Shown piece by piece: positions 1-64,000 of a stretch of 64,000 bases of DNA. The position numbers and the translations under genes were made by a program. Positions within the stretch are counted from its first letter, which is position 1, and each line of letters begins with the position of its first letter. This stretch comes from Dehalococcoidia bacterium (GTDB lineage Bacteria; Chloroflexota; Dehalococcoidia; Lucifugimonadales; QGNO01). The stretch lies in the NCBI GenBank assembly GCA_965197965.1, contig OZ240235.1, forward strand, positions 859,037 through 923,036, read 5' to 3'. The notes under the pieces are model-generated. The model saw only the letters and a program-made list of their open reading frames with translations, had not been told where the DNA came from and searched no databases.

Positions 1-400
1 CCATCTGGTCATAAATGCGCTTTATAGCCTCTCCCATCTTCCAAGTAACGGTGCCCGCCACAATCATCAGATCAGCCTGGCGTGGTGACGCACGAAATAC
101 CTCCATTCCGAATCGCGATATGTCAAAGCGGGACATAGCGCTGGCCATCATTTCAAACGCACAGCAGGCCAACCCGAAGGCCAACGGCCATACGGCAGAA
201 CGGCGTCCCCAGTTCAACAGCGCATCCACCGAGGTCACCACTACGTTTCGCCCCAGGTCATCCGGCACTTCCAGCAACGGCTCATCATAGGGCGCAAGGG
301 AGGTATCCTTGAGGTGCTGTATCTTGGCTCCCTCTTCTCTATCCAGTTGCCACGTTGTGGCGTGGAGAGGGATGATTTTAGAGTTCTGGTCGTTCTCCAA
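1..400 (-). CDS. nuoB: NADH-quinone oxidoreductase subunit B (runs off window start)
   Basis: Manual translation from TTG at 400 gives ...[25 protein letters not shown]...[16 protein letters not shown]..., the NuoB signature; directly downstream of nuoA. Confidence 0.95.
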
Positions 401-406
401 TTTAGT

Positions 407-793
407 CTACTCCCATTCCAGGGCGCGTTTGCGCCAAGCGTATACCAGTCCAATCACGAGTATCAGTACAAAGACCAACATCTCAAACAGGGCAAACAGT
501 CCAAGCTGCTGATACTGAACAGCCCAGGGATAAAGGAAGACCGTCTCTATGTCAAAGATGACAAAAAGAAGGGCGTACACGTAGTAGCGAAAGTTGAACT
601 GCGACCAGCGGCGGCCGCCTATAGGCTCCACGCCGCATTCGTATACCTGTCTCTTGACGGGGTCAGGCTTGGCAGGGCGGATGCGGATAAAGGAGGCCAG
701 CCAGGACAGAATCAGCATACTTGCCGGGATGATTATGGAGAATACAACCAAGATAGCCAAAAGGCCGTACTGTTGAAAATAGTTATCAAGCAT
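407..793 (-). CDS. nuoA: NADH-quinone oxidoreductase subunit A
   Basis: YECG and [15 protein letters not shown] motifs, three hydrophobic helices, C-terminal ALEW. Confidence 0.96.
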
Positions 794-870
794 GCTTTTT
801 CCCTACAGTATCCCTGGTTAAACCGGGGTTAAAACCCGCTATACCATACCATGCGGAACATTTGGCTTTC

Positions 871-888
871 AAGTGAAATTGTACACAA
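871..888. promoter_or_regulatory. Possible Rex- or CRP/FNR-type operator upstream of nuoA
   Basis: AAGTGAA-ATTG-TACACAA resembles Rex TTGTGAA-N4-TTCACAA (3 mismatches) and abuts a minus-strand TTGAAA -35-like hexamer. Confidence 0.3.
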
Positions 889-980
889 TCAAAGACCTGA
901 CTTGGAAGGTTTGTTGACATCCTAAATGCAGAGTGCCACACTAAAATCCAGCCCTTGATTTTAGTCCCGGATGGACTCCA

Positions 981-1952
981 ATGGCACTCCTTGAAATAGA
1001 AAACCTGTACGTCCGTTTCGATACCAAAGAGGGATCAATCAACGCGGTCAACGGCGTTGACCTCGCTGTGGAAGAGAACTCTATTGTAGCTGTAGTGGGG
1101 GAAAGCGGTTCTGGCAAGTCCGTCACGGCCCTGTCCTCCGTTGGCCTTCTGCCCTTTCCAGGGCGGGTAACAGCGGGAAGCGTGAGAATGGGGGGCGCCA
1201 ATCTATTGGAGCTGAACCAAGAGCAGATCCGAGCCGTGAGAGGCCCCCTCATAGGCATGGTCTTCCAAGATCCAAGGGCCTCGCTGAATCCCAGCATACC
1301 CATCGGCGTTCAAGTGCAGGAAGTGCTGCTCACGCACACAGGCATGACCAAGCGCGAGGCCCGCGAACGCTCTGAAGAGCTGCTGGTGGAAATGGGATTG
1401 CCCGACGCATCACACGTGCTCACGCAATACCCCTTCCAGCTAAGCGGCGGCATGTGCCAGCGAGTCATGCTATCCATTGCTCTGGCCCTCAGGCCAAAGC
1501 TTCTCATTGCCGATGAGCCCACGTCCAACCTGGATTCCACTCTTCAAGCCGCCATTCTCAGCCATCTCCGGCACCTCAGAGAGGAGTACGGCACCACCAT
1601 TCTGCTCATAACTCACGACATGGGCGTTGTTGCCCAGATGGCGGACTCCGTGGCAGTCATGTACGCCGGGACCATTGTCGAACGGGCCAGCACTATCGAT
1701 CTATTCAAAAGGCCCGCGCATCCGTATACCACCGGTCTGTTTCAAGCGCTGCCCAGGCTGGACGACGCGGAACGCCAGCTTGTCTCTATGCCAGGGAGGC
1801 CACCGGAGCTGGACGCCCCGCCGGAACACTGCTCCTTCCTGCCCAGATGTCCTAACGCAACCAGTATCTGCCACAACAGCCCCAGGCCGGCCCTGCGCTT
1901 AATCGCGGACAACCACGCCGTAGCTTGCTTCAACGAGAGACGGTACGATTAG
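981..1952 (+). CDS. oppD: Oligopeptide/dipeptide ABC transporter ATP-binding protein (OppD/DppD family)
   Basis: GESGSGKS Walker A, LSGGMCQR signature, IADEPT Walker B, HPYT and Cys-rich C-terminal domain. Confidence 0.93.
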   Translation: MALLEIENLYVRFDTKEGSINAVNGVDLAVEENSIVAVVGESGSGKSVTALSSVGLLPFPGRVTAGSVRMGGANLLELNQEQIRAVRGPLIGMVFQDPRASLNPSIPIGVQVQEVLLTHTGMTKREARERSEELLVEMGLPDASHVLTQYPFQLSGGMCQRVMLSIALALRPKLLIADEPTSNLDSTLQAAILSHLRHLREEYGTTILLITHDMGVVAQMADSVAVMYAGTIVERASTIDLFKRPAHPYTTGLFQALPRLDDAERQLVSMPGRPPELDAPPEHCSFLPRCPNATSICHNSPRPALRLIADNHAVACFNERRYD

Positions 1953-2019
1953 CCTCTACCCTGGCCCGTGACGCCTGGGCCAGCTCAACGAACAGTGTTT
2001 CTATGGCAAGGTCGTCGCT
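1914..2019. repeat. 106-bp direct repeat, copy 1 (oppD 3' end plus displaced holA 3' end)
   Basis: Matches 3785-3890 with 6 substitutions counted by eye. Confidence 0.95.
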
Positions 2020-2110
2020 GAGATTACTTGCGAACAGCTTTTTACGTGCGTGTCTCTGGAGAGCCCCAGGAATTATGAACAAGGCTCCATTGCATACCAT
2101 CTTACAATCC

Positions 2111-3490
2111 CTAGACTTCCAGTCGCCTCCCATCGATAAGCAAGGGGAGATCATCCTCGTAGCCTGCGAGCCTGCAAAGAGCAACCAGGTCCACCCAGAT
2201 CATGAACTTGTACTGGCTGTACCACTCATCACCCACGTTCGCTGAGAGGTAAGTCCCGTCGTGAACCAGCTTGTTCCTTATATCTACAGCTCTTCTGCAG
2301 GCCTTGGCATCCAAAGGCAAATCGAGTTCCCTGATCAAGAACTCGAGACGCTGCCTAAATGATCGACGGTACGCACCTCGAAGTTGGTCAATGGCACGCT
2401 TTCGCAGTTCCTTAGTCAATTGTGGTAGACGCACAGCCTCTATAGCATTTCTCAGGGTGGGTAGCACTCGTCTCCCAAATTCCTTCTCCTCCACAACATT
2501 GTGGGCTTTCTTCGCACTCGCGTACTTGAAGACGATCAAATCGAGAAGAGTCGAAGCCAAAAGGCCTCGAGCTTCCAAGTACGACGTCTCATCGCAGGCA
2601 TTGATGAAGTAGTTGATCATCTCCTTCATGGTGCTTCGGTCGAGGGCTTTATCAACATCGCCTAGGAAGGACTTCGCGAGCGCCTGGAAGTCCAGCTTTG
2701 GTATCGCACTAACCATTCCGCTTCGCAGTCGACGAAATCTGACTGTCTTGGAGTATGGACCAGTTACCGCATCCTTGTGAAACCTTTCCACGACCCTATC
2801 TGTGCCGACTTCGAAAGCTTCTCCGTAGTACCAGTCTACTCTGTTGCCGGTTACTAGGCGGAATGCAGAAACCAGATCATTCATGAAATCCCCATAGCGT
2901 TCCAGGGACAGGTTTGACCCGTCTGAGGTCTTGATCGAGACCTCAGCAGTTGGTGCTATCCCCCGCACAGCCACGATGCTGTCAGCCACTTCCATGTAGT
3001 TGCCAACTGGAGCAACCGTAACGGTCATGCCTCCAGCTTCAAGTGCAATGGGCTCTGGCGCCACCTCTTTATCATGCCAAAGCAGATTCGACACCAGAAA
3101 ATGTACTTTGTCATAGCCTGACTCCATGGCCCCCTCGCGTTGAGCCCTTATGCATCGGGAAACAAAGACACGTGCAGGATGAACGGCACTCTTGGGAGCA
3201 TCTAGGGGTCCTAATATTGGCAAAGCTAACGTCTGCCCACAGGTTGTAACATCCCAGCCGTCCATATCTCGGCCATGGAACGACGGTTTTGAATAGAAGC
3301 TCCCGGCAATCGTTGCCGACCCACCTGCATCATGGACTATCGGCACAAAGCCTATTGCTATTCCCCCTCCCGTCAACTGCTTCGCCTCGAAGTAGCCTTT
3401 GTATGCAATCCCCGAGTCATCCGGAAACGTGAGGTCAGCAACACCTTCATATCTAACTAAGGATGTCCCGTACACTTCCAGCGACTTCAT
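2111..3490 (-). CDS. ApeA-like HEPN-domain protein, putative anti-phage RNase
   Basis: C-terminal RNKLVH (Rx4H HEPN motif) after a helical region; beta-rich N-terminal half; appears lower in GC than flanks; lies between the direct repeats. Confidence 0.65.
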   Translation of the reverse strand: MKSLEVYGTSLVRYEGVADLTFPDDSGIAYKGYFEAKQLTGGGIAIGFVPIVHDAGGSATIAGSFYSKPSFHGRDMDGWDVTTCGQTLALPILGPLDAPKSAVHPARVFVSRCIRAQREGAMESGYDKVHFLVSNLLWHDKEVAPEPIALEAGGMTVTVAPVGNYMEVADSIVAVRGIAPTAEVSIKTSDGSNLSLERYGDFMNDLVSAFRLVTGNRVDWYYGEAFEVGTDRVVERFHKDAVTGPYSKTVRFRRLRSGMVSAIPKLDFQALAKSFLGDVDKALDRSTMKEMINYFINACDETSYLEARGLLASTLLDLIVFKYASAKKAHNVVEEKEFGRRVLPTLRNAIEAVRLPQLTKELRKRAIDQLRGAYRRSFRQRLEFLIRELDLPLDAKACRRAVDIRNKLVHDGTYLSANVGDEWYSQYKFMIWVDLVALCRLAGYEDDLPLLIDGRRLEV

Positions 3491-3784
3491 GCCATGTGTC
3501 CCACCGGATAGCAGAATGGAGCCTTTCAGCTTCCCACCAAGTTTGTACCATATGCCATTTGGTGCTACAAGGACATGGAAAGGGTTTGGCTGGCATTGGG
3601 GTCGCGCTGGCGCTTGCGGCCAATTGAAGTTCTTGACGCAGCTGTTCTAGGGGTGAAGCAGGACCAACGTTTAGTGTGCATACGCACCCTCTACTCAATG
3701 ACCCACACCAAAGCCCTGCATTTCCGACAGCCCGTTTCAAGAGGGTTCCACATGTGGGTATAAAAGCCCTTAAATGGCCTATTT

Positions 3785-3890
3785 CATGCCGTAGCTTGCT
3801 TCAACGAGAGGCGGTACGATTAGCCTCTGCCCTGACCTGTGACGCCTGGGCCAGTTCAACGAACAGTGTTTCTATGGCAAGGTCGTCGCT
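3785..3890. repeat. 106-bp direct repeat, copy 2 (current holA 3' end)
   Basis: Matches 1914-2019. Confidence 0.95.
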
Positions 3891-4841
3891 TAGCGCGCCT
3901 CTTTTGATGGCTAAATCCGCCTCCAGCAAGCTAACGTACATTGCCACTATCTTCTCCTTGCTGTGCCGGCGCGACTGTTCCTGGACCCTCTTCACCGCGA
4001 ACTCAGCCCTTAGTCCCAAACGCCGCGCCATTTCCGAACCCGGTACGCCCTGTCCAACCAGGTCTTTGGCCAGCAGCATCAGGCGCAGTTGACGTGCCAG
4101 CATGGCTATGATGTAGCCTGCGTCCGCTCCGCTTTCTTGCATCTGCTTTATGAGGCGCAGGGCGTTGGACGTCCTCCCTCCCAGCACCATATCCACCGTT
4201 CTGAATATGTTGGCTTCCCTTGAATTGGCCACCAGAAGCTGGACTATCTCACGGTCAACGGTCTCGCCGTCTGCATACAGAGCTAGTTTCTCCAACTCGC
4301 CTTGCATCACCCATAAGTCTCCGCCCACCAGGTCTATCAACTGCCGTTCGGCGCTGGGGGTGAAATTCAACTCCATCTCCCTTACCCGTCTCGCCAGCCA
4401 CCGGCTCAGGGCATCCCCGGTTAGGATGCGGAACTCCTTTACCTCAGCCAAGTCGCTCAGTTTGGATAGCAACGGATTGCCCCTGCTCAGTCTTCCATCC
4501 AAGAAAACCAGCAAGGTGGTGGGAGGCAGATCGCTCAACGACTGGGACAAGTCCTTCCACTCTTCCAAAAGGTCGTTCTGTCTTCCGCCTGCAGCTCCCC
4601 TTCTCCGCACCGGCCGCACTTCTTCAAAGCGGCCCAGCAGTCCCGCGGCAATCACCAGGCGGCGCTCCGCCAAAAAGGGCACAACGTTGGCCACCTGCAA
4701 CAGGTGCTGCAACTTTAGGTCCGGGCCTTCCAGAACCGTAGTGTTGGCGTCTCTTATGTCAATCTGGCCTATCTCTTCCCGCAGAGCATTCAAGAACGCC
4801 TTCTTGGAAAAATCGTCTTCACCGTGGAGAACGTAGATCAC
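3801..4841 (-). CDS. holA: DNA polymerase III subunit delta
   Basis: IYVLHGED start, PFLAERRLV, ELEKLALY, NIF, LLEADLAIKRG. Confidence 0.93.
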   Translation of the reverse strand: MIYVLHGEDDFSKKAFLNALREEIGQIDIRDANTTVLEGPDLKLQHLLQVANVVPFLAERRLVIAAGLLGRFEEVRPVRRRGAAGGRQNDLLEEWKDLSQSLSDLPPTTLLVFLDGRLSRGNPLLSKLSDLAEVKEFRILTGDALSRWLARRVREMELNFTPSAERQLIDLVGGDLWVMQGELEKLALYADGETVDREIVQLLVANSREANIFRTVDMVLGGRTSNALRLIKQMQESGADAGYIIAMLARQLRLMLLAKDLVGQGVPGSEMARRLGLRAEFAVKRVQEQSRRHSKEKIVAMYVSLLEADLAIKRGALSDDLAIETLFVELAQASQVRAEANRTASR

Positions 4842-4875
4842 GGAAGCCCTCTTTCTTCCGGCAGGGAGATTTTCG

Positions 4876-4904
4876 TTGACACGCCAGATACCTTACAATA
4901 CTCT
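4876..4904 (+). promoter_or_regulatory. Sigma70-type promoter for the kinase-ychF unit
   Basis: TTGACA-17 bp-TACTCT. Confidence 0.5.
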
Positions 4905-4994
4905 TAACGTATACAACATTGTCATCAGGTAGTGATTACTGGCTCTCAATAAGACCGCCCCGTTTGTTGCGTCTGTTCTACCTTTGCTCTTTGA

Positions 4995-7325
4995 TTGCAA
5001 ATGAACCCCACTGCAAGTGAAATTTTAGGAAAATATGAAATCATCGAATGGCTGAGCACCTCCGGTATCGCTTCCATTCTCCATGCCCGTGATACCGAAA
5101 CCGGCTCCGTCGTCGTTCTGAAAATACTGCACGCCTACTTCGCCAAGGAGCACGAAGCGATGCGCATCTTCCTGGCAGAGATGGAGCAGGCGAGCCATCT
5201 CCGACATCCCAATATCGTGCCGATGCACGGTGTAGAGCACGTCGGAGAGGACACAGCCATTGTGATGGACTACGTACCATACCCCACCCTCAAAGCTCGG
5301 AAGGCGCAGACGATGCCCGTGGGCGAGGTTATTCACATTCTGAAGCAGGTGGCTTCGGCCCTGGATTTCGCCCAGACTAAGAAGATACTGCACCGAGACA
5401 TCAGACCCAGCAACGTCTTCTACGACGAGAAATCCGGCCATGCAATGTTATCCGACTTCGGCATAGTGAGGCTCGTGGAAAGCACCCACGCCCTGGTTAG
5501 GACTACTATAAACATACCCCTACCCGGGTATTCGGCGCCTGAGCAGAATCAGGGCCTCCACTACAACCCCTACAGCGACGTCTATTCATTGGGGGTGCTT
5601 GCCTATCAGCTTCTAACCGGCAACCCTCCCTTTGAGGCTCTGACGCCTCACTCCGTCCTCTCCAGGCAGCTCAGATACGTACCGGAGGCTCCGTCTAGCC
5701 TGGTTGAAGGAATACCTCCCGCCGCCGACGAGGTCATGCTCAAAGCCCTGGAGCCCAAGCCTGAAAACCGTTTTGCCACTTCAACCGAGTTCGTGGACAG
5801 CCTGGTCCAGGCGGTTGGGCCTGAACTTGCTCAGAGGCCGGCCGTGCAAAGCGAGGCGGAAGACGGAGAGGAAGCGACGGCCCGCCTGGAACAAACGACT
5901 GTCATTGCTCCCGACGTGGACGTGGAGACCGCTGAGCGTATCTTTTGTCCGCTCTGCGGCACGGGCAACGCCGCTTCCTCCAGGCGCTGTTCCAACTGCT
6001 GGGGCTCGCTCGTGGCCCAGCCGGTTGTTTCCGTAGAGGAAGAGGAGAAGTTGCTGGAGCGCTACTGGGGCCAGCTGAGAAAGCGCAAGCGGATCACCTG
6101 GATAGCCATTAGTGCAACCGTAGCAGTGCTTGCGGCATGGTGGGTGTTCAATCTGATAGAGACGCGCCCGCCCCTGCCGGGGCCCGCCGGCTCTATCACC
6201 GCGGTGTCCGGCGCTGACGAGTGGGTAACCGCGCAGCGCGGCAACTTCCACACCGGCTACGTCCCCGGCCCAGCCTTCGATCCGTCCGGCGAAGTGGCGT
6301 GGCAATTTCAAACAGAGGGACAGATCCTGGGAGCGCCCGCTGTAGTAGACGGCCTGGTGTTCGTTGGAAGCAACGACCGGCGCATCGTGGCCCTGGATGA
6401 GGAATCCGGCAGCGTGGTATGGGAACACCCCCTGGATATACAGCCCAACTCAGTGCCAACCGTGGCCGGCGACTTCCTCTACTGGGGACTTCGCGACGGT
6501 AGGCTCATTGCCCTTGACTACAAGACCGGCGACACGGTCTGGACCTACAAGACGGGCGCTGCCATCTACGGCGCACCCACCGTTGTCGAAGGCGTTCTCT
6601 ACGTAGGCTCATCCGACGGCGGAATCTACGTGCTGGACGCACTGACGGGAGAAGAGCGGTGGAAGAAGATAACCAAGAACTGGGTGGTGGCCTCGCCAAG
6701 CGTGGACCAGGGGGTCTTGGTTTTTGGAGGGCAGGACGGCGAGCTGTATATGTTCGACGCGAACAACGGCACACTCCGTCATCAGGTAGACCTTGGCAGT
6801 GGCGTGGACAACTCCACCACTATTGTTGACGGCATCGCCTACGTGGCGACTCGGAGCGGCACCTTGGTGGCCTTCGATTACACGCAGAAGAGCACAGCGT
6901 TTCAGAAGGCGGTGTGGAGCTGGTGGTTCCAGCTTTGGATCTGGAACGTGGCGCCAATACCGGACCCCATTCCAGGGTTGCAGTGGGCCAGGCGGCTGCG
7001 CGAGACCGTTGTGGGCGACTTAGCCACCGACGGCGCCCGCCTATTTGTCAACACAACCGACGGCGTAGTGCGCGCCATAGACCTGAAGAAGGGGACTACT
7101 GACTGGGAGACGGAAGGACTCGGTACGCTTTACTCCTCTCCCATTATAACCGGCGATACCGTTGTGCAAACCTCGGTTAACGGCGCCGTCTACGGCCTGG
7201 ACGCCTCCAACGGTGAAGAGAAGTGGCGCATCTCTGTTGACGGATCGGTTATATCCTCACCGGTGCTGGCGGGCAATAAGCTCTTCGTCCCCACTATCGA
7301 AGGCCGGTTGATAGCCGTTCAGTAG
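4995..7325 (+). CDS. Hanks-type Ser/Thr kinase with zinc ribbon, TM helix and PQQ-like (BamB-type) beta-propeller
   Basis: VVLK, HRDIRPSN, DFG, YSAPE, SDVYSLG; CPLC..CSNC; one TM helix; repeated A(L/F)DxxxGxxxW propeller motifs. Confidence 0.88.
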   Translation: MQMNPTASEILGKYEIIEWLSTSGIASILHARDTETGSVVVLKILHAYFAKEHEAMRIFLAEMEQASHLRHPNIVPMHGVEHVGEDTAIVMDYVPYPTLKARKAQTMPVGEVIHILKQVASALDFAQTKKILHRDIRPSNVFYDEKSGHAMLSDFGIVRLVESTHALVRTTINIPLPGYSAPEQNQGLHYNPYSDVYSLGVLAYQLLTGNPPFEALTPHSVLSRQLRYVPEAPSSLVEGIPPAADEVMLKALEPKPENRFATSTEFVDSLVQAVGPELAQRPAVQSEAEDGEEATARLEQTTVIAPDVDVETAERIFCPLCGTGNAASSRRCSNCWGSLVAQPVVSVEEEEKLLERYWGQLRKRKRITWIAISATVAVLAAWWVFNLIETRPPLPGPAGSITAVSGADEWVTAQRGNFHTGYVPGPAFDPSGEVAWQFQTEGQILGAPAVVDGLVFVGSNDRRIVALDEESGSVVWEHPLDIQPNSVPTVAGDFLYWGLRDGRLIALDYKTGDTVWTYKTGAAIYGAPTVVEGVLYVGSSDGGIYVLDALTGEERWKKITKNWVVASPSVDQGVLVFGGQDGELYMFDANNGTLRHQVDLGSGVDNSTTIVDGIAYVATRSGTLVAFDYTQKSTAFQKAVWSWWFQLWIWNVAPIPDPIPGLQWARRLRETVVGDLATDGARLFVNTTDGVVRAIDLKKGTTDWETEGLGTLYSSPIITGDTVVQTSVNGAVYGLDASNGEEKWRISVDGSVISSPVLAGNKLFVPTIEGRLIAVQ

Positions 7326-7332
7326 CATCTCC

Positions 7333-8430
7333 ATGGAACTCGGAATTATCGGGTTGGCCAGGAGCGGCAAGTCCACCGTATTCAACACTCTCACCCGTGG
7401 ACGCGTCTCCACCGCGTCCACGGGTGCGACCGCCAAGTCGAACATAGGTATAGCCAAGGTGCCCGATGGGCGTCTCGGCGTACTTGCTGGCATATTCAAG
7501 CCGAAACGCGTCACCAACGCCGAGGTCCAATATATCGACCTGCTCAACACCCCTGAAGGCTTGGGCAAAGACCGTGGTATAACAGGCGAATACTTCAATG
7601 TTCTGCAACGCGTGGACGCATTGGTCCACGTGGTGCGCACCTTCGAAAATCCCGCCGTGCCCCATGTAGAGGGAAGCATAGACCCTTTCCGTGACATCGT
7701 TACGCTGGACTTGGAGCTCACCTTTTCCGACGTGGCGATTTTGGAACGCCGCTTGGAGAGGCTGGACACGGAACTGAAGGGCGCCAAAGCCCAGGAACGC
7801 GACCGTATCAATCGTGAAAGCGCCATCTTGCAGAAAATCAACCAGAGACTGCTGGAAGAGATACCAGTGAGAGAACAAGAGCTCACCGGCGACGAGAAGA
7901 AGCAGATCAGCGCTTTGCAGCTTCTCACCGCCAAGCCTCTGCTTGTGCTTCTAAACATAGGAGAGGACCAGCTGTCCAGCGTCAGCCAGTTGGAAACCGA
8001 CCTTCAGCGGACGGTCAACCGGCCAAACGTGTCCTGTGTTGCTCTCTGCGGACGTTTGGAAGAAGAGCTGTCCCAGATGGATGAAGAAGAGGAAGCCGAG
8101 TTTAGGAAATCCCTCAACGCGGGCGAGCCTGGCCATGACAGGGTTGTTCAAGGGTCGTACCGTCTGCTTCACCTTGTCTCTTTCTTGACCGGCAACTCCA
8201 ACGAAGTCAAAGCGTGGACCGTCCCCCTGGATACTCCGGCGGCACAGGCCGCCGGGCGCATTCATTCCGATATGGAGCGCGGTTTTATCAGAGCAGAGGT
8301 AATCCCCTACGACGATCTAGAGGAGTGCGGCTCACTGGCAGAGGCCAGGCGTAGGGGGCTGCTGCGCTCGGAAGGCAAGGGCTATCCGGTCAAGGACGGC
8401 GACGTGATAAACTTCCTGTTCAACGTTTAG
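7333..8430 (+). CDS. ychF: Redox-regulated ATPase YchF (Obg family)
   Basis: GIIGLARSGKSTVFN, AAGRIHSDMERGFIRAEV, EGKGYPVKDGDVINFLFNV. Confidence 0.95.
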   Translation: MELGIIGLARSGKSTVFNTLTRGRVSTASTGATAKSNIGIAKVPDGRLGVLAGIFKPKRVTNAEVQYIDLLNTPEGLGKDRGITGEYFNVLQRVDALVHVVRTFENPAVPHVEGSIDPFRDIVTLDLELTFSDVAILERRLERLDTELKGAKAQERDRINRESAILQKINQRLLEEIPVREQELTGDEKKQISALQLLTAKPLLVLLNIGEDQLSSVSQLETDLQRTVNRPNVSCVALCGRLEEELSQMDEEEEAEFRKSLNAGEPGHDRVVQGSYRLLHLVSFLTGNSNEVKAWTVPLDTPAAQAAGRIHSDMERGFIRAEVIPYDDLEECGSLAEARRRGLLRSEGKGYPVKDGDVINFLFNV

Positions 8431-8505
8431 CCTGGGATTGCTTTAGCCCGGCTTGGTTTAGCCCGGCCGCAGGGCTATTTGCAACCCCGGAATATAATCA
8501 GCGCC

Positions 8506-9738
8506 ATGACAGTCAAGCAAACTCAAAGCCTTCAGATAAGCGATCAGTTCAAAGCAGAGACCATCTCTCTCTATATTCACATCCCCTTCTGCGAAACAAA
8601 GTGCCCTTACTGCGACTTCAATACGTACGCAGGCATAGAGCCACTGATCCCTGAATACGTCGATGCCTTGATCAACGAGGCGCGCTTTTGGGGCGACTCC
8701 ATATCCCGGCATCATTCGCCAGCCGTCAGCACCGTGTTCTTTGGCGGAGGCACGCCGTCCTACGTACCCCCGGGAGACATCGCCCGCATCCTGGACGAAG
8801 TTCGTTCCGCTTTCCATCTTGCAACCACCGCCGAGATCACTTTGGAAAGCAACCCCGGCGATATTGCCGCAGGGCGGGTCGAGGCCTGGCTCAAGGCTGG
8901 GATAAACCGTCTTTCCATTGGAGTGCAAAGCCTAGACGACGGTCTGCTCCAGCTGTTGGGACGCCGACACACCGCCCTGGAAGCGCTGGATGCTCACAAA
9001 GCAGCCCGCAACGGTGGGCTTGCCAACATCAACCTGGACCTGATGTACGGCCTTCCCCACCAGACGCTGGACCAGTGGCGCGCCACGCTAGAGGAAGCGC
9101 TGGAAGATAGGCCGGAACACATCTCCATGTACGGCCTAACCCTTGAAGAAGGCACTCCTCTGGAAGCGCTGGTGCGCCAAGGCAAGGTACCCTACCCTGA
9201 CCCTGACCTTGGCGCCGATATGTACCTGCTTGCCGGGAAACTGGGACAGGATGCCGGATACCATCACTACGAGATCTCCAACTGGGCTTTGCCTGGCCGC
9301 GAGTGCCTGCACAACCTCACCTACTGGCGCAATCAGCCCTACCTTGGCATTGGGCCGGGAGCTCACTCTTATCTCAACGGCTACAGGTTTTCCAACCTAC
9401 GCTCGCCCAGACGGTACATACAACTGGCCGGCGCACTGACATCAGCCAGAGTCCATCCCGCCGGCTTACAGGAGTACGGCATGCTGGACTTAGTGGAGGC
9501 TATAGACGAACGCCTTGAGATGGCGGAGACCATGATGCTAGGGCTGCGTCTCAGCGAAGGCATATCGCAAGGAGCATTTCGAAGTCGTTTTGGCGCCGGC
9601 CTTGTCGAAACGTACGGCCCGCAAATCGAGGAGCTGCTGGGCTTGGAGTTGGTGGCCTGGCAAGAAGACTGCCTGGTCCTCACTCCGACTGGCAGACTGC
9701 TGGGCAACGAGGTGTTCCAAAGGTTTCTCTTTCCCTAG
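8506..9738 (+). CDS. hemW: Radical SAM heme chaperone HemW
   Basis: LYIHIPFCETKCPYCDF, FGGGTPS, YEISNW, HNLTYW (HNxxYW); TATAAT 7 nt before ATG 8506 suggests a leaderless start. Confidence 0.9.
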   Translation: MTVKQTQSLQISDQFKAETISLYIHIPFCETKCPYCDFNTYAGIEPLIPEYVDALINEARFWGDSISRHHSPAVSTVFFGGGTPSYVPPGDIARILDEVRSAFHLATTAEITLESNPGDIAAGRVEAWLKAGINRLSIGVQSLDDGLLQLLGRRHTALEALDAHKAARNGGLANINLDLMYGLPHQTLDQWRATLEEALEDRPEHISMYGLTLEEGTPLEALVRQGKVPYPDPDLGADMYLLAGKLGQDAGYHHYEISNWALPGRECLHNLTYWRNQPYLGIGPGAHSYLNGYRFSNLRSPRRYIQLAGALTSARVHPAGLQEYGMLDLVEAIDERLEMAETMMLGLRLSEGISQGAFRSRFGAGLVETYGPQIEELLGLELVAWQEDCLVLTPTGRLLGNEVFQRFLFP

Positions 9739-9798
9739 CCCCACCGCGCCCCGTACGCCCCCATTCGTCGTTCCACCACCCCTGGGTTCCTGCCTCCA

Positions 9799-9916
9799 GA
9801 GACCTTTGCAAAACCTCTTTCCCCTTGATGGGGGAAGATTGAGATGGGGGTGAACCGCGCCTGGTCACGCTTTTTGCCCCCATCCTAACCTTCCCCCCAC
9901 TTGCTGGGGGAAGGGA
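9799..9916. repeat. REP/MITE-like palindromic intergenic element, copy 1
   Basis: GAGACCTTTGCAAAA then CCCCTTGATGGGGGAAGATTGAGATGGGGGTGAACCGCGCCTGG, followed by an inverted partner CCCCCATCCTAACCTTCCCCC; core repeated at 20853-20905. Confidence 0.7.
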
Positions 9917-10012
9917 TCAGGCGTCTCCCCCCCCCCCCCGCAGGAAAGACGGGTAGGCCCGCCCTGGAATATGCTATCCTTCTTCCATCCCTGACAACCG
10001 TTCAACCGCGCT

Positions 10013-11872
10013 ATGTTTGTTATCGGTACCGCTGGCCACGTAGATCACGGCAAATCGGTGCTGGTGGAGGCTCTCACCGGCATAGACCCCGACCGCCTAG
10101 ATGAGGAGAAGAGGCGGGGGATGACCATTGACCTTGGTTTTGCTTGGATGACCCTGCCCAGCGGCCGTGAAGTCAGCCTGGTCGACGTGCCGGGCCATGA
10201 ACGGTTCATCAAGAACATGCTGGCCGGCGTGGGCGGCATCGACCTGGCGCTGCTGGTCATCGCCGCCGACGAATCGGTGATGCCCCAGACCCGTGAGCAC
10301 CTTGCCATCCTAGACCTTCTCCAGGTCAGCCGGGGACTCGTCGCCATCACCAAGAGGGATCTAGTGGACGACGACTGGCTGGAGCTCGTCGAGGCTGAAG
10401 CGGAAGAGCTTCTGGAAGGGACGGCGCTGGAAGGAGCGGGCATATTTCCCGTCTCCGCTTTTACCGGAGACGGCCTGCCCGAGCTAAAGGCGGCTATAGA
10501 CTCTCTTCTGGAACAGACCCCGCCGCGCCGCGACATTGGTCGGCCCCGCCTCCCCATAGACCGGTCCTTTGTTATAGCCGGTTTCGGAACCGTGGTCACG
10601 GGCACCCTGATGGAGGGCACTCTCTCCGTAGGACAGGAGGTTGAGCTTGTTCTGGCCGGGAAAGGTTCCCGTATTCGCGGTCTTCAAACTCACCGCAAAA
10701 GCGAGGAAACGGTGCAACCCGGTACCCGTACTGCGGCCAATCTGGCGGGGATATCACAAGAGGAGGCACAGCGCGGCGACGTGCTCACGGTTCCCCGCTG
10801 GTTGAAGACCGCTAGGACAATCGACGTGCAGCTAAGGTTGGTGGCGAGCCTGCTCCGTCCCCTCAAGCACAATACCACCGTTACTCTTCATACAGGCACC
10901 AGCGAGACCTTTTGCCGCGTGCTGCTCCTGGACCGCGACCAGCTTCATCCCGGCGATACCGGGTGGGCGCAGCTGCGCTTGGAACAGCCTGTGCCCGTGG
11001 TGAAGGGCGACTACTTCATCATTCGTTCCTCGGAGACCACCCTGGGCGGCGGCAACGTAGTGGGCGCTCAAGCCCGCCGGCACAGGCGCAAAGACGCCTC
11101 GACTATACAGAGGCTGGCAATGCTGCAGGAGGGCAGCAGCGGGGAAGCGCTGCTAGCCGCGCTGGAAGCCCACGGCCCACTGGATATCAAGACCCTCGCC
11201 CAGCAGGTCAACCTATCCCTGGAAGAGACGCAGGATTGGGCCGCGTCTCTCACCGAGGAAGGGAACATCCTCTCCCTGGAACCCAAGCACGGCGGGGCGT
11301 CAACCTTGCTATCGTTCTCTCTATGGTCCAGAACCAAGCGGAACGTGGAAGCATTCCTTGCGGAATACCACGCGCAACATCCCCTACGCCGCGGCGCTCT
11401 GCGCGAGGAGGTGAGGAGCCGGCTAAGCACATCCCCGCAAACATCGCAACTCCTGCTGGAAAAGCTGATTGAAGAAGGTGTGGTCGTGGAAGACGAATCT
11501 CTCTTCAGGCTCCCCCAGCACAAGCCTTCGATCAGTGATGCACAGCGCCGCGAGCTCGATGAATACGTAGCGCTGTTTGAATCGAACCCCTTCTCTCCCC
11601 CCAACGCCAACCTTCCCCGTCCAGACCTGCTCAACATCCTGGTAGAAGAAGGGAAAATCGTCAAAGTCAGTGACACCGTCGTCTTCACTTCAAACGCCTA
11701 TAAGGATATGGTTGACAGCGTGGTGAAGCACCTTGAAAGCGAAGGCAAGATAACCGTCGCCCAGGTACGCGACCTGTTCAAAACCAGCCGCAAATACGCC
11801 CTTGCCCTCATGGAACATCTGGACCAGAGGCGCATCACTCGCCGCACCGGCGACGAGCGAGTGCTGAGATAG
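10013..11872 (+). CDS. selB: Selenocysteine-specific elongation factor SelB
   Basis: GTAGHVDHGKS, RGMTIDLGFA, DVPGHERFIKNM, C-terminal winged-helix SRKYALALMEHLD...TRRTGDER. Confidence 0.97.
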   Translation: MFVIGTAGHVDHGKSVLVEALTGIDPDRLDEEKRRGMTIDLGFAWMTLPSGREVSLVDVPGHERFIKNMLAGVGGIDLALLVIAADESVMPQTREHLAILDLLQVSRGLVAITKRDLVDDDWLELVEAEAEELLEGTALEGAGIFPVSAFTGDGLPELKAAIDSLLEQTPPRRDIGRPRLPIDRSFVIAGFGTVVTGTLMEGTLSVGQEVELVLAGKGSRIRGLQTHRKSEETVQPGTRTAANLAGISQEEAQRGDVLTVPRWLKTARTIDVQLRLVASLLRPLKHNTTVTLHTGTSETFCRVLLLDRDQLHPGDTGWAQLRLEQPVPVVKGDYFIIRSSETTLGGGNVVGAQARRHRRKDASTIQRLAMLQEGSSGEALLAALEAHGPLDIKTLAQQVNLSLEETQDWAASLTEEGNILSLEPKHGGASTLLSFSLWSRTKRNVEAFLAEYHAQHPLRRGALREEVRSRLSTSPQTSQLLLEKLIEEGVVVEDESLFRLPQHKPSISDAQRRELDEYVALFESNPFSPPNANLPRPDLLNILVEEGKIVKVSDTVVFTSNAYKDMVDSVVKHLESEGKITVAQVRDLFKTSRKYALALMEHLDQRRITRRTGDERVLR

Positions 11873-11873
11873 C

Positions 11874-12950
11874 ATGCCGCTGAACCTGGAACACGTCTCA
11901 GCTCAGGTGGAGGCCATGAGCGCCAGCCTCCAATCGCAGAGTGCACGACGCCTCAGGCACATCGAACAGGCCGTCAATGCCCTGCGCTCCATCGGAGAAG
12001 ACGCCCGCTATTCTTCTCCGACGCCGCCAGAAGATCACCGCACCATTGCCGTGGACGGTTCGCACATAGACGTGAACCGCCACATGCCAGTGCGCTGCGC
12101 CCTGATCAACATAAGCAAGGTAGTGCTTCAATATGGAGCGTCGGCGGGCGCCAGGCTGGAAAGCTATCCCAAGCTGTACGCATCCCCTGAGGAGCTTTTT
12201 ATCCGTGACCCCAATGGCACAGACCGGCGGCCACTGGAAGGCGCGCTCATGGGCATGAGGCGCGCCGTTGAAGAGGTCACGGCGCTTGCTGAGCTGGCTG
12301 AAGATACCCTAGACGATACCCCTACCCTTGCTCTCATCGACGGCTCTTTAGGCCTATGGGATCCGGCGTTCTCCACCTACCCCGATTACGTACACCAAAG
12401 CCTCCTGGCCCAGGGAATCCTCTCCGCGCTGGATAGAATGCGGACCCTGGCCGCCAAACATCCCCTGGCCCTGGCGGCCTACGTCAGTCTCCCCAGAAGC
12501 ACCACTGTGCTCAATACGCTGCCCCTGCGCCACCTGCCTCAAGACGAAGTGAGCCAGCTAACCGATAGGGACGTTTTCCAGCAAGTGCTATCCGAGGGTG
12601 AAAGGTCGAAGCTATTCGAAAATACGTCACTGATTGTGCGTGAATACTACGGCGGCCACTCCGTCCGCTTCTACTATCTGAATACCGCCGACGAGATAGC
12701 CCGCGTCGAGGTTCCAGCTTGGGTCGCGCAAGATGAGGCCATGCTGGGGATGTCCCATGCCTTGATCCTCGACCAGTGCGGCAAGGGATTCGGCTATCCT
12801 ATTGCCCTAATGGAAGCCCACGAGCAAGCGGTCATTGGCGGGGCTGAAAGAGAAACGTTCCGCCAAATGGTGGAGGATTCCCTAGCGCAGCATCACCTGC
12901 CCGTTTACACTTCTCAGAAAGACCGCTCAAAGACACTGAGGCTGCTCTGA
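11874..12950 (+). CDS. nurA: DNA double-strand break repair nuclease NurA
   Basis: IAVDGS, LIDGSL, IARVEVP, GYPIALMEAHEQA motifs; operon with HerA. Confidence 0.88.
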   Translation: MPLNLEHVSAQVEAMSASLQSQSARRLRHIEQAVNALRSIGEDARYSSPTPPEDHRTIAVDGSHIDVNRHMPVRCALINISKVVLQYGASAGARLESYPKLYASPEELFIRDPNGTDRRPLEGALMGMRRAVEEVTALAELAEDTLDDTPTLALIDGSLGLWDPAFSTYPDYVHQSLLAQGILSALDRMRTLAAKHPLALAAYVSLPRSTTVLNTLPLRHLPQDEVSQLTDRDVFQQVLSEGERSKLFENTSLIVREYYGGHSVRFYYLNTADEIARVEVPAWVAQDEAMLGMSHALILDQCGKGFGYPIALMEAHEQAVIGGAERETFRQMVEDSLAQHHLPVYTSQKDRSKTLRLL

Positions 12951-12951
12951 G

Positions 12952-13095
12952 ATGAACGTTGAGATACGCGCCGCTAGAGTTGACGACTACCGTGACGACG
13001 AGTACGGCTTCGTCATAGAGGGAACCCACAAAGCCTTCGCATTTCGGGAAGGCGAATACGTAGACTCCTACTCCATGGCGAGGGTAAAGCCCTGA
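12952..13095 (+). pseudogene. Internally deleted GNAT acetyltransferase remnant (47 aa, in frame)
   Basis: MNVEIRAARVDDY joined to GFVIEGTHKAFAFREGEYVDSYSMARVKP, the typical first and last segments of YhhY/RimL-type GNATs; TGATG overlap with next gene. Confidence 0.6.
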
Positions 13096-13703
13096 TGCAG
13101 CCGTCAACAGAGCCCCAGTCAACCGGACGGCGCATCGCCGAAGTGGTGGAATCTTTCAGCAACGGCTTCACCGCCCACTGCTACCGCCTCTATGAAGCGC
13201 CTCCACTGGGCGCTCTGATTCGCACTGGCGGGAATCAGCCCGTGTTTGCAGTGGTGCGTGGCATAACCACCTTGCCCATGAACCCGGCAAGGCGACCCGT
13301 GGCGCGCGCCCAGAATGAAGAGGACGAAGAAGAGGTGTACTCCAACAACCCTCAGCTCCCCCACCTGCTGCGCACCGATTTCCAAGCCACCATTGTGGGG
13401 CATGAAGCCAACGGAGCGCTGCAGAGGCGCCTCCCGCCCCATCCGCCGCGTATCCACGCCTTTATATACAACTGCTCGTCTGAAGAGATACTCTCCTTTA
13501 GCCAGGACTTGAACTTCTTCCCGTTGATTTTCTCAGAGGGAGGTCCCCTAACCGATGAGGTGGTGTCCGCCTTCCTCAGACAAGCCTCCTCCCTGCATTC
13601 CGATCCCGAGGCGTTCCTGGCGGCGGCGGGCCGTCAGCTGGCGCGCCTTTTCGCCCGTGATACGCGCCGCTTGGACGCCCTGCTAAGGAGCTTGCACCCA
13701 TGA
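13095..13703 (+). CDS. HAS-barrel domain protein
   Basis: IAEVVES...APPLGALIR...PPHPPRIH pattern; position between nurA and herA; ATGA overlap with herA. Confidence 0.75.
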   Translation: MQPSTEPQSTGRRIAEVVESFSNGFTAHCYRLYEAPPLGALIRTGGNQPVFAVVRGITTLPMNPARRPVARAQNEEDEEEVYSNNPQLPHLLRTDFQATIVGHEANGALQRRLPPHPPRIHAFIYNCSSEEILSFSQDLNFFPLIFSEGGPLTDEVVSAFLRQASSLHSDPEAFLAAAGRQLARLFARDTRRLDALLRSLHP

Positions 13704-15331
13704 ACGACAGGAACGGGGCGTTCATGGGAACGGTCATCGGCGGGTCATTGAACAGGGGCGTCGAGGTGAGATTAGACCCTTCGTTTCCCGTGGAAAGCGT
13801 CAAAGTGGGCGGATTCGTAGCCATCCAGGGACAAGCGCAGCGGTTCTTCGGCATCGTCTCAGACGTCGCCCTTGAAACGGTGGACGCATCCCTGCGCGGC
13901 ATGCCCCCGGAGGCTTGGGACAGTTTCACAGCCTCCGTAATGTCCCATACAAACGCCTACGCCATTGTCACCGTGCTGCCTCAGCTTGTCATCGGGGGCA
14001 GTCCCCTGGCCATGATCGAAGGGCCCCAGCCGGCGCGCGCCATACCGCCCCACTTTTCCAAGGCGCACCAGGCTTCCGAGGAGGACGTGCTTGCCGTGTT
14101 CGGTGCGGAGGACGAGCGACACATCTGGGTCGGCAGTCCGTTGGACATGGAGGACACGCGCATCCACCTTGACCTGGAAGAGCTGGTAAAAAGGTCCAAC
14201 GGCGTCTTCGGCAAGAGCGGCACCGGAAAATCCTTCCTCACCCGCATCCTTCTGGCGGGAACGCTGCAGAAGGATGCGGCGGTAAACCTGGTCTTCGACA
14301 TGCACAACGAATACGGCTGGCAGGGGACCAGGGAGGGCGGCCCTCCCGTCAAGGGACTGAAGCAGCTCTTCCCTTCCAGGGTGGCTGTGTTTTCCCTAGA
14401 CCCCAAGATGTCCCAGTGGCGCGGCCTCACGCCGGACGCAGAGGTCACGATAGGTTACAACGAAATAGAGCCGCAGGACATGGAGACCCTAGCTGAAACG
14501 CTCAACCTGACGCCGCAGGGAGTCGCAGCGGTGTACAGCCTGGTGCGCCGCTTCGGCCAGGATGCCTGGCTGAACGAGTTCCTCAAGCGGGAGTCACGCG
14601 AGGAGTTGACGGCCCTGGCCGAAGAGACTTCGGAGGTGTTCCAGGTTCTGTTCACCCTCCACAGGCGCTTGCGCACCCTGGGGCGCATGGGCTTCCTGCT
14701 GCCCAAGTCGCCCGACGACGCCGTGCGCCGCATCCTCGACTACCTTGATCGAGGTATACACGTGGTGCTGGAGTTCGGGCGCTACGGCAACGACCTGCCC
14801 GCCTACGTTCTGGTCGCCAACCTGCTCACCCGCCGGATTCACGATAGGTACGTGCAGCGCACAGAGGAGGCAATGGGCGATAGAACAAGGGAACCCAAGC
14901 CGCTGGTGATTACGGTGGAGGAGGCGCACCGTTTCCTCACCCCGGGGGTAGCCTCTCAGACCATCTTTGGCGCAATTGCCAGGGAGATGAGGAAGTACAG
15001 GGTAACGCTGCTCATCGTGGATCAACGTCCCAGCGGCATAGACGAGGAGGTGCTCAGCCAGCTGGGGACACGGTTCACCTACCTACTGGACAACGAGCGC
15101 GACGTGGACGGCGTTCTGTCCGGTGCGCCGGGGGCACGCGAGCTTAGGTCCGTCCTGTCCAGACTGGACTCACAGCAGCAAGCATTGCTGTTCGGGCACG
15201 CTTTGCCCATGCCGGTGGTTATACGAGCCAGGGAGTACGGGACGGAAGAGTCCTACCGCGATTTCGGTTTTCGCGATGCCGCGGAGCTCCGGCGCCAGGT
15301 GGAGGCGGATAGCCGGGATCTATTCGGATAA
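13700..15331 (+). CDS. herA: HerA-family ATPase/helicase (DUF87)
   Basis: N-terminal HAS barrel, GKSGTGKS Walker A, FDMHNEY, VEEAHRF Walker B, AREMRKY, VDQRPS. Confidence 0.9.
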   Translation: MNDRNGAFMGTVIGGSLNRGVEVRLDPSFPVESVKVGGFVAIQGQAQRFFGIVSDVALETVDASLRGMPPEAWDSFTASVMSHTNAYAIVTVLPQLVIGGSPLAMIEGPQPARAIPPHFSKAHQASEEDVLAVFGAEDERHIWVGSPLDMEDTRIHLDLEELVKRSNGVFGKSGTGKSFLTRILLAGTLQKDAAVNLVFDMHNEYGWQGTREGGPPVKGLKQLFPSRVAVFSLDPKMSQWRGLTPDAEVTIGYNEIEPQDMETLAETLNLTPQGVAAVYSLVRRFGQDAWLNEFLKRESREELTALAEETSEVFQVLFTLHRRLRTLGRMGFLLPKSPDDAVRRILDYLDRGIHVVLEFGRYGNDLPAYVLVANLLTRRIHDRYVQRTEEAMGDRTREPKPLVITVEEAHRFLTPGVASQTIFGAIAREMRKYRVTLLIVDQRPSGIDEEVLSQLGTRFTYLLDNERDVDGVLSGAPGARELRSVLSRLDSQQQALLFGHALPMPVVIRAREYGTEESYRDFGFRDAAELRRQVEADSRDLFG

Positions 15332-15392
15332 GTTGTCCGCACCCGCCGCTACCTAGAAGTCGCTGCGGGTACGCTATATACTGAAATAACCG

Positions 15393-16466
15393 ATGAGCAT
15401 GCTTGAGTACATGGAGCGGAACAACTTCGAGCAGCTAAGCGCCTACACCGATCCGGAAGTAGGGCTGAGGGCGCTGATTTCCATACACGACACCACCCTG
15501 GGTCCCGCGATAGGCGGAGTGCGCGTCTGGCCCCATTCCACCGAGGAAGCCGCCGTAGAGGACGTGCTGCGGCTGGGAAGGGCCATGACCTACAAATCGG
15601 CGGCGGCGGGGCTTCACTTCGGTGGGGGCAAAGCGCTGATCATCGCCGACCCCCGCAAGGACAAGACGGAAGCCCTGATGCGCTCCTTCGGCAGATTTGT
15701 GGAGACGCTGGGCGGACGCTACATCACCACGGAAGACGTGGGCATGACGCTGCTAGACCTGGAGTGGATATCCCAGGAGACCTCGCACATTGTGGGCCTG
15801 CCCATTTCCATGGGCGGAAGCGGCGATACCTCCAAGATGACCGGCTTTGGCGTTTACCGGGGAATGAAAGCCTGCGCCAAGGAGGTCTGGAACTCCGATT
15901 CGCTGTCCGGCAGCACTGTTGCCATCCAGGGCTTCGGCAACACGGCGCGCGCCCTGGCTGAGCAGTTGATAGACAACGAGCAGGACGTGAAGCTGATAGT
16001 CAGCGACATCTACGAAGGAGCCTTGGACAAAGCCAGGGAGTTCGGAGCCGAAATCGTCGGTGTGGAGGAGATCTACGGCGTGGAGTGCGACGTATTTGCC
16101 CCGTGCGCCCTGGGCGGCGTGCTCAACGGCAGCGCCATACCGCAAATCAAGGCGGCCATCGTCTGCGGCTCCGCCAACAACCAGCTCTCAGAGGACGAAG
16201 ACGCCGTTGCTCTTCAGAAAAGGGGTATCCTGTACGCCCCGGACTTCATAGTCAATGCCGGCGGTGTAATCAACGTCTCTTGCGAGGTGGGCATGACCTA
16301 CAGCAAAGAGGCGTCCACGGAGAAGACGGCGCGCATCTACCAAACGTTGGAGAGCATCATAGCGGCTTCAAAAAGCCGGGGGATCACCACCGCTCAAGCC
16401 GCCAACCGGCTGGCTGAGGAACGCATCAATTCTGTACGTAAGGTCAGGAAGGGTTACCTGGAATGA
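15393..16466 (+). CDS. ldh: Leu/Phe/Val dehydrogenase
   Basis: [47 protein letters not shown]. Confidence 0.92.
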
Positions 16467-17077
16467 AATTCAAAAATCGTTACATCCTGCTTGCGGCGCC
16501 TGTTATCATGTTACTGGCTTTGGCGTGTCAGTCTACGCCCACACCATGGCCTACGCCACCACCAAGGCCTACACCAACACCAATTCAGGAGCCAGAATTG
16601 ACTATAGATCCTGCAAAAGAATACACGGCTACGCTGCGCACCGAGAAAGGCGATATCGTCATAGCCCTAACGGCGGACAAGACGCCGATTACGGTTGACA
16701 ACTTTGTGAAGCTGGCAAGAGACGGTTACTACAACAACACCACCTTCCACCGCGTTCTTTCCGACTTCATGGCGCAGGGAGGAGACCCCACCGGCACCGG
16801 TTCCGGCAGTCCCGGGTACACCATCGCGGACGAGTTCACCGACCTCACTCACGAACGGGGCGTCATCTCCATGGCCAACACGGGTCAGCCCAACTCCGGT
16901 GGCGCGCAGTTCTTCATCACCTTTGTGCCAACGCCCTTCCTGAACGGGAAGCATACGGTTTTCGGAGCGGTCACAGAGGGCATGGACGTGGTCGACTCTC
17001 TAACGCTGCGCGACCCCAACCAGAGCCCGGACTTTCCAGGCGATACGCTCATAGAAGTGCTGATAGCGGAACAGTAG
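16463..17077 (+). CDS. Cyclophilin-type peptidyl-prolyl isomerase, lipoprotein
   Basis: Lipobox LALAC, Pro/Thr linker, [33 protein letters not shown]. Confidence 0.92.
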
Positions 17078-17107
17078 CGGCGCTGTCGGAATTGCCTGAC
17101 GAGCCTA

Positions 17108-17136
17108 AAGCCCAAGCTTCGTCGTTTCTTGGGCTT
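17108..17136. terminator. Hairpin between convergent genes, likely bidirectional terminator
   Basis: AAGCCCAAG-N11-CTTGGGCTT perfect 9-bp stem. Confidence 0.55.
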
Positions 17137-17159
17137 ATGAACAGGTCTGCAAGCCGGTC

Positions 17160-17534
17160 CTACCGGTAATCGGTATGCTCTAGGGTAGAATCGTCAATGC
17201 CGAAGTGGTGGGCCAGCTCGTGAATCACCGTGGATCTGATCTGTTCGACCATTGCTTCCCTGGTAGAGCATGCGGCCTGTATGGGATTACGGTAAATGGT
17301 TATGCGGTCGGGAAGCACCATATTGTAGTGAGAACGCTCGGTAAGGGGGATACCTTGGTAGAGGCCGAAGAGATCGTACCTGCTCTTTAGGCCCAGATCT
17401 CTGATCTCTTCCGGGCTTGGCCAATCATCCACTACAATGTCAACATTGTCCAGCCGTTCCTTGAACTGCTCGGGCAGTCCGTCCAGCGCTCTCAGCACCA
17501 ACTTCTCGAACTCTCTGTGCGATACGCGAATCAT
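17160..17534 (-). CDS. Zincin-like metallopeptidase family protein (Zincin_1/DUF1025)
   Basis: LFGLYQGIP, LPDRITIYR, VIHELAHHFGIDD. Confidence 0.88.
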   Translation of the reverse strand: MIRVSHREFEKLVLRALDGLPEQFKERLDNVDIVVDDWPSPEEIRDLGLKSRYDLFGLYQGIPLTERSHYNMVLPDRITIYRNPIQAACSTREAMVEQIRSTVIHELAHHFGIDDSTLEHTDYR

Positions 17535-18394
17535 GGTCCCCCGGCAAGGCCGGCCTGTGACCTCAACTGTTTGAGCTTGTCCACGTTGGCCTTGTCGGGA
17601 CCTTTGCCCTCCAGGCCGGGCACCTCCAGAAGGAACGGGACGTCCTTGAACGCAGGGTGACTGGCGACCGCAAGAAACGCTTGCTCTCCCATGGAGCCCA
17701 TGCCTATATTTTCGTGCCTATCAACCCCTGAAGCGAACTCCGTTTTGGAGTCATTAGCATGCACGGCAACCAGCCTGTCCAAACCCATTTCCCTATCGAA
17801 CTCTTCCATGGTCTGCGCCACGCCTTCAGCCGTCCTCAGATCGTAGCCTGAAGCAAAGGCGTGCTGCGTGTCCATACAGACCCTGAGTTGAGGACTGTCT
17901 ACCGCCTTCAGTATGCGGGCTATTTCGTTGAACTTGGAACCTATGGTGTTACCCATTCCGGCGCTGTTCTCAATGGTCAGATATACGTCGCTGGGAGAGT
18001 TGGCCAGGACCTCCTCTAGACAATCAACCGTCTGTTTGAAGATAGCGTCGTAGCCGGCCCCTTTGTGACTCCCGCCGTGGAAGATGACTCCTCTTCCACC
18101 CATGGCCGAGGCCAAGCGCATGTAGTTGATCAGCGACTGCACCCCTTTGCGAACGTTCCCTTTATTATCCGTGCCAAGGTTAATGAGATAGATGCCATGC
18201 AGGAAAACGGGCCTTATATCAGCGGCTTCCGCCTTCTCCCTGAAGGCGGTCAATCGCTCCTCAGGCGCCGGGTGGAAGGCCCAGCTCTGAGGAGACGAAC
18301 CAAAGCACTGGATGGCCTCGGCGCCTATTTCAACAGCGCGATCGATGGCTTTGTCGAAGCCGCCGGCGGTTGATACGTGCGCTCCAATACGCAT
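17531..18394 (-). CDS. nfo: Endonuclease IV
   Basis: GAHVS, HGIYLINL, IENSAG, DTQHAFASG, HANDSK, DRHENIG. Confidence 0.95.
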   Translation of the reverse strand: MRIGAHVSTAGGFDKAIDRAVEIGAEAIQCFGSSPQSWAFHPAPEERLTAFREKAEAADIRPVFLHGIYLINLGTDNKGNVRKGVQSLINYMRLASAMGGRGVIFHGGSHKGAGYDAIFKQTVDCLEEVLANSPSDVYLTIENSAGMGNTIGSKFNEIARILKAVDSPQLRVCMDTQHAFASGYDLRTAEGVAQTMEEFDREMGLDRLVAVHANDSKTEFASGVDRHENIGMGSMGEQAFLAVASHPAFKDVPFLLEVPGLEGKGPDKANVDKLKQLRSQAGLAGGP

Positions 18395-18575
18395 AGTAGA
18401 GTCCTGATAAACGTGATTAGCTGCGACTCATTATTGAAGGCGTATTTTGAAATGTCAAAGAGGACTGGCAAATGGCCTGGCTGCAAAGTTGCTCGCTTGC
18501 CCGCCGGTGGCGAGGCATGGTGGTGAGGGTTGCCCCTTTTGCCCGCGGGCGGAGGGGGCATGGCGTGGACCCTGC

Positions 18576-19934
18576 TCAGGCCGGATGCGGCGGAGCGCAT
18601 CCCAGCCAGCGCCTTTCATCGAACTCACTCTTCATATCGTCCACTATACCGACGTACTGCAGGTTAGCCGCGAGAAGCAGCGTATTACCGATGGATATGT
18701 TGTTCTCAACGAATGCGTCCATCACTAGGATCATGTTTTCAAGGTAGCTTTCCATCCGCTCGTAATATGTCGTCAGCCCTTCTGAAGGCCTGAGGTCGGC
18801 GCTGCTCCGCACCAGACTCTGCCAGCGCTCCTTGAATGCATTAAACTCCTCCATGGCTAGCTCCGGCTGGGACTGGTCTATCTGGTTCAAGAAGATATTC
18901 CAATCGCGGCTGATCAACCCTGCCTCGTTGCCCAGGTGCGCCACTGCGCACAGAACGGCGCCCTCGGTTTCTTCCACGGTCAGATTCTCCAGCAAGTCCT
19001 TGGTAAAGCCTACCCAAAGAGCTTCCGAGGTAATCCCCAAGCTGTCCAGAAGCAGATCGCCTCCTTCAGGCTCATCTTCTCTATGGCTTTCCATCAAATG
19101 AACCAAGGCCTGGGTAGAAGTAGCTTCCACCATGTATTCCACAAGCTGCCAGCTTTCCGCATACGCCAGCTCCAGATCTTGAAGCTGCCCCGCCTCTTTC
19201 CAAGAGAACTCCTGCAGCTCTTGCAAGTCCAGCAAGTCGCCGTTCTGCAAAGCGCGCCGCACCCGCCCCCGGGAATCCAGAACGCGGAAACGAGCCTGAT
19301 CAGGGTCTATTTCCATCTGCACCCTGGCCGCAATATACTCCGCCGTCCCTTCACTGAGCCAGGTGGGCAAGCCGGGCGTGGCGGGATGGGTCAGCTCATG
19401 AGCTACGTTGCGCAACAGCTCCTCTCCCTTTGTATTGACGTAGACCTTTGCCTCGGAGACCTCACCGTCTCTAAAAATATGCGAACTCAATCCGGCGAGA
19501 AATACGGGATTGGTGAATTTGCCCTCCTCCACAAAGTGTTGAAACTGCTCGGGAAGCAACACGTATATCTCAGGAAGAGGGGGATCTTCAATCGTGAACT
19601 CTCTTCTGAGCGTCTCTTTGGTGCGGAAATAGGTGTCCACTACCTGCTGCACAGTGACGAACTGTATCCAAGGCTCGTAATGAAGTACCGCGCCATCCGG
19701 CAGGTCTTCCCTGACGTAGGGCCTGCCATTGACTACAATAGTCCCTGAGAAGCTGGCCTCGTCCGGAGTGGCGGCGACCTCTTCAACCTGTTCAGGCGTT
19801 GAAGTAGGAGACGGGGTCGGAGTCGGCGAGCGTGGAGCGCAGGCAGCAGCGACTAGCGCCAGCAATATCAATGCGAAGGCTAAGACCGGCCCGACCGTCT
19901 TTCTATTGTGCAAACGGCTTCGCAAGCGGCTCAC
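18576..19934 (-). CDS. Lipoprotein with gluzincin/peptidase MA-like domain
   Basis: Lipobox AAAC, PTPTP linker, HELTH...PTWLSEGTAEY, AYAESW. Confidence 0.7.
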   Translation of the reverse strand: MSRLRSRLHNRKTVGPVLAFALILLALVAAACAPRSPTPTPSPTSTPEQVEEVAATPDEASFSGTIVVNGRPYVREDLPDGAVLHYEPWIQFVTVQQVVDTYFRTKETLRREFTIEDPPLPEIYVLLPEQFQHFVEEGKFTNPVFLAGLSSHIFRDGEVSEAKVYVNTKGEELLRNVAHELTHPATPGLPTWLSEGTAEYIAARVQMEIDPDQARFRVLDSRGRVRRALQNGDLLDLQELQEFSWKEAGQLQDLELAYAESWQLVEYMVEATSTQALVHLMESHREDEPEGGDLLLDSLGITSEALWVGFTKDLLENLTVEETEGAVLCAVAHLGNEAGLISRDWNIFLNQIDQSQPELAMEEFNAFKERWQSLVRSSADLRPSEGLTTYYERMESYLENMILVMDAFVENNISIGNTLLLAANLQYVGIVDDMKSEFDERRWLGCAPPHPA

Positions 19935-19959
19935 TTCTTCCAGGACGCGGGAAGGTTCG

Positions 19960-20403
19960 TTAGGCTACGGAAGGGAACTCTAAGCTGAACTCCCCGGCTG
20001 CTCCGTCGTAGATGAGTTTACTGTTTGCCAGAACGTCAGTCCCAATCAGCATCATTATTCCCTGCTCAAGCACATTGCACGAGGTTATTACTAGGTCTTG
20101 AAAGTACTCGGCTATGCCGCTGAGTTGTACTTCATAGAGTGGGTTTGCGCTTTGTTCGCCGTTTGCGGTCACTATAGTAGCCGCGCCTGACGCAACGAAG
20201 CCATAGGTTTGAGCGATGCGCAGGTCAATCGCAGTCATAGTGGCGCCGGTGTCAACCAGCACAGGCCCGTTGACCGCAATTCCTCCCTTCAACGGCGTGA
20301 TGGTCACCCATACTATCGGGCGGAACGAGAGGGCTTCCCTGACCGCGTCACCGACTTTGTAGGCGTGCTTCCTACTCTCAATCGGTAACGTGACTTTACT
20401 CAC
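19960..20403 (-). CDS. Retropepsin-like aspartic protease (single domain)
   Basis: LVDTGA catalytic motif, TANG flap, LIGTDVL. Confidence 0.8.
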   Translation of the reverse strand: MSKVTLPIESRKHAYKVGDAVREALSFRPIVWVTITPLKGGIAVNGPVLVDTGATMTAIDLRIAQTYGFVASGAATIVTANGEQSANPLYEVQLSGIAEYFQDLVITSCNVLEQGIMMLIGTDVLANSKLIYDGAAGEFSLEFPSVA

Positions 20404-20407
20404 TGAG

Positions 20408-20677
20408 TCATCCTACCGCATAAACTGATGGAAGCAGTATGGTGTCTTTAGCCATGCCCGGTTCTACGGGCTGAATCAAGGCTATAACGTTCATTTCCCG
20501 CGACACCTGCGCCGCTTGTGAAAAGGTACCAAATGCCCCTATGACCTCGCTGCCCCGAATGAGCAGCCACTTTCCAGGGTAGCGGACGGATAACTCTTGG
20601 CGGTTGGCATTCCAGAAGGCCGTCTCTTCCCCAAAGACGACATGAACTTCCGGGGTGACGTTGCGTTGCGTGTTCAC
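20408..20677 (-). CDS. Small protein, DUF5678-like
   Basis: ELSVRYPGKWLLIRGSEVIGAFGT pattern; 4 bp upstream of the protease. Confidence 0.6.
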   Translation of the reverse strand: MNTQRNVTPEVHVVFGEETAFWNANRQELSVRYPGKWLLIRGSEVIGAFGTFSQAAQVSREMNVIALIQPVEPGMAKDTILLPSVYAVG

Positions 20678-20820
20678 TGTCCGTTCCTCTCTACGGTCTG
20701 TGTTTTGCCTGCGGCGATTCTACTCGAAGCAGTATCGCCAACCGACTCCCTCAGCCTATTATACATGAACAAACGTGATACAACTCTCCATGAGTCCGAA
20801 TCTCTATCCTTCGTGCCTTG

Positions 20821-20905
20821 GAGACCTTTACACAACTCGACCGGCGGCTCCGAACCCTCTTCCCCCTTGATGGGGGAGATTGAGATGGGGTGAACCGTGC
20901 CTGGT
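20821..20905. repeat. REP/MITE-like element, copy 2
   Basis: GAGACCTTTACACAA...CCCCCTTGATGGGGGAGATTGAGATGGGGTGAACCGTGCCTGG, near-identical core to 9814-9864. Confidence 0.7.
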
Positions 20906-20961
20906 TCTTTCATCTATTAACGTATTGCGGAGGCAAATGAAAGGTTGATAAGTCAAAGTCA

Positions 20962-21738
20962 CTATACTCCCAAAGACTCCGGCGTCTGCTCTTCTATTCC
21001 CGGCATCACGTAATAGCTGGGCGCTACCGTGGTGAACTCTAAGCCCGGCTCATCCTGAGTTACCCCCGTGATATTCAGCTTCATCTGCTCCACGTACTCT
21101 ATTTCACCGTTCACCAGGCGGAAGGGCTGGTCGTGGCCGGGATAGATTATGTCTGCCTCCTCAATGACCCTATCCAGGCTCCTGATGGCTTGCTCCTGGT
21201 TCCAGAAGACCACGGGGTGCGTGCGGGACAGCGCCTGGTTTGCAAACAGCAGCACGTCGCTGGTGAGTATGCACTTGCCTTGATCCGTCTCCACCAGAAG
21301 GCAGATGCTGCCAGGTGAATGCCCAGGGGTGTGCAGGACGCGCACGCCCGGCTCTATCTCGAAGCCTTCCTCAACCTCTTGAATGCTGGGGTGGCTCTCT
21401 ATCATTGCGCCAGTCCATTTTGGCGTCGACCAGTCGTTCCTGTGGGGTCGCTTGGCGTACTTGCGTTCCCAGGAATGCATGAGGAGCGGGGCCTGCTCGA
21501 ACAGATCGAAGTTCTGGTTGTGGTCCCAGTGGGCGTGGCTCATCACCAGCACATCTATATCCGTCGGCGACAGGCCGCGCTTATCAAGCGCCTCTTGCAG
21601 GACAACACGACGCCCCACGTGACCAACGTCTACCAGTGTGCGTTTCTGCCCTTCGATGAGGATGATGCTGCAAAAGCCGACGATCCCCTGCTGCGTGTTC
21701 ATGCGGTACCCGTGAAGCAATACATCGAGCTTTGGCAT
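20962..21738 (-). CDS. MBL-fold metallo-hydrolase
   Basis: SHAHWDH, HTPGHSPGS, SD, YPGHD. Confidence 0.9.
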   Translation of the reverse strand: MPKLDVLLHGYRMNTQQGIVGFCSIILIEGQKRTLVDVGHVGRRVVLQEALDKRGLSPTDIDVLVMSHAHWDHNQNFDLFEQAPLLMHSWERKYAKRPHRNDWSTPKWTGAMIESHPSIQEVEEGFEIEPGVRVLHTPGHSPGSICLLVETDQGKCILTSDVLLFANQALSRTHPVVFWNQEQAIRSLDRVIEEADIIYPGHDQPFRLVNGEIEYVEQMKLNITGVTQDEPGLEFTTVAPSYYVMPGIEEQTPESLGV

Positions 21739-21867
21739 AGCGCTTCTCCTTGGAGTCTTGTATAACGGGAGTCCTATATGACGGTTCCATTGTCGGTTTG
21801 GCGGCGAATGTGGTCAACCGTTGGTCGATATGGTAGGCTCACGCATATTCCATGCAGTGGTGACGAT

Positions 21868-22065
21868 ATGCCCGACCTAACGCCTGACCAGGTCAAGATA
21901 CTAGCCCATTCCGTGGGCTTGGAGGTAGACGAGGAAGACCTGATGGAAGTTACGCACCGCCTCAATGTAATTGTGGCCGGGGTGGAGCGGTTCTCGCATC
22001 CCGGACTGGACTCCGTAGACCCTATACCCTTTCCTCCGCTTGAAGAGGCGTGCCATGGACAGTAG
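21868..22065 (+). CDS. Small GatC/AtzG-like amidase partner subunit
   Basis: 65 aa, LTPDQVKILAHSVGLEVDEEDL...VDP, overlapping the amidase start. Confidence 0.55.
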   Translation: MPDLTPDQVKILAHSVGLEVDEEDLMEVTHRLNVIVAGVERFSHPGLDSVDPIPFPPLEEACHGQ

Positions 22066-23470
22066 CCGTCTCACCGAGTTGACCGCCTCTCAGCTTGCGG
22101 GTCTCATCGCCGGCAAAGAGATCTCCCCTGTCGAGGTGACCGAGGCTTACCTGGAGCGCATAAACGACATCAACCCAAAGCTCAACGCTTTCATCACCGT
22201 GTGCGCTGAAGAGGCGATGCAGGCGGCACGGGAGGCGGAGCGGGCGGTGCTCAACGGCGATTCACTGGGGCCTTTACACGGGCTGCCCCTGGCGGTGAAG
22301 GACCAGTTTGAGACCAAGGGCATCTTGACCACGGCCGGGTCACGCATCTTGGCGGACTACGTGCCGGACCACGATGCTACCGCTATAGCCAGGGCCAGAG
22401 ACGCCGGCGCGATTCTCATTGGCAAGCTCAACATGACGCAGTTTGCCGCCGGTGGCGGCGACCCCTACCCCTTCGGCGAAGCGCGCAACCCCTGGAACCC
22501 GGAGCGCACCCCCAGTCTTTCCAGCAGCGGCTCCGGCATTGCTATTGCCGCTTCGCTTGCCGCAATAACCCTGGGTGAAGACACCGGGGGCTCTATTCGC
22601 GGGCCTGCGTCGGTCAACGGCATCGTGGGGCTGCGTCCCACCTGGGGCCGCGTCAGCCGCTACGGCATGCTCCCCTTCTGCTGGTCCATGGACACCGCCG
22701 GGCCCATGACTCGCACCGTTGAAGACACCGCCCTGGTGATGAACGCCATCGCAGGGTACGACGACAACGACCCGCAGACCTCCAGGCTGCCTGTCCCCGA
22801 TTACGCCGCGTCGTTGACCGGCAACCTAAACGGAGTCCGAATTGGCGTGCTCAAGGAGTTTGTGCAGAAAGAGGCCGTGCACCAAGACGTGCTCAGCGCC
22901 GTGTCCGTCGCGGCAACCCGGCTTGAAGAGATTGGAGCCTCCGTCGAGGAAGTCTCGCTTCCCAGAGTGAACGACGTCGCCATCGTGGCGGCGGCTATTT
23001 CTGAAAGCGACGGCGCTTTTGTGCACAGAGAGTGGCTGCGCACCAGGCCGGGCGATTACGGCCAAAACACCCGCCGACGCCTCATTGCGGGCAGCCTGAT
23101 ACCCGCCCAGATTGTGCACAAGGCAGCAAGGATACGCACTCGGTTCCGGCAAGAGTGGCAAGGTTTATCGGAGCGGTTCGATGCTCTGATCAGCCCCACT
23201 TCTCCCAACCCGCCCGGCAAGATAGAGCACGTGGACGGAGTCGCTTCTCGTGAAGAGGCCGAGCGCCGGTTTGGACATCGCAACAGCGCCACGTTTCCCG
23301 CCGCTTTTCTAGGCTTGCCTGCGTTGTCCGTGCCCTGCGGCTTCAGCTCGGAAGGCCTGCCGGTTGGCCTTCAAATCATTACGGACCGCTTTGAGGACGG
23401 ACTGGCGCTGAGAATAGGCCACGCTTACCAGGAGAGCACGGAGTGGCACACCATGAGGCCGGACGTATAG
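22055..23470 (+). CDS. Amidase-signature family enzyme
   Basis: GPLHGLPLAVKD, SLSSSGSG, GEDTGGSIRGPAS (Lys-cisSer-Ser triad), GLPVGLQ. Confidence 0.92.
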   Translation: MDSSRLTELTASQLAGLIAGKEISPVEVTEAYLERINDINPKLNAFITVCAEEAMQAAREAERAVLNGDSLGPLHGLPLAVKDQFETKGILTTAGSRILADYVPDHDATAIARARDAGAILIGKLNMTQFAAGGGDPYPFGEARNPWNPERTPSLSSSGSGIAIAASLAAITLGEDTGGSIRGPASVNGIVGLRPTWGRVSRYGMLPFCWSMDTAGPMTRTVEDTALVMNAIAGYDDNDPQTSRLPVPDYAASLTGNLNGVRIGVLKEFVQKEAVHQDVLSAVSVAATRLEEIGASVEEVSLPRVNDVAIVAAAISESDGAFVHREWLRTRPGDYGQNTRRRLIAGSLIPAQIVHKAARIRTRFRQEWQGLSERFDALISPTSPNPPGKIEHVDGVASREEAERRFGHRNSATFPAAFLGLPALSVPCGFSSEGLPVGLQIITDRFEDGLALRIGHAYQESTEWHTMRPDV

Positions 23471-23472
23471 CC

Positions 23473-24306
23473 ATGACTCAGTTATTCTTTGGCACAGGCA
23501 AGTACACCTACCAGATCATAGACCCGTTCGGAACATTGCCCGACGGAATGAGCTGGGGCAACGTGAGCCACGTGGCCGTGGACTCCAAAGACAGGGTCTA
23601 CGCCTTCCAGCGCAAGGACCCGCCCATAGTGATCTTCGATAGCGACGGTAATTTCTTGGACGGCTGGGGCGACGGCCAGCTAATAGATGCTCATGGCATC
23701 TTCTTCACCCCGGAGGACGACCTGTTTCTGGTGGACAGGGACATGTATGAGGTCCTGAAGTACACCCCGCAAGGAGAACCGCTGCTCCGCATTGGAGTCA
23801 GGGGAAAGTCGGCGTTGCAAGCCCCTTTCAACCACCCCGCAGACGTGGCCGTGTCGCCTAGCGGCGACATCTACGTGGCGGACGGCTACGGCAACTCCAT
23901 GGTGCACAAGTTCTCCCCCAACGGCGAACTCGTCCTTTCATGGGGCGCACCCGGCGGAGAGCCCGGTCAGTTCACCACGCCCCACGGCATCTGGGTGGAC
24001 GGAGAGTCGAGAGTTTACGTAGCGGACCGGGAGAACAACTGCGTCCAGGTCTTCGATGGGGATGGGAACTTCATCACCAGTTGGGGCAACTTCTACCACC
24101 CCATGGACATCTGGATGGACAAGCACGACATCTTCTACGTCACAGACCAGGTGCCCAGGTTTACAGTGCTGGACAGAGACGGCAACATACTGGCGCGGGG
24201 CCGCGCCCCAAACGCCGGCCACGGCATCTACGGCGACTCGGAAGGCAACCTGTACCTGGCGGCCAGCCTTCGCGGCATAGTCAAAATGGCAAGGTTGCAA
24301 ACCTAG
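23473..24306 (+). CDS. NHL-repeat protein, peptidyl-alpha-hydroxyglycine alpha-amidating lyase (PAL)-like, paralog 1
   Basis: AHGIF, FNHPADVAV, VADGYGN, TPHGIW, VADRENN, GHGIY. Confidence 0.82.
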   Translation: MTQLFFGTGKYTYQIIDPFGTLPDGMSWGNVSHVAVDSKDRVYAFQRKDPPIVIFDSDGNFLDGWGDGQLIDAHGIFFTPEDDLFLVDRDMYEVLKYTPQGEPLLRIGVRGKSALQAPFNHPADVAVSPSGDIYVADGYGNSMVHKFSPNGELVLSWGAPGGEPGQFTTPHGIWVDGESRVYVADRENNCVQVFDGDGNFITSWGNFYHPMDIWMDKHDIFYVTDQVPRFTVLDRDGNILARGRAPNAGHGIYGDSEGNLYLAASLRGIVKMARLQT

Positions 24307-24315
24307 GGGAGGACC

Positions 24316-25164
24316 ATGACCCGACTACTGTTTGGCACCGGCGATTACATATATGAAGTAGTCCAGCCTTTTGGAAAGCTGCCCGCCGGGATGGAGTGGG
24401 GAGTGATCAGCCGCGTTGCCGTCGATTCGCAGGGACGCGTCTACGTGTCGCGGAGGGGTACTCCTCCCATCTTGGTCTTCGACAGCGAGGGCAACTACCT
24501 GGCAGGCTGGGGCGGCGATTCCCTGGTAGACCCGCACGGCATGCTCTTCACCCCCAACGACGAGATAATAGTCTGCGATAGGGACGCCCACGAAGTGCTG
24601 AAGCTCAACCTGGAAGGCGAGGTACTGCTCAGAATAGGCGACCGCTCACGGGCGCACTGGCAAGCGCCGTTCAACCACCCCGCCGACGTGGCTGTGTCAA
24701 GCAGCGGCGACATCTACGTGGCCGACGGCTACGGCAACTCCGCGGTGCACCGGTTTTCAGCGCAAGGAAAGCACCTTCTGTCCTGGGGCAAGCCCGGTGC
24801 CGGGCCGGGAGAGTTCAGCACGCCGCACGGTATATGGGTCGACGCCGAGTCCAGGGTATACGTGGCCGACCGCGAGAACAGCCGCGTCCAGATCTTCGAT
24901 GAAGACGGACGCTACCTAACGGAGTGGATAGACCTGTATCACCCCATGGATATCTGGATGGACGACGACGGCGTGGCCTACGTCTCCGACCAGACGCCGC
25001 GATTCAGCGTCCTCAGCCCGCAAGGAGAGCTCCTGTCGCGGGGCAAAGCCCCCGATGCCGGGCTGGGCCTATTCGGCGACTCCAAGGGAGACCTCTATTT
25101 GTCGGGCTCTTTCCCAGGAGCCGCGCCCGTATCCAACGGCATCGTCAAGTTCATCCGGCAGTAG
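24316..25164 (+). CDS. NHL-repeat PAL-like protein, paralog 2
   Basis: Colinear paralog of the previous gene: PHGML, ADGYGN, TPHGIW, ADRENS. Confidence 0.82.
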   Translation: MTRLLFGTGDYIYEVVQPFGKLPAGMEWGVISRVAVDSQGRVYVSRRGTPPILVFDSEGNYLAGWGGDSLVDPHGMLFTPNDEIIVCDRDAHEVLKLNLEGEVLLRIGDRSRAHWQAPFNHPADVAVSSSGDIYVADGYGNSAVHRFSAQGKHLLSWGKPGAGPGEFSTPHGIWVDAESRVYVADRENSRVQIFDEDGRYLTEWIDLYHPMDIWMDDDGVAYVSDQTPRFSVLSPQGELLSRGKAPDAGLGLFGDSKGDLYLSGSFPGAAPVSNGIVKFIRQ

Positions 25165-25166
25165 TA

Positions 25167-25640
25167 ATGCCCGCATTGCTCCATAAGCTGACCTTTCCTG
25201 GCGCCATGACAGAAAGGGGTTTCTGGCTGTACGTTTGGAAGATCAAGTCCCCTTTTGGCGAATTACTATACGTAGGACGTACAGGTGATTCTTCGTCACC
25301 TAACGCAGCAGCACCATTCGCACGCATGGGTCAGCACCTAGGGACAAACAAGCGCAGCAATGCGCTCCGTCGGCACTTAGACGAACGCTGCATTCGGCCG
25401 GAGGCTTGCGACTCGTTTGAGATGATTGCCTATGGCCCGCTGTTCCCTGAAGCTCAGGATCAGCCTGAGCATAGGGAGCGACGAGATAAGGTTGCGGCAT
25501 TGGAAAAGGAGCTTGCCGAAACCTTGACACACGTTGGATATGACGTGTTGAACAAGGTCGCTAGCGAGCAACCCCTCGATCCCGACCTCTGGGTCAAAGT
25601 ACGTAAGGCGTTCCTAGTCCATTTTCCAGAAATAGACTAG
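25167..25640 (+). CDS. Hypothetical protein, possible GIY-YIG-like nuclease
   Basis: FWLYVW...LLYVGRTG...ARMGQH...ALEKEL...LN follows the GIY-YIG motif order; ATG 2 nt after the upstream stop. Confidence 0.5.
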   Translation: MPALLHKLTFPGAMTERGFWLYVWKIKSPFGELLYVGRTGDSSSPNAAAPFARMGQHLGTNKRSNALRRHLDERCIRPEACDSFEMIAYGPLFPEAQDQPEHRERRDKVAALEKELAETLTHVGYDVLNKVASEQPLDPDLWVKVRKAFLVHFPEID

Positions 25641-25648
25641 CTCAGCCC

Positions 25649-26995
25649 CTAGAACCAGTCCCTGCGAAAAGTCTCAAAAGGCACGTACGGCGGCTCGGCC
25701 GGATGTGGAATCGGCAACCTAACCGGCCCCCCCTCTCTCGATGGCAGATAGACCGTTGCCGTGCCGGGGGCCTGCTCCTCGCCCACCTGATTATTGCCGC
25801 TTATGCGTATGCCCACGGCATAGTACTCGTGCTCACCCGGCGCCCCGCCGTCCTCGCCCTTCTCCGTAACCCTGAACTTCTTGACCACTTCCCCGGTGTA
25901 AGTGGTGACGTCCGAGTAGAAGACGGGCCTTCTCAAACTGGCCTGCTGTCTGCGGATGAATCCATCATCGCCCATCCAGTTGGTTAGCAGCTGCTGAGGA
26001 AACTGGCAACGCTGCAATCCGAAATCGAACGGCAGCGGCTGGGTGCGATACGGTGAAAGCACAGCGTCCTCATGCTCGTTGCCGGGCGTCCACGGCCAGT
26101 ACGTATTGGGATGAACGCGGGCGCGGCCGGGCCACCGCCGCATGTTGCGATACGCCGGCTCAAAGCTGTAGACGTCTCCGTCCATCTCTTCACCGGCAGA
26201 AGCAGCATAGGTGAGGAAGTGATAGGCAAGCTGGTCTTGCAGCGTCCATGGCGGCAGAATCACCGGGCCCAACCGTTCCCCAACTTCAACGTCCTCCCAG
26301 TAGAGCGTTTCAGCTCCACGGCGGAACTTGTTCTGCATCTTATCGATGATCTCCTCAATGTCATCCGAGCTGTAGCTGGAAGCGCCGCGTTCGTAAAGCA
26401 TGCGCTCACCAAGGCGCTTGGGGTCCATCGACCTGGTGCCTCCCATGGTTGCGGTGGGCACCTGTATCTGTGTGGAGTAGACCTTGCCCAAAAGGTCTCC
26501 ATGGTAGTCCCAGTAGTTCAGCTCGGTGATGAGAAAGAGGAGAGCGCCCTTTGAGCCCTGCTTCTCCACAAGCTCGCTGGGTACTTTGGTTGTGCGGAAC
26601 TTGGAGCCCACCCTGATTGCGTCAAAGAACTCAAACGCGGTACCGGAGTAGAAGTTGGCCACCGGGTATCCCTCCGGCCTCCTGGCGCCATGGCCGGTAG
26701 GATAACGGATGGTGGAAACCACCACGCCCGGAGCAATCTGGCAACCGTAGCGGGTACTTCTTCCGTACTCAGGGTCCGTGTAGAGTGGATTATCGTCGCC
26801 CAGGTTTCTGGCAAACGCCATGATCGACTGGGAGTCCAAGCGCAGCGCCGCTTCAAAGGGAGGCGGCCCCTGCTCGAAGGGAGCAGGCGGCCAGGGCGGG
26901 ATGTGCTCCATGATCTCCTCGCCTATTTGGGCCCTGGACTTTTCTATGTACTCGGCAACAGCTTCTTCAAAAGATTGGCTAGAGGTTACAGTCAT
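25649..26995 (-). CDS. Double hot-dog MaoC-like dehydratase
   Basis: GDDNPLYTDPEY, IAPG, FEFFDAIRVG, LYWEDVEVGE, LLTNWMGDDGFI. Confidence 0.8.
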   Translation of the reverse strand: MTVTSSQSFEEAVAEYIEKSRAQIGEEIMEHIPPWPPAPFEQGPPPFEAALRLDSQSIMAFARNLGDDNPLYTDPEYGRSTRYGCQIAPGVVVSTIRYPTGHGARRPEGYPVANFYSGTAFEFFDAIRVGSKFRTTKVPSELVEKQGSKGALLFLITELNYWDYHGDLLGKVYSTQIQVPTATMGGTRSMDPKRLGERMLYERGASSYSSDDIEEIIDKMQNKFRRGAETLYWEDVEVGERLGPVILPPWTLQDQLAYHFLTYAASAGEEMDGDVYSFEPAYRNMRRWPGRARVHPNTYWPWTPGNEHEDAVLSPYRTQPLPFDFGLQRCQFPQQLLTNWMGDDGFIRRQQASLRRPVFYSDVTTYTGEVVKKFRVTEKGEDGGAPGEHEYYAVGIRISGNNQVGEEQAPGTATVYLPSREGGPVRLPIPHPAEPPYVPFETFRRDWF

Positions 26996-27088
26996 GTTCT
27001 TCCTCCCCTGTCCTTACCGCACGGGCTAGATAGCGCGATTATATTTCGCCCTTTGGGGGGTGTCAAAGTAAGCTCAAGCAGTGACTCA

Positions 27089-28810
27089 TCACCCTCCTCC
27101 TGAGGCTAACAGGTTGCCGTCAAGATCTCGTTCCACCAGTACCCTGGCGTCCGAGCCATCCAGCAACACCGTGTATAACATGACTGTATAAGTTCCCAGA
27201 CGTTGAGTCACAATCAGTTGAACTGCTACTCTGGAGCCGTCAGGAGACAAGGACGTGAACCCGTATGAACGCGTATCAATACTTGGCACGCCGTCACCCT
27301 CCAGAGCAGGCAGCAATCGAATTTCGGAGCCTTCCACCCTGGCCGCGACCGGTCCCACTCGTATCTCAGAGCCGTCAGGAGACCACAAAATCGCCCCCCT
27401 CAGTCTCGATGACGGTATGTAGCGACGGGCAATCTCGCGAAGGTCGGAGCCATCACTTTCTACCGTGTATAGCTGTAACAATTGGTTATCCTCGTTCAAC
27501 ACTGTTATCTTTCCGAATGCAAGTCGACCACCGTCGGGGGACCACGCCGGCGCAATGTTCCCTCGCCCAACCTTCCTCGGATCCGCCCCATCTACTCCGA
27601 TTGTAATAACCGATCGTAGATCATATGGCTCTTCATCATAAGCAGCAAACGCTAAACTTCGTCCATCCGGCGACCACACCGGATCCGAACTATGGTCGGT
27701 GACAACCTCCAAGTCAGAGCCGTCCGCTGCAATCGTGTAGATCTTACCTCTCGCAGTAAACGCAATCCGTCTCCCATCGGGAGACCAGGAAGGAATACCT
27801 ATGCTCCTCCTAGGGTCTAAGTCGGTAAGTACGCGCTCATCTGTCCCATCCAGCGCCGAGGTCGCTATCTCAAGGTGACGGCTTTGCCAGGGCCACCGTC
27901 GATGGTTCTTCAAATACGCTATCTTGGAGCCATCGGGTGATACATCCGGCGAGTAGTAGAGGTGCGAGTAGTAGGGGTCTTCTTCACCCTCACCTCCGTG
28001 TATCAACCGCAGTGAAGTTCCACCGGCGTCAACCGAGTACACCCTGCCTGGGTCAGAGAACACGATTTGCGCGCCGTCAGGAGTCCACCGAGGAGGTGCT
28101 TTAGGCTGGTAGGGGTACTTGGCCTCGATCTGTTGCTGGCGTCCCTGGGCTGTCATCATCGCCATGGTGAATGTACATGCCGCCATGAAGACCACCACAG
28201 CCACTACAGCGAACAACCCAACTCCAAGAAATCCAAGACCATGCAACATGGGCTTAATGATTCTTGTACTTTCTTTTATTGGAAAACTCTTTGGAGGGAC
28301 TGGTTCTGCATCTCCTCTACTACTCTCCTCCGCCACATCGGGCTGCGGTCCATACCGGTTGGAGTCAACTGTTCCGGGACCCGAGCAGAGAACCAGCAAT
28401 TTTACGACGTAGGCCCAGCTCGCCAAGATCCAGAATACGCCGTACAAATCGATGAGAAGCCGCCATGGTGATAAGTGATCGGCGCTAACAAACCCTGCAA
28501 CGATTAGGACCCACCCCACGGCGATGACCGCGTAGGGAACCAGCCACGAGGCGGAGCGGCCAGTGTCGTGCAGCCGCCTAACCGTTACGCCCAGCCAAAG
28601 GGGCGATGCAGCCATTTGGATCAACAGTGCGACTCCGAACAGGCTAGCAACTGCCAATGGTGCCCACCAATTGAACACAAGAATGGCCACCGGGACAAAG
28701 ATAATCGCGCCTATACCCGGGATCACCAGAAAGGGAATAGGAGCATATCTCCAGTATTCCCTCCGGGTAGCGCGCCCACTGAAGCTCAGGAACCTCAATG
28801 TGACCTCCAA
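27089..28810 (-). CDS. DUF805 membrane domain fused to TolB-like PD40 propeller
   Basis: FSGRATRREYW, VRRLHDTGRS, NRYGP (DUF805); repeated WSPDG motifs; true start may be TTG at 28798 after GGAGG. Confidence 0.8.
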   Translation of the reverse strand: MEVTLRFLSFSGRATRREYWRYAPIPFLVIPGIGAIIFVPVAILVFNWWAPLAVASLFGVALLIQMAASPLWLGVTVRRLHDTGRSASWLVPYAVIAVGWVLIVAGFVSADHLSPWRLLIDLYGVFWILASWAYVVKLLVLCSGPGTVDSNRYGPQPDVAEESSRGDAEPVPPKSFPIKESTRIIKPMLHGLGFLGVGLFAVVAVVVFMAACTFTMAMMTAQGRQQQIEAKYPYQPKAPPRWTPDGAQIVFSDPGRVYSVDAGGTSLRLIHGGEGEEDPYYSHLYYSPDVSPDGSKIAYLKNHRRWPWQSRHLEIATSALDGTDERVLTDLDPRRSIGIPSWSPDGRRIAFTARGKIYTIAADGSDLEVVTDHSSDPVWSPDGRSLAFAAYDEEPYDLRSVITIGVDGADPRKVGRGNIAPAWSPDGGRLAFGKITVLNEDNQLLQLYTVESDGSDLREIARRYIPSSRLRGAILWSPDGSEIRVGPVAARVEGSEIRLLPALEGDGVPSIDTRSYGFTSLSPDGSRVAVQLIVTQRLGTYTVMLYTVLLDGSDARVLVERDLDGNLLASGGG

Positions 28811-29012
28811 CTAGCCGTCAACGCTAAGTTTCCACGATGTTAATCCATCAAAGCGCAGGACGGACTTGACACCTGTTGTTCTTTCCATGCCACACTCTAT
28901 TTACGTTTGTCTGTTCTCCACGGATGTACCGCCCGGCGCGTAGCCTCAAATTCCCTCGCGTCTTGGCTTGTTTAACAAGCGTTGTCTGGAATCCGAGAAT
29001 AATGCACTCGCC

Positions 29013-29636
29013 TCAGCCAGTGGGCCGGCCAAGCAGCTTCCACGACCCGGACCGTCCCATGTTGTAACGGCCGTCCACCTCTATGATCAGGGGCACCATC
29101 AAGTCCAGGAGGTTGGCCCGGCTCAGAGGCCCGCAGTCCACGGCGCGAAAGCCAAGGTCTTCTATCAGTGAGGCCACGACCTCCTTTGCCTCGACATCGT
29201 CGCCGCAAAAGAAGACGTCCCGGGCCAGGCCGGTAGTTGGGTCGGTGGGTTCTCCCAACGTGCCATGGAAGGTGGCCTTGAAGGCGGGAATCACCCTGGC
29301 CCCCGGGCCGATAGCTGCGGCCGTGCTCTGCGCGCCGGAGCTATCGGCCGGTAGGTTGTCCATGGGATTCGTGATGTCGATGACAATCTTCTCCTTCAGC
29401 AGATCGCGGATGGGAGCTATGACGTCCAGGACTGCCCCGTACGGCACGCCGATGACCACTGCTTCAGCGTTACGGACGGCATCCGCGTATCCGGCAATCC
29501 CGGCGCCAACCCGGTCGGCGGCGGCTCTATTTCCACTGGGGTCTCTTGAGCCAAAGGTCACCTGGTGACCCGCTTTGATCCAGCCCGTGGCAAGGCCTGT
29601 GCCCATGCGTCCCGTGCCCAGTATGGCGATGTTCAT
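29013..29636 (-). CDS. NADPH-dependent F420 reductase-like oxidoreductase
   Basis: MNIAILGTGRMG, GSRD, IVIDITNP, CGDDVEAK, GFRAVDCGPL; AGAGGAGG RBS upstream. Confidence 0.82.
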   Translation of the reverse strand: MNIAILGTGRMGTGLATGWIKAGHQVTFGSRDPSGNRAAADRVGAGIAGYADAVRNAEAVVIGVPYGAVLDVIAPIRDLLKEKIVIDITNPMDNLPADSSGAQSTAAAIGPGARVIPAFKATFHGTLGEPTDPTTGLARDVFFCGDDVEAKEVVASLIEDLGFRAVDCGPLSRANLLDLMVPLIIEVDGRYNMGRSGSWKLLGRPTG

Positions 29637-29852
29637 GGCGCCTCCTCTTGCGTTCCGTGTTCCGCTTAGCATAGCGGATAAAGCCGTACTCACATCCGCA
29701 CCCCTCCGGTTTCTATTGGACACCTATCACAGCACAGGCATGTGGTCAATAATTACCGCGTGCCTGCATTAGCGCCTCCGCCTTTACAGGTGCAAAGCGT
29801 CGAACATATAATATCTTTTCGAAATCCGTAACTCTTTCGCAAATGGTGTACC

Positions 29853-30392
29853 TTGGCTCTGCTCAGCCTCCGTTTCGTGCCTGACCCCGTCCTACGTGAA
29901 AAGGCAAAGAAGATTCGCAGCATCGACAAGTGGACCCAGCGCCTGATCGACGACATGCTGGAGACCATGCCGCATGAAAACGGCGTGGGCCTTGCCGCCA
30001 ACCAGGTGGGCGTGCTGCAGAAGGTGGCTGTGATCCAGACCCCTGACATGGAGGAGCCGCTGGTCCTGATCAACCCGGAAGTGGTCGAGCGCAATGGTGA
30101 GCGCGAGGTCGACGAGGGTTGCCTGAGCATACCAGGGTACCGTGGAGAGCTGACTCGATCCGAAACTGTGAAGGTGCGGGCGCTGGACAGGAACGGCAAG
30201 CGCCACACTGTGAAAGCGGACGGCCTGCTGGCGCAGGCGCTGGAACACGAGACCGACCACCTGAACGGCGTTCTCTACATAGACCACCTGGAAAGCCATG
30301 ACAAACTGTACAAGCTGGAACCCAAGGATTACGAAGAGGAGGAAGATGTCGAATCCGCCGGTTCCATGGCAACCGCTGAAAGCGCCGGTTGA
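29853..30392 (+). CDS. def: Peptide deformylase
   Basis: GVGLAANQVG, EGCLSIP, EHETDHLNG. Confidence 0.96.
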   Translation: MALLSLRFVPDPVLREKAKKIRSIDKWTQRLIDDMLETMPHENGVGLAANQVGVLQKVAVIQTPDMEEPLVLINPEVVERNGEREVDEGCLSIPGYRGELTRSETVKVRALDRNGKRHTVKADGLLAQALEHETDHLNGVLYIDHLESHDKLYKLEPKDYEEEEDVESAGSMATAESAG

Positions 30393-30427
30393 TGCGGGGC
30401 CATACACTGAATAAGCCTACTTTTGCA

Positions 30428-31909
30428 ATGAATCCACTGAGTACTCAGGTCAAATCGCTAATACGGCGAGTCATAGCCCTGATTCCTGAAGAGGAGGAGC
30501 CTCACGCCGTGGGCGGCTTCCTGCGCGACTCGCTGCTGGGCAGGCCCACCAACGACCTGGATATAACCGTGCGCGGAGACGCCATGGAAGTGGCCCGCCG
30601 CTTGGCCGGCGAGATGGGCGGGTCGTACGTGGCGTTGGACCAGCCGCACCAGATAGCCCGCGTGGTTCTGCAAAGCGAGGGCAAGTGGCGGATAGACCTG
30701 GCTTCCCTGCAGGGCGATCGAGAACAGGACCTGTCGAGGCGGGACTTCACTATCGACGCCATGAGCACGCCCCTGTCCGGCCTTCTGGAAGATCGGTGGA
30801 CGGAGTCCATGCTCGATCCGTTCAGCGGTAGGGAGGACATCTCGAACGGCGTGATCCGTGCCGTAGGAAGCAGCGTCTTCCAAGAAGACGCCATACGCCT
30901 GCTGCGGGCGGTGCGCCTGAGAGCTTCCCTGGGATTCGACATTGAGGACGAGACGTTCCGTCTCATCCAGCGTGACTCATCGCTGCTGGACAAGGTGTCG
31001 TCGGAGCGGGTGCGGGACGAGTTTCTGGCCATACTGGCATCCGGAGACACCGTCGAGCACGTATATCTCTTGGACGAGCTTGGGCTGCTTTGCCGCGTGC
31101 TTCCCGAACTTGAAGAAGGCCGGGGGGTAACCCAGCCCAAGGAACACTACTGGACCGTGCTGGAGCACAACATTGAATCGGTGCGGATGGCGGAAGGCCT
31201 GCTGACTCGCTCGCTGAAGCCTGATTGGATACTGGCCGAAGTGCCCTGGGACGATAAACTGGAAGGGCATTTTGCTGAAACGGTCTCTGACGGGCACACC
31301 CGGGGCACGTTGCTCAAGCTCACCGCCCTGCTGCACGACGTGGCCAAGCCGGCGACCAAGATGGTGACGCCGGAGGGGCGGACGCGCTTCTTTGGACACC
31401 AGGAGCAGGGAGCGGAGACGGCAAGGAAGGCGCTGGGTCGCCTCAGGTTGAGCCGCCGCGGCGGGGAGATGGTGGCAGTGCAGGTGGAGCACCACCTAAG
31501 GCCGAGCCAGCTGAGCCAGAAAGGTGAGATGCCGACTCAGCGCGCCGTGTACCGGTTCTTTCGCAGTCTGGGAGATACGGCAATCGATACCCTCTATCTC
31601 AGCCTAGCGGACTACCTGGCAGCGCGGGGACCGCAGATCGAACGTGAAGAGTGGAAGGACTATACGAAAGTAATACGCCATGCACTGGAAACCGGCTTGC
31701 ATCAAGAAGAAGAGGTCTCCTCTCCTCGGTTGGTGGACGGACACGAGGTGATGGATGCGCTGGGACTGAAACCGGGACCAATGCTGGGAAAGGTGCTGAA
31801 CGTGGTAGAGGAGGCCCAGGCCACTGGAGAAATCGGCAGTAGAAAGGAGGCTCTTGCCCTGGCAAGGGAGGTAGCCTTAGCTGGTAGAATAGAAGGCGAC
31901 TATGCGTAG
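30428..31909 (+). CDS. cca: tRNA nucleotidyltransferase with HD domain (probably CC-adding)
   Basis: VGGFLRDSLLG, DLD, RRDFTIDAM, EDAIRLLRAVR, LLHDVAK. Confidence 0.88.
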   Translation: MNPLSTQVKSLIRRVIALIPEEEEPHAVGGFLRDSLLGRPTNDLDITVRGDAMEVARRLAGEMGGSYVALDQPHQIARVVLQSEGKWRIDLASLQGDREQDLSRRDFTIDAMSTPLSGLLEDRWTESMLDPFSGREDISNGVIRAVGSSVFQEDAIRLLRAVRLRASLGFDIEDETFRLIQRDSSLLDKVSSERVRDEFLAILASGDTVEHVYLLDELGLLCRVLPELEEGRGVTQPKEHYWTVLEHNIESVRMAEGLLTRSLKPDWILAEVPWDDKLEGHFAETVSDGHTRGTLLKLTALLHDVAKPATKMVTPEGRTRFFGHQEQGAETARKALGRLRLSRRGGEMVAVQVEHHLRPSQLSQKGEMPTQRAVYRFFRSLGDTAIDTLYLSLADYLAARGPQIEREEWKDYTKVIRHALETGLHQEEEVSSPRLVDGHEVMDALGLKPGPMLGKVLNVVEEAQATGEIGSRKEALALAREVALAGRIEGDYA

Positions 31910-33572
31910 AGTAAGCATCTGGCGGATTCTTGTCATCATTGCGGCTATTGGGATCTCCGCGTACTCGCTGACGTTCCAAAACATAGACGTCCGTGCTCTG
32001 GGGAATCGTTTCGAGCGCGGAAGCGACGCTATTCTGGGAATGCGCTTGGGGTTGGATCTCCAGGGAGGAAGCCACCTGGTCTACCAAGCCAGAGGATCGA
32101 AAGAGCTGACCATCACCTTCGAAGAAACGGTGTCCGACCTGGAAGCCGTGAATGCCGTGTTCAACGACATCGGCAAGACGGAGGCCTCGGTCCGTCAAGG
32201 CAGCGAGGACAACGTTGCCGTAGTGCGGGTGAATACTATAAACCCAGCCATTTTGGACGCCCAGGGCAACGTGATCAAAGAGGACGACCAGGACATCATC
32301 CGCAACACACTGGGCGAGCAGATAGCCCAGGTAGAATTGATGACCATCCAGGACATAACGGCCAATCCCACCACAGACCAGATGGACGGTGTCCAGGACA
32401 CCATCGCCCGCCGCATCAACCCGTTTGGCGTTACCGAGCCGGTGATCCAGCTCATGGATAACAACCGGATACTGGTACAGTTGCCCGGGATTCGCGACGT
32501 GGAGGAGGTGAAGAGGCTGATAGGGCAGACGGCGCGCTTGGAGTTCAAGGAGCGCAGCTGCCTGCAGGTCACCCCCTTGACGCTGCCCAGCGGAGAAGTG
32601 GTTTACCCCTGCGAGCTTCCCGACAACCACGTTGACCAGGAAACGGGCCTGACCGGAGAGGACCTGGCGCGGGCCTACGCCGGTACGCACCAGACCAAGG
32701 GTGATCCCATTGTGAACGTACAGTTCAACTCCCGGGGTACGCGTCTCTTCGCGGACATGACAACGCGGCTGGCGGGAACCAACGACCGCTTTGCAGTGTT
32801 CCTTGACGACGAGGAGATAGTGGCGCCGGTGGTGAACCAGGCCATTCTGGCGGGAGCCGCCTTTATAGAGGGGCCGAGCTTCACTCCTGAACGGGTGCAC
32901 ACCATAGCCATTCAGCTCGAATCGGGTAGGCTTCCCATTCCGATAGAGGTCGTGCAGGAGCAGGACGTCGATGCGGTTCTCGGCGCGGAATCGCTGCGGA
33001 AGAGCCTGATTGCGGGAATAGTGGGGCTATGCCTTGTGCTGCTGTTCATGGTGATGTACTACAGGATGGCCGGCTTGGTGGCCGCGGTGGCGCTGATCAT
33101 CTACACGGCGGCGGTGCTCAGCGTCTTCAAGTTGGTGCCCGTAACGTTGACACTGGCCGGCGCGGCTGCATTCATTCTATCGATTGGAATGGCGGTAGAC
33201 GCCAACATCCTGATATTTGAAAGGATGAAGGAAGAGCTGCGCTTGGGCAGGACGCTGACCTCGGCCATTGACATAGGATTCAGCCGGGCCTGGACTTCCA
33301 TAAGGGACGGCAACGTGTCTACGCTGATCATCTGTGCCATCCTGTTCTGGTTCGGACAGCGTTTGGGGGCCAGCCTGATAGCCGGTTTTGCCCTCACCCT
33401 TGCCATTGGGGTGACGTTGAGCATGTTCAGCGCGTTGACGGTGAGCAAAACGCTGCTCAACCTATTGAACTTCTCGCCGCTGGGGCGGCGCAGAGGGGTA
33501 TTCAGTCCTGAGAGGCTGCCCAAGGCAAGCACGGCGGTAGTCCGTGCAACTGACGATGGAGGCGACAGCTAA
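31902..33572 (+). CDS. secD: Protein translocase subunit SecD
   Basis: LGLDLQGG, RINPFGVTEP, IGMAVDANILIFERMKEE. Confidence 0.96.
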   Translation: MRRVSIWRILVIIAAIGISAYSLTFQNIDVRALGNRFERGSDAILGMRLGLDLQGGSHLVYQARGSKELTITFEETVSDLEAVNAVFNDIGKTEASVRQGSEDNVAVVRVNTINPAILDAQGNVIKEDDQDIIRNTLGEQIAQVELMTIQDITANPTTDQMDGVQDTIARRINPFGVTEPVIQLMDNNRILVQLPGIRDVEEVKRLIGQTARLEFKERSCLQVTPLTLPSGEVVYPCELPDNHVDQETGLTGEDLARAYAGTHQTKGDPIVNVQFNSRGTRLFADMTTRLAGTNDRFAVFLDDEEIVAPVVNQAILAGAAFIEGPSFTPERVHTIAIQLESGRLPIPIEVVQEQDVDAVLGAESLRKSLIAGIVGLCLVLLFMVMYYRMAGLVAAVALIIYTAAVLSVFKLVPVTLTLAGAAAFILSIGMAVDANILIFERMKEELRLGRTLTSAIDIGFSRAWTSIRDGNVSTLIICAILFWFGQRLGASLIAGFALTLAIGVTLSMFSALTVSKTLLNLLNFSPLGRRRGVFSPERLPKASTAVVRATDDGGDS

Positions 33573-34516
33573 TGAACATTGTAGGCAAGCGCCGCTGGTT
33601 CTATTTGCTGTCGGCGGTGATACTGATTCCGAGCATCATCTCTCTGATCATCCCGCCGTCTCTGTTCCTTGGCATAGAGTTCACGGGCGGCTCGACTATC
33701 AGCATAGCATTCCAAGAGGGCGTGGCGGAACAGGATGTGAGGGACGTGCTGTCCCGTCTGGACCATGCCGAGGCAATAGTGCAACCGTCAGGCGGAGGAG
33801 AGTTCTTCATCCGGGTGTCCCGCCTGCGTGAGGGAAACGCGGAGCAGGGCATCACACCGGAGCGCGAGACCATACAGGAGGCGTTCGAGGAGCTGGCGCC
33901 GATCAGTCGCATGGACGTTTCCTCGGTTTCAGGAGTGGTGGCGGCGGACACCGTGCGCAACGCCTTCATAGCCGTGGTGGTGGCGGCCTTTGCCATTCTG
34001 CTCTACATCACGTGGGCATTCCGGCAAGTGCCTAACCCGTTCCGTTACGGCGTGGCGGCCATAATAGCGCTGATCCACGACGTGCTAATCGTCGTTGGCA
34101 TCTTCTCCATACTGGGCAAAGTGATCAACCTGGAAGTGAACGCTATGTTCATCACGGGACTGCTCACAATCATTGGCTACAGCGTCAACGACACCATTGT
34201 GGTCTTCGACCGTATCAGGGAGAACGTGGCGCGGTTGCCCGCGGAACGGCTGGAGAAAAACGTGAACACCAGCCTGCTGGAGACACTGGGACGATCGCTG
34301 AACACCAGCGTAACCCTGCTGATCACGGTGCTAGCGTTGTTGCTGCTCGGCGGCGAGACCATTCGCAACTTCCTGCTTGTGCTGCTAATAGGGCTGATGT
34401 CAGGCACCTACAGCTCCATCGCCATAGCCAGCCAGGTGCTGGTCTCCTGGGAATCGGGCGAGTTAGGCCGTACCTTACGCCGCTTCAGGCCATTCCCGGC
34501 TAGGTCTCGTGCCTAG
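33572..34516 (+). CDS. secF: Protein translocase subunit SecF
   Basis: GIEFTGG, ALIHDV, GYSVNDTIVVFDRIRE. Confidence 0.96.
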   Translation: MNIVGKRRWFYLLSAVILIPSIISLIIPPSLFLGIEFTGGSTISIAFQEGVAEQDVRDVLSRLDHAEAIVQPSGGGEFFIRVSRLREGNAEQGITPERETIQEAFEELAPISRMDVSSVSGVVAADTVRNAFIAVVVAAFAILLYITWAFRQVPNPFRYGVAAIIALIHDVLIVVGIFSILGKVINLEVNAMFITGLLTIIGYSVNDTIVVFDRIRENVARLPAERLEKNVNTSLLETLGRSLNTSVTLLITVLALLLLGGETIRNFLLVLLIGLMSGTYSSIAIASQVLVSWESGELGRTLRRFRPFPARSRA

Positions 34517-34522
34517 ACGGGC

Positions 34523-36733
34523 TCAGAGCACGGTAACCGGGTCAACGTCCACAATCCAGCCGTCCTGCAAGGCGGCCTTGTCCAACACCTTATCCAGGAG
34601 CAGGCGCGGCTCCTGCCCTCGCAGCAGGATGTGCCAGCGGTAACGCCCCCTAATGCGCGAGTTGTAGGCCGGGGCCGGGCCTAGGACGTCCACCTCCGTC
34701 ATTGCCCAGTCCAAACGCTCCTTGCGCAGAAGCCTTCCCAGTCGCTCCGCTTCTCGCTGGCTCCGAACGGGGTTGACGTTGTTGTAGATGAGCCTGATCA
34801 AGCGGGAGTACGGAGGCATCTTCTGAACTCTGCGGTAAACGGCCTCCTGCTCATAGAAAGAGGCGTAGTTCTGCTGGGAGGCCAGCGCCACACCGTAGTG
34901 GTGGGGGTTGTAGGTCTGCACCAGTGCGGCGCCCTGCTCCAGCCCGCGTCCAGCGCGTCCGGCGACCTGGCAGAGCAGTTGAAATATCCTCTCTCCGGCT
35001 CGGAAGTCTGGTAGATGAAGCCCTATGTCGGCAAGGACGGCGCCTGCCAGGGTAACGGACGGGATGTGCAGCCCCCTGGCCACCATCTGGGTGCCCACCA
35101 GCACCTGGGCTTCACCGCGGGCAAATCGCTCCAGGATGGCCTCGTGGCCCATCTCATCAGCGGCGTCCCTATCCCATCGCAAGGAGGAAACTCCGGGGAG
35201 GAGAGCTTCCAGCTCTTTGACAACGGTCTGTGTGCCAAGTCCCAGATGGCGAATGCGATTGAGCCGGCAGTTTGGGCAGCGCGCCACCGTCCTGGAGCGC
35301 CGGCTGCACTGATGGCAGACCAGCCTCTCCGGAGAGGTATGGTAGGTAAGCGGAGTATCGCAGCTGCGACACCGCATTACGTGCCCGCAGTCGCGACACT
35401 GCACAATACCGGCCGCGCCGCGGCGGTTGAGGAAGAGGATTGCTTGATTGCCCTCATCTATGACGCGGCGCAGGCCTTCTTGCAGAGCACGGCTGAAGAT
35501 GCTGCGGTTGCCGTCCCTCAGTTCCTGGCTCATATCAACAACCCTTACGCCGGCCATGGAGCTGCTGAGGCCAATGCGGTGCGGCATCTGCAAAAGGCGC
35601 AAGCGGCGTCCGGTGAGGGCGCGGTGATAGCTAACCACGTCCGGGGTTGCGCTACCCAGGACCAGGACGGCTTTGGATGCCTGGGCCATGCGCATTGCTA
35701 CGGTGCGTGCGTGATAGCGTGGCTCCGGGTCCTGCTGCTTGTACGTCCATTCGTGCTCCTCATCGAGGACTACGAGGCCGAGGGGCTTTAGTGGCGCGAA
35801 GAGCGCGCTGCGCGAACCTATCACGACATCGAACTGACCCTGGTGCACCCCCCACCATGTGCGCCGGTGCTCGGCCTGTGAAAGGCGGCTGTGTATGACG
35901 GCGACGCGGCCGGGGAACCTGGCGCGGAACCTCTGCACCATCTGTGGAGTGAGCGATATTTCAGGCACGAGGAGTATCGCTTTCCTACCGCTTTCAAGGC
36001 AGCGGGCCAGCGCCTGTAGATAGACCTCCGTCTTGCCGCTGCCGGTAACGCCCTGAAGAAGAAAGGCCTCATGCCGGTCCTGGGAGATGGCCGAGTTTAT
36101 GCTTGCCAGCGCTTCCGCCTGGTGGGGACTGGGTATTAGAAATGCCTCCGGCGCCTGGGATTGCTCCGATCCCGCGGCGGCGGAGCCTGTTATCCTAAAG
36201 CCACGCCACTTCCAGGCGCGGCGCACCACTCCCCGGCTGATGAGCCTATCCAGGACACGCCTGTCCTCCACACCCAGGGCGCGGCGCAACAAGCTTTCCT
36301 GCACAAGACCTGTCCGGCCTTTGAACTCCTTAAGCAGGCGCGCTGCAAACTCACTATCGATCTCTTGCAATGCGTCTTCCGTGGGCTTTTCGAGGTAGGC
36401 CTTCGTGCGGTTTCGGAAGCCCGGAGGCAGCATGAGGCCAATGGCGGAGTACAGCGAGGCCATGTAGTAGCCGGCGATCCATGCCGCAAGGTCTAATTGC
36501 TCCCGGCTGAGCAGAGCGCCGGCAGGATCGGAGGCGTTGATGGGACGGACGGGGTCTATGTCGGTGCTGCGGCTGAGCCTGAAGACGACGCCATCAGCCA
36601 TACGGGAGCCAAAGGGTGCCTGCACCATCTGGCCGGGAGAGACGGACATCCCCTCCGGCACGGAGTAGGTGAATGTGCGCCCGTCCCTGACGGGGGCGTC
36701 CACGGCCACTTCAGCGTAGGGAAGTTGAGGCAT
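34523..36733 (-). CDS. priA: Primosomal protein N'
   Basis: GVTGSGKTEVY, DEEHE, LNRRG, four CxxC pairs, QVAGRAGR. Confidence 0.96.
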   Translation of the reverse strand: MPQLPYAEVAVDAPVRDGRTFTYSVPEGMSVSPGQMVQAPFGSRMADGVVFRLSRSTDIDPVRPINASDPAGALLSREQLDLAAWIAGYYMASLYSAIGLMLPPGFRNRTKAYLEKPTEDALQEIDSEFAARLLKEFKGRTGLVQESLLRRALGVEDRRVLDRLISRGVVRRAWKWRGFRITGSAAAGSEQSQAPEAFLIPSPHQAEALASINSAISQDRHEAFLLQGVTGSGKTEVYLQALARCLESGRKAILLVPEISLTPQMVQRFRARFPGRVAVIHSRLSQAEHRRTWWGVHQGQFDVVIGSRSALFAPLKPLGLVVLDEEHEWTYKQQDPEPRYHARTVAMRMAQASKAVLVLGSATPDVVSYHRALTGRRLRLLQMPHRIGLSSSMAGVRVVDMSQELRDGNRSIFSRALQEGLRRVIDEGNQAILFLNRRGAAGIVQCRDCGHVMRCRSCDTPLTYHTSPERLVCHQCSRRSRTVARCPNCRLNRIRHLGLGTQTVVKELEALLPGVSSLRWDRDAADEMGHEAILERFARGEAQVLVGTQMVARGLHIPSVTLAGAVLADIGLHLPDFRAGERIFQLLCQVAGRAGRGLEQGAALVQTYNPHHYGVALASQQNYASFYEQEAVYRRVQKMPPYSRLIRLIYNNVNPVRSQREAERLGRLLRKERLDWAMTEVDVLGPAPAYNSRIRGRYRWHILLRGQEPRLLLDKVLDKAALQDGWIVDVDPVTVL

Positions 36734-36866
36734 CGATACCTTCCGATGAGTCTCCTACGATGATAACCGAGGCAACGGGTTGGAGGTAAGAGAAGAAAGT
36801 CAGGGAACCTTCACTGTTTGAGAAAAGGCCCCGTCCCTCTAAAAAGCTGATGGGTGGTCTTGAAAG

Positions 36867-37208
36867 CTAGCGGCGGCGCTCTTTGATGCGGGCCGCTCTA
36901 CCGGTGCGTCCCCTGAGATAGTACAGCTTGGCCCTTCGTACGTCGCCGTGGCGCACCACCTGCACGCTGTCCAGCCTGGGTGAGTAGACGGGGAACGTCC
37001 GCTCCACGCCGATGCCGTGAGTGACGCGGCGCACGGTGAAGGAAACCCCTGGTCCCCTGCCCTGCCGTCGAATCACTACGCCTTCAAAGGTCTGGACGCG
37101 CTCGCGTTCCCCTTCTCGGATGCGCATGCCGACTCGCACGGTGTCGCCAGGGCGGAACTCCTGGACTTTGGGGTTCGGTTCTACGGGTACTACGGTTTCG
37201 ATGTTCAT
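36867..37208 (-). CDS. rplS: 50S ribosomal protein L19
   Basis: [32 protein letters not shown]. Confidence 0.98.
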
Positions 37209-37353
37209 TTAGGAATCCGGTGGCTAAAATGACAACTGGTCTAGTTTAACGTGAAGGCTGTCGTCTGTAAAGATGAGGGTGATAGTCCGAGGAACCGACA
37301 CCGGCTACAGTTCTCTGAAAACGCTACCTTCTAATTGTTAGCCTGCTCAGATT

Positions 37354-37815
37354 CTAGGCAGTGTCCACGAACTCTACCCCATACTCCTTGGCAATCTCGA
37401 CGAAGCGGCTGGGGTCTGCAGCCATCTCCTCGAACATCCCCTCGATACCGCCGGGAACGAAGAAGAACACCATCCTAGCGTTGGCATTGGACTCATTCTT
37501 AAAGTGGTGGGGAACGCCGCGCGGGACGTGTACGAAGGCGCCTGCCTTCGCTACCATTCGTTCGCCCTGCGCCCTGAAAACCAACTCTCCTTCAGTTACG
37601 TAGAAGCCTTCCTCTTCCCTAGTCTGAATATGCGGCGGCGGCCCTCCTCCTGGAGGGACTACGGCCTCGACGAAAAAATAGTGCCCATCTGTATCCTCCG
37701 AGGTTGCCATAAAGGAGTATTCGTCGCCTGCCCCGTAGATGACTTTCCTCTCATCTTCAGGACGCACAATCTTGGCCCAACTCATGTCCATACCTCCGGA
37801 TACTACAACTCGCAT
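37354..37815 (-). CDS. Cupin domain protein
   Basis: GPPPHIQTREEEGFYVTEG, VHVPRGVPHHF. Confidence 0.85.
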   Translation of the reverse strand: MRVVVSGGMDMSWAKIVRPEDERKVIYGAGDEYSFMATSEDTDGHYFFVEAVVPPGGGPPPHIQTREEEGFYVTEGELVFRAQGERMVAKAGAFVHVPRGVPHHFKNESNANARMVFFFVPGGIEGMFEEMAADPSRFVEIAKEYGVEFVDTA

Positions 37816-38044
37816 GAAACGCCCGTATGCGTGCGGTCTGGTACACCACTATAACGCAAGTCGTTATCAGGGTCGACGCGCTGGATACTGCTATATTCTT
37901 ATGTTATGAAACATGGGTGACACCCTCAGTATGGTGAACATGCGAGGCAAGATCCGCTACGGTGCCAGGCGCATCGCATCCTACCTGGCAGAGGAAGGCA
38001 TCACCACTCTGGATAGCCAAGGGTGCGTGAGAGTCATCCATCGT

Positions 38045-38087
38045 TGTCAAGACAATTCTTGACACCATGACGCCTGCACTCCACAAT
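38045..38087 (+). promoter_or_regulatory. Toxin-antitoxin promoter with palindromic operator
   Basis: TTGACA(38059)-17 bp-CACAAT; perfect IR TGTCAAGA-N4-TCTTGACA overlapping the -35. Confidence 0.6.
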
Positions 38088-38113
38088 GAGACGTACACAA
38101 GGGAGGTACATCA

Positions 38114-38341
38114 ATGGTTGCCACACGCGAGAAGTTTTCCAGCCAGGCAGCGCCGGAGCTGCTTTCGGCCATGCGGGAGATCGCCCGCATGGAGGGCCGC
38201 CACTTACAGGCAGTGCTGGAGGACGCCATGAGCAGCTACATCGAAGCCCGAAGGCAGCAGAACGTCCGGCCCGAGGTGATGGCCCACTACCGGGCCAGCC
38301 TGGAGCGGAACCGTCGCCTCTACGAATTGCTAGCCAAATGA
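38114..38341 (+). CDS. Antitoxin (ribbon-helix-helix-like) of a Doc toxin
   Basis: 75 aa, GGAGG RBS, C-terminal LYELLAK, ATGA overlap with the toxin. Confidence 0.78.
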   Translation: MVATREKFSSQAAPELLSAMREIARMEGRHLQAVLEDAMSSYIEARRQQNVRPEVMAHYRASLERNRRLYELLAK

Positions 38342-38727
38342 TGACCCATCTTTTCCCAACTCTAGAGGAAGTCATCGCCATCCACGATGATCTGATAGAG
38401 CAGTTCGGCGGCTCCATGGGTCTGCGGGACTTGGGAGCATTGGAATCCGCGCTCCTGCGCCCCCAAATGGGCTACTACGACGGACTCATGGAAGAGGCCG
38501 CGGCCATGATGGAGAGCCTGGCTATGAATCACCCATTCGTGGACGGCAACAAGCGAGTGGCTTTGGCCGCTGTTGATGCATTCCTGGGCCTCAACGGTCA
38601 CTTCATCGACTGCGACAACGACGAGGCATACGCGTTCTTCATGCAGCTGTTCGAGACCAACTCGTTCCGTTTTGCCCAGCTGAAAGTGTGGCTAGAGGAG
38701 CACGTCAAGCCGCTGCCAGGGTCTTGA
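38338..38727 (+). CDS. doc: Death-on-curing (Doc/Fic) family toxin
   Basis: GLRDLGALESAL, NHPFVDGNKR (Doc-type Fic motif). Confidence 0.9.
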   Translation: MMTHLFPTLEEVIAIHDDLIEQFGGSMGLRDLGALESALLRPQMGYYDGLMEEAAAMMESLAMNHPFVDGNKRVALAAVDAFLGLNGHFIDCDNDEAYAFFMQLFETNSFRFAQLKVWLEEHVKPLPGS

Positions 38728-38768
38728 AAAAAGGTCACATTCCTTCATCCCAAGTGGCTTATCCCTAG

Positions 38769-39500
38769 CTACTCTTCCCACCCAATCTCCCGCAAGAGCT
38801 CCCTGTCCTCCTTGGAGAGGTCTGCCTTCTTCAGCAGGTCAGGCCTTCGTTGCAGAGTGCGCTGCAGAGACTGCCGCCGCCGCCATCTGTCTACGGCCTG
38901 GTGGTCGCCGGAGAGCAGCACATCGGGAACTGTCCAGCCACGAAACTCGGCGGGGCGGGTGTACTGCGGGTGCTGCAATAGGCCGGACGCATGGGAATCA
39001 GCGGCCGCCGATTCGTCCGAACCCAGTACGCCGGGCAGCAGGCGGGCCACGGCATCGATGACCACCATCGCGGCAAGCTCGCCGCCGGTGAGCACAAAGT
39101 CGCCGATGCTCAGCTCCTCGGTGGCGAGATGCTCGCTTATCCGTTCGTCGAACCCCTCATAGTGGCCGCAGATCAAGGCGAAACGCTCCTCGCCGGCCAG
39201 GCGCTCGGCATCGGCCTGCTGGAAGACTCTGCCCTGCGGCGTCAGCAAGACCACCGGATATTGAGGAGGCGCGCCGAGAAGGGACTCGACAGCTTGGAAC
39301 AGCGGTTCGGGCTTGAGCACCATGCCTGGACCGCCGCCGTAGGCATAGTCATCCACGGTATGATGGCGGTCGGCGGCGTAGTCACGGAAGTTGTGCAGAT
39401 CTACGCTGAGCAGGCCGCGCTCGACGGCACGACCCAGAATGCTGCCTTGCAAAGGCCCCTGGAACATCTGGGGAAAGAGCGTGAAGACGTCGATTCGCAT
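38769..39500 (-). CDS. trmD: tRNA (guanine37-N1)-methyltransferase
   Basis: [38 protein letters not shown]. Confidence 0.97.
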
Positions 39501-39505
39501 GGCTT

Positions 39506-39925
39506 CTAATAGCGGGACAGCGCCTGGCGAAGCTCATCCGGCACCGGGACCGGTCTTCCACTCTCCAGACTCACGGTTACAAAGGCCATCCTGCCCTCGG
39601 CGGCGGCTGTGCCGTCCTCCTTTTCAGCGACGTAGCGGAGGCTGACCGACGTATTCCCCACTCTCTCCACGCTTACGCCCATCTGCAGCAGCTCGTCATG
39701 GAGGATGGGGACTTTGAAGTCGCAGCTTACGTGCACCCTGGGCAAGTCGAAACCCATTTCGCGGAAGCGGGCGCTGGTGAACCCCAGGGAACGCATGAAC
39801 TCGCTTTCCGCCACCTCAAAGAAGCGGAACATGGCGGTGTAATGTATTCTCCGCGAGGCATCGGTATCAACCCAGCGAACACGGACCTGCTGGCGAAAGC
39901 TAGGCGGTCTCTCTACTTCTGTCAT
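39506..39925 (-). CDS. Hot-dog acyl-CoA thioesterase (YbgC/4HBT type), likely DHNA-CoA hydrolase
   Basis: [17 protein letters not shown] motif; directly downstream of menA. Confidence 0.75.
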
Positions 39926-39958
39926 CTGCCTCCTAAACCTGTCATCTGCCTCCTAAAC
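39919..39958. repeat. Perfect 20-bp tandem duplication of stop, RBS and start
   Basis: CTGTCATCTGCCTCCTAAAC x2. Confidence 0.95.
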
Positions 39959-40888
39959 AAGGTACCAGTCGAATCTGCCCAGGCCAACCCCCAAAGCAAG
40001 GAGGACACCGTACCACCAGTGGAGGCTCGCCGATTGCCTGAGGCCGGTGAGGAAGGCGGGACGGTCGTTGCCGTATCGGAGGGTGCGCCAGGTCTGATAA
40101 GCCCTGGGCAAGGCGAGGAACGGCAGTAGCAGCAGAAGGCCCATGCCGCCAAAGACGGCGAGGGCCGCGGGCAGAGCGAATCCCGCCGCTGCCAACGCTG
40201 TCCATAGCGACCGGCCAAAGGGACGCCCCCACAGGGTGACCGGGGTGCTTTTTCCGGCTCTCAGGTCCTCTTCCCTATCCCGCAGGTCGTTGGCGACGAG
40301 GATAGCGGTGACCGTACAGCCCACACTGGCGGCAAGCAACAACGACTCCACGGTCAGGGTCTGTGTGTGCACGTAGTAAGTGCCCATCACCATTATCAAT
40401 CCCATGAAAACGAAGACCATAGGCTGTCCAATGGCGTAGGCGCCCAAAGGCCTGGGGCCTCCGGCGTAAAGATAGGCCGCGGCTAGACTTGCCAGGCTGA
40501 CAACCAGGATCGGCCAGCCGGTAACGGCCACGATGTAGAGGCCTGCGAGAGTAGCGAGGCCAAAGGAGATCAGTGCTCCTAGCTTCACCGCCCGCACCGA
40601 GAGCAGTCCCAGCGCTATCACCTTGTAGGGGGCTATCATCTTGCCCCCTTCCTCTACGCGCCCATGGTCCGAATACTCATCGACCAGGTTGGCGCCCACC
40701 TGCACCAGGAGCGACGCTACCAGGATGAGGACGAACAATCCGGGATCGGCCAGGCCTTCCCGGAAGGCGAGCGCAGAGCCAACGAGAACGGGTACCACGG
40801 ATGCGGGCAGTGTAAAGGGGCGCGATGCCCTGTACCAGACACCCGGCTTGCTCCATAGCGAAAGGGTTGACGCTGCTCTTTGCTCCAC
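39953..40888 (-). CDS. menA: 1,4-dihydroxy-2-naphthoate prenyltransferase
   Basis: RPFTLPAS, NLVDEYSD, YAGGPRP, ANDLRDREED; start assigned to GTG 40888 just after the menB stop. Confidence 0.9.
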   Translation of the reverse strand: MEQRAASTLSLWSKPGVWYRASRPFTLPASVVPVLVGSALAFREGLADPGLFVLILVASLLVQVGANLVDEYSDHGRVEEGGKMIAPYKVIALGLLSVRAVKLGALISFGLATLAGLYIVAVTGWPILVVSLASLAAAYLYAGGPRPLGAYAIGQPMVFVFMGLIMVMGTYYVHTQTLTVESLLLAASVGCTVTAILVANDLRDREEDLRAGKSTPVTLWGRPFGRSLWTALAAAGFALPAALAVFGGMGLLLLLPFLALPRAYQTWRTLRYGNDRPAFLTGLRQSASLHWWYGVLLALGVGLGRFDWYLV

Positions 40889-40899
40889 TTTTTGATGAC

Positions 40900-41697
40900 C
40901 TACCAGGGATGATGCCGAAAGCTGTCGAAGTTGGGAGCGCGCTTCTCCAAGAAGGCGTTGCTGCCTTCTCTGCATTCGTCCGTGGTGTAGTAGAGGGCAG
41001 TAGCTCCGTGGGCCATGTTCTGTATGCCGTATACGTGGTCGGTGTCCGCATTGAATCCGTGTTTGAGGAACCTCAGCGCGGTGGGACTCTTCTCCAGCAG
41101 CTCCCGGCTCCACTCCATGACGGTGGATTCAAGCTCGGACTGAGGCACCACGGCGTTGACCAGCCCCATGCGTAGCGCTTCCTCGGCCGGATAGCGGCGG
41201 CAGAGGTACCAGATCTCGCGCGCCTTCTTCTCGCCGACGATGCGAGCCAGGAAAATAGCGCCGAACCCGGCATCGAAGCTGCCGAACTTGGGGCCTATCT
41301 GCCCGAAGACGGCCCTATCCGAGGCGATAGTGAGGTCGCAAAGCACGTGGAGCACGTGTCCCCCGCCGATAGCGTAGCCGTCCACCATTGCGATGACCGG
41401 CTTGGGAATCTCGCGGATCAGCCTGTGCAGATGGGTGACCTGCAGCCGAACGCCGCCGGCTTCGTCCTGGTAGCCGCCTTCTCCGCGGGTCTTCACGTCG
41501 CCGCCGGTGCAGAAATTGCCGTTTTCGCCGGTGAGCACCACAACGCCCACCTTGGAATCGTTCCAGGCGTCCTGGAAGGCGTCCCGCATCTCGTCGATGG
41601 TCAGGGGGCGGAAAGCGTTGAGCACTCGCGGGCGATTGATCGATACTTTTGCCACGCCGCCTTCCTTTGTGTAGATGATGTCCTGATAGTCGTCCAT
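40900..41697 (-). CDS. menB: 1,4-dihydroxy-2-naphthoyl-CoA synthase
   Basis: [43 protein letters not shown]. Confidence 0.96.
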
Positions 41698-41716
41698 AGG
41701 TTCCTCCAAAAGTGGG

Positions 41717-42913
41717 TTAGATAGCTCCTGCGTCGCGCAACCGTGTGACCTTGTCCCCGGATATACCCAGCAAACAGTCCAATATCTCGGAGGTATGCTC
41801 ACCCAAGCCGGGCGAAGGCCCGGCGGGGCCAGTGGCTGCTTGGCTGAAGTTGAACGGTGTATTGGCCACCTTCCAGGTTCCCTTGGAGCTGTGCGGTATC
41901 TCGGCGATCATGCCGCGGTGATTGACCTGTGCGTCTTGAGCTACGTCGGCGATGCTGTTCACGGGGCCGCAGGGGATATCCCCTTCCGTGAGCACGGACA
42001 GCCAGTGCGATGCGGTTTTTTCCAAGAACAGCTCATCCAGCAGGGGAGCCAGAAGAGCATCGTAGCACTCCATGCGGTCGCGGTTGGTCTGGAAGCGCGC
42101 GTCCGCGGCGAGGTCCGGGCGGTCTATGGCCTTGCAGAAGCGATGCCACACGGCGGGATCGTCGCTAAGCAGAGCCACGACGAAGCTGCTATCGCTGGCC
42201 TGGAATATCTGGAACGGCGCGGCGACGGGGTGCCTTGCGCCAATGGGGCCCGGGACTGCTCCGGTAGAGAAATAGCGGGAGAGGGCGTTTTCCATCATCA
42301 TCACCTGGCAGTCCAGCATGGATATGTCTATGTACTGTCCCTGTCCGGTGGCCTCGCGCTGGTAGAGAGCGGCCAGTACAGAGAGAGCGGTGAATACTCC
42401 GGCAATGCTGTCTCCCAGAGATGCGCCGGGACGTGTCAGCGGGCCGTCCGGCTGGCCGGTAACGCTGATGAGTCCGCCCATGGCCTGCACCACTATGTCC
42501 AGGGCCGGGCGCTGCGACTCCGGGCCGTCCTGCCCGAAACCGGAGATGGCGGCGTAGATAAGGCCGTGGTGCAGGCTCTTCACGCTTTCATACTCCAGTC
42601 CAAATCGGGCCATGGTGCCCGGTACAAAGTTCTCAACGAGCACGTCACAGTGAGGGAGCATGGAGCGGACCAGTTCCTGTCCCTCTTCCGAAAAGAGGTT
42701 AACCGTGATACTTTTCTTACCCCGGTTGATGCTTATGAAATATGCGGCTTCATCTCCCACCAATGGTCCCAAGTTCCGTGCCGGATCGCCCTGGCCGGGG
42801 CGCTCTATCTTGATCACGTCCGCGCCCAAATCCGCCAGGATCATGGTGCAAAACGGTCCGGCCAGAAGCCTGGTCAGGTCAAGGACTCGTACGCCGCTCA
42901 ATGGTCCGGTCAT
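41717..42913 (-). CDS. Class III CoA-transferase (CaiB/BaiF family)
   Basis: [52 protein letters not shown] (catalytic Asp position), LGEHT; GGAGGAG RBS. Confidence 0.93.
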
Positions 42914-42955
42914 CCCACTCCTCCAATCCGGTTTAAAGAAATCCGGTTCAACGAT

Positions 42956-44077
42956 ATGAAAGTAGAACGCGTTTCCTGGCAAGGTTTCTCTATTCCATTC
43001 CGCAGGCCGTACGTTACCTCGCAGGGGGTATCCGCCACGCGGTATGGGCTTCTGCTGTTCCTCCACGGCGACGACGGTTCCATAGGCATGGGAGAGGCAT
43101 CGCCGGTGGGGGCAGGCAGCCGGGAAGAGGTGGAGGCTATTGGGGCATCCCTTGGCGAAATGGCGCCGCGGCTCCTGGGAACCGAGCCGTCAGCCACGGA
43201 GAACCCTCCTCTGCCGGAGTGGAACGCGCCACCCGTTCTGCGGTTCGGGATAGAGACGGCTCTACTTGATCTGCGGGGCAAGGCGCTGATGCGCAATGCC
43301 AGCGAGCTGTTGAACGGAGTTGCCAGATCCCTGCCGGTCAACGCTCTCATAGCAGCGGAAACGCCCGGAGAAGCCGCCGCGGAGGCCAAGGATGCGGCCG
43401 GCGCCGGGTTCAGAACTATCAAGTTGAAGGTGGGGCTTGAGTCCGCAAAGCAGGATGAGGCTCTTGTCTCAGCGGTGCGCCAGGCGGTTGGGACGGAGAT
43501 CAAAGTGCGCATAGACGCCAACCGGAAGTGGGGCCTGCCAGAAGCCATCGCCGGGCTGCGCAGACTGGAACAGTACGACATTGAATACGTGGAGGACCCG
43601 CTCAGGAGGGACGATACGGCCGGTCTAGCCGAATTGCGACGCTCCGTTGGGATCCCGGTGGCGGTAGACGAAGCGCTGGGAACCGCGGACAGAACGCAAC
43701 GCCTAGCAGTGGCGGATAGCGCGGACGTACTGGTGATCAAGGCGGGACGGCTGGGCGGACTGAAAGAGGCGCTGGAGCTGATGCGGCTGGCCGAGGACAG
43801 AGGCAAGGGGCTGGTGGTGACCTCCTCCTTGGAATGCGGAGTCGGCCTGGCGGCCAGCGTCCACCTAGCGGCAACGCTGACGGCACACCCCTTTGCCCAC
43901 GGGCTGGCCACGGCGGCGTCGCTGGAAAGCGACCTGCTTTCGGCGTCGTCACTGCCCTGGAGGGGCAGCGTGATGACTCCGGCCGGGCTCGGCCTGGGCG
44001 TATCGCTGGACGGCAGCCTTCTGGAGAGGTACGGCATAGACGTAGCGGGCTCCATCACCGGGAGGCCACCGGGGTAA
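42956..44077 (+). CDS. menC: o-succinylbenzoate synthase
   Basis: Enolase superfamily: GEASP, TIKLKVG, RIDANRKW, YVEDP, AVDEAL, VIK, SSLECGVG, HGLAT; located in men cluster. Confidence 0.87.
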   Translation: MKVERVSWQGFSIPFRRPYVTSQGVSATRYGLLLFLHGDDGSIGMGEASPVGAGSREEVEAIGASLGEMAPRLLGTEPSATENPPLPEWNAPPVLRFGIETALLDLRGKALMRNASELLNGVARSLPVNALIAAETPGEAAAEAKDAAGAGFRTIKLKVGLESAKQDEALVSAVRQAVGTEIKVRIDANRKWGLPEAIAGLRRLEQYDIEYVEDPLRRDDTAGLAELRRSVGIPVAVDEALGTADRTQRLAVADSADVLVIKAGRLGGLKEALELMRLAEDRGKGLVVTSSLECGVGLAASVHLAATLTAHPFAHGLATAASLESDLLSASSLPWRGSVMTPAGLGLGVSLDGSLLERYGIDVAGSITGRPPG

Positions 44078-44888
44078 GGACTTCTTCCAGGAATCCCGTC
44101 ACCGTGCGTTCGAAGATTTCGGGCTGTTCCAGGTGGACGGCGTGTCCGGCCTCGGCAACCGTTTCCAAACGGCTGGTTGGTATTGCCCGCCGCATTTCGC
44201 GGGCTATGCTGGTGAACTTTTCGTCTTCTTCGCCAGCAACTAGCAGCGCTGGCGCAGTGATCTCTTCAAGCCGGTCATGGAGTGGCGGTTGAGCGCCGGT
44301 GCCCACGCCCCTGAGGCTGTTGGCCAGCCCGCAAGGGTTGTTGCGCAGGCGCTGGTATCTCAAACCGTCGCGGATAACCGCGGGCAGGCGTTTCTGGCTG
44401 TGCCAAAGCGGTAGTGATTCCCAGTACTCCACGAACCGTTGCACGCCAACCTCCGCGATCCAGTCAGCAAGCGCCTCGTCTTCCCGTATGCGCTGTCGTC
44501 TTTCTTCCGCCGCGGCTATGCCCGGAGAGGCGCTTTCCAGGACAAGCGCCTCGGTGTGTTCCGGCAGAGCAATGGCGGCGCTAAGCGCTATGCGCCCACC
44601 CAGTGAATAGCCCAGCCAGGCAACCCGCTCAAGGTCCAGCCGGTCCAGAATCTCGGCCAGGGCCTGGACGTGGCGCTCCATGGTATACAGTCGGGAGTCC
44701 TGCGGAGAGTCCGATGCGCCGTGGCCGGGCAGGTCTACGGCAACTACTGTGAAACAGGTCCCGGAGGCCTGAGAAAACGACCGCCACGTTTGGACGCTGC
44801 CAGTGAAGCCGTGGATAACTACCAGGACAGGTCCACGGCCCGTCATCTCAACGTTCAGCTCCGCCCCTTCCAGAGCGCTAAGGGCCAT
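44055..44888 (-). CDS. menH: SHCHC synthase
   Basis: IHGFTG, GYSLGGR, LESASPG, RRQRIREDEAL, AGHAVH. Confidence 0.92.
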   Translation of the reverse strand: MALSALEGAELNVEMTGRGPVLVVIHGFTGSVQTWRSFSQASGTCFTVVAVDLPGHGASDSPQDSRLYTMERHVQALAEILDRLDLERVAWLGYSLGGRIALSAAIALPEHTEALVLESASPGIAAAEERRQRIREDEALADWIAEVGVQRFVEYWESLPLWHSQKRLPAVIRDGLRYQRLRNNPCGLANSLRGVGTGAQPPLHDRLEEITAPALLVAGEEDEKFTSIAREMRRAIPTSRLETVAEAGHAVHLEQPEIFERTVTGFLEEVLTPVASR

Positions 44889-44898
44889 TCGAGTCAAG

Positions 44899-46686
44899 CT
44901 ATGTTCTCCTCCCCGCTCTAATCTCCGCGGACACCGTCTCCCACACCTCTCGATGCAGCGCCACGTTGCGTTCACGGTCGCCGTGCGCCTCTATGAGGGT
45001 GATGCCGCTGCCCGCCAAGCTTTTCTGCACGCTCCGGTCGAACGTTTCCCAGTCATCCGCCAGCGAATAGTCAAGACCGTACATTTCAGCGGCGGCGCGG
45101 AAGGTCAGCCCGTGAGGCGTCCCGAAGTAAGTTTCGAAAACATCCTGATAATCCGCTTGGGGCAAGAAGGAGAATATGCCGCCGCCGTTATTGTTCAGCA
45201 CAATTATGGTGGCGTCCAAGCCGTGTGCCTTGGCGGCCAGCAGCCCGTTCATGTCGTGATACAGCGAGATGTCGCCAATGACAAGTACAACCCTTTTCTC
45301 TGAAACGGCGGCCACTCCCAAAGCAGACGAGACGACGCCGTCTATGCCACTGGCGCCGCGATTGGCCATGAAACGGATGGAGCCGTCGGTGGAAGGGAAG
45401 AAGGAGTCCATGTCGCGTATTGGCATGCTGTTGCCGGCAAAGAGAACGGAGTCGTCTGGAAGCAGTGCGGCCAGACGGCTGAACACCTTGCCTTCAAACA
45501 TTTCGCCGCATTCATCCAGTGCCTCATCCAGGGCGGCGCGTGAGGAGCCGGCGATGCGCCGCCAGCGCCTGCTCCACTCTCCGTCCGAACGCCCGACGTG
45601 CAACGCCGGCGAAAGGGATTCGCAGAAAAGCGCCGGCGAGACAGGGAAAAGCTGGGATGTCAAACGGAACGGGTCGCGCCAGTCGTGGCTCTCGTCGACC
45701 AGTATATGCCGCGCCTGCTTGTTCTTCTCCAGGTATTGCGTAAGCGGTTTGGACACCGGCAAAGCGCCCAGGCGGATCACCAGCTCCGGGGCCAGGGAGT
45801 CCGCTAACTCATCGTCGCGAATGAAGGCATCGTAGTTGTCGATAACCAGCGACCTGTCGTGAGGGCCGCAGCGTACGCCGGACAAGGCGTCCGCCAGCAG
45901 CGGATAGCCCAGCTTCCAGGCCAGTTCAGTGACCGCCTCCGCCTGCATAGGCCCGTTCTGCGGTCCGCATACGATAAGGCCGCGCTCCGTCCCGGCCAGA
46001 TCGGCGGCAAGTCGTTGCACATCTTCTAGCCGGGGCCTTGACTCGTAGTCCGGGCTGAAGACGAATGGCCTACCGTCTTCACGGCCATGCCAGGCCGCCA
46101 TGTCCTGCTCCGGAACCGAAGCCGGGAAATCGGAAGGGGTGGCCACAGGCTCCAGAGGCTCGCGGAAAGGGAAATCGACGTGTACGGGCCCCGCAGGCGC
46201 AGACCCTGCACTGAAGTAAGCGCGGCAGGCCACTGACCTTGTATAGGACATTATCTCCGTGGTGGCTTCCGGCGGCGGCATGTTCACCGACCACTTGACG
46301 TGGCTTCCATACATGCGGGTCTGGTCGATGGTCTGCAAGGCTCCCCAGTCCACCATCTCCGGAGGTCTATCCGCGGTGAGAGCCAGCAGCGGTACGGAGC
46401 CATAACGCGCCTCAACCACCGCGGGAAAGAAATTGGCGCTGGCCGTACCCGACGAGCAGACCAAGGCCACCGGCTTACCCGTGGCGCGCGCCATGCCCAG
46501 TGCGAAGAAAGACGCCGAACGTTCGTCCAGGTGGACCCACGTCCTGATGCCGGGATGGCGTGCGAAGGCAATGGCCAGGGGTGAGGAACGAGAGCCCGGG
46601 CAGATGCAGACGTGCTCCAATCCGCAACGGGCCAGCTCGTCTATGAATGCGCCGGCGAGAGCGTAGTTCCTGTTCTCGAAATCCAC
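44899..46686 (-). CDS. menD: SEPHCHC synthase
   Basis: CPGSRSSPL, DERSASFFALG, TADRP, GNSMPIRD, NRGASGIDG, GDISLYHD, NNNGGGIF; GTG start at 46686 (ORF track uses 46701). Confidence 0.96.
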   Translation of the reverse strand: MDFENRNYALAGAFIDELARCGLEHVCICPGSRSSPLAIAFARHPGIRTWVHLDERSASFFALGMARATGKPVALVCSSGTASANFFPAVVEARYGSVPLLALTADRPPEMVDWGALQTIDQTRMYGSHVKWSVNMPPPEATTEIMSYTRSVACRAYFSAGSAPAGPVHVDFPFREPLEPVATPSDFPASVPEQDMAAWHGREDGRPFVFSPDYESRPRLEDVQRLAADLAGTERGLIVCGPQNGPMQAEAVTELAWKLGYPLLADALSGVRCGPHDRSLVIDNYDAFIRDDELADSLAPELVIRLGALPVSKPLTQYLEKNKQARHILVDESHDWRDPFRLTSQLFPVSPALFCESLSPALHVGRSDGEWSRRWRRIAGSSRAALDEALDECGEMFEGKVFSRLAALLPDDSVLFAGNSMPIRDMDSFFPSTDGSIRFMANRGASGIDGVVSSALGVAAVSEKRVVLVIGDISLYHDMNGLLAAKAHGLDATIIVLNNNGGGIFSFLPQADYQDVFETYFGTPHGLTFRAAAEMYGLDYSLADDWETFDRSVQKSLAGSGITLIEAHGDRERNVALHREVWETVSAEIRAGRRT

Positions 46687-46687
46687 C

Positions 46688-48085
46688 TCAGCCCTCACCA
46701 AGGGCCTTGAGCAGCGGCTGGAACTTCAGCTCGGTCTCTTCAAACTCACTCCGGACATCGGACCCTTCCACTATGCCGCTACCGGCAAAAAGCGTGGCCT
46801 GGTCCCCCTGCAAGAGGGCGGAGCGAATGGCCACGCTGAACTCACCGTCGCCTTCATGGTCCAACCAGCCCAGGGGAGCGGCGTACCAGCCGCGGTCTCC
46901 TTCCAGACGCCGGATTAGCTCCAGGGCAGCTCCGGTCGGTGTGCCGCCAAGGGCGGGCGTAGGGTGCAGTAACTGGACTATGTCAAGGATGTCGCGGTTG
47001 GAGCCGAGGCGTCCATGGAAGGATGTCCTCAGATGCTGCACGTTCCTTAGGTATGCAATGTCAGGCTGCCGGTTCCAATGGAGCTCGCTGCAGGCGTTGC
47101 TCAGCGCTTCAGCCAGCATGCTGACCACCGCCCCGTGCTCACGTCGCTCTTTGCCGCTGGCCAGCAGCTCCCGGCCCAGCCGTTCGTCCTCTTCCGGGGT
47201 ACTGCCTCGCGGAGCGGTCCCAGCGAGGCAGGAGAGGGCCAGCGCGCCCTTCTGCAGACGCACCAGCTCCTCCGGGGTGGCGCCCAGGAACGTTGAGTCG
47301 CCGTTGTCCACGGCGAACACGGTACATTGAGGATACGAATCGACGAGCCTGTCCAGGGCTGTAAGAGGAGAGAAATCGCCGTCGCCCAGCAAGGTGCGCC
47401 GGCGAGCCAGCACAACTTTGCTCAACCCACCGTCTTCAATCGAGCCAAGGGCCTGCTCCAACCACTCCTTCCACCGGCTATAACCGTCGGCGGAGTCGAG
47501 TAGGACCCTGGGCTGCGGTTCAGCCTGGAACTCGACCGAAGTCAAAGCGTCTATCATTGTCGTTGCTTGGTGGGTTTCCAATTGTGGGTCTGTCTCAGGG
47601 GAGACCAGCAGATTGGCCGTCATCCAGGCCTCGCCTTTCGATTGGGTGAGGAGAAGCCTGGGCAGCACTAGGCCCGCGTCGTGGAAACCCGCCCACAACG
47701 GACGCCTCTCGGCGAGGGGGTCGAAGCGTACGCCGCCGGTAAACACGGGACCGACGCCCCGCCTGCCGGCGCCCTGGATGATCGCCGAGTCCAGCAGGGA
47801 GGCAAGGGATTGCCGCATGGCCTCGATAGGACGTTCACCGTTCGCTTGGAGGACAGCGGCTGCGCCGCTTCCTACCATCCAGAAGCCGTCGTTGGGTCTG
47901 GCCCAAAAGCTGCGCATGCCCCATCTCTTGGCGGCGGCAAAGAAGGCCAGCGGATCGGGCGGCGCTTGCAAAGGCCAGGCGACGCTAACCAGCACGGGAC
48001 GGCCCAGCGATGCGGCTCGCTGGTGTCCCTCAGCAAACCACGATGCCAGCTGCACCGGTTCCAGCTCTGCGGCGGGAGGTCTCAT
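46688..48085 (-). CDS. menF: Isochorismate synthase
   Basis: KVVLARR, FLGATPE, CLAGT, KERREH, LHPTPALGG, RGWYA, AGSGIV. Confidence 0.93.
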   Translation of the reverse strand: MRPPAAELEPVQLASWFAEGHQRAASLGRPVLVSVAWPLQAPPDPLAFFAAAKRWGMRSFWARPNDGFWMVGSGAAAVLQANGERPIEAMRQSLASLLDSAIIQGAGRRGVGPVFTGGVRFDPLAERRPLWAGFHDAGLVLPRLLLTQSKGEAWMTANLLVSPETDPQLETHQATTMIDALTSVEFQAEPQPRVLLDSADGYSRWKEWLEQALGSIEDGGLSKVVLARRRTLLGDGDFSPLTALDRLVDSYPQCTVFAVDNGDSTFLGATPEELVRLQKGALALSCLAGTAPRGSTPEEDERLGRELLASGKERREHGAVVSMLAEALSNACSELHWNRQPDIAYLRNVQHLRTSFHGRLGSNRDILDIVQLLHPTPALGGTPTGAALELIRRLEGDRGWYAAPLGWLDHEGDGEFSVAIRSALLQGDQATLFAGSGIVEGSDVRSEFEETELKFQPLLKALGEG

Positions 48086-48714
48086 GAACGGTTCTCTCCA
48101 CCCATAGCGAGCAAGGCGGGCTCCATACCGATGCTTCTGAGCAGCGCGGTGCGCAATACGGGGGTCGCCTTGGTCAATGGAGTGGGCCTGCCGGTAAGAA
48201 GCCAGCGCACGATGATTTCGTACAATGCGCCGAACCAGATGTGTGCAATCAACTCGGTGTCCTGCGGCTCAATCTGGCCGAGGGCAACCGCATCGTCCAG
48301 CTCTTTCTTGATGAAGGCGGAGAACCGCTCTCGCATGGGAAGGAACTTTGTGTCGCTGGCCTTTCCGTGCCCCAGCACGTTGAGAAGGAGCACCTGTGCT
48401 ATCTTGCGCTGCCTGGCAAAGGTGGAGAGCAACGATTCGATGCCGGCGGCCACCCTGTGCAGCGGTGTAGGTTCGTGGCGGATGTTGCTCAAGGTCTTGT
48501 CGATGAGCTTCTGGCTCATGCGATCGACAAGGGCCACGACCATCTTCTCTTTGCTGGGGAAGTGGAAGTAGAAGCTGCCCTTGGAAGTGCCGGACATATC
48601 CACTATCTCTTGCACACCTGCCCCCGTGTACCCGTGCTGGGCAAGGACGTCCAGAGCGGCTTCCAAGATACGCTCCTGAGCATTTGCCGAATCTAGAGTG
48701 GACGTTCTGGCCAT
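48082..48714 (-). CDS. TetR/AcrR family transcriptional regulator
   Basis: ILEAALDVLAQHGY...SKGSFYFHFPSKE HTH; ATGA overlap with menF. Confidence 0.92.
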   Translation of the reverse strand: MARTSTLDSANAQERILEAALDVLAQHGYTGAGVQEIVDMSGTSKGSFYFHFPSKEKMVVALVDRMSQKLIDKTLSNIRHEPTPLHRVAAGIESLLSTFARQRKIAQVLLLNVLGHGKASDTKFLPMRERFSAFIKKELDDAVALGQIEPQDTELIAHIWFGALYEIIVRWLLTGRPTPLTKATPVLRTALLRSIGMEPALLAMGGENRS

Positions 48715-48719
48715 TTTGT

Positions 48720-48733
48720 ACCGACCGGTTGGT
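48720..48733. promoter_or_regulatory. Candidate TetR operator
   Basis: Near-perfect palindrome ACCGACCGGTTGGT a few bp upstream of the tetR start. Confidence 0.55.
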
Positions 48734-49026
48734 CTAGTGATGCCGCCAGTATGGCAGGAATTAGGCGGTGTTGTCAATGGAATGAAACGAGTGAAAATCT
48801 CGGATGTTCCCCAAGTTTCACCGACAATCGCTTACCTTCTTATAGCAGCACCGCACGTTGGCCGGTTGCGCTGTTGGCGCGCGCCTCTTTTAGCGGAAGG
48901 ATGTCAAACGTAGGCATTTCGTCTACCTCCTTGCATGAGCGGCCGGATCAGACCATCTGCCCTGTTGGTGGAGAACCCCAACGGAATGTTAATATCTGAA
49001 CAATCCTGGCCCCCTGGGAGGACATC

Positions 49027-49956
49027 ATGGCGGAGCGCGACGATGCAGGCGCGGCAGCGTACGCGAAGACGATCAAGGATCCAAAGCCCTTGGACCCGGC
49101 CTTTGCCGCCGAGCGACTGAAAGAGGTCAAGCGCGTTTTCGACGAACTGGGCGTCTTCTTCTGGCTGAGCTCAGGCACGTGCCTTGGTGCCGTCCGCGAG
49201 GGGCGCTTCATACCCTGGGACGACGAGATGGACACGGCAGCGGTCATCGGGATGCACGGCCTCACTATCGAGACACTCGACCGGGTCGCCGAGGCGTTCA
49301 GAGAGCGCGGCTTCTACTGCCCTATCGAACACAACTCCCGCTACTCCATCGTCAACTTCATAAAGGACGGCGTCAGGGTGGACTGGACCTGCCACCATAT
49401 CGTCAACGGCAAGGCCTATCAGTTCCCTGGAATCGAGCTGCCTCTGAGCCTCTTCGAGCACCCGAGAGAGATCGAGTTCATCGGCGAGAAGTTCCGAGTT
49501 CCGGACCCGCCCGAGGAATACCTGCGGCTGAAGTACGGCCCCGAGTGGCGAACACCGAAAGGGCCTGGCTTCGAATCGGACGTCGTCATGAAGATCAAAG
49601 ACGGCACACTGCTCAGCCGGGCCCGTAGACTCCAGCGCGCCATCACCATGGGCCGGCTGCCGCGCCCCAACATTGGCTTGCGGGTCTTCAATCGTGAGGG
49701 GGAGGCGGTCAGCGGTGCGGACGTCATCGTCGCAGGAATAGGCCGCACGACGACCGACGCCCAAGGCCGGGCCAGGTTCTTCGTGCCGGACGAGGCCTAC
49801 TACGCAGTGATCGTGGCGTATCCCGGCCACAGGGAGATCCTCTACGGGGAAGTGCTTACTCCGGGGGCCGGCTACACCTACCGTCCCGGCCCCATCGTGA
49901 CTCCGGAGGAGCATTACAAAGCGGGCGTGCGCGCGCTGGCGCTGGTCAGGGAATAG
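49027..49956 (+). CDS. LicD/fukutin-family nucleotidyltransferase with C-terminal beta-sandwich domain
   Basis: GTCLGAVREGRFIPWDDEMD, PEEYLRLKYGPEWRTP; C-terminal GEAVSGADV...TTDAQGR. Confidence 0.8.
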   Translation: MAERDDAGAAAYAKTIKDPKPLDPAFAAERLKEVKRVFDELGVFFWLSSGTCLGAVREGRFIPWDDEMDTAAVIGMHGLTIETLDRVAEAFRERGFYCPIEHNSRYSIVNFIKDGVRVDWTCHHIVNGKAYQFPGIELPLSLFEHPREIEFIGEKFRVPDPPEEYLRLKYGPEWRTPKGPGFESDVVMKIKDGTLLSRARRLQRAITMGRLPRPNIGLRVFNREGEAVSGADVIVAGIGRTTTDAQGRARFFVPDEAYYAVIVAYPGHREILYGEVLTPGAGYTYRPGPIVTPEEHYKAGVRALALVRE

Positions 49957-50160
49957 CCCTTCTCAAACGGGGAGTTGGTCGTCGTCCAGGGCTACAACGA
50001 CGCCGAACGCGGCGTTAATCGCCGAGATGTATTGATCTGGCCGATGGTGGCAGAGATGCTTCGTTGGCGGGAGTGGTTGAAGACGGACGAGGCATGACCG
50101 CTCTGGGCACAACTGGTTGCCTGCCCATTTGTCTGGGGGCGGTGGTGGGGCCGGCGGGGC

Positions 50161-50643
50161 CTAGTGAGGCGGCGGAACGTCTTTCAGCATGTCCAGGGCG
50201 TGGGGTATCACGGGAAGAAGCACCTCCAAGCACTGCTCCACTCCCTTGGTGCTGCCAGGCAAATTGATTATCAGAGTATTGCCCCTGGCTCCTACCACGG
50301 CGCGGCTCAGCATGGCCATGGGAGTCTGCTTCATCGTTTGCATCCTCATACCCTCCGCCATGCCGGGCGCTTGCTGGTCGATGACGGCAAGCGTGGCCTC
50401 CGGAGTGACGTCCCGCGAGGTCAGCCCGGTGCCGCCGGTAGTGACAATGAGGTCCAAGCCATCCTCATCTGACCAGCGCCGCAGACGGTCCTCAATGAGC
50501 GCCTGGTCGTCGGGCACGACCTCGTAGCGGCGGAGCTGGAAACCGTGGGCGGAGAGCGTCTTCTCAATAAGGCGGCCACTGGAATCGTCGCGTTTTCCCT
50601 GTGATCCCAGATCGCTTGTGGTGAGAACGCCCAGATTAGGCAT
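50161..50643 (-). CDS. moaB: Molybdopterin adenylyltransferase (MogA/MoaB family)
   Basis: DDSSG, TTGGTGLTSRDVTPEAT, AMLSR, INLPGS. Confidence 0.9.
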   Translation of the reverse strand: MPNLGVLTTSDLGSQGKRDDSSGRLIEKTLSAHGFQLRRYEVVPDDQALIEDRLRRWSDEDGLDLIVTTGGTGLTSRDVTPEATLAVIDQQAPGMAEGMRMQTMKQTPMAMLSRAVVGARGNTLIINLPGSTKGVEQCLEVLLPVIPHALDMLKDVPPPH

Positions 50644-50868
50644 AACACGGTCATGGTATCACAGAGGCAAATGGCAAAGCATCCCTATGCGAACAGATGT
50701 TTTGCCTTGCGTACATTTTCTCAAACATCCTTAGGAATTATTACCAATTTCCTGGTACAGGACTTGACAATCTTCCGTTATAATGGTAAAAATCAGCGGA
50801 ATCAGTAATTTTCAGATTGTTGTTGGACAGAGACTGTCGGGCCTTTATTTGTGGGTTCTCATCTATTT

Positions 50869-51813
50869 ATGGTTCAAGCTACATATCATAGACCTGCTCT
50901 AGTGGAAGAAGTCGTGGGTCTCCTGGACGTAAAGCCAGGTGACCGGTGCCTGGACTCAACAATCGGCGACGGCGGACACGCCGAGGCGATTCTGAAAGCC
51001 ACTGCTCCTGACGGAAGGCTGCTGGGCATCGACGCCGACCCGAAATCGCTGCAAAGAGCCGGGGAAAGGCTACGTCCCTACGCTGATCGCGTCATGCTAT
51101 GCAACGATAACTTCGCCAACTTGGAAAACGTGGCCCAAGACAGCGGATTCACCCCGGTGATGGCGGTCCTGATGGACCTGGGCCTTGCTTCCTGGCACTA
51201 CGAATCTGGCGGGCGAGGCTTCAGCTTCATGGAAAACGCCCCTCTGGACATGCGGCTCAATCCGGATCAACCCATATCGGCATCGGACATAGTCAACACC
51301 TACTCGGAAACCGAGCTGACCGATCTCATATCAACCTACGGCGAGGAGCCCAGAGCGCGGCGCATTGCACGGGCCATAGTTAGCAACCGCCCCATCCGGC
51401 TGGCCTCAGACCTGGCAAGCGCGGTGGAGAAAGCAGCGCCGCGGCGGGGACGGCGCATTCATCCGGCCACGCGCACGTTCCAAGCAATCAGAATAGTAGT
51501 GAACAGAGAATTGGAGAATCTGGAATCAGCGCTGGGACAGGCGGTAAGAATCCTAGCCAAAGGCGGTCGGCTGGCTGTCATCGCCTACCATTCCCTGGAG
51601 GACCGCGTAGTTAAATCGTTCATGCGGCGGGAGTCCCGCGACTGCATCTGCCCGCAGGAGCGGATGGAGTGCGTTTGCGGCCACGTGGCCACTATACGGC
51701 TGCTCAGTAGAAAGGTGCTCAAACCCACCAGGGAAGAGGTCTTGGAAAACCCCAGGATAAGGAGCGCACGTCTCAGGGCCTGTATGGCTCTAGGGGCGGC
51801 AACGGAACAATAG
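50869..51813 (+). CDS. rsmH: 16S rRNA m4C1402 methyltransferase
   Basis: DSTIGDGGHA, DLG, RGFSF, PLDMR, HPATRTFQAIRI, YHSLEDR, RSARLR. Confidence 0.96.
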   Translation: MVQATYHRPALVEEVVGLLDVKPGDRCLDSTIGDGGHAEAILKATAPDGRLLGIDADPKSLQRAGERLRPYADRVMLCNDNFANLENVAQDSGFTPVMAVLMDLGLASWHYESGGRGFSFMENAPLDMRLNPDQPISASDIVNTYSETELTDLISTYGEEPRARRIARAIVSNRPIRLASDLASAVEKAAPRRGRRIHPATRTFQAIRIVVNRELENLESALGQAVRILAKGGRLAVIAYHSLEDRVVKSFMRRESRDCICPQERMECVCGHVATIRLLSRKVLKPTREEVLENPRIRSARLRACMALGAATEQ

Positions 51814-51815
51814 CT

Positions 51816-51947
51816 GGTTGAGGGAGGTCGTCGAAATCGGCGCCTTCCACGTACTGGATAACTTCTCAAAATCGTGTGAGGCCAATCCCTTATAAAAACA
51901 TAATACAACCGGTCAAACCCTCGTCACGACAACCACCTCCCTCAACC
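51816..51947. other. 132-bp element bounded by a perfect 13-bp inverted repeat
   Basis: GGTTGAGGGAGGT (51816-51828) and ACCTCCCTCAACC (51935-51947). Confidence 0.7.
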
Positions 51948-51999
51948 GGGGTAAGTTGACAGAGGGAGCAAATCAACGGCCCGGGAGGGCTGAAACGAA

Positions 52000-53253
52000 A
52001 TGAATAGCGGCAACCTATATATGGCTATAGATGTGGGGACTACAAAAGTCTGCACACTGATCGCCCAGGTCTCACCTGATGGTGAGCTTGAAATAGTAGG
52101 TACGGGAGTGGAGCCGTCACGGGGCATGCGCAAAGGACTGGTGGTGGACATAGACGAGATGAAAGCGGCGGTTAGAGACTCTGTGGAACAGGCCTCCTAC
52201 GGTCTGGACAGAGAACTCCCCGGCGCCTGCATCGGAGTCACCGGCTCACACATCTTCAGCCTCCACACCAGCGCCAAGCTGAACAACCTGAACGGGGACC
52301 CCTCAAAGACCATCACCCGATCAGAGATGGACCTGGTAGTGAAGCAGTCCCATCCCTCGGTGGCCTCCGGGCAGGAGCTGCTCCACGTGATTCCCCAGAA
52401 CTACAAGGTGGACAACGTGGATGGAGTGAGAAACCCCGTGGGCCTCAAGGGGCACCAGCTTACTGTGGAGTCGCACGCGGTAGTGGGCGAGGCCACCTCT
52501 TTGGAGAACGTGGTGCTCGCGGTTGAGGGCGCTGGACTCCAGGTCAACAGCATGGTGCTTGAACCCCTGGCCAGCGCGGAGGCCGTGCTCAGCGCTGAAG
52601 AGCAAGAGACAGGCGTTGTCCTGGTAGACATAGGCGGCGGCACGAGCGATATGGCCATATTCCTGGGCGGAGTCATGGTGCAGACCGCGGTAATTCCGGT
52701 AGGCGGGTTCCAGTTCACCAACGACCTTGTTGTGGCTCTGGGGATACCTTACAAGGAAGCAGAGAAGGCAAAGTTAGCACACGGTCACGCAATACCGGAC
52801 AGGGTAGACCCTGATGAAATGATAGAGATAAAGGGGTACGACGGCGAGTGTCCGCACCAGGTGCGCGCCAGGGACCTCAGCCGCACCCTCAACGACCGTA
52901 CTGATGAGTTGCTGCGCCTTGTCCTCATAAAACTGAAGGAAAGCGGGCTCAGGGTAATGCCTCCGGCCGGAATTGTGTTCACAGGCGGGGGCGCCAACAT
53001 TCCAGGGCTGCAAGAGATGGCTAAGGACATGGTGCCCGGGCCGGTGCGAATAGCACATCCTAAAGACATTCTAGGGCTGCCGGACACTTTGAAGAGCCCA
53101 ACATATTCAACAAGCATAGGGATCCTATTGTGGGGAATCCACCACCCTACAGAACAATTGGCGTATAGAAGGACTAACGGAAACGGTAGCTCTGCCAAGG
53201 GACGGCGCTGGCTGCACTGGCTAGCCCGGTTCATAGGCGCCGGCAGGAACTAA
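52000..53253 (+). CDS. ftsA: Cell division protein FtsA
   Basis: IDVGTTKV, EPLASA, VDIGGGTSD, AEKAK, VFTGGG. Confidence 0.96.
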   Translation: MNSGNLYMAIDVGTTKVCTLIAQVSPDGELEIVGTGVEPSRGMRKGLVVDIDEMKAAVRDSVEQASYGLDRELPGACIGVTGSHIFSLHTSAKLNNLNGDPSKTITRSEMDLVVKQSHPSVASGQELLHVIPQNYKVDNVDGVRNPVGLKGHQLTVESHAVVGEATSLENVVLAVEGAGLQVNSMVLEPLASAEAVLSAEEQETGVVLVDIGGGTSDMAIFLGGVMVQTAVIPVGGFQFTNDLVVALGIPYKEAEKAKLAHGHAIPDRVDPDEMIEIKGYDGECPHQVRARDLSRTLNDRTDELLRLVLIKLKESGLRVMPPAGIVFTGGGANIPGLQEMAKDMVPGPVRIAHPKDILGLPDTLKSPTYSTSIGILLWGIHHPTEQLAYRRTNGNGSSAKGRRWLHWLARFIGAGRN

Positions 53254-53268
53254 ATCTAGGAGTGAGCA

Positions 53269-54363
53269 ATGACTTCGAACCACAATCCTGACAAAATCGG
53301 TCAAGCAATTGTAAAGGTTATTGGCGTAGGTGGAGGCGGGTGCAACGCAGTGACGCGAATGTACCATGATCGCATCGTTGGCGTGGAATATATAGCGGTG
53401 AACACGGACGCGCAGCACCTCATACAGATAGACGTGCCGGTAAAGATACGCGTTGGCGACAAGCTGACCCGCGGCCTTGGCGTGGGCGGCAACCCTGACA
53501 TGGGACGAGACTCCGCGGAAGAAAGCCGCGACGAGCTGTATGAAGCGGTACGTGGCTCTGACATGGTGTTCGTAGCCGGCGGTATGGGCGGAGGCACAGG
53601 TACGGGCGCCTGTCCCGTAGTGGCCGAGATAGCAAAGGAAAGCGGCGCTCTCACCATTGCGGTGGTGACCAAGCCGTTTGCCTTCGAAGGACACAAGCGC
53701 CGCAAGCAGGCAGAGGATGGCATAGCCCTGCTCCGCGACAGAGTGGACTCGTTGATTGTCATTCCCAACGACCGTCTCTTGGAGATGTGCGAAGACGACG
53801 TCACTGCGGATCAAGCGTTCAAGCTGGCCGACGAAGTGCTGAGGCAGGGCGTTCAGTCCATTGCGGAGCTGGTAACCGTATCAGGCACTATCAACCTGGA
53901 CTTTGCCGACGTGAAGTCGGTAATGAGCGGAGCCGGCCCTGCCTGGATGGCCATAGGCTCCGGCCGCGGGCAGAACCGCGCCACGGACGCAGCTCGCGAC
54001 GCCATCAACAGCCCGTTGCTGGACGTATCCATTGAAGGCGCAAAGGGTGTGCTGCTCAACGTAGCCGGCGGCGCCGATCTTACGCTGCACGAAGTACACG
54101 AAGCGGCTGCAGTCATAGAACAGGTGGTAGACCCCAATGCCAACATCATCTTTGGCATGGTGCAGGACCTGAAACTGGACGACGAAGTTCGCGTCACCAT
54201 CATTGCAACCGGCTTCCCCGGAGTGGAGACCTTTATCCCAGAGGATGATCTGCTGCTCTCCCAGCTTTCTTTGTCCTCCACAAATGAGGAAAATGACCTG
54301 GACGTACCGCCATTCCTGCGCCGGCACCCCACCTTGCGAAGAAGGGGGCGGCAGGGGTTCTAA
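53269..54363 (+). CDS. ftsZ: Cell division protein FtsZ
   Basis: GVGGGGCNA, GMGGGTGTG, INLDFADV, C-terminal LDVPPFLRR. Confidence 0.98.
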   Translation: MTSNHNPDKIGQAIVKVIGVGGGGCNAVTRMYHDRIVGVEYIAVNTDAQHLIQIDVPVKIRVGDKLTRGLGVGGNPDMGRDSAEESRDELYEAVRGSDMVFVAGGMGGGTGTGACPVVAEIAKESGALTIAVVTKPFAFEGHKRRKQAEDGIALLRDRVDSLIVIPNDRLLEMCEDDVTADQAFKLADEVLRQGVQSIAELVTVSGTINLDFADVKSVMSGAGPAWMAIGSGRGQNRATDAARDAINSPLLDVSIEGAKGVLLNVAGGADLTLHEVHEAAAVIEQVVDPNANIIFGMVQDLKLDDEVRVTIIATGFPGVETFIPEDDLLLSQLSLSSTNEENDLDVPPFLRRHPTLRRRGRQGF

Positions 54364-54489
54364 TCTAATTTGGTAGATCTTCTCCGAGCGCCCGTACATT
54401 ATTACTTTTTTCTAGGGGATATCATCGGCGACTCGGAGACCGATCAAGGGTAGTCCCGGTTTCCCTCCCCCGGGACAGCCTTCAGATTC

Positions 54490-54526
54490 AAGCCCGGTAG
54501 GTGCGATGCCTACCGGGCTTCTTCTT
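54490..54526 (+). terminator. Intrinsic terminator downstream of ftsZ
   Basis: AAGCCCGGTAGG-7 nt-CCTACCGGGCTT followed by CTTCTT. Confidence 0.65.
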
Positions 54527-54639
54527 AGCTCCTGCAAGCCACCACAGCATATTGCTGCAACCTTTATTCAATCCACTGAATAAAGGACACAATCCCCTTG
54601 ACACCGGTATGCAAACGGGTGTATATCTATCTGGGTTGA

Positions 54640-54686
54640 GCACTAGGGATTGTGGTCTGCTGTTAGCATTACCCCACAAGTTGTGT
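54640..54686. promoter_or_regulatory. Tandem NrdR boxes
   Basis: GCACTAGGGATTGTGG (54640) and ACCCCACAAGTTGTGT (54671), 31 bp apart, resembling acaCwAtATaTwGtgt; TTGACA at 54598 upstream. Confidence 0.65.
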
Positions 54687-54706
54687 AATTAAGGTAGCTT
54701 TTCGAA

Positions 54707-55285
54707 ATGCAGTGTCCTTATTGCGGCTATAGCGATTCTCACGTTATAGACACCCGCGACGCCGGGGACGGTATTCGCCGCCGGCGTGAGTGTCTTCAGT
54801 GCGGTCTGCGTTACACCACCTATGAGAGGGTGCAGACCACGGCCCTGATGGTCCTGAAGCGCGATACTCGCAGAGAGGAGTACAACCACCAAAAGCTGCT
54901 CAACAGCATACGCGTTGCCTGCGCCAAAAGGCCGCTGCCCACGGGGGCCATTGAGCGAATTGTGTCGGACGTAGAGGAGCAGCTCCAGGGCTTGGGGCGC
55001 GCCGATATCCCAAGCTCAGCCATAGGCGAGATGGTGATGGAACGCCTGAGAAGACTTGACAGGGTGGCGTATATCCGATTCGCCAGTGTCTATCGTGACT
55101 TCGAGGACCTGGAGACATTCCGGGACGAGGTGGACGCCATGCTATCGTCGCGGGAAACAGGCGTGGCGCCGGAGAACCAGGGCACGCTGTTTCCGCTGGA
55201 TGAGGGCAGGCGGAGGCCACCGCGCCGGGGCAGGCCTCCCAAGCAGCAAAGCGCCGCCAGGCAGGGCGAAAAACTGACCCAATAA
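54707..55285 (+). CDS. nrdR: Transcriptional repressor NrdR
   Basis: MQCPYC, IRRRREC..C..RYTTYE, ATP cone, VAYIRFASVY. Confidence 0.97.
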   Translation: MQCPYCGYSDSHVIDTRDAGDGIRRRRECLQCGLRYTTYERVQTTALMVLKRDTRREEYNHQKLLNSIRVACAKRPLPTGAIERIVSDVEEQLQGLGRADIPSSAIGEMVMERLRRLDRVAYIRFASVYRDFEDLETFRDEVDAMLSSRETGVAPENQGTLFPLDEGRRRPPRRGRPPKQQSAARQGEKLTQ

Positions 55286-55398
55286 TGAGAAAAATCACCA
55301 TGGCCATGAGCAACAGCAAACCGCTAATCTACCAGGCAATTGGCTGCTCCGTCAGCGGCGCGGAAGAGAAGCGCCGCACCTGCAACTGCTGCGGGTAG
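55285..55398 (+). CDS. Putative 37-aa Cys-rich small ORF / leader peptide
   Basis: TAATG overlap with the nrdR stop; MRKITMAMSNSKPLIYQAIGCSVSGAEEKRRTCNCCG. Confidence 0.35.
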   Translation: MRKITMAMSNSKPLIYQAIGCSVSGAEEKRRTCNCCG

Positions 55399-55495
55399 CA
55401 CCCGCTTTCGCTTCAGGTCTGGGACGCCTGCAATTATTCCGCCCTCCGTTTATCAAGTCGTTTTGAGGGCATAGATAGAAAGGAATTCTAAAAGA

Positions 55496-57802
55496 ATGAC
55501 CACCAACCGAATAGAGCCCCAACTCACTGAAAACGCTCACACTATCCTCAAAACGCGCTACCTGATAGGCGACGAGACGGCGCAGGACCTGTTCCTGCGA
55601 GTCGCCAGGGCCGTGGCGGGGCCGGAAGATCCGGAGATCCGTGAGGGGTGGGCCGATACCTTCTACAAACTGATGGCTAGCACCAAGTTCCTGCCCAACT
55701 CCCCTACCCTGTTCAATGCGGGCACGGGCCAGGGCACGCTTTCCGCCTGTTTTGTGCTCCCCGTAGAGGACACCATGGAGAGCATAATGGAGGCGGCGCG
55801 CGCTTCCGCCATGATTCAAAAGTACGGCGGCGGACTTGGCTACTCTTTCAGCAAGCTGCGGCCGCGCGGCAGCGGAATCAAGACCACTCAGGGCAAGGCC
55901 TGCGGCTCCATAGCCGTGCTCAAGATGCTCAGCTCTCTTTCAGACATGATCACCCAGGGGGGCAAGCGTCACGGCGCCAACATGGGCATACTGGACGTGT
56001 CGCACCCTGAGATAATGGATTTCATACACATGAAAGACGACGACGCCACGGCGCAAAACTTCAACATCTCCGTGGCAATCAGCGACGCCTTCATGAAGGC
56101 GGTTAAGAACAACGAAGATTGGGACCTGGTGGTGCCGGAAGGCAGCGGGGACAACAAAGCCGGAGAGGTGGTTAGAACGCTGCCTGCCCGCCAGATATGG
56201 AAAGAGATCATAGAATCGGCGTGGAAAACGGGAGACCCCGGTCTCTACTTCATAGACGAGGCCAACCGGTACAATCCCACGCCCCACCTGGGGAGGTTGG
56301 AAAGCACCAACCCCTGCGGCGAGGTGCCGCTGCTGGCCAACGAGGCCTGTAACCTGGGTTCCATAGACCTGGGCAAATTCGTCACCGAAGACGGCGGCGG
56401 TCCCCGTTTCGATTTCGAATCGCTGAGGGCCACCTCGTCCATCGCCGCCCGTTTCCTGGATGACGTGGTCACGGTCAACTCCTTCCCCACGGACGAAGTA
56501 AAGAAGGCCGTGGACACCACTCGCAAGACCGGTCTGGGCGTCATGGGCTGGCACGATGCTCTAATACAGATGGGCATCGCCTACGAATCGGAAGAGGCGC
56601 TGGACCTTGGTTCCAAGGTGATGGCTACCATCAACGATGCGGCCCGCGATGTGTCTCTGGAGCTTGCCAGAGAGCGGGGCCCCTACCCTGGCTGGAAGCC
56701 GCAATCGGAAGACGACCTGCCCATCCGCAACGCCACGCGCACCTGTATTGCTCCCACGGGCACCATCAGCGCCATAGCCGGGGCTTCCAGCGGAATAGAG
56801 CCCATCTTTGCCCTTGCCTTTGTCAAGAACGTGCTGGACGGCAAGCATCTGCGAGAGGTCAACGACCAGTTCCTTCGCGTTGCCCGCCAGCGCGGCTTCT
56901 ACTCAGAGCAGCTGATGGACGAAGTGGCGAAGACGGGCTCCTGCCAGCACATAGACGGCGTCCCCGACGACGTGAAGGCTCTGTTCAAGGTGGCCAACGA
57001 AATAGAGGTCAAAGCTCACGTGAATATGCAGGCGGTGTTCCAAGCCCACACCGACCTCGCCGTGAGCAAGACCATCAACATGGCCAACTCAGCCACCGCC
57101 GAGGACGTGGAAAGCGCCTACTGGTTGGCTTACGACAACCACTGCAAGGGCATCACCATATACCGCGACGGCTCCAAGTCCATGCAGGTGCTGGAGGTGC
57201 AGAGTAAGAAGTCCAAAGATCAGGTGAGCGAAGCCGTTGTTCAAGCGGAAGCGGTTGTGACCAGGACCGAACGGGAGCGCCCCCTTCAGATGCAGGGAAT
57301 CACCGAGCGCGTGCGCACCGGCCACGGCAACACGTTCGTAACCATCAACCTGGATCAAAATAAACAGCCCTTTGAGGTGTTCACCACCCTGGGCAAGGCG
57401 GGCAGCTGTGATTCGGCGCACCTGGAGGCAATCGCCAGGCTGGTGTCCCTGGCGCTGCGCTCCGGCATCCCCGCCGAAGAGATAGTGGGCCAGATGCAGG
57501 GCATCACCTGCCACCCGGTGTGGGACCAGGGGGTTATGGTCAGATCGGTTCCGGACGCCCTAGCCCAGGTATTGCGCAAACACGCCGTGCCGGGCGCTCA
57601 AGATGTGGAGGACAGCTACGGAGCACAGTTGGGCCTTCCCGTGAACAACGGCAACGGCCATGCAAACGGCCACGGCAAGGCGGAGGCCAAGCAGCCGGTA
57701 TCGGCAGTGGGCTTCAGCTGCCCCGAGTGCGGCGGGCCGGTGGCCTTCCAGGAAGGCTGCGTCATATGCCAGGCCTGCGCCTGGAACCAGTGCGGAGGGT
57801 AA
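55496..57802 (+). CDS. nrdJ: Class II (adenosylcobalamin-dependent) ribonucleotide reductase with TSCPD and Zn-ribbon tail
   Basis: PNSPTLFN, LSACF, TNPCGE, CNLGS, IAPTGTIS, VSKTIN, KGITIYRDGS, C-terminal CPEC..C..C. Confidence 0.94.
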   Translation: MTTNRIEPQLTENAHTILKTRYLIGDETAQDLFLRVARAVAGPEDPEIREGWADTFYKLMASTKFLPNSPTLFNAGTGQGTLSACFVLPVEDTMESIMEAARASAMIQKYGGGLGYSFSKLRPRGSGIKTTQGKACGSIAVLKMLSSLSDMITQGGKRHGANMGILDVSHPEIMDFIHMKDDDATAQNFNISVAISDAFMKAVKNNEDWDLVVPEGSGDNKAGEVVRTLPARQIWKEIIESAWKTGDPGLYFIDEANRYNPTPHLGRLESTNPCGEVPLLANEACNLGSIDLGKFVTEDGGGPRFDFESLRATSSIAARFLDDVVTVNSFPTDEVKKAVDTTRKTGLGVMGWHDALIQMGIAYESEEALDLGSKVMATINDAARDVSLELARERGPYPGWKPQSEDDLPIRNATRTCIAPTGTISAIAGASSGIEPIFALAFVKNVLDGKHLREVNDQFLRVARQRGFYSEQLMDEVAKTGSCQHIDGVPDDVKALFKVANEIEVKAHVNMQAVFQAHTDLAVSKTINMANSATAEDVESAYWLAYDNHCKGITIYRDGSKSMQVLEVQSKKSKDQVSEAVVQAEAVVTRTERERPLQMQGITERVRTGHGNTFVTINLDQNKQPFEVFTTLGKAGSCDSAHLEAIARLVSLALRSGIPAEEIVGQMQGITCHPVWDQGVMVRSVPDALAQVLRKHAVPGAQDVEDSYGAQLGLPVNNGNGHANGHGKAEAKQPVSAVGFSCPECGGPVAFQEGCVICQACAWNQCGG

Positions 57803-57838
57803 TTAACGTTCCATAGGTAGCTTGACAACAAGTCGGCA

Positions 57839-58371
57839 ATGGAGGGAAACATGCTGGCAGGAAACGGCAAGATACGCTGGTTGATCGATAACGGGCTGCC
57901 TCAGGTGGAGGCGGTTGAGCCTAATACTCTCCCGCTTTCCCACTGCCGCCGCGACCTCATAACCGAGGCTATTCAGCAGGGGCGCTGGGTGGTCACCGCC
58001 AACCGCGACATGCTGAGGAGCCGTGCTGTTCCCTCCAGCGCTGTTCCCTCCGGCGCTGTTCCCTCCAGCGCTGTTCCCTCCAGCGCCGTTCCCTCCGACG
58101 CTATCCCTCCCAATTGTCCGCCGGTAGCCGTGGTGGATAACAAGGACTGCTCAGAGGAGGGCTTGCTGCGCAACCTGCTTCACCTGGAGTTCCGCCTGCT
58201 GCGCCAGCAGGGGCAGGAATCCGGCGCTACAGGGATGGTCAGAGGTTTTTCATAGACATGGATCGTTCAATCTACAGAGTCAATTCAGAAGGAGGTTTGG
58301 AGGAGATAGAAATCTGGAAGGTGCCCAGCCTTAGCGTTAAGGCTGTCCCGTTATGGGGTGCCCCGGCTTAG
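57839..58371 (+). pseudogene. DUF5615/Mut7-C-like PIN-fold protein, probably frameshifted, with internal repeat expansion
   Basis: IRWLIDNGLP...AIQQGRWVVTANRD; ORF stops at 58255 but a -1 frame continues as GQRFFIDMDRSIYRV...PLWGAPA to TAG at 58371. Confidence 0.45.
58025..58111. repeat. 15-bp tandem repeat, 5 copies plus a degenerate one (AVPSS)
   Basis: GCTGTTCCCTCCAGC units. Confidence 0.95.
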
Positions 58372-58425
58372 CTGCCGGGGCACAGGACCAGGATGGCCCG
58401 GCATGTTGTTTCCAATCATCTATAG

Positions 58426-58676
58426 TGCCGGGGCATCCCCTTCACTTCCTAAGAGTCCCCCGCTAAAACGGGGGCCGGTCGGTTCGCCTTCCCCGGGTGG
58501 ACCATCGATCCTTCTACGTGGGGGTGTCCCTCCGCCATCAAGGGACGCCTCCCTTCACCAGCGGCCCGTTGCCTCCTGCGGGCCGCTATCCCTTTAGGCC
58601 GCTATCTCTTTAGGCCGCTGTTTCTTTCGGTCCGCTTAGAGGCTTCCGAGAAGGTCCGTCCTGAGATGCCCCAGCA
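58426..58676. ncRNA. Candidate structured RNA or structured repeat, family unknown
   Basis: Terminal stem TGCCGGGGCATCCC/GAGATGCCCCAGCA enclosing several hairpins and three 16-bp repeats at 58581-58628. Confidence 0.35.
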
Positions 58677-59389
58677 ACTCTTCTCTAGCCATGTGACTAT
58701 ACAATAGACCCCCAAAGCTGTCGAGGACAGAACAGGTGGCCACGGCGGCATTGCGAGCACAGCAAAGCAATCCGGCGGTGGGGTGGTGTCATTCTGAACG
58801 AAGTGAAGAATCTTTTACCACAACAAACGAGATCCCTCTACCCGCAAACTCCGTCCGACTGCCCGTCTGCCAGACTGCCCGCTTGCCCCCCTGCCACACA
58901 TCCCTTCCCCACGCCATCACCTCCCCCTATCCTGTATCCATGAACCCTACCCGGAACGCTATCCGCAAACTACCGACCCTCAGCAACGTCCACACGCCGG
59001 CTCTCCCTTGCCTGCTTGCCCGTTTGCCTACCATCAGCACGGCCCCGCGCCGTATCTCCTCCTCGACGAACATCGTTGACTCCATGGCGATCGGATTTGT
59101 TTTCGCATATTTCGACAAAAAGTTGCCCGTTTTAGCTTTGCTAGTTGACATAACGTCTGAAACAATTCGCCGCAAAACAACCCCTTCAACCACCCCTACG
59201 ATTCGTGCACTATTCCCCACCGACCATGGCCATTTCCGCCATCCCGCTTCCAGCCCGCGGGCCACCTCCCCTTGCCCGCCTGCCAGCTTGCCCGTTTGCC
59301 CACCGGCACGGGCGGACTGGCAATCGGTCATCACTGTCAATATAATCCTCTCAGCAAGTCAAACGTCAGTAAGTCAAACGGAGTGAACA

Positions 59390-60397
59390 ATGTCCAACCT
59401 GCCTGTGATCGCAGTTACCATGGGAGACCCCTGTGGCATAGGGCCGGAAGTCGTTGCCAGGGCGCTGCGCAGCGAGGAAGTCCGCGCCACCTGCCTTCCC
59501 CTGGTGGTGGGCAACGTCTCGATCATGGAAGAGGGCCTGCGAGCGACCGGGGTGTCGCTTAGGGTTGAAGAGGTGGAAGGCCCTGGCAGCATCGATGCGT
59601 CGCCGGAAGTGGTTTCCGTGCTGGACATGCACAACCTCAACCCGGAAGACGTAGAGTGGGGACAAATATCTCCCGAGGCGGGCCGCGCCAGCATGGAGTG
59701 GGCGAAAGCGGCGGCGGAGCTATGCCTGAGTGGCGAGGCGCAAGCCATGGCCACGGCGCCCATACACAAGGAGGCGGCGTCTCTGGCGGGATACAAAGAC
59801 GTCGGCCACATGGAGGTGCTGCAGTCCATGACCAAGTCGCCCCAGGTGGCCACTATGCTGATATCGGGAACATTGCGGGTGGTGCACCTGACCACGCACC
59901 GCTCACTGCGCAGGGCGCCGGACTCCGTGACCAGGGAAAACGTCCTTGCCAAGATAATGCTCACTCACGACTGTTTCAGGCAGTGGGGCTTCGAGCATCC
60001 TCGCATTGGCGTGGCGGCGCTGAACCCCCACGCCTCTGATGGCGGGCTGCTCGGAGATGAAGAAGCCACCGCCATAGAGCCCGCGGTAAACGAGGCGCGC
60101 GACAAGGGAGTGGAGGCCACCGGTCCCGTGCCTGCTGACACCATATTCAACCAGGCTATAGACGGGAAATACGACGCGGTGCTTGCCATGTACCATGACC
60201 AGGGGCACATCCCGGTCAAAGTCTACGGCTTTGAGGAAAGCGTGAGCATAAATCTGGGTCTGCCGCTTCTCCGCACCTCCGTGGACCACGGCACGGCCTA
60301 TGACATCGCGGGAAAGGGAGTGGCCCAAGCCACCAGCATGATAGAAGCTATCAAGCTGGCGGCATCGGTCGCTTCAGGAAAGGGGCTGCCGCGCTGA
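59390..60397 (+). CDS. pdxA: 4-hydroxythreonine-4-phosphate dehydrogenase family (PdxA/PdxA2)
   Basis: TMGDPCGIGPE, TAPIHK, LNPHA, AMYHDQG, RTSVDHGTAYDIAG. Confidence 0.93.
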   Translation: MSNLPVIAVTMGDPCGIGPEVVARALRSEEVRATCLPLVVGNVSIMEEGLRATGVSLRVEEVEGPGSIDASPEVVSVLDMHNLNPEDVEWGQISPEAGRASMEWAKAAAELCLSGEAQAMATAPIHKEAASLAGYKDVGHMEVLQSMTKSPQVATMLISGTLRVVHLTTHRSLRRAPDSVTRENVLAKIMLTHDCFRQWGFEHPRIGVAALNPHASDGGLLGDEEATAIEPAVNEARDKGVEATGPVPADTIFNQAIDGKYDAVLAMYHDQGHIPVKVYGFEESVSINLGLPLLRTSVDHGTAYDIAGKGVAQATSMIEAIKLAASVASGKGLPR

Positions 60398-60476
60398 GGG
60401 TCGCGCCTGGACCAGCTGCGTCCTGCTTTTCAACGCCCTACTTGCTATAATAGAGCATCGCTTCTGTGGAGCACTG

Positions 60477-61283
60477 ATGGAGATATCGTTCATAGGTGGA
60501 GGCGCCATGGCGGAGGCCATAATCGCCGGCATATTGCGTCAGGGCGTAGCCCAGCCGCGGGAAATATGCGCCGGAGAGCCCCTGCAGGCACGCCGCGAGT
60601 ACCTAGCCAAGCAGCACGGAATAGCCGTGACCAGCGATAACGTAGAGGCGGCGCGCCACGGTGAACTGGTGGTGCTGGCGGTGAAACCGCAGAACCTCAG
60701 CGACGTGGCGCAACAGCTCACAGGCGCATTGCGAGAAGACCAGACCGCGATCTCCATCATAGCCGGAGCCAGGATGGAGACGCTGGCCGAGGGCCTGTCG
60801 CATCGGAACGTGATCCGGGTCATGCCAAACACGCCGTCCCGCATTGGTGAAGGCATGAGTCTCTGGCTAGCTTCGGCATCGGTTGGGGAGTCGCACAAAG
60901 AAACGGCGCGTATCATCCTGCAAACGCTGGGTGAGGAGATAGAGGTCAGCGACGAGAAATACCTGGACATGGGCACGGCGCTGAGCGCCGGCGGGCCGGC
61001 CTACGTCTTTCTCTTTCTGGAGAGCCTGATAGACGCCGGCGTTTATATGGGAATGTCCCGTGACATGGCCGGCAAGATGGCATTACAGACCTTGTTGGGA
61101 AGCGCTAAGCTGGCCAAAGAGTCGGGGGAGCACCCAGCCCAGCTCCGTGATATGGTAACGTCTCCGGGCGGCACAACGGCGGAGGCGCTGAAGGTGTTGG
61201 AGGAGAAGGGGTTCAGGGATGCCGTGATCAATGCGGTGGTGGCCGCTTACCAGAAGTCGAAACAGCTAGGAGAGAACGGATAA
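60477..61283 (+). CDS. proC: Pyrroline-5-carboxylate reductase
   Basis: FIGGGAMA, LAVKPQ, RVMPNTP, GPAY, VTSPGGTT; extended -10 TGCTATAAT at 60443. Confidence 0.96.
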   Translation: MEISFIGGGAMAEAIIAGILRQGVAQPREICAGEPLQARREYLAKQHGIAVTSDNVEAARHGELVVLAVKPQNLSDVAQQLTGALREDQTAISIIAGARMETLAEGLSHRNVIRVMPNTPSRIGEGMSLWLASASVGESHKETARIILQTLGEEIEVSDEKYLDMGTALSAGGPAYVFLFLESLIDAGVYMGMSRDMAGKMALQTLLGSAKLAKESGEHPAQLRDMVTSPGGTTAEALKVLEEKGFRDAVINAVVAAYQKSKQLGENG

Positions 61284-61285
61284 GC

Positions 61286-61534
61286 ATGGATCAACTAATA
61301 GGCGCGGTAGGCATGTTCCTGTACCTGGTAATTCTAGCCAGGGTTATACTGTCTTGGTTTCCCAACGTGTCGTACAACAACCCCATCGTTCAGTTCGTCT
61401 ATGCTGTGACCGAGCCTATGCTATCGCCTATACGGCGCGTTTTGCCCAAAACTGGTTTGTTCGATTTCACGCCGATGGTGGCCATAATAGTCATATTCAT
61501 CGTCCAGCAGGTCCTTCTGCAGCTCTTCGGGTAA
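61286..61534 (+). CDS. yggT: YggT family membrane protein
   Basis: ILSWFP..NPIVQFVYAVTEPMLSPIRRVLP..FDFTP. Confidence 0.92.
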   Translation: MDQLIGAVGMFLYLVILARVILSWFPNVSYNNPIVQFVYAVTEPMLSPIRRVLPKTGLFDFTPMVAIIVIFIVQQVLLQLFG

Positions 61535-61638
61535 GTGCCGCTTCATCCCCCCAACCCTGGGCGCGGGCAGCGCGTGGGAATGTTCTCGAATCGGCGTATT
61601 ATACTTGGCAGCAGAGACTAATACAGGAGAAGACAGCT

Positions 61639-62049
61639 ATGGCTATGGCTTTACGAGTGGTCGGCGGCTTATTGATGGTGTACGCCACGCTGTACCTGGC
61701 GCAATTCCTCTTCAACACGCTCTACGACAACCCGCAACAGGTCTGGGATGTAATGAACTACGTCTCCGCGCTGGCTATCCTCATCGCACTCGCAGTGAAC
61801 TTCCAACACATGCGCTCGCAGTCCGGCGGCGGTGAACCACTCAACCTCGCACGGCTCGGCGCGCACATCCTGTTCTACGCCAATGCGGTACTCGCCATCT
61901 GGTTCTTCCGCAACTGGATCTACCTGCTGGCGCTGGACGAGGGTCAGCCAGCCAGCGTCCCTGTGGACGTCATTTGGGATTTCGTTGCCGCAATGATCCC
62001 GCTGGTTCTCGCCACTACCGGGCACAGGCTCTGGCAGAGGGGTGTGTAG
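61639..62049 (+). CDS. Hypothetical four-helix membrane protein
   Basis: AGGAGA RBS, four hydrophobic segments. Confidence 0.7.
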   Translation: MAMALRVVGGLLMVYATLYLAQFLFNTLYDNPQQVWDVMNYVSALAILIALAVNFQHMRSQSGGGEPLNLARLGAHILFYANAVLAIWFFRNWIYLLALDEGQPASVPVDVIWDFVAAMIPLVLATTGHRLWQRGV

Positions 62050-62209
62050 CACCTCTGCACCGCATGATGAGATTCTTCTGAAGTGTCTGTATCACTGCGG
62101 GAAAGAGCAACTCCGAGGAGAGGGGACGAGAAGTGTAGCCTATGGGTAACTCAAGACGCAGTGGTGTTACTCTCCGTAGACTAGGAATACACGTACAGGG
62201 GAAATTCGG

Positions 62210-63172
62210 TCAGGCCAATTTGTCGATCTCTACCAGCCCTTTGGCAATGCGCCTTCGCAGATCCTCGGCCTTCTCCGGCGTCCACTCATAAAACCCCTTG
62301 CCCGCCTTAACACCGCTGTACCCCCGCTCGACCATGTCATAAAGAAGGGAAGGAGCATCGGAGGTAGAGAGTTGAGGAAACACATCCGACGCGACGCGCA
62401 ATATCAGATCCCAGCCGGCGACTTCTAGGACTTGGAGCACCCCTGCAGTCGCCCAACGTCGTCCAAGTCCGGCGCTAATGGCTTTATCAACGTCTTCCGC
62501 TGACGCGACCCCGTCCTCTACCAGCCATAGGGCTTCTCGGAGAAGGGCCATCTGCAGGCGGTTCACAACGAAGCCCGGAACCTCACGCTTCATCAAGAGC
62601 GGCTGTTTGCCAAGAGAGGTCAACAGTTCCATAACGACACCGGTAGTCTCTTCAGAGGTCTGTGCCGTCGGGATTACCTCTACGAGCGGAACGAAGAGAG
62701 GCGGATTGAGGAAATGGGCGCCGATGACCTTGTCCGGTCGTGTCGTCGCTGCGGCGAGGCTGCTGGGCAACAAGCTGGACGTGTTGCTGGCGAGAATGGT
62801 CCGGTCGGAGCATAGCTCGTCAAGTTGACGGAATATCTCGGTCTTGGCGTCCAAGTCCTCGTATATCGACTCGATCACCAAATCGGCGTCCTCGACCATC
62901 TCCACCAAGTCGGTGCTCATTCTAATGCGTGCTGGTACCGACTCCGCCTGCTGGCCGGAGACGTCGCCAAGGTCGCGCAGGCGTTCCAGGCTTTCCCCAA
63001 TCATTTCCCTCGCTTGGTCGAGACTATGTTCGGAACTGGAATGAAGCCGAACGTCGTAGCCCGCAAGGGCAAACTCAATGGCGATGCCGTGTCCCATAAG
63101 ACCGGCGCCAATAACCGAAACACCGCGGATGTTGGACGCGTTTTCTTTGTGTGTAAGGTCGCCGTATTTCAT
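62210..63172 (-). CDS. 3-hydroxyacyl-CoA dehydrogenase family protein
   Basis: VIGAGLMGHGIA, ESIYEDL, ASNTSS, HFLNPP, PGFVVNRLQ, GKGFYEW. Confidence 0.92.
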   Translation of the reverse strand: MKYGDLTHKENASNIRGVSVIGAGLMGHGIAIEFALAGYDVRLHSSSEHSLDQAREMIGESLERLRDLGDVSGQQAESVPARIRMSTDLVEMVEDADLVIESIYEDLDAKTEIFRQLDELCSDRTILASNTSSLLPSSLAAATTRPDKVIGAHFLNPPLFVPLVEVIPTAQTSEETTGVVMELLTSLGKQPLLMKREVPGFVVNRLQMALLREALWLVEDGVASAEDVDKAISAGLGRRWATAGVLQVLEVAGWDLILRVASDVFPQLSTSDAPSLLYDMVERGYSGVKAGKGFYEWTPEKAEDLRRRIAKGLVEIDKLA

Positions 63173-63595
63173 GGATAGACTTCTTATTTGGCCTCTCAAA
63201 CACTATCCCCTCCTACCGCGGAGGCGTTTGAGAGGCTTCAGACTAGGTTAAGAACAGTTCTAGGAGGATAAGGATACATCATTCCTGTTTGTTCTTGATG
63301 CACATGCGCACCCCAGCCACCGACGTGATCTCGACATCCTTGCCATTCAGACAGATGATGAAAATCCTGTGTCCTGCATCGCCTGTCATGAAGCTTACGT
63401 TGCACATCTTAGTCCTAGCCTACGCCTCCACATACTCTCTGAAAGCGACTATGTCACCTGATAGGCGTATTCCTTGTAGTCTCGGTCGGCCTCTTTCAAC
63501 TACAGGCCGCCTGATGCTTTTAGTAGAACCTCCTTATCCCACGGCTACTATAGCCTCGTAGGCGCTACAAAAGTGGTATGGCAACCCTTTAAATA

Positions 63596-63693
63596 TGGCG
63601 GGAGCGCGAGGGAGTCGAACCCACCCCCCGGCGCGCTAGCGCCGGGGCAACGGATTTGAAGTCCGCGAGAGCCACCGGGCCCCATCCGCTCCC
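63596..63693 (-). tRNA. selC: tRNA-Sec (UCA)
   Basis: 6-bp D stem with CGGU loop, GCGGA-CUUCAAA-UCCGU anticodon arm, 9-bp variable arm, UUCGACU T loop, encoded GCCA end. Confidence 0.95.
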
Positions 63694-63703
63694 AACAAGG
63701 AAA

Positions 63704-63734
63704 CAGAGCCCTACACCAAACGGTGAGGGCTCTG
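63704..63734 (-). terminator. Hairpin between trxA and selC
   Basis: CAGAGCCCT...AGGGCTCTG stem with a minus-strand TTTCCTTGTT tail. Confidence 0.5.
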
Positions 63735-63758
63735 AATTATACCAGAGTCAGCCGGGAG

Positions 63759-64000
63759 TTAGGCCAGAGCGTTTTCCAGCCTCTTCTTCAGAACAGCCTT
63801 GGGAACGGCGCCCACCACCTGATCCACGGGGCTGCCGCCCTTGAATACCAGCAGCGTAGGTATGCTCCGTATGCCGAACTTCATTGCTATGTTGGGTTCA
63901 GAGTCAACGTCGATCTTGGTAAAGGATACCCGACCGTCGTACTCCTCTGCCAATTCGTCTACTATAGGCGCGACTATTTTGCAGGGCATGCACCAATCGG
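63759..64000 (-). CDS. trxA: Thioredoxin (5' end outside window)
   Basis: DWCMPCK, KIDVD, FGIRSIPTL, VGAVPK. Confidence 0.93.
   Translation of the reverse strand, partial: DWCMPCKIVAPIVDELAEEYDGRVSFTKIDVDSEPNIAMKFGIRSIPTLLVFKGGSPVDQVVGAVPKAVLKKRLENALA

Follow-up and report, generated by a model that had tools for sequence, protein, structure and literature searches.

A family III CoA-transferase encoded beside menB as the probable replacement for MenE in a Dehalococcoidia bacterium

The menaquinone gene cluster of a Dehalococcoidia bacterium includes a gene for a family III CoA-transferase, which, with a probability of roughly 0.6, functions as an o-succinylbenzoate (OSB) CoA-transferase, probably using succinyl-CoA, and takes the place of the ligase MenE. 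This assignment draws on sequence comparisons. The genome consists of one contig (C1) of 2.55 Mb, and the window, that is, the whole stretch of 64 kb analysed here, corresponds to C1:859037-923036. Despite this single contig, marker genes put the completeness at 94.8%. The cluster comprises the following features (window coordinates; for men genes, bit scores are followed by the cut-off of the model):

39506..39925, minus strand: hot-dog (4HBT) thioesterase, candidate DHNA-CoA hydrolase (PF13279, 40.2 bits; PF03061, 38.2 bits)
39953..40888, minus strand: menA, DHNA polyprenyltransferase (TIGR00751, 140.6 > 102.15; PF01040; likely GTG start at 40888)
40900..41697, minus strand: menB, DHNA-CoA synthase (NF005637, 407 > 380; TIGR01929, 366.9 > 342.7)
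41717..42913, minus strand: family III (CaiB/BaiF-type) CoA-transferase, 398 aa (PF02515, 418.6 bits)
42914..42955: divergent spacer between the CoA-transferase gene and menC, 42 bp, read from the sequence
42956..44077, plus strand: menC, o-succinylbenzoate synthase (TIGR01927, 140.8 > 130.55)
44055..44897, minus strand: menH, SHCHC synthase (TIGR03695, 274.7 > 208.55; start at 44897 or 44888)
44899..46686, minus strand: menD, SEPHCHC synthase (TIGR00173, 487.7 > 244.2; start uncertain, 46686-46701)
46688..48085, minus strand: menF, isochorismate synthase (TIGR00543, 334 > 224.75; PF00425, 247.6 bits)
48082..48714, minus strand: TetR-family regulator (PF00440, 56.1 bits)

The men gene calls were judged against curated NCBIfam cut-offs, and menF, menD, menH, menC, menB, and menA of the classical o-succinylbenzoate pathway all scored above them. 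The hot-dog thioesterase remained under the cut-off for TIGR00051 (58.6 vs 68.7 bits) and reached just 33.6 bits with MenI_Staph; its gene follows menA in loci of the same family and in genome G026. A homologue of UbiE/MenG is encoded outside the cluster (C1:993736-994428, 180.6 bits). An earlier note on this DNA had listed the same men genes and the thioesterase, and this inventory stands, except that menC had to be moved to the plus strand. The minus-strand open reading frame at 42910-44058 (382 aa), considered as menC, had no Pfam match even at E ≤ 10 and is a low-complexity shadow ORF. Alone among the men genes, menC lies on the plus strand, with its 3' end converging on and overlapping that of menH. 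Therefore, menC and the CoA-transferase gene are divergent, with 42 bp between them; the adjacency of the two genes described before is correct, on opposite strands. In the spacer, GGAGGAG precedes the ATG of the transferase gene, and AATCCGGTT occurs twice (42925-42933 and 42940-42948); a single copy of this motif is present in same-genus loci. Scanning for promoters and terminators yielded 4 promoter-like sites vs 2.1 ± 1.7 expected, too small an excess to be informative. The TetR gene, with a likely ATG start at 48714 in a frame open to 48777, is the first gene of the TetR-menF-menD-menH unit and also stands at the head of the cluster in orthologous loci.

The earlier observation that menE is missing from the window was reproduced, as no AMP-binding (PF00501) gene occurs in these 64 kb, and the absence extends to the whole genome. 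Only two PF00501 genes were found in the entire 2.55 Mb at E ≤ 0.01, both at C1:737-744 kb. These are an acetate-CoA ligase (Acs; NF003313, 882 > 729) and an Aas-like fusion of 837 aa with AMP-binding, PP-binding, and acyltransferase domains. The best genomic match to the MenE model TIGR01923 was 136 bits vs a cut-off of 330. A class-specific MenE HMM, trained on 22 men-linked MenEs from this class and run against the six-frame translated genome at E ≤ 10, matched Acs and the Aas-like fusion alone, with 246 and 200 bits vs 565-785 bits for the training MenEs. The futalosine pathway was not detected either: no MqnA/MqnD-family (PF02621) match was obtained in the genome at E ≤ 0.001, and four control genomes were positive. 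Given the lack of both MenE and the futalosine pathway, the formation of OSB-CoA is the sole step that has no assigned gene. Enzymes of CoA transfer are represented by 21 PF02515 genes, namely the men-linked one and 20 more, with 9 tandem pairs located elsewhere in the genome. Also, one ADP-forming acyl-CoA synthetase (C1:1961572-1963091) and SucCD are encoded, and neither a class I CoA-transferase (PF01144) nor an acetyl-CoA hydrolase/transferase (PF13336) was found in the genome.

The men-linked transferase covers the whole PF02515 model (1-366 of 366) and has no other Pfam family. Its TAA stop codon is located 19 bp ahead of the menB ATG, as reported in the earlier note for an intact CaiB/BaiF gene, and menB has its own GGAGGA Shine-Dalgarno site. 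With dN/dS values of 0.04-0.15 vs same-genus orthologues, the gene is intact and under purifying selection. In family III enzymes, the active-site Asp carries acyl and CoA intermediates, as known for formyl-CoA transferase. The corresponding residue, Asp168 (LGDSIAG), aligns with Asp in the solved proteins 10uh and SUGCT (9br7) and is invariant in 66 sequences, 20 from the men-linked clade described below and 46 from its sister clade. The transferase matched 35 PDB sequences of the PF02515 family at E ≤ 1e-20, and its similarity to solved members of this family, which is characterised by an interlocked homodimer fold, is high (best E 6e-91). The nearest was 10uh, labelled 'formyl-CoA transferase' (308 bits), followed by human SUGCT (293 bits); transferases thus score about 290-308 bits, vs 134 for alpha-methylacyl-CoA racemases and 102 for 2-methylfumaryl-CoA isomerase. 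The protein remained under the NCBIfam equivalog cut-offs for succinyl-CoA:mesaconate (317.9 < 700), succinate-glutarate (308.4 < 750), CoA:oxalate (291.9 < 522), formyl-CoA (277.7 < 504.2), and L-carnitine (138.1 < 413) CoA-transferases, and so under every one compared.

In a tree of 125 proteins (a quick LG+G4 search, in which the G026 protein takes a long branch and has an unusual composition), the 20 men-linked transferases group together in a single clade (SH-aLRT 98). The clade, from uncultured Dehalococcoidia, spans 8 family codes and identities of 42-100%; given its small size and the relatedness of its members, we count these 8 family codes and not 20 independent events. A MenB gene (≥50% identity) lies within 3 kb of 19 of the 20 members, with the transferase always upstream and on the same strand, and the remaining member, on a 2.6-kb contig (L179), is also arranged as menC<-transferase->menB. 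Two gene orders occur, namely menH> <menC transferase> menB> and, in G026, L192, and L193, menH> transferase> menB> menA>. The adjacency of the transferase to menB thus survives rearrangement. On genome contigs, all 13 loci at ≥57% identity were men-linked, as against none of 67 at 43-54%. On metagenome contigs, 13 loci at ≥55% identity were found; menB was directly downstream in all 11 with room for it, the other two contigs ending too early, and no true menB was near any of the 67 weaker (<55%) loci. The apparent truncation of the transferase gene in G009 is a 100-N scaffold gap. Four transferases with 52-55% identity (G285, G227, G052, and G081), considered as men-clade members without menB, are nearer to the sister clade (63-100% vs 54-56%), and no men genes occur near their loci.

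The transferase and MenE do not coexist in any searched genome. MenE above the cut-off is present in 49 of 401 genomes of the class (354-422 bits) and adjoins menC in the men cluster in all 20 sampled genomes that have it. The men-clade transferase was found in 5 of the 401, all of them with menB and none with MenE, and in none of the 261 class genomes that lack menB. Among 41 relatives, the transferase stands beside menB in 16, and MenE above the cut-off is found in none. The conservation of this adjacency in relatives and its negative association with MenE, both proposed as tests in the earlier note, are evident across the orthologous clade. Thus, neither of the two genomic outcomes that the note would have taken as refutation, a true menE elsewhere in the genome and a lack of conserved linkage to men genes, was observed.

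The immediate sister clade consists of 46 Dehalococcoidia family III proteins (SH-aLRT 99), which are about 50% identical to the men clade; none of the 46 is men-linked. Unlike the men clade, it occurs in many class genomes whatever their menB or MenE status; in family f41, for example, a sister-clade transferase is present in 25 of 25 genomes and menB in none. Its neighbouring genes show no conservation across the clade and are shared by at most one close group (13-16 of the 46 loci). Both clades conserve 87 positions at ≥95%, Asp168 included, and only five positions distinguish the men clade from the sister clade (D129, Q185, A239, R258, and N277).

Some complete men clusters of the Dehalococcoidia have neither MenE nor the men-clade transferase nearby. 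These are found in families f56 (5 loci), f73 (3), and f85 (2) and in genomes G066, G178, G284, G385, and G108; of 56 MenE-less genomes sampled, at least 11 have a cluster holding upper-pathway genes. Clustering of 4072 ORFs and a Pfam scan revealed no ligase or transferase in the vicinity of these clusters. Therefore, another route to OSB-CoA exists in the class, which could also operate in the genome examined here, and the lack of MenE alone does not identify its replacement. In all four full f56 loci, a family III gene of a separate clade is located 0.8-2.3 kb beyond the TetR gene, on the same strand and with TPR genes between. A protein family of about 260 aa, enriched near the menB genes of MenE-less genomes, was discarded as a candidate; its loci have no other men genes, and L157:5314-6111, the single member that was scanned, encodes a short-chain dehydrogenase.

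MenE, a member of the ANL superfamily (TIGR01923), would share with the men-linked transferase the product, OSB-CoA, and the pathway position, which follows MenC and precedes MenB. The folds are unrelated (PF00501 vs PF02515), and the transferase does not qualify as a member of the MenE family. MenE uses ATP and forms an adenylate, whereas the transferase would take CoA from another thioester. The positions of the genes differ as well: in class relatives, menE closes the men cluster, downstream of menC, and the transferase gene stands upstream of menB. The best characterised matches to the transferase are SUGCT (9br7), the succinyl-CoA:mesaconate enzymes (NF041294, 318 bits), and NF052585 (308 bits). 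SUGCT and the mesaconate enzymes have in common with it the full-length domain, the conserved Asp, and the single-gene form. With equivalog cut-offs of 700 and 750, these scores fall far short, and the men-linked protein is therefore not an orthologue of NF041294 or NF052585. An aryl-keto dicarboxylate is proposed as its acceptor, and its context is biosynthetic, vs catabolism or carbon fixation for the SUGCT and mesaconate enzymes. With succinyl-CoA as the donor, the family III enzyme BbsEF activates an aromatic derivative of succinate. The earlier note had named it as an analogue; the nearest characterised relatives are instead SUGCT-like and of the succinyl-CoA:mesaconate type. BbsEF (9fn0; succinyl-CoA:(R)-benzylsuccinate CoA-transferase) is distant from the men-linked protein (149 and 122 bits to its two subunits). 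It is composed of two different subunits and resembles the 9 tandem family III pairs of the genome more than the men-linked gene, which stands alone.

In the proposed mechanism, the transferase would convert OSB, the product of MenC, into OSB-CoA, the substrate of MenB, by taking the CoA from a thioester that is already present and would thus spend no ATP. It would thereby act in this lineage as a non-orthologous replacement for the adenylate-forming ligase MenE, an idea already put forward in the earlier note and supported here by comparative genomics. We infer OSB as the acceptor from the position of the gene alone. The donor is most likely succinyl-CoA, because the closest characterised relatives of the enzyme are transferases of the succinyl-CoA:dicarboxylate type and OSB is activated on its succinyl chain. 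The transfer itself would be near equilibrium and may be drawn forward by the irreversible ring closure of MenB and by thioester hydrolysis. Any of the 20 other family III transferases or the ADP-forming synthetase could also act on OSB.

A variant in which the transferase takes CoA from DHNA-CoA, the product of MenB, and loads it onto the next OSB appears unlikely. The segment from OSB to DHNA would then need neither ATP nor a net input of CoA thioester, and the thioesterase or succinyl-CoA would merely start or drain the cycle. In its broader form, the classical pathway would run without MenE in many Dehalococcoidia; the men clade would be the first identifiable of several independent MenE replacements, and the clusters with neither gene, as well as those of f56 with their different family III gene upstream of TetR, would use other transferases.

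The position beside menB would suit an enzyme acting on the product of MenB as well as one acting on its substrate. The transferase might therefore serve another step of the pathway, passing CoA from DHNA-CoA to succinate or another acid and so replacing or aiding the thioesterase; OSB-CoA would then come from the ADP-forming synthetase, which is indeed encoded at C1:1961572-1963091, from a paralogous transferase, or from a promiscuous Acs. Most men-clade loci outside the family of this genome (L026-L030, L178, L194, and L229) have no thioesterase in the cluster, and the clusters with neither gene point to another OSB-CoA route in the class. However, the hot-dog thioesterase already covers this step in the family of this genome and in G026, and the sole missing step would stay unfilled. 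Also, the transferase never occurs together with MenE, an avoidance not to be expected of an enzyme that acts on DHNA-CoA, and we regard this role as improbable. Little credence is given to a connection by chance, with an ordinary dicarboxylate CoA-transferase inserted once beside menB and inherited since, and another enzyme activating OSB. Chance neighbours are to be expected where 21 PF02515 genes occur in one genome and up to about 180 first-look candidates in related ones; the men-linked copies, all in one clade, may trace to a single insertion, and men clusters do exist with neither gene. A passenger gene should, however, have been lost or moved in some lineages. Instead, adjacency is kept from 100% down to 42% identity, in 8 family codes and with either gene order, and the clade is never away from menB (20/20 in the tree, 11/11 metagenome loci with room). 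Its absence from all 261 menB-less class genomes and the dN/dS of 0.04-0.15 also speak against a passenger.

That a true MenE was missed, either in unassembled sequence or as a protein too divergent for the models, is very improbable. The marker completeness of 94.8% leaves room for such a gene. TIGR01923 exceeded its cut-off in only 4 control genomes, although menB did so in 7, and the men-linked MenEs of family f30 score just about 301 bits. Against this stand the single 2.55-Mb contig and the PF00501 and class-specific HMM searches, which yielded only Acs and the Aas-like fusion. Moreover, the two-ligase pattern is repeated in the family of this genome (f1): of its 12 other genomes, 11 show nothing beyond an Acs-type match of about 136 bits or weaker, the exception being G010 with one extra generic match of 248 bits far from its men cluster. 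Where the class does have MenE, the gene is part of the men cluster (20/20).

In the literature, MenE has been regarded as an invariant step in classical menaquinone synthesis, and the enzyme is a target of antibacterial research. A full-text literature search, at the level of titles and abstract openings, returned nothing on a CoA-transferase that makes OSB-CoA or replaces MenE. If the proposed role is correct, the price of OSB activation would be no more than one thioester vs the conversion of ATP to AMP, which would fit a lineage with 21 family III transferases and two adenylate-forming ligases only. It would also define a new substrate class for family III CoA-transferases. Pathway-completeness calls for metagenome-assembled genomes of SAR202-like Dehalococcoidia, which would be scored as menaquinone-incomplete, could then be corrected. 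Since men clusters devoid of MenE are a frequent occurrence in the Dehalococcoidia, the question of OSB-CoA formation extends beyond the men clade.

Re-analysis of the window bore out the gene list and coordinates of the earlier note: menF, menD, menH, menC, menB, and menA are all present, and all six exceed curated NCBIfam cut-offs. They share the cluster with a family III (CaiB/BaiF, PF02515) CoA-transferase of 398 aa.

Genes of the men cluster in the window (coordinates, strand, gene, remarks)
48082-48714, minus, TetR-family regulator (profile search and start inspection)
46688-48085, minus, menF (above curated NCBIfam cut-off)
44899-~46686, minus, menD (above curated NCBIfam cut-off)
44055-~44897, minus, menH (above curated NCBIfam cut-off)
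42956-44077, plus, menC (above curated NCBIfam cut-off; oriented towards menH)
41717-42913, minus, family III CoA-transferase (start 42 bp from menC start)
40900-41697, minus, menB (above curated NCBIfam cut-off)
39953-~40888, minus, menA (above curated NCBIfam cut-off)
39506-39925, minus, hot-dog thioesterase
38769-39500, minus, trmD

The ATG of menB, which has its own GGAGGA site, lies 19 bp from the transferase stop. The transferase and menC do adjoin each other as described earlier, but menC is located on the plus and not on the minus strand. The minus-strand ORF 42910-44058 (382 aa), by its position the obvious place for menC, was rejected as such: it has no family match even at E<=10, its translation is Ser/Ala/Arg/Pro-rich junk, and the actual menC gene overlaps it in antisense. 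A second shadow ORF of 760 aa (41795-44077, plus strand) runs antisense through the CoA-transferase and then in frame into the real menC. Both occur in a stretch of ~62% G+C, and a gene caller could be misled by either one. Between the transferase and menC, the 42-bp spacer contains two direct copies of AATCCGGTT (42925-42933 and 42940-42948). Since the same-genus loci L018-L022 possess only one copy in this spacer, that of the window represents a short local duplication. The repeat could be an operator for the cluster's TetR. Just past the TetR gene, a 309-aa ORF (49027-49956, plus strand) displays an unusual pairing of a short N-terminal LicD-family match with a CarboxypepD_reg-like domain.

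The absence of MenE, the ATP-dependent o-succinylbenzoate (OSB)-CoA ligase, from the window had been pointed out in the earlier note; it extends to the whole genome, which is assembled in a single contig of 2,551,711 bp (marker completeness 94.8%). The best TIGR01923 score was 136 bits (cut-off 330). Only two genes genome-wide, both ~120 kb from the window, matched PF00501 at E<=0.01, namely an acetate-CoA ligase (NF003313, 882 > 729) and an 837-aa Aas-type fusion of AMP-binding, PP-binding, and acyltransferase domains. The same two were the only matches (246 and 200 bits) in a six-frame search at E<=10 with a class-specific MenE HMM, built from 22 MenE proteins whose genes lie in men clusters of this class; these training proteins score 565-785 bits, which is high by construction. 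Neither class I CoA-transferases nor members of the acetyl-CoA hydrolase/transferase family were found in this genome. It encodes one two-subunit ADP-forming acyl-CoA synthetase (C1:1961572-1963091) and SucCD. Family III CoA-transferases number 21 in 2.55 Mb, 18 of them arranged in 9 tandem pairs that may encode two-subunit enzymes similar to BbsEF, and 3 as single genes including the men-linked one. Given 21 such transferases versus two adenylate-forming ligases, CoA transfer seems to be the usual mode of acid activation in this lineage. The genome encodes a UbiE/MenG homologue, and no MqnA/MqnD-family protein was found in it; therefore, the classical pathway is the only visible menaquinone route. 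The formation of OSB-CoA is its sole step without an assigned enzyme.

The adjacency of the transferase gene to menB recurs in relatives. Among 41 genomes of the same order, including that of the window, 17 possess menB above the cut-off. A transferase orthologue is located directly upstream of menB, by coordinates, in 13/13 genomes of the window's family; the apparent truncation in G009 is due to a 100-N gap. The same position is occupied in G029 (65% identity) and G026 (43%; 42% by BLAST), while in G040 the orthologue (63%) lies 1.8 kb from menB. The remaining menB-containing relative, G023, has neither a transferase orthologue nor menD. A 71%-identical orthologue occurs in a MAG labelled SAR202-VI-29A. 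In species-representative genomes, men linkage was observed for 13/13 loci with at least 57% identity versus 0/67 loci with 43-54%. Metagenome contigs contributed 13 loci with at least 55% identity, and menB follows directly downstream in all 11 with room for it; one of the other two contigs ends 62 bp past the gene, and one ends inside the gene, with menC and menH upstream. None of the 67 weaker metagenome transferase loci contains a true menB. The adjacency is retained in both observed gene orders, menH> <menC transferase> menB> and menH> transferase> menB> menA>, the latter in G026, L192, and L193. The dN/dS values of the transferase versus same-genus orthologues are 0.04-0.15.

Phylogenetic analysis of 125 family III proteins (quick IQ-TREE, LG+G4, SH-aLRT only) drew on species-representative and metagenome loci, fetched neighbourhoods, and those paralogues from the window's genome that passed an 85%-coverage filter. 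The men-linked proteins form one clade of 20 (SH-aLRT 98), including the protein of G026, which is long-branched, and that of G147; the 2.6-kb contig of the latter reads menC<-transferase->menB. Carriers of this men-clade have eight family codes (f1, f15, f18, f29, f31, f38, f79, and f110). Its sister clade (46 members, support 99) has no men-linked members. The only interrupted men-clade member is that of G040, where a 561-aa ORF without Pfam match (L178 11292-12977, plus strand) separates the transferase from menB. In L152, an unrelated transferase (28% identity) neighbours a MenB-like gene (51% identical) that has no other men genes around it; it was left out of the men-linked count. In four f56 genomes (G060:C1:1537505-1538650, G256:C5:1012498-1013646, G177:C1:1605635-1606783, and G242:C1:2040912-2042072), the sister-clade gene is interrupted by one in-frame stop codon (TAA or TAG), which may indicate a pseudogene or a sequencing error.

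Of 401 class genomes, sampled evenly, 140 contained menB (E<=1e-85); the unpublished G283 contributes to these tallies as one genome among the 401 and has no other role. MenE scores were bimodal: 49 genomes reached 354-422 bits and the rest had at most 318 bits, except for G046 with a linked copy of 328 bits. The men neighbourhoods of 20 of these 49 genomes (L158-L177) all follow the single-strand order menF-menD-menH-menB-(menA)-menC-menE, with menH undetected in L161 and menC in L171. In none was a hot-dog thioesterase detected within ~10 kb of menB; in G026 and the window's family (L018-L024, L157), this gene comes directly after menA. Two f30 genomes possess a divergent MenE, still inside the men cluster. 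The men-clade transferase (at least 59% identity) was detected in 5/401 genomes (G000, G042, G084, G367, and G147), all with menB and none with MenE above the cut-off; matches of 52-55% identity were rejected as belonging to the sister clade. As for the anticorrelation with menE envisaged earlier, no searched genome has both genes. Since the genomes are related, we offer counts and no statistical test.

The transferase has a full family III domain. In alignments, Asp168 coincides with the Asp conserved in the two top-scoring proteins of solved structure, and it is invariant in 66 sequences; in formyl-CoA transferase, this residue carries the covalent intermediates. Among characterised proteins, the transferase comes closest to succinyl-CoA-dependent dicarboxylate transferases, with 293 bits to SUGCT, 318 bits to the NCBIfam succinyl-CoA:mesaconate model, and 308 bits to the succinate-glutarate model. 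As these scores are far under the equivalog cut-offs, the protein is in none of the named NCBIfam families. BbsEF, the analogy offered in the earlier note, is more distant (149 bits). No source names the 36-member 90%-identity protein cluster of the transferase, and a full-text literature search, at the level of titles and abstract openings, found no CoA-transferase forming OSB-CoA or replacing MenE.

Of the two carboxylates of OSB, 4-(2-carboxyphenyl)-4-oxobutanoate, MenE activates the aliphatic one. Because this carboxylate belongs to a succinyl chain, and by analogy with the nearest relatives, the most likely reaction would be succinyl-CoA + OSB -> succinate + OSB-CoA. The enzyme would move CoA from succinyl-CoA to OSB, and the irreversible cyclisation by MenB, together with the clustered thioesterase, would pull the transfer equilibrium forward. 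In a bolder, less probable scheme, the enzyme would return CoA to OSB from DHNA-CoA, the MenB product.

Some men clusters have neither gene. MenE above the cut-off was lacking in 91 menB-containing class genomes (G046, with its linked near-cut-off copy, excluded), and 58 menB neighbourhoods were fetched from 56 of them (1-2 per genus, other members of large genera dropped). These 56 comprise 2 with divergent MenE, 4 with the men-clade transferase, 39 with menB alone or menB-menA, and 11 with upper-pathway men genes but neither gene (five f56, three f73, two f85, and G066).

Loci with upper-pathway men genes and neither gene nearby
L110-L114, f56
L136, L137, and L141, f73
L144 and L145, f85
L124
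L183-L186

Pfam scans of the flanks of such clusters revealed no OSB-activating candidate. Of 16 menB(-menA) genomes searched for menD, 12 have none despite being 93-99% complete; these carry a menB-menA pair, often with TetR (G165, G216, G326, G023, G260, G062, G143, G124, G195, G212, G088, and G114), and possible explanations are salvage of OSB or DHNA, or another use of MenB. The other four carry menF-menD-(menH)-(menC) elsewhere, with no ligase or transferase adjoining. In 4/4 full f56 loci, another family III gene is found upstream of TetR and in the same orientation (L110 16729-17940, L111 1815-3077, L112 239-1471, and L113 16895-18127). It is 32-36% identical, forms its own clade, and is separated from TetR-menF-menD-menH by one or two TPR-repeat genes; the arrangement could reflect either a second recruitment or chance.

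Given that men clusters lacking both genes exist, Dehalococcoidia have another way to obtain OSB-CoA, which might in principle operate in the window's genome as well. Mainly for this reason, we put the probability that the men-clade transferase replaces MenE as an OSB CoA-transferase at about 0.6 and no higher. Every computational test run supports this candidate function, which is drawn from sequence comparison. In the proposed scheme, a known enzyme family would take over a known step of the menaquinone pathway.
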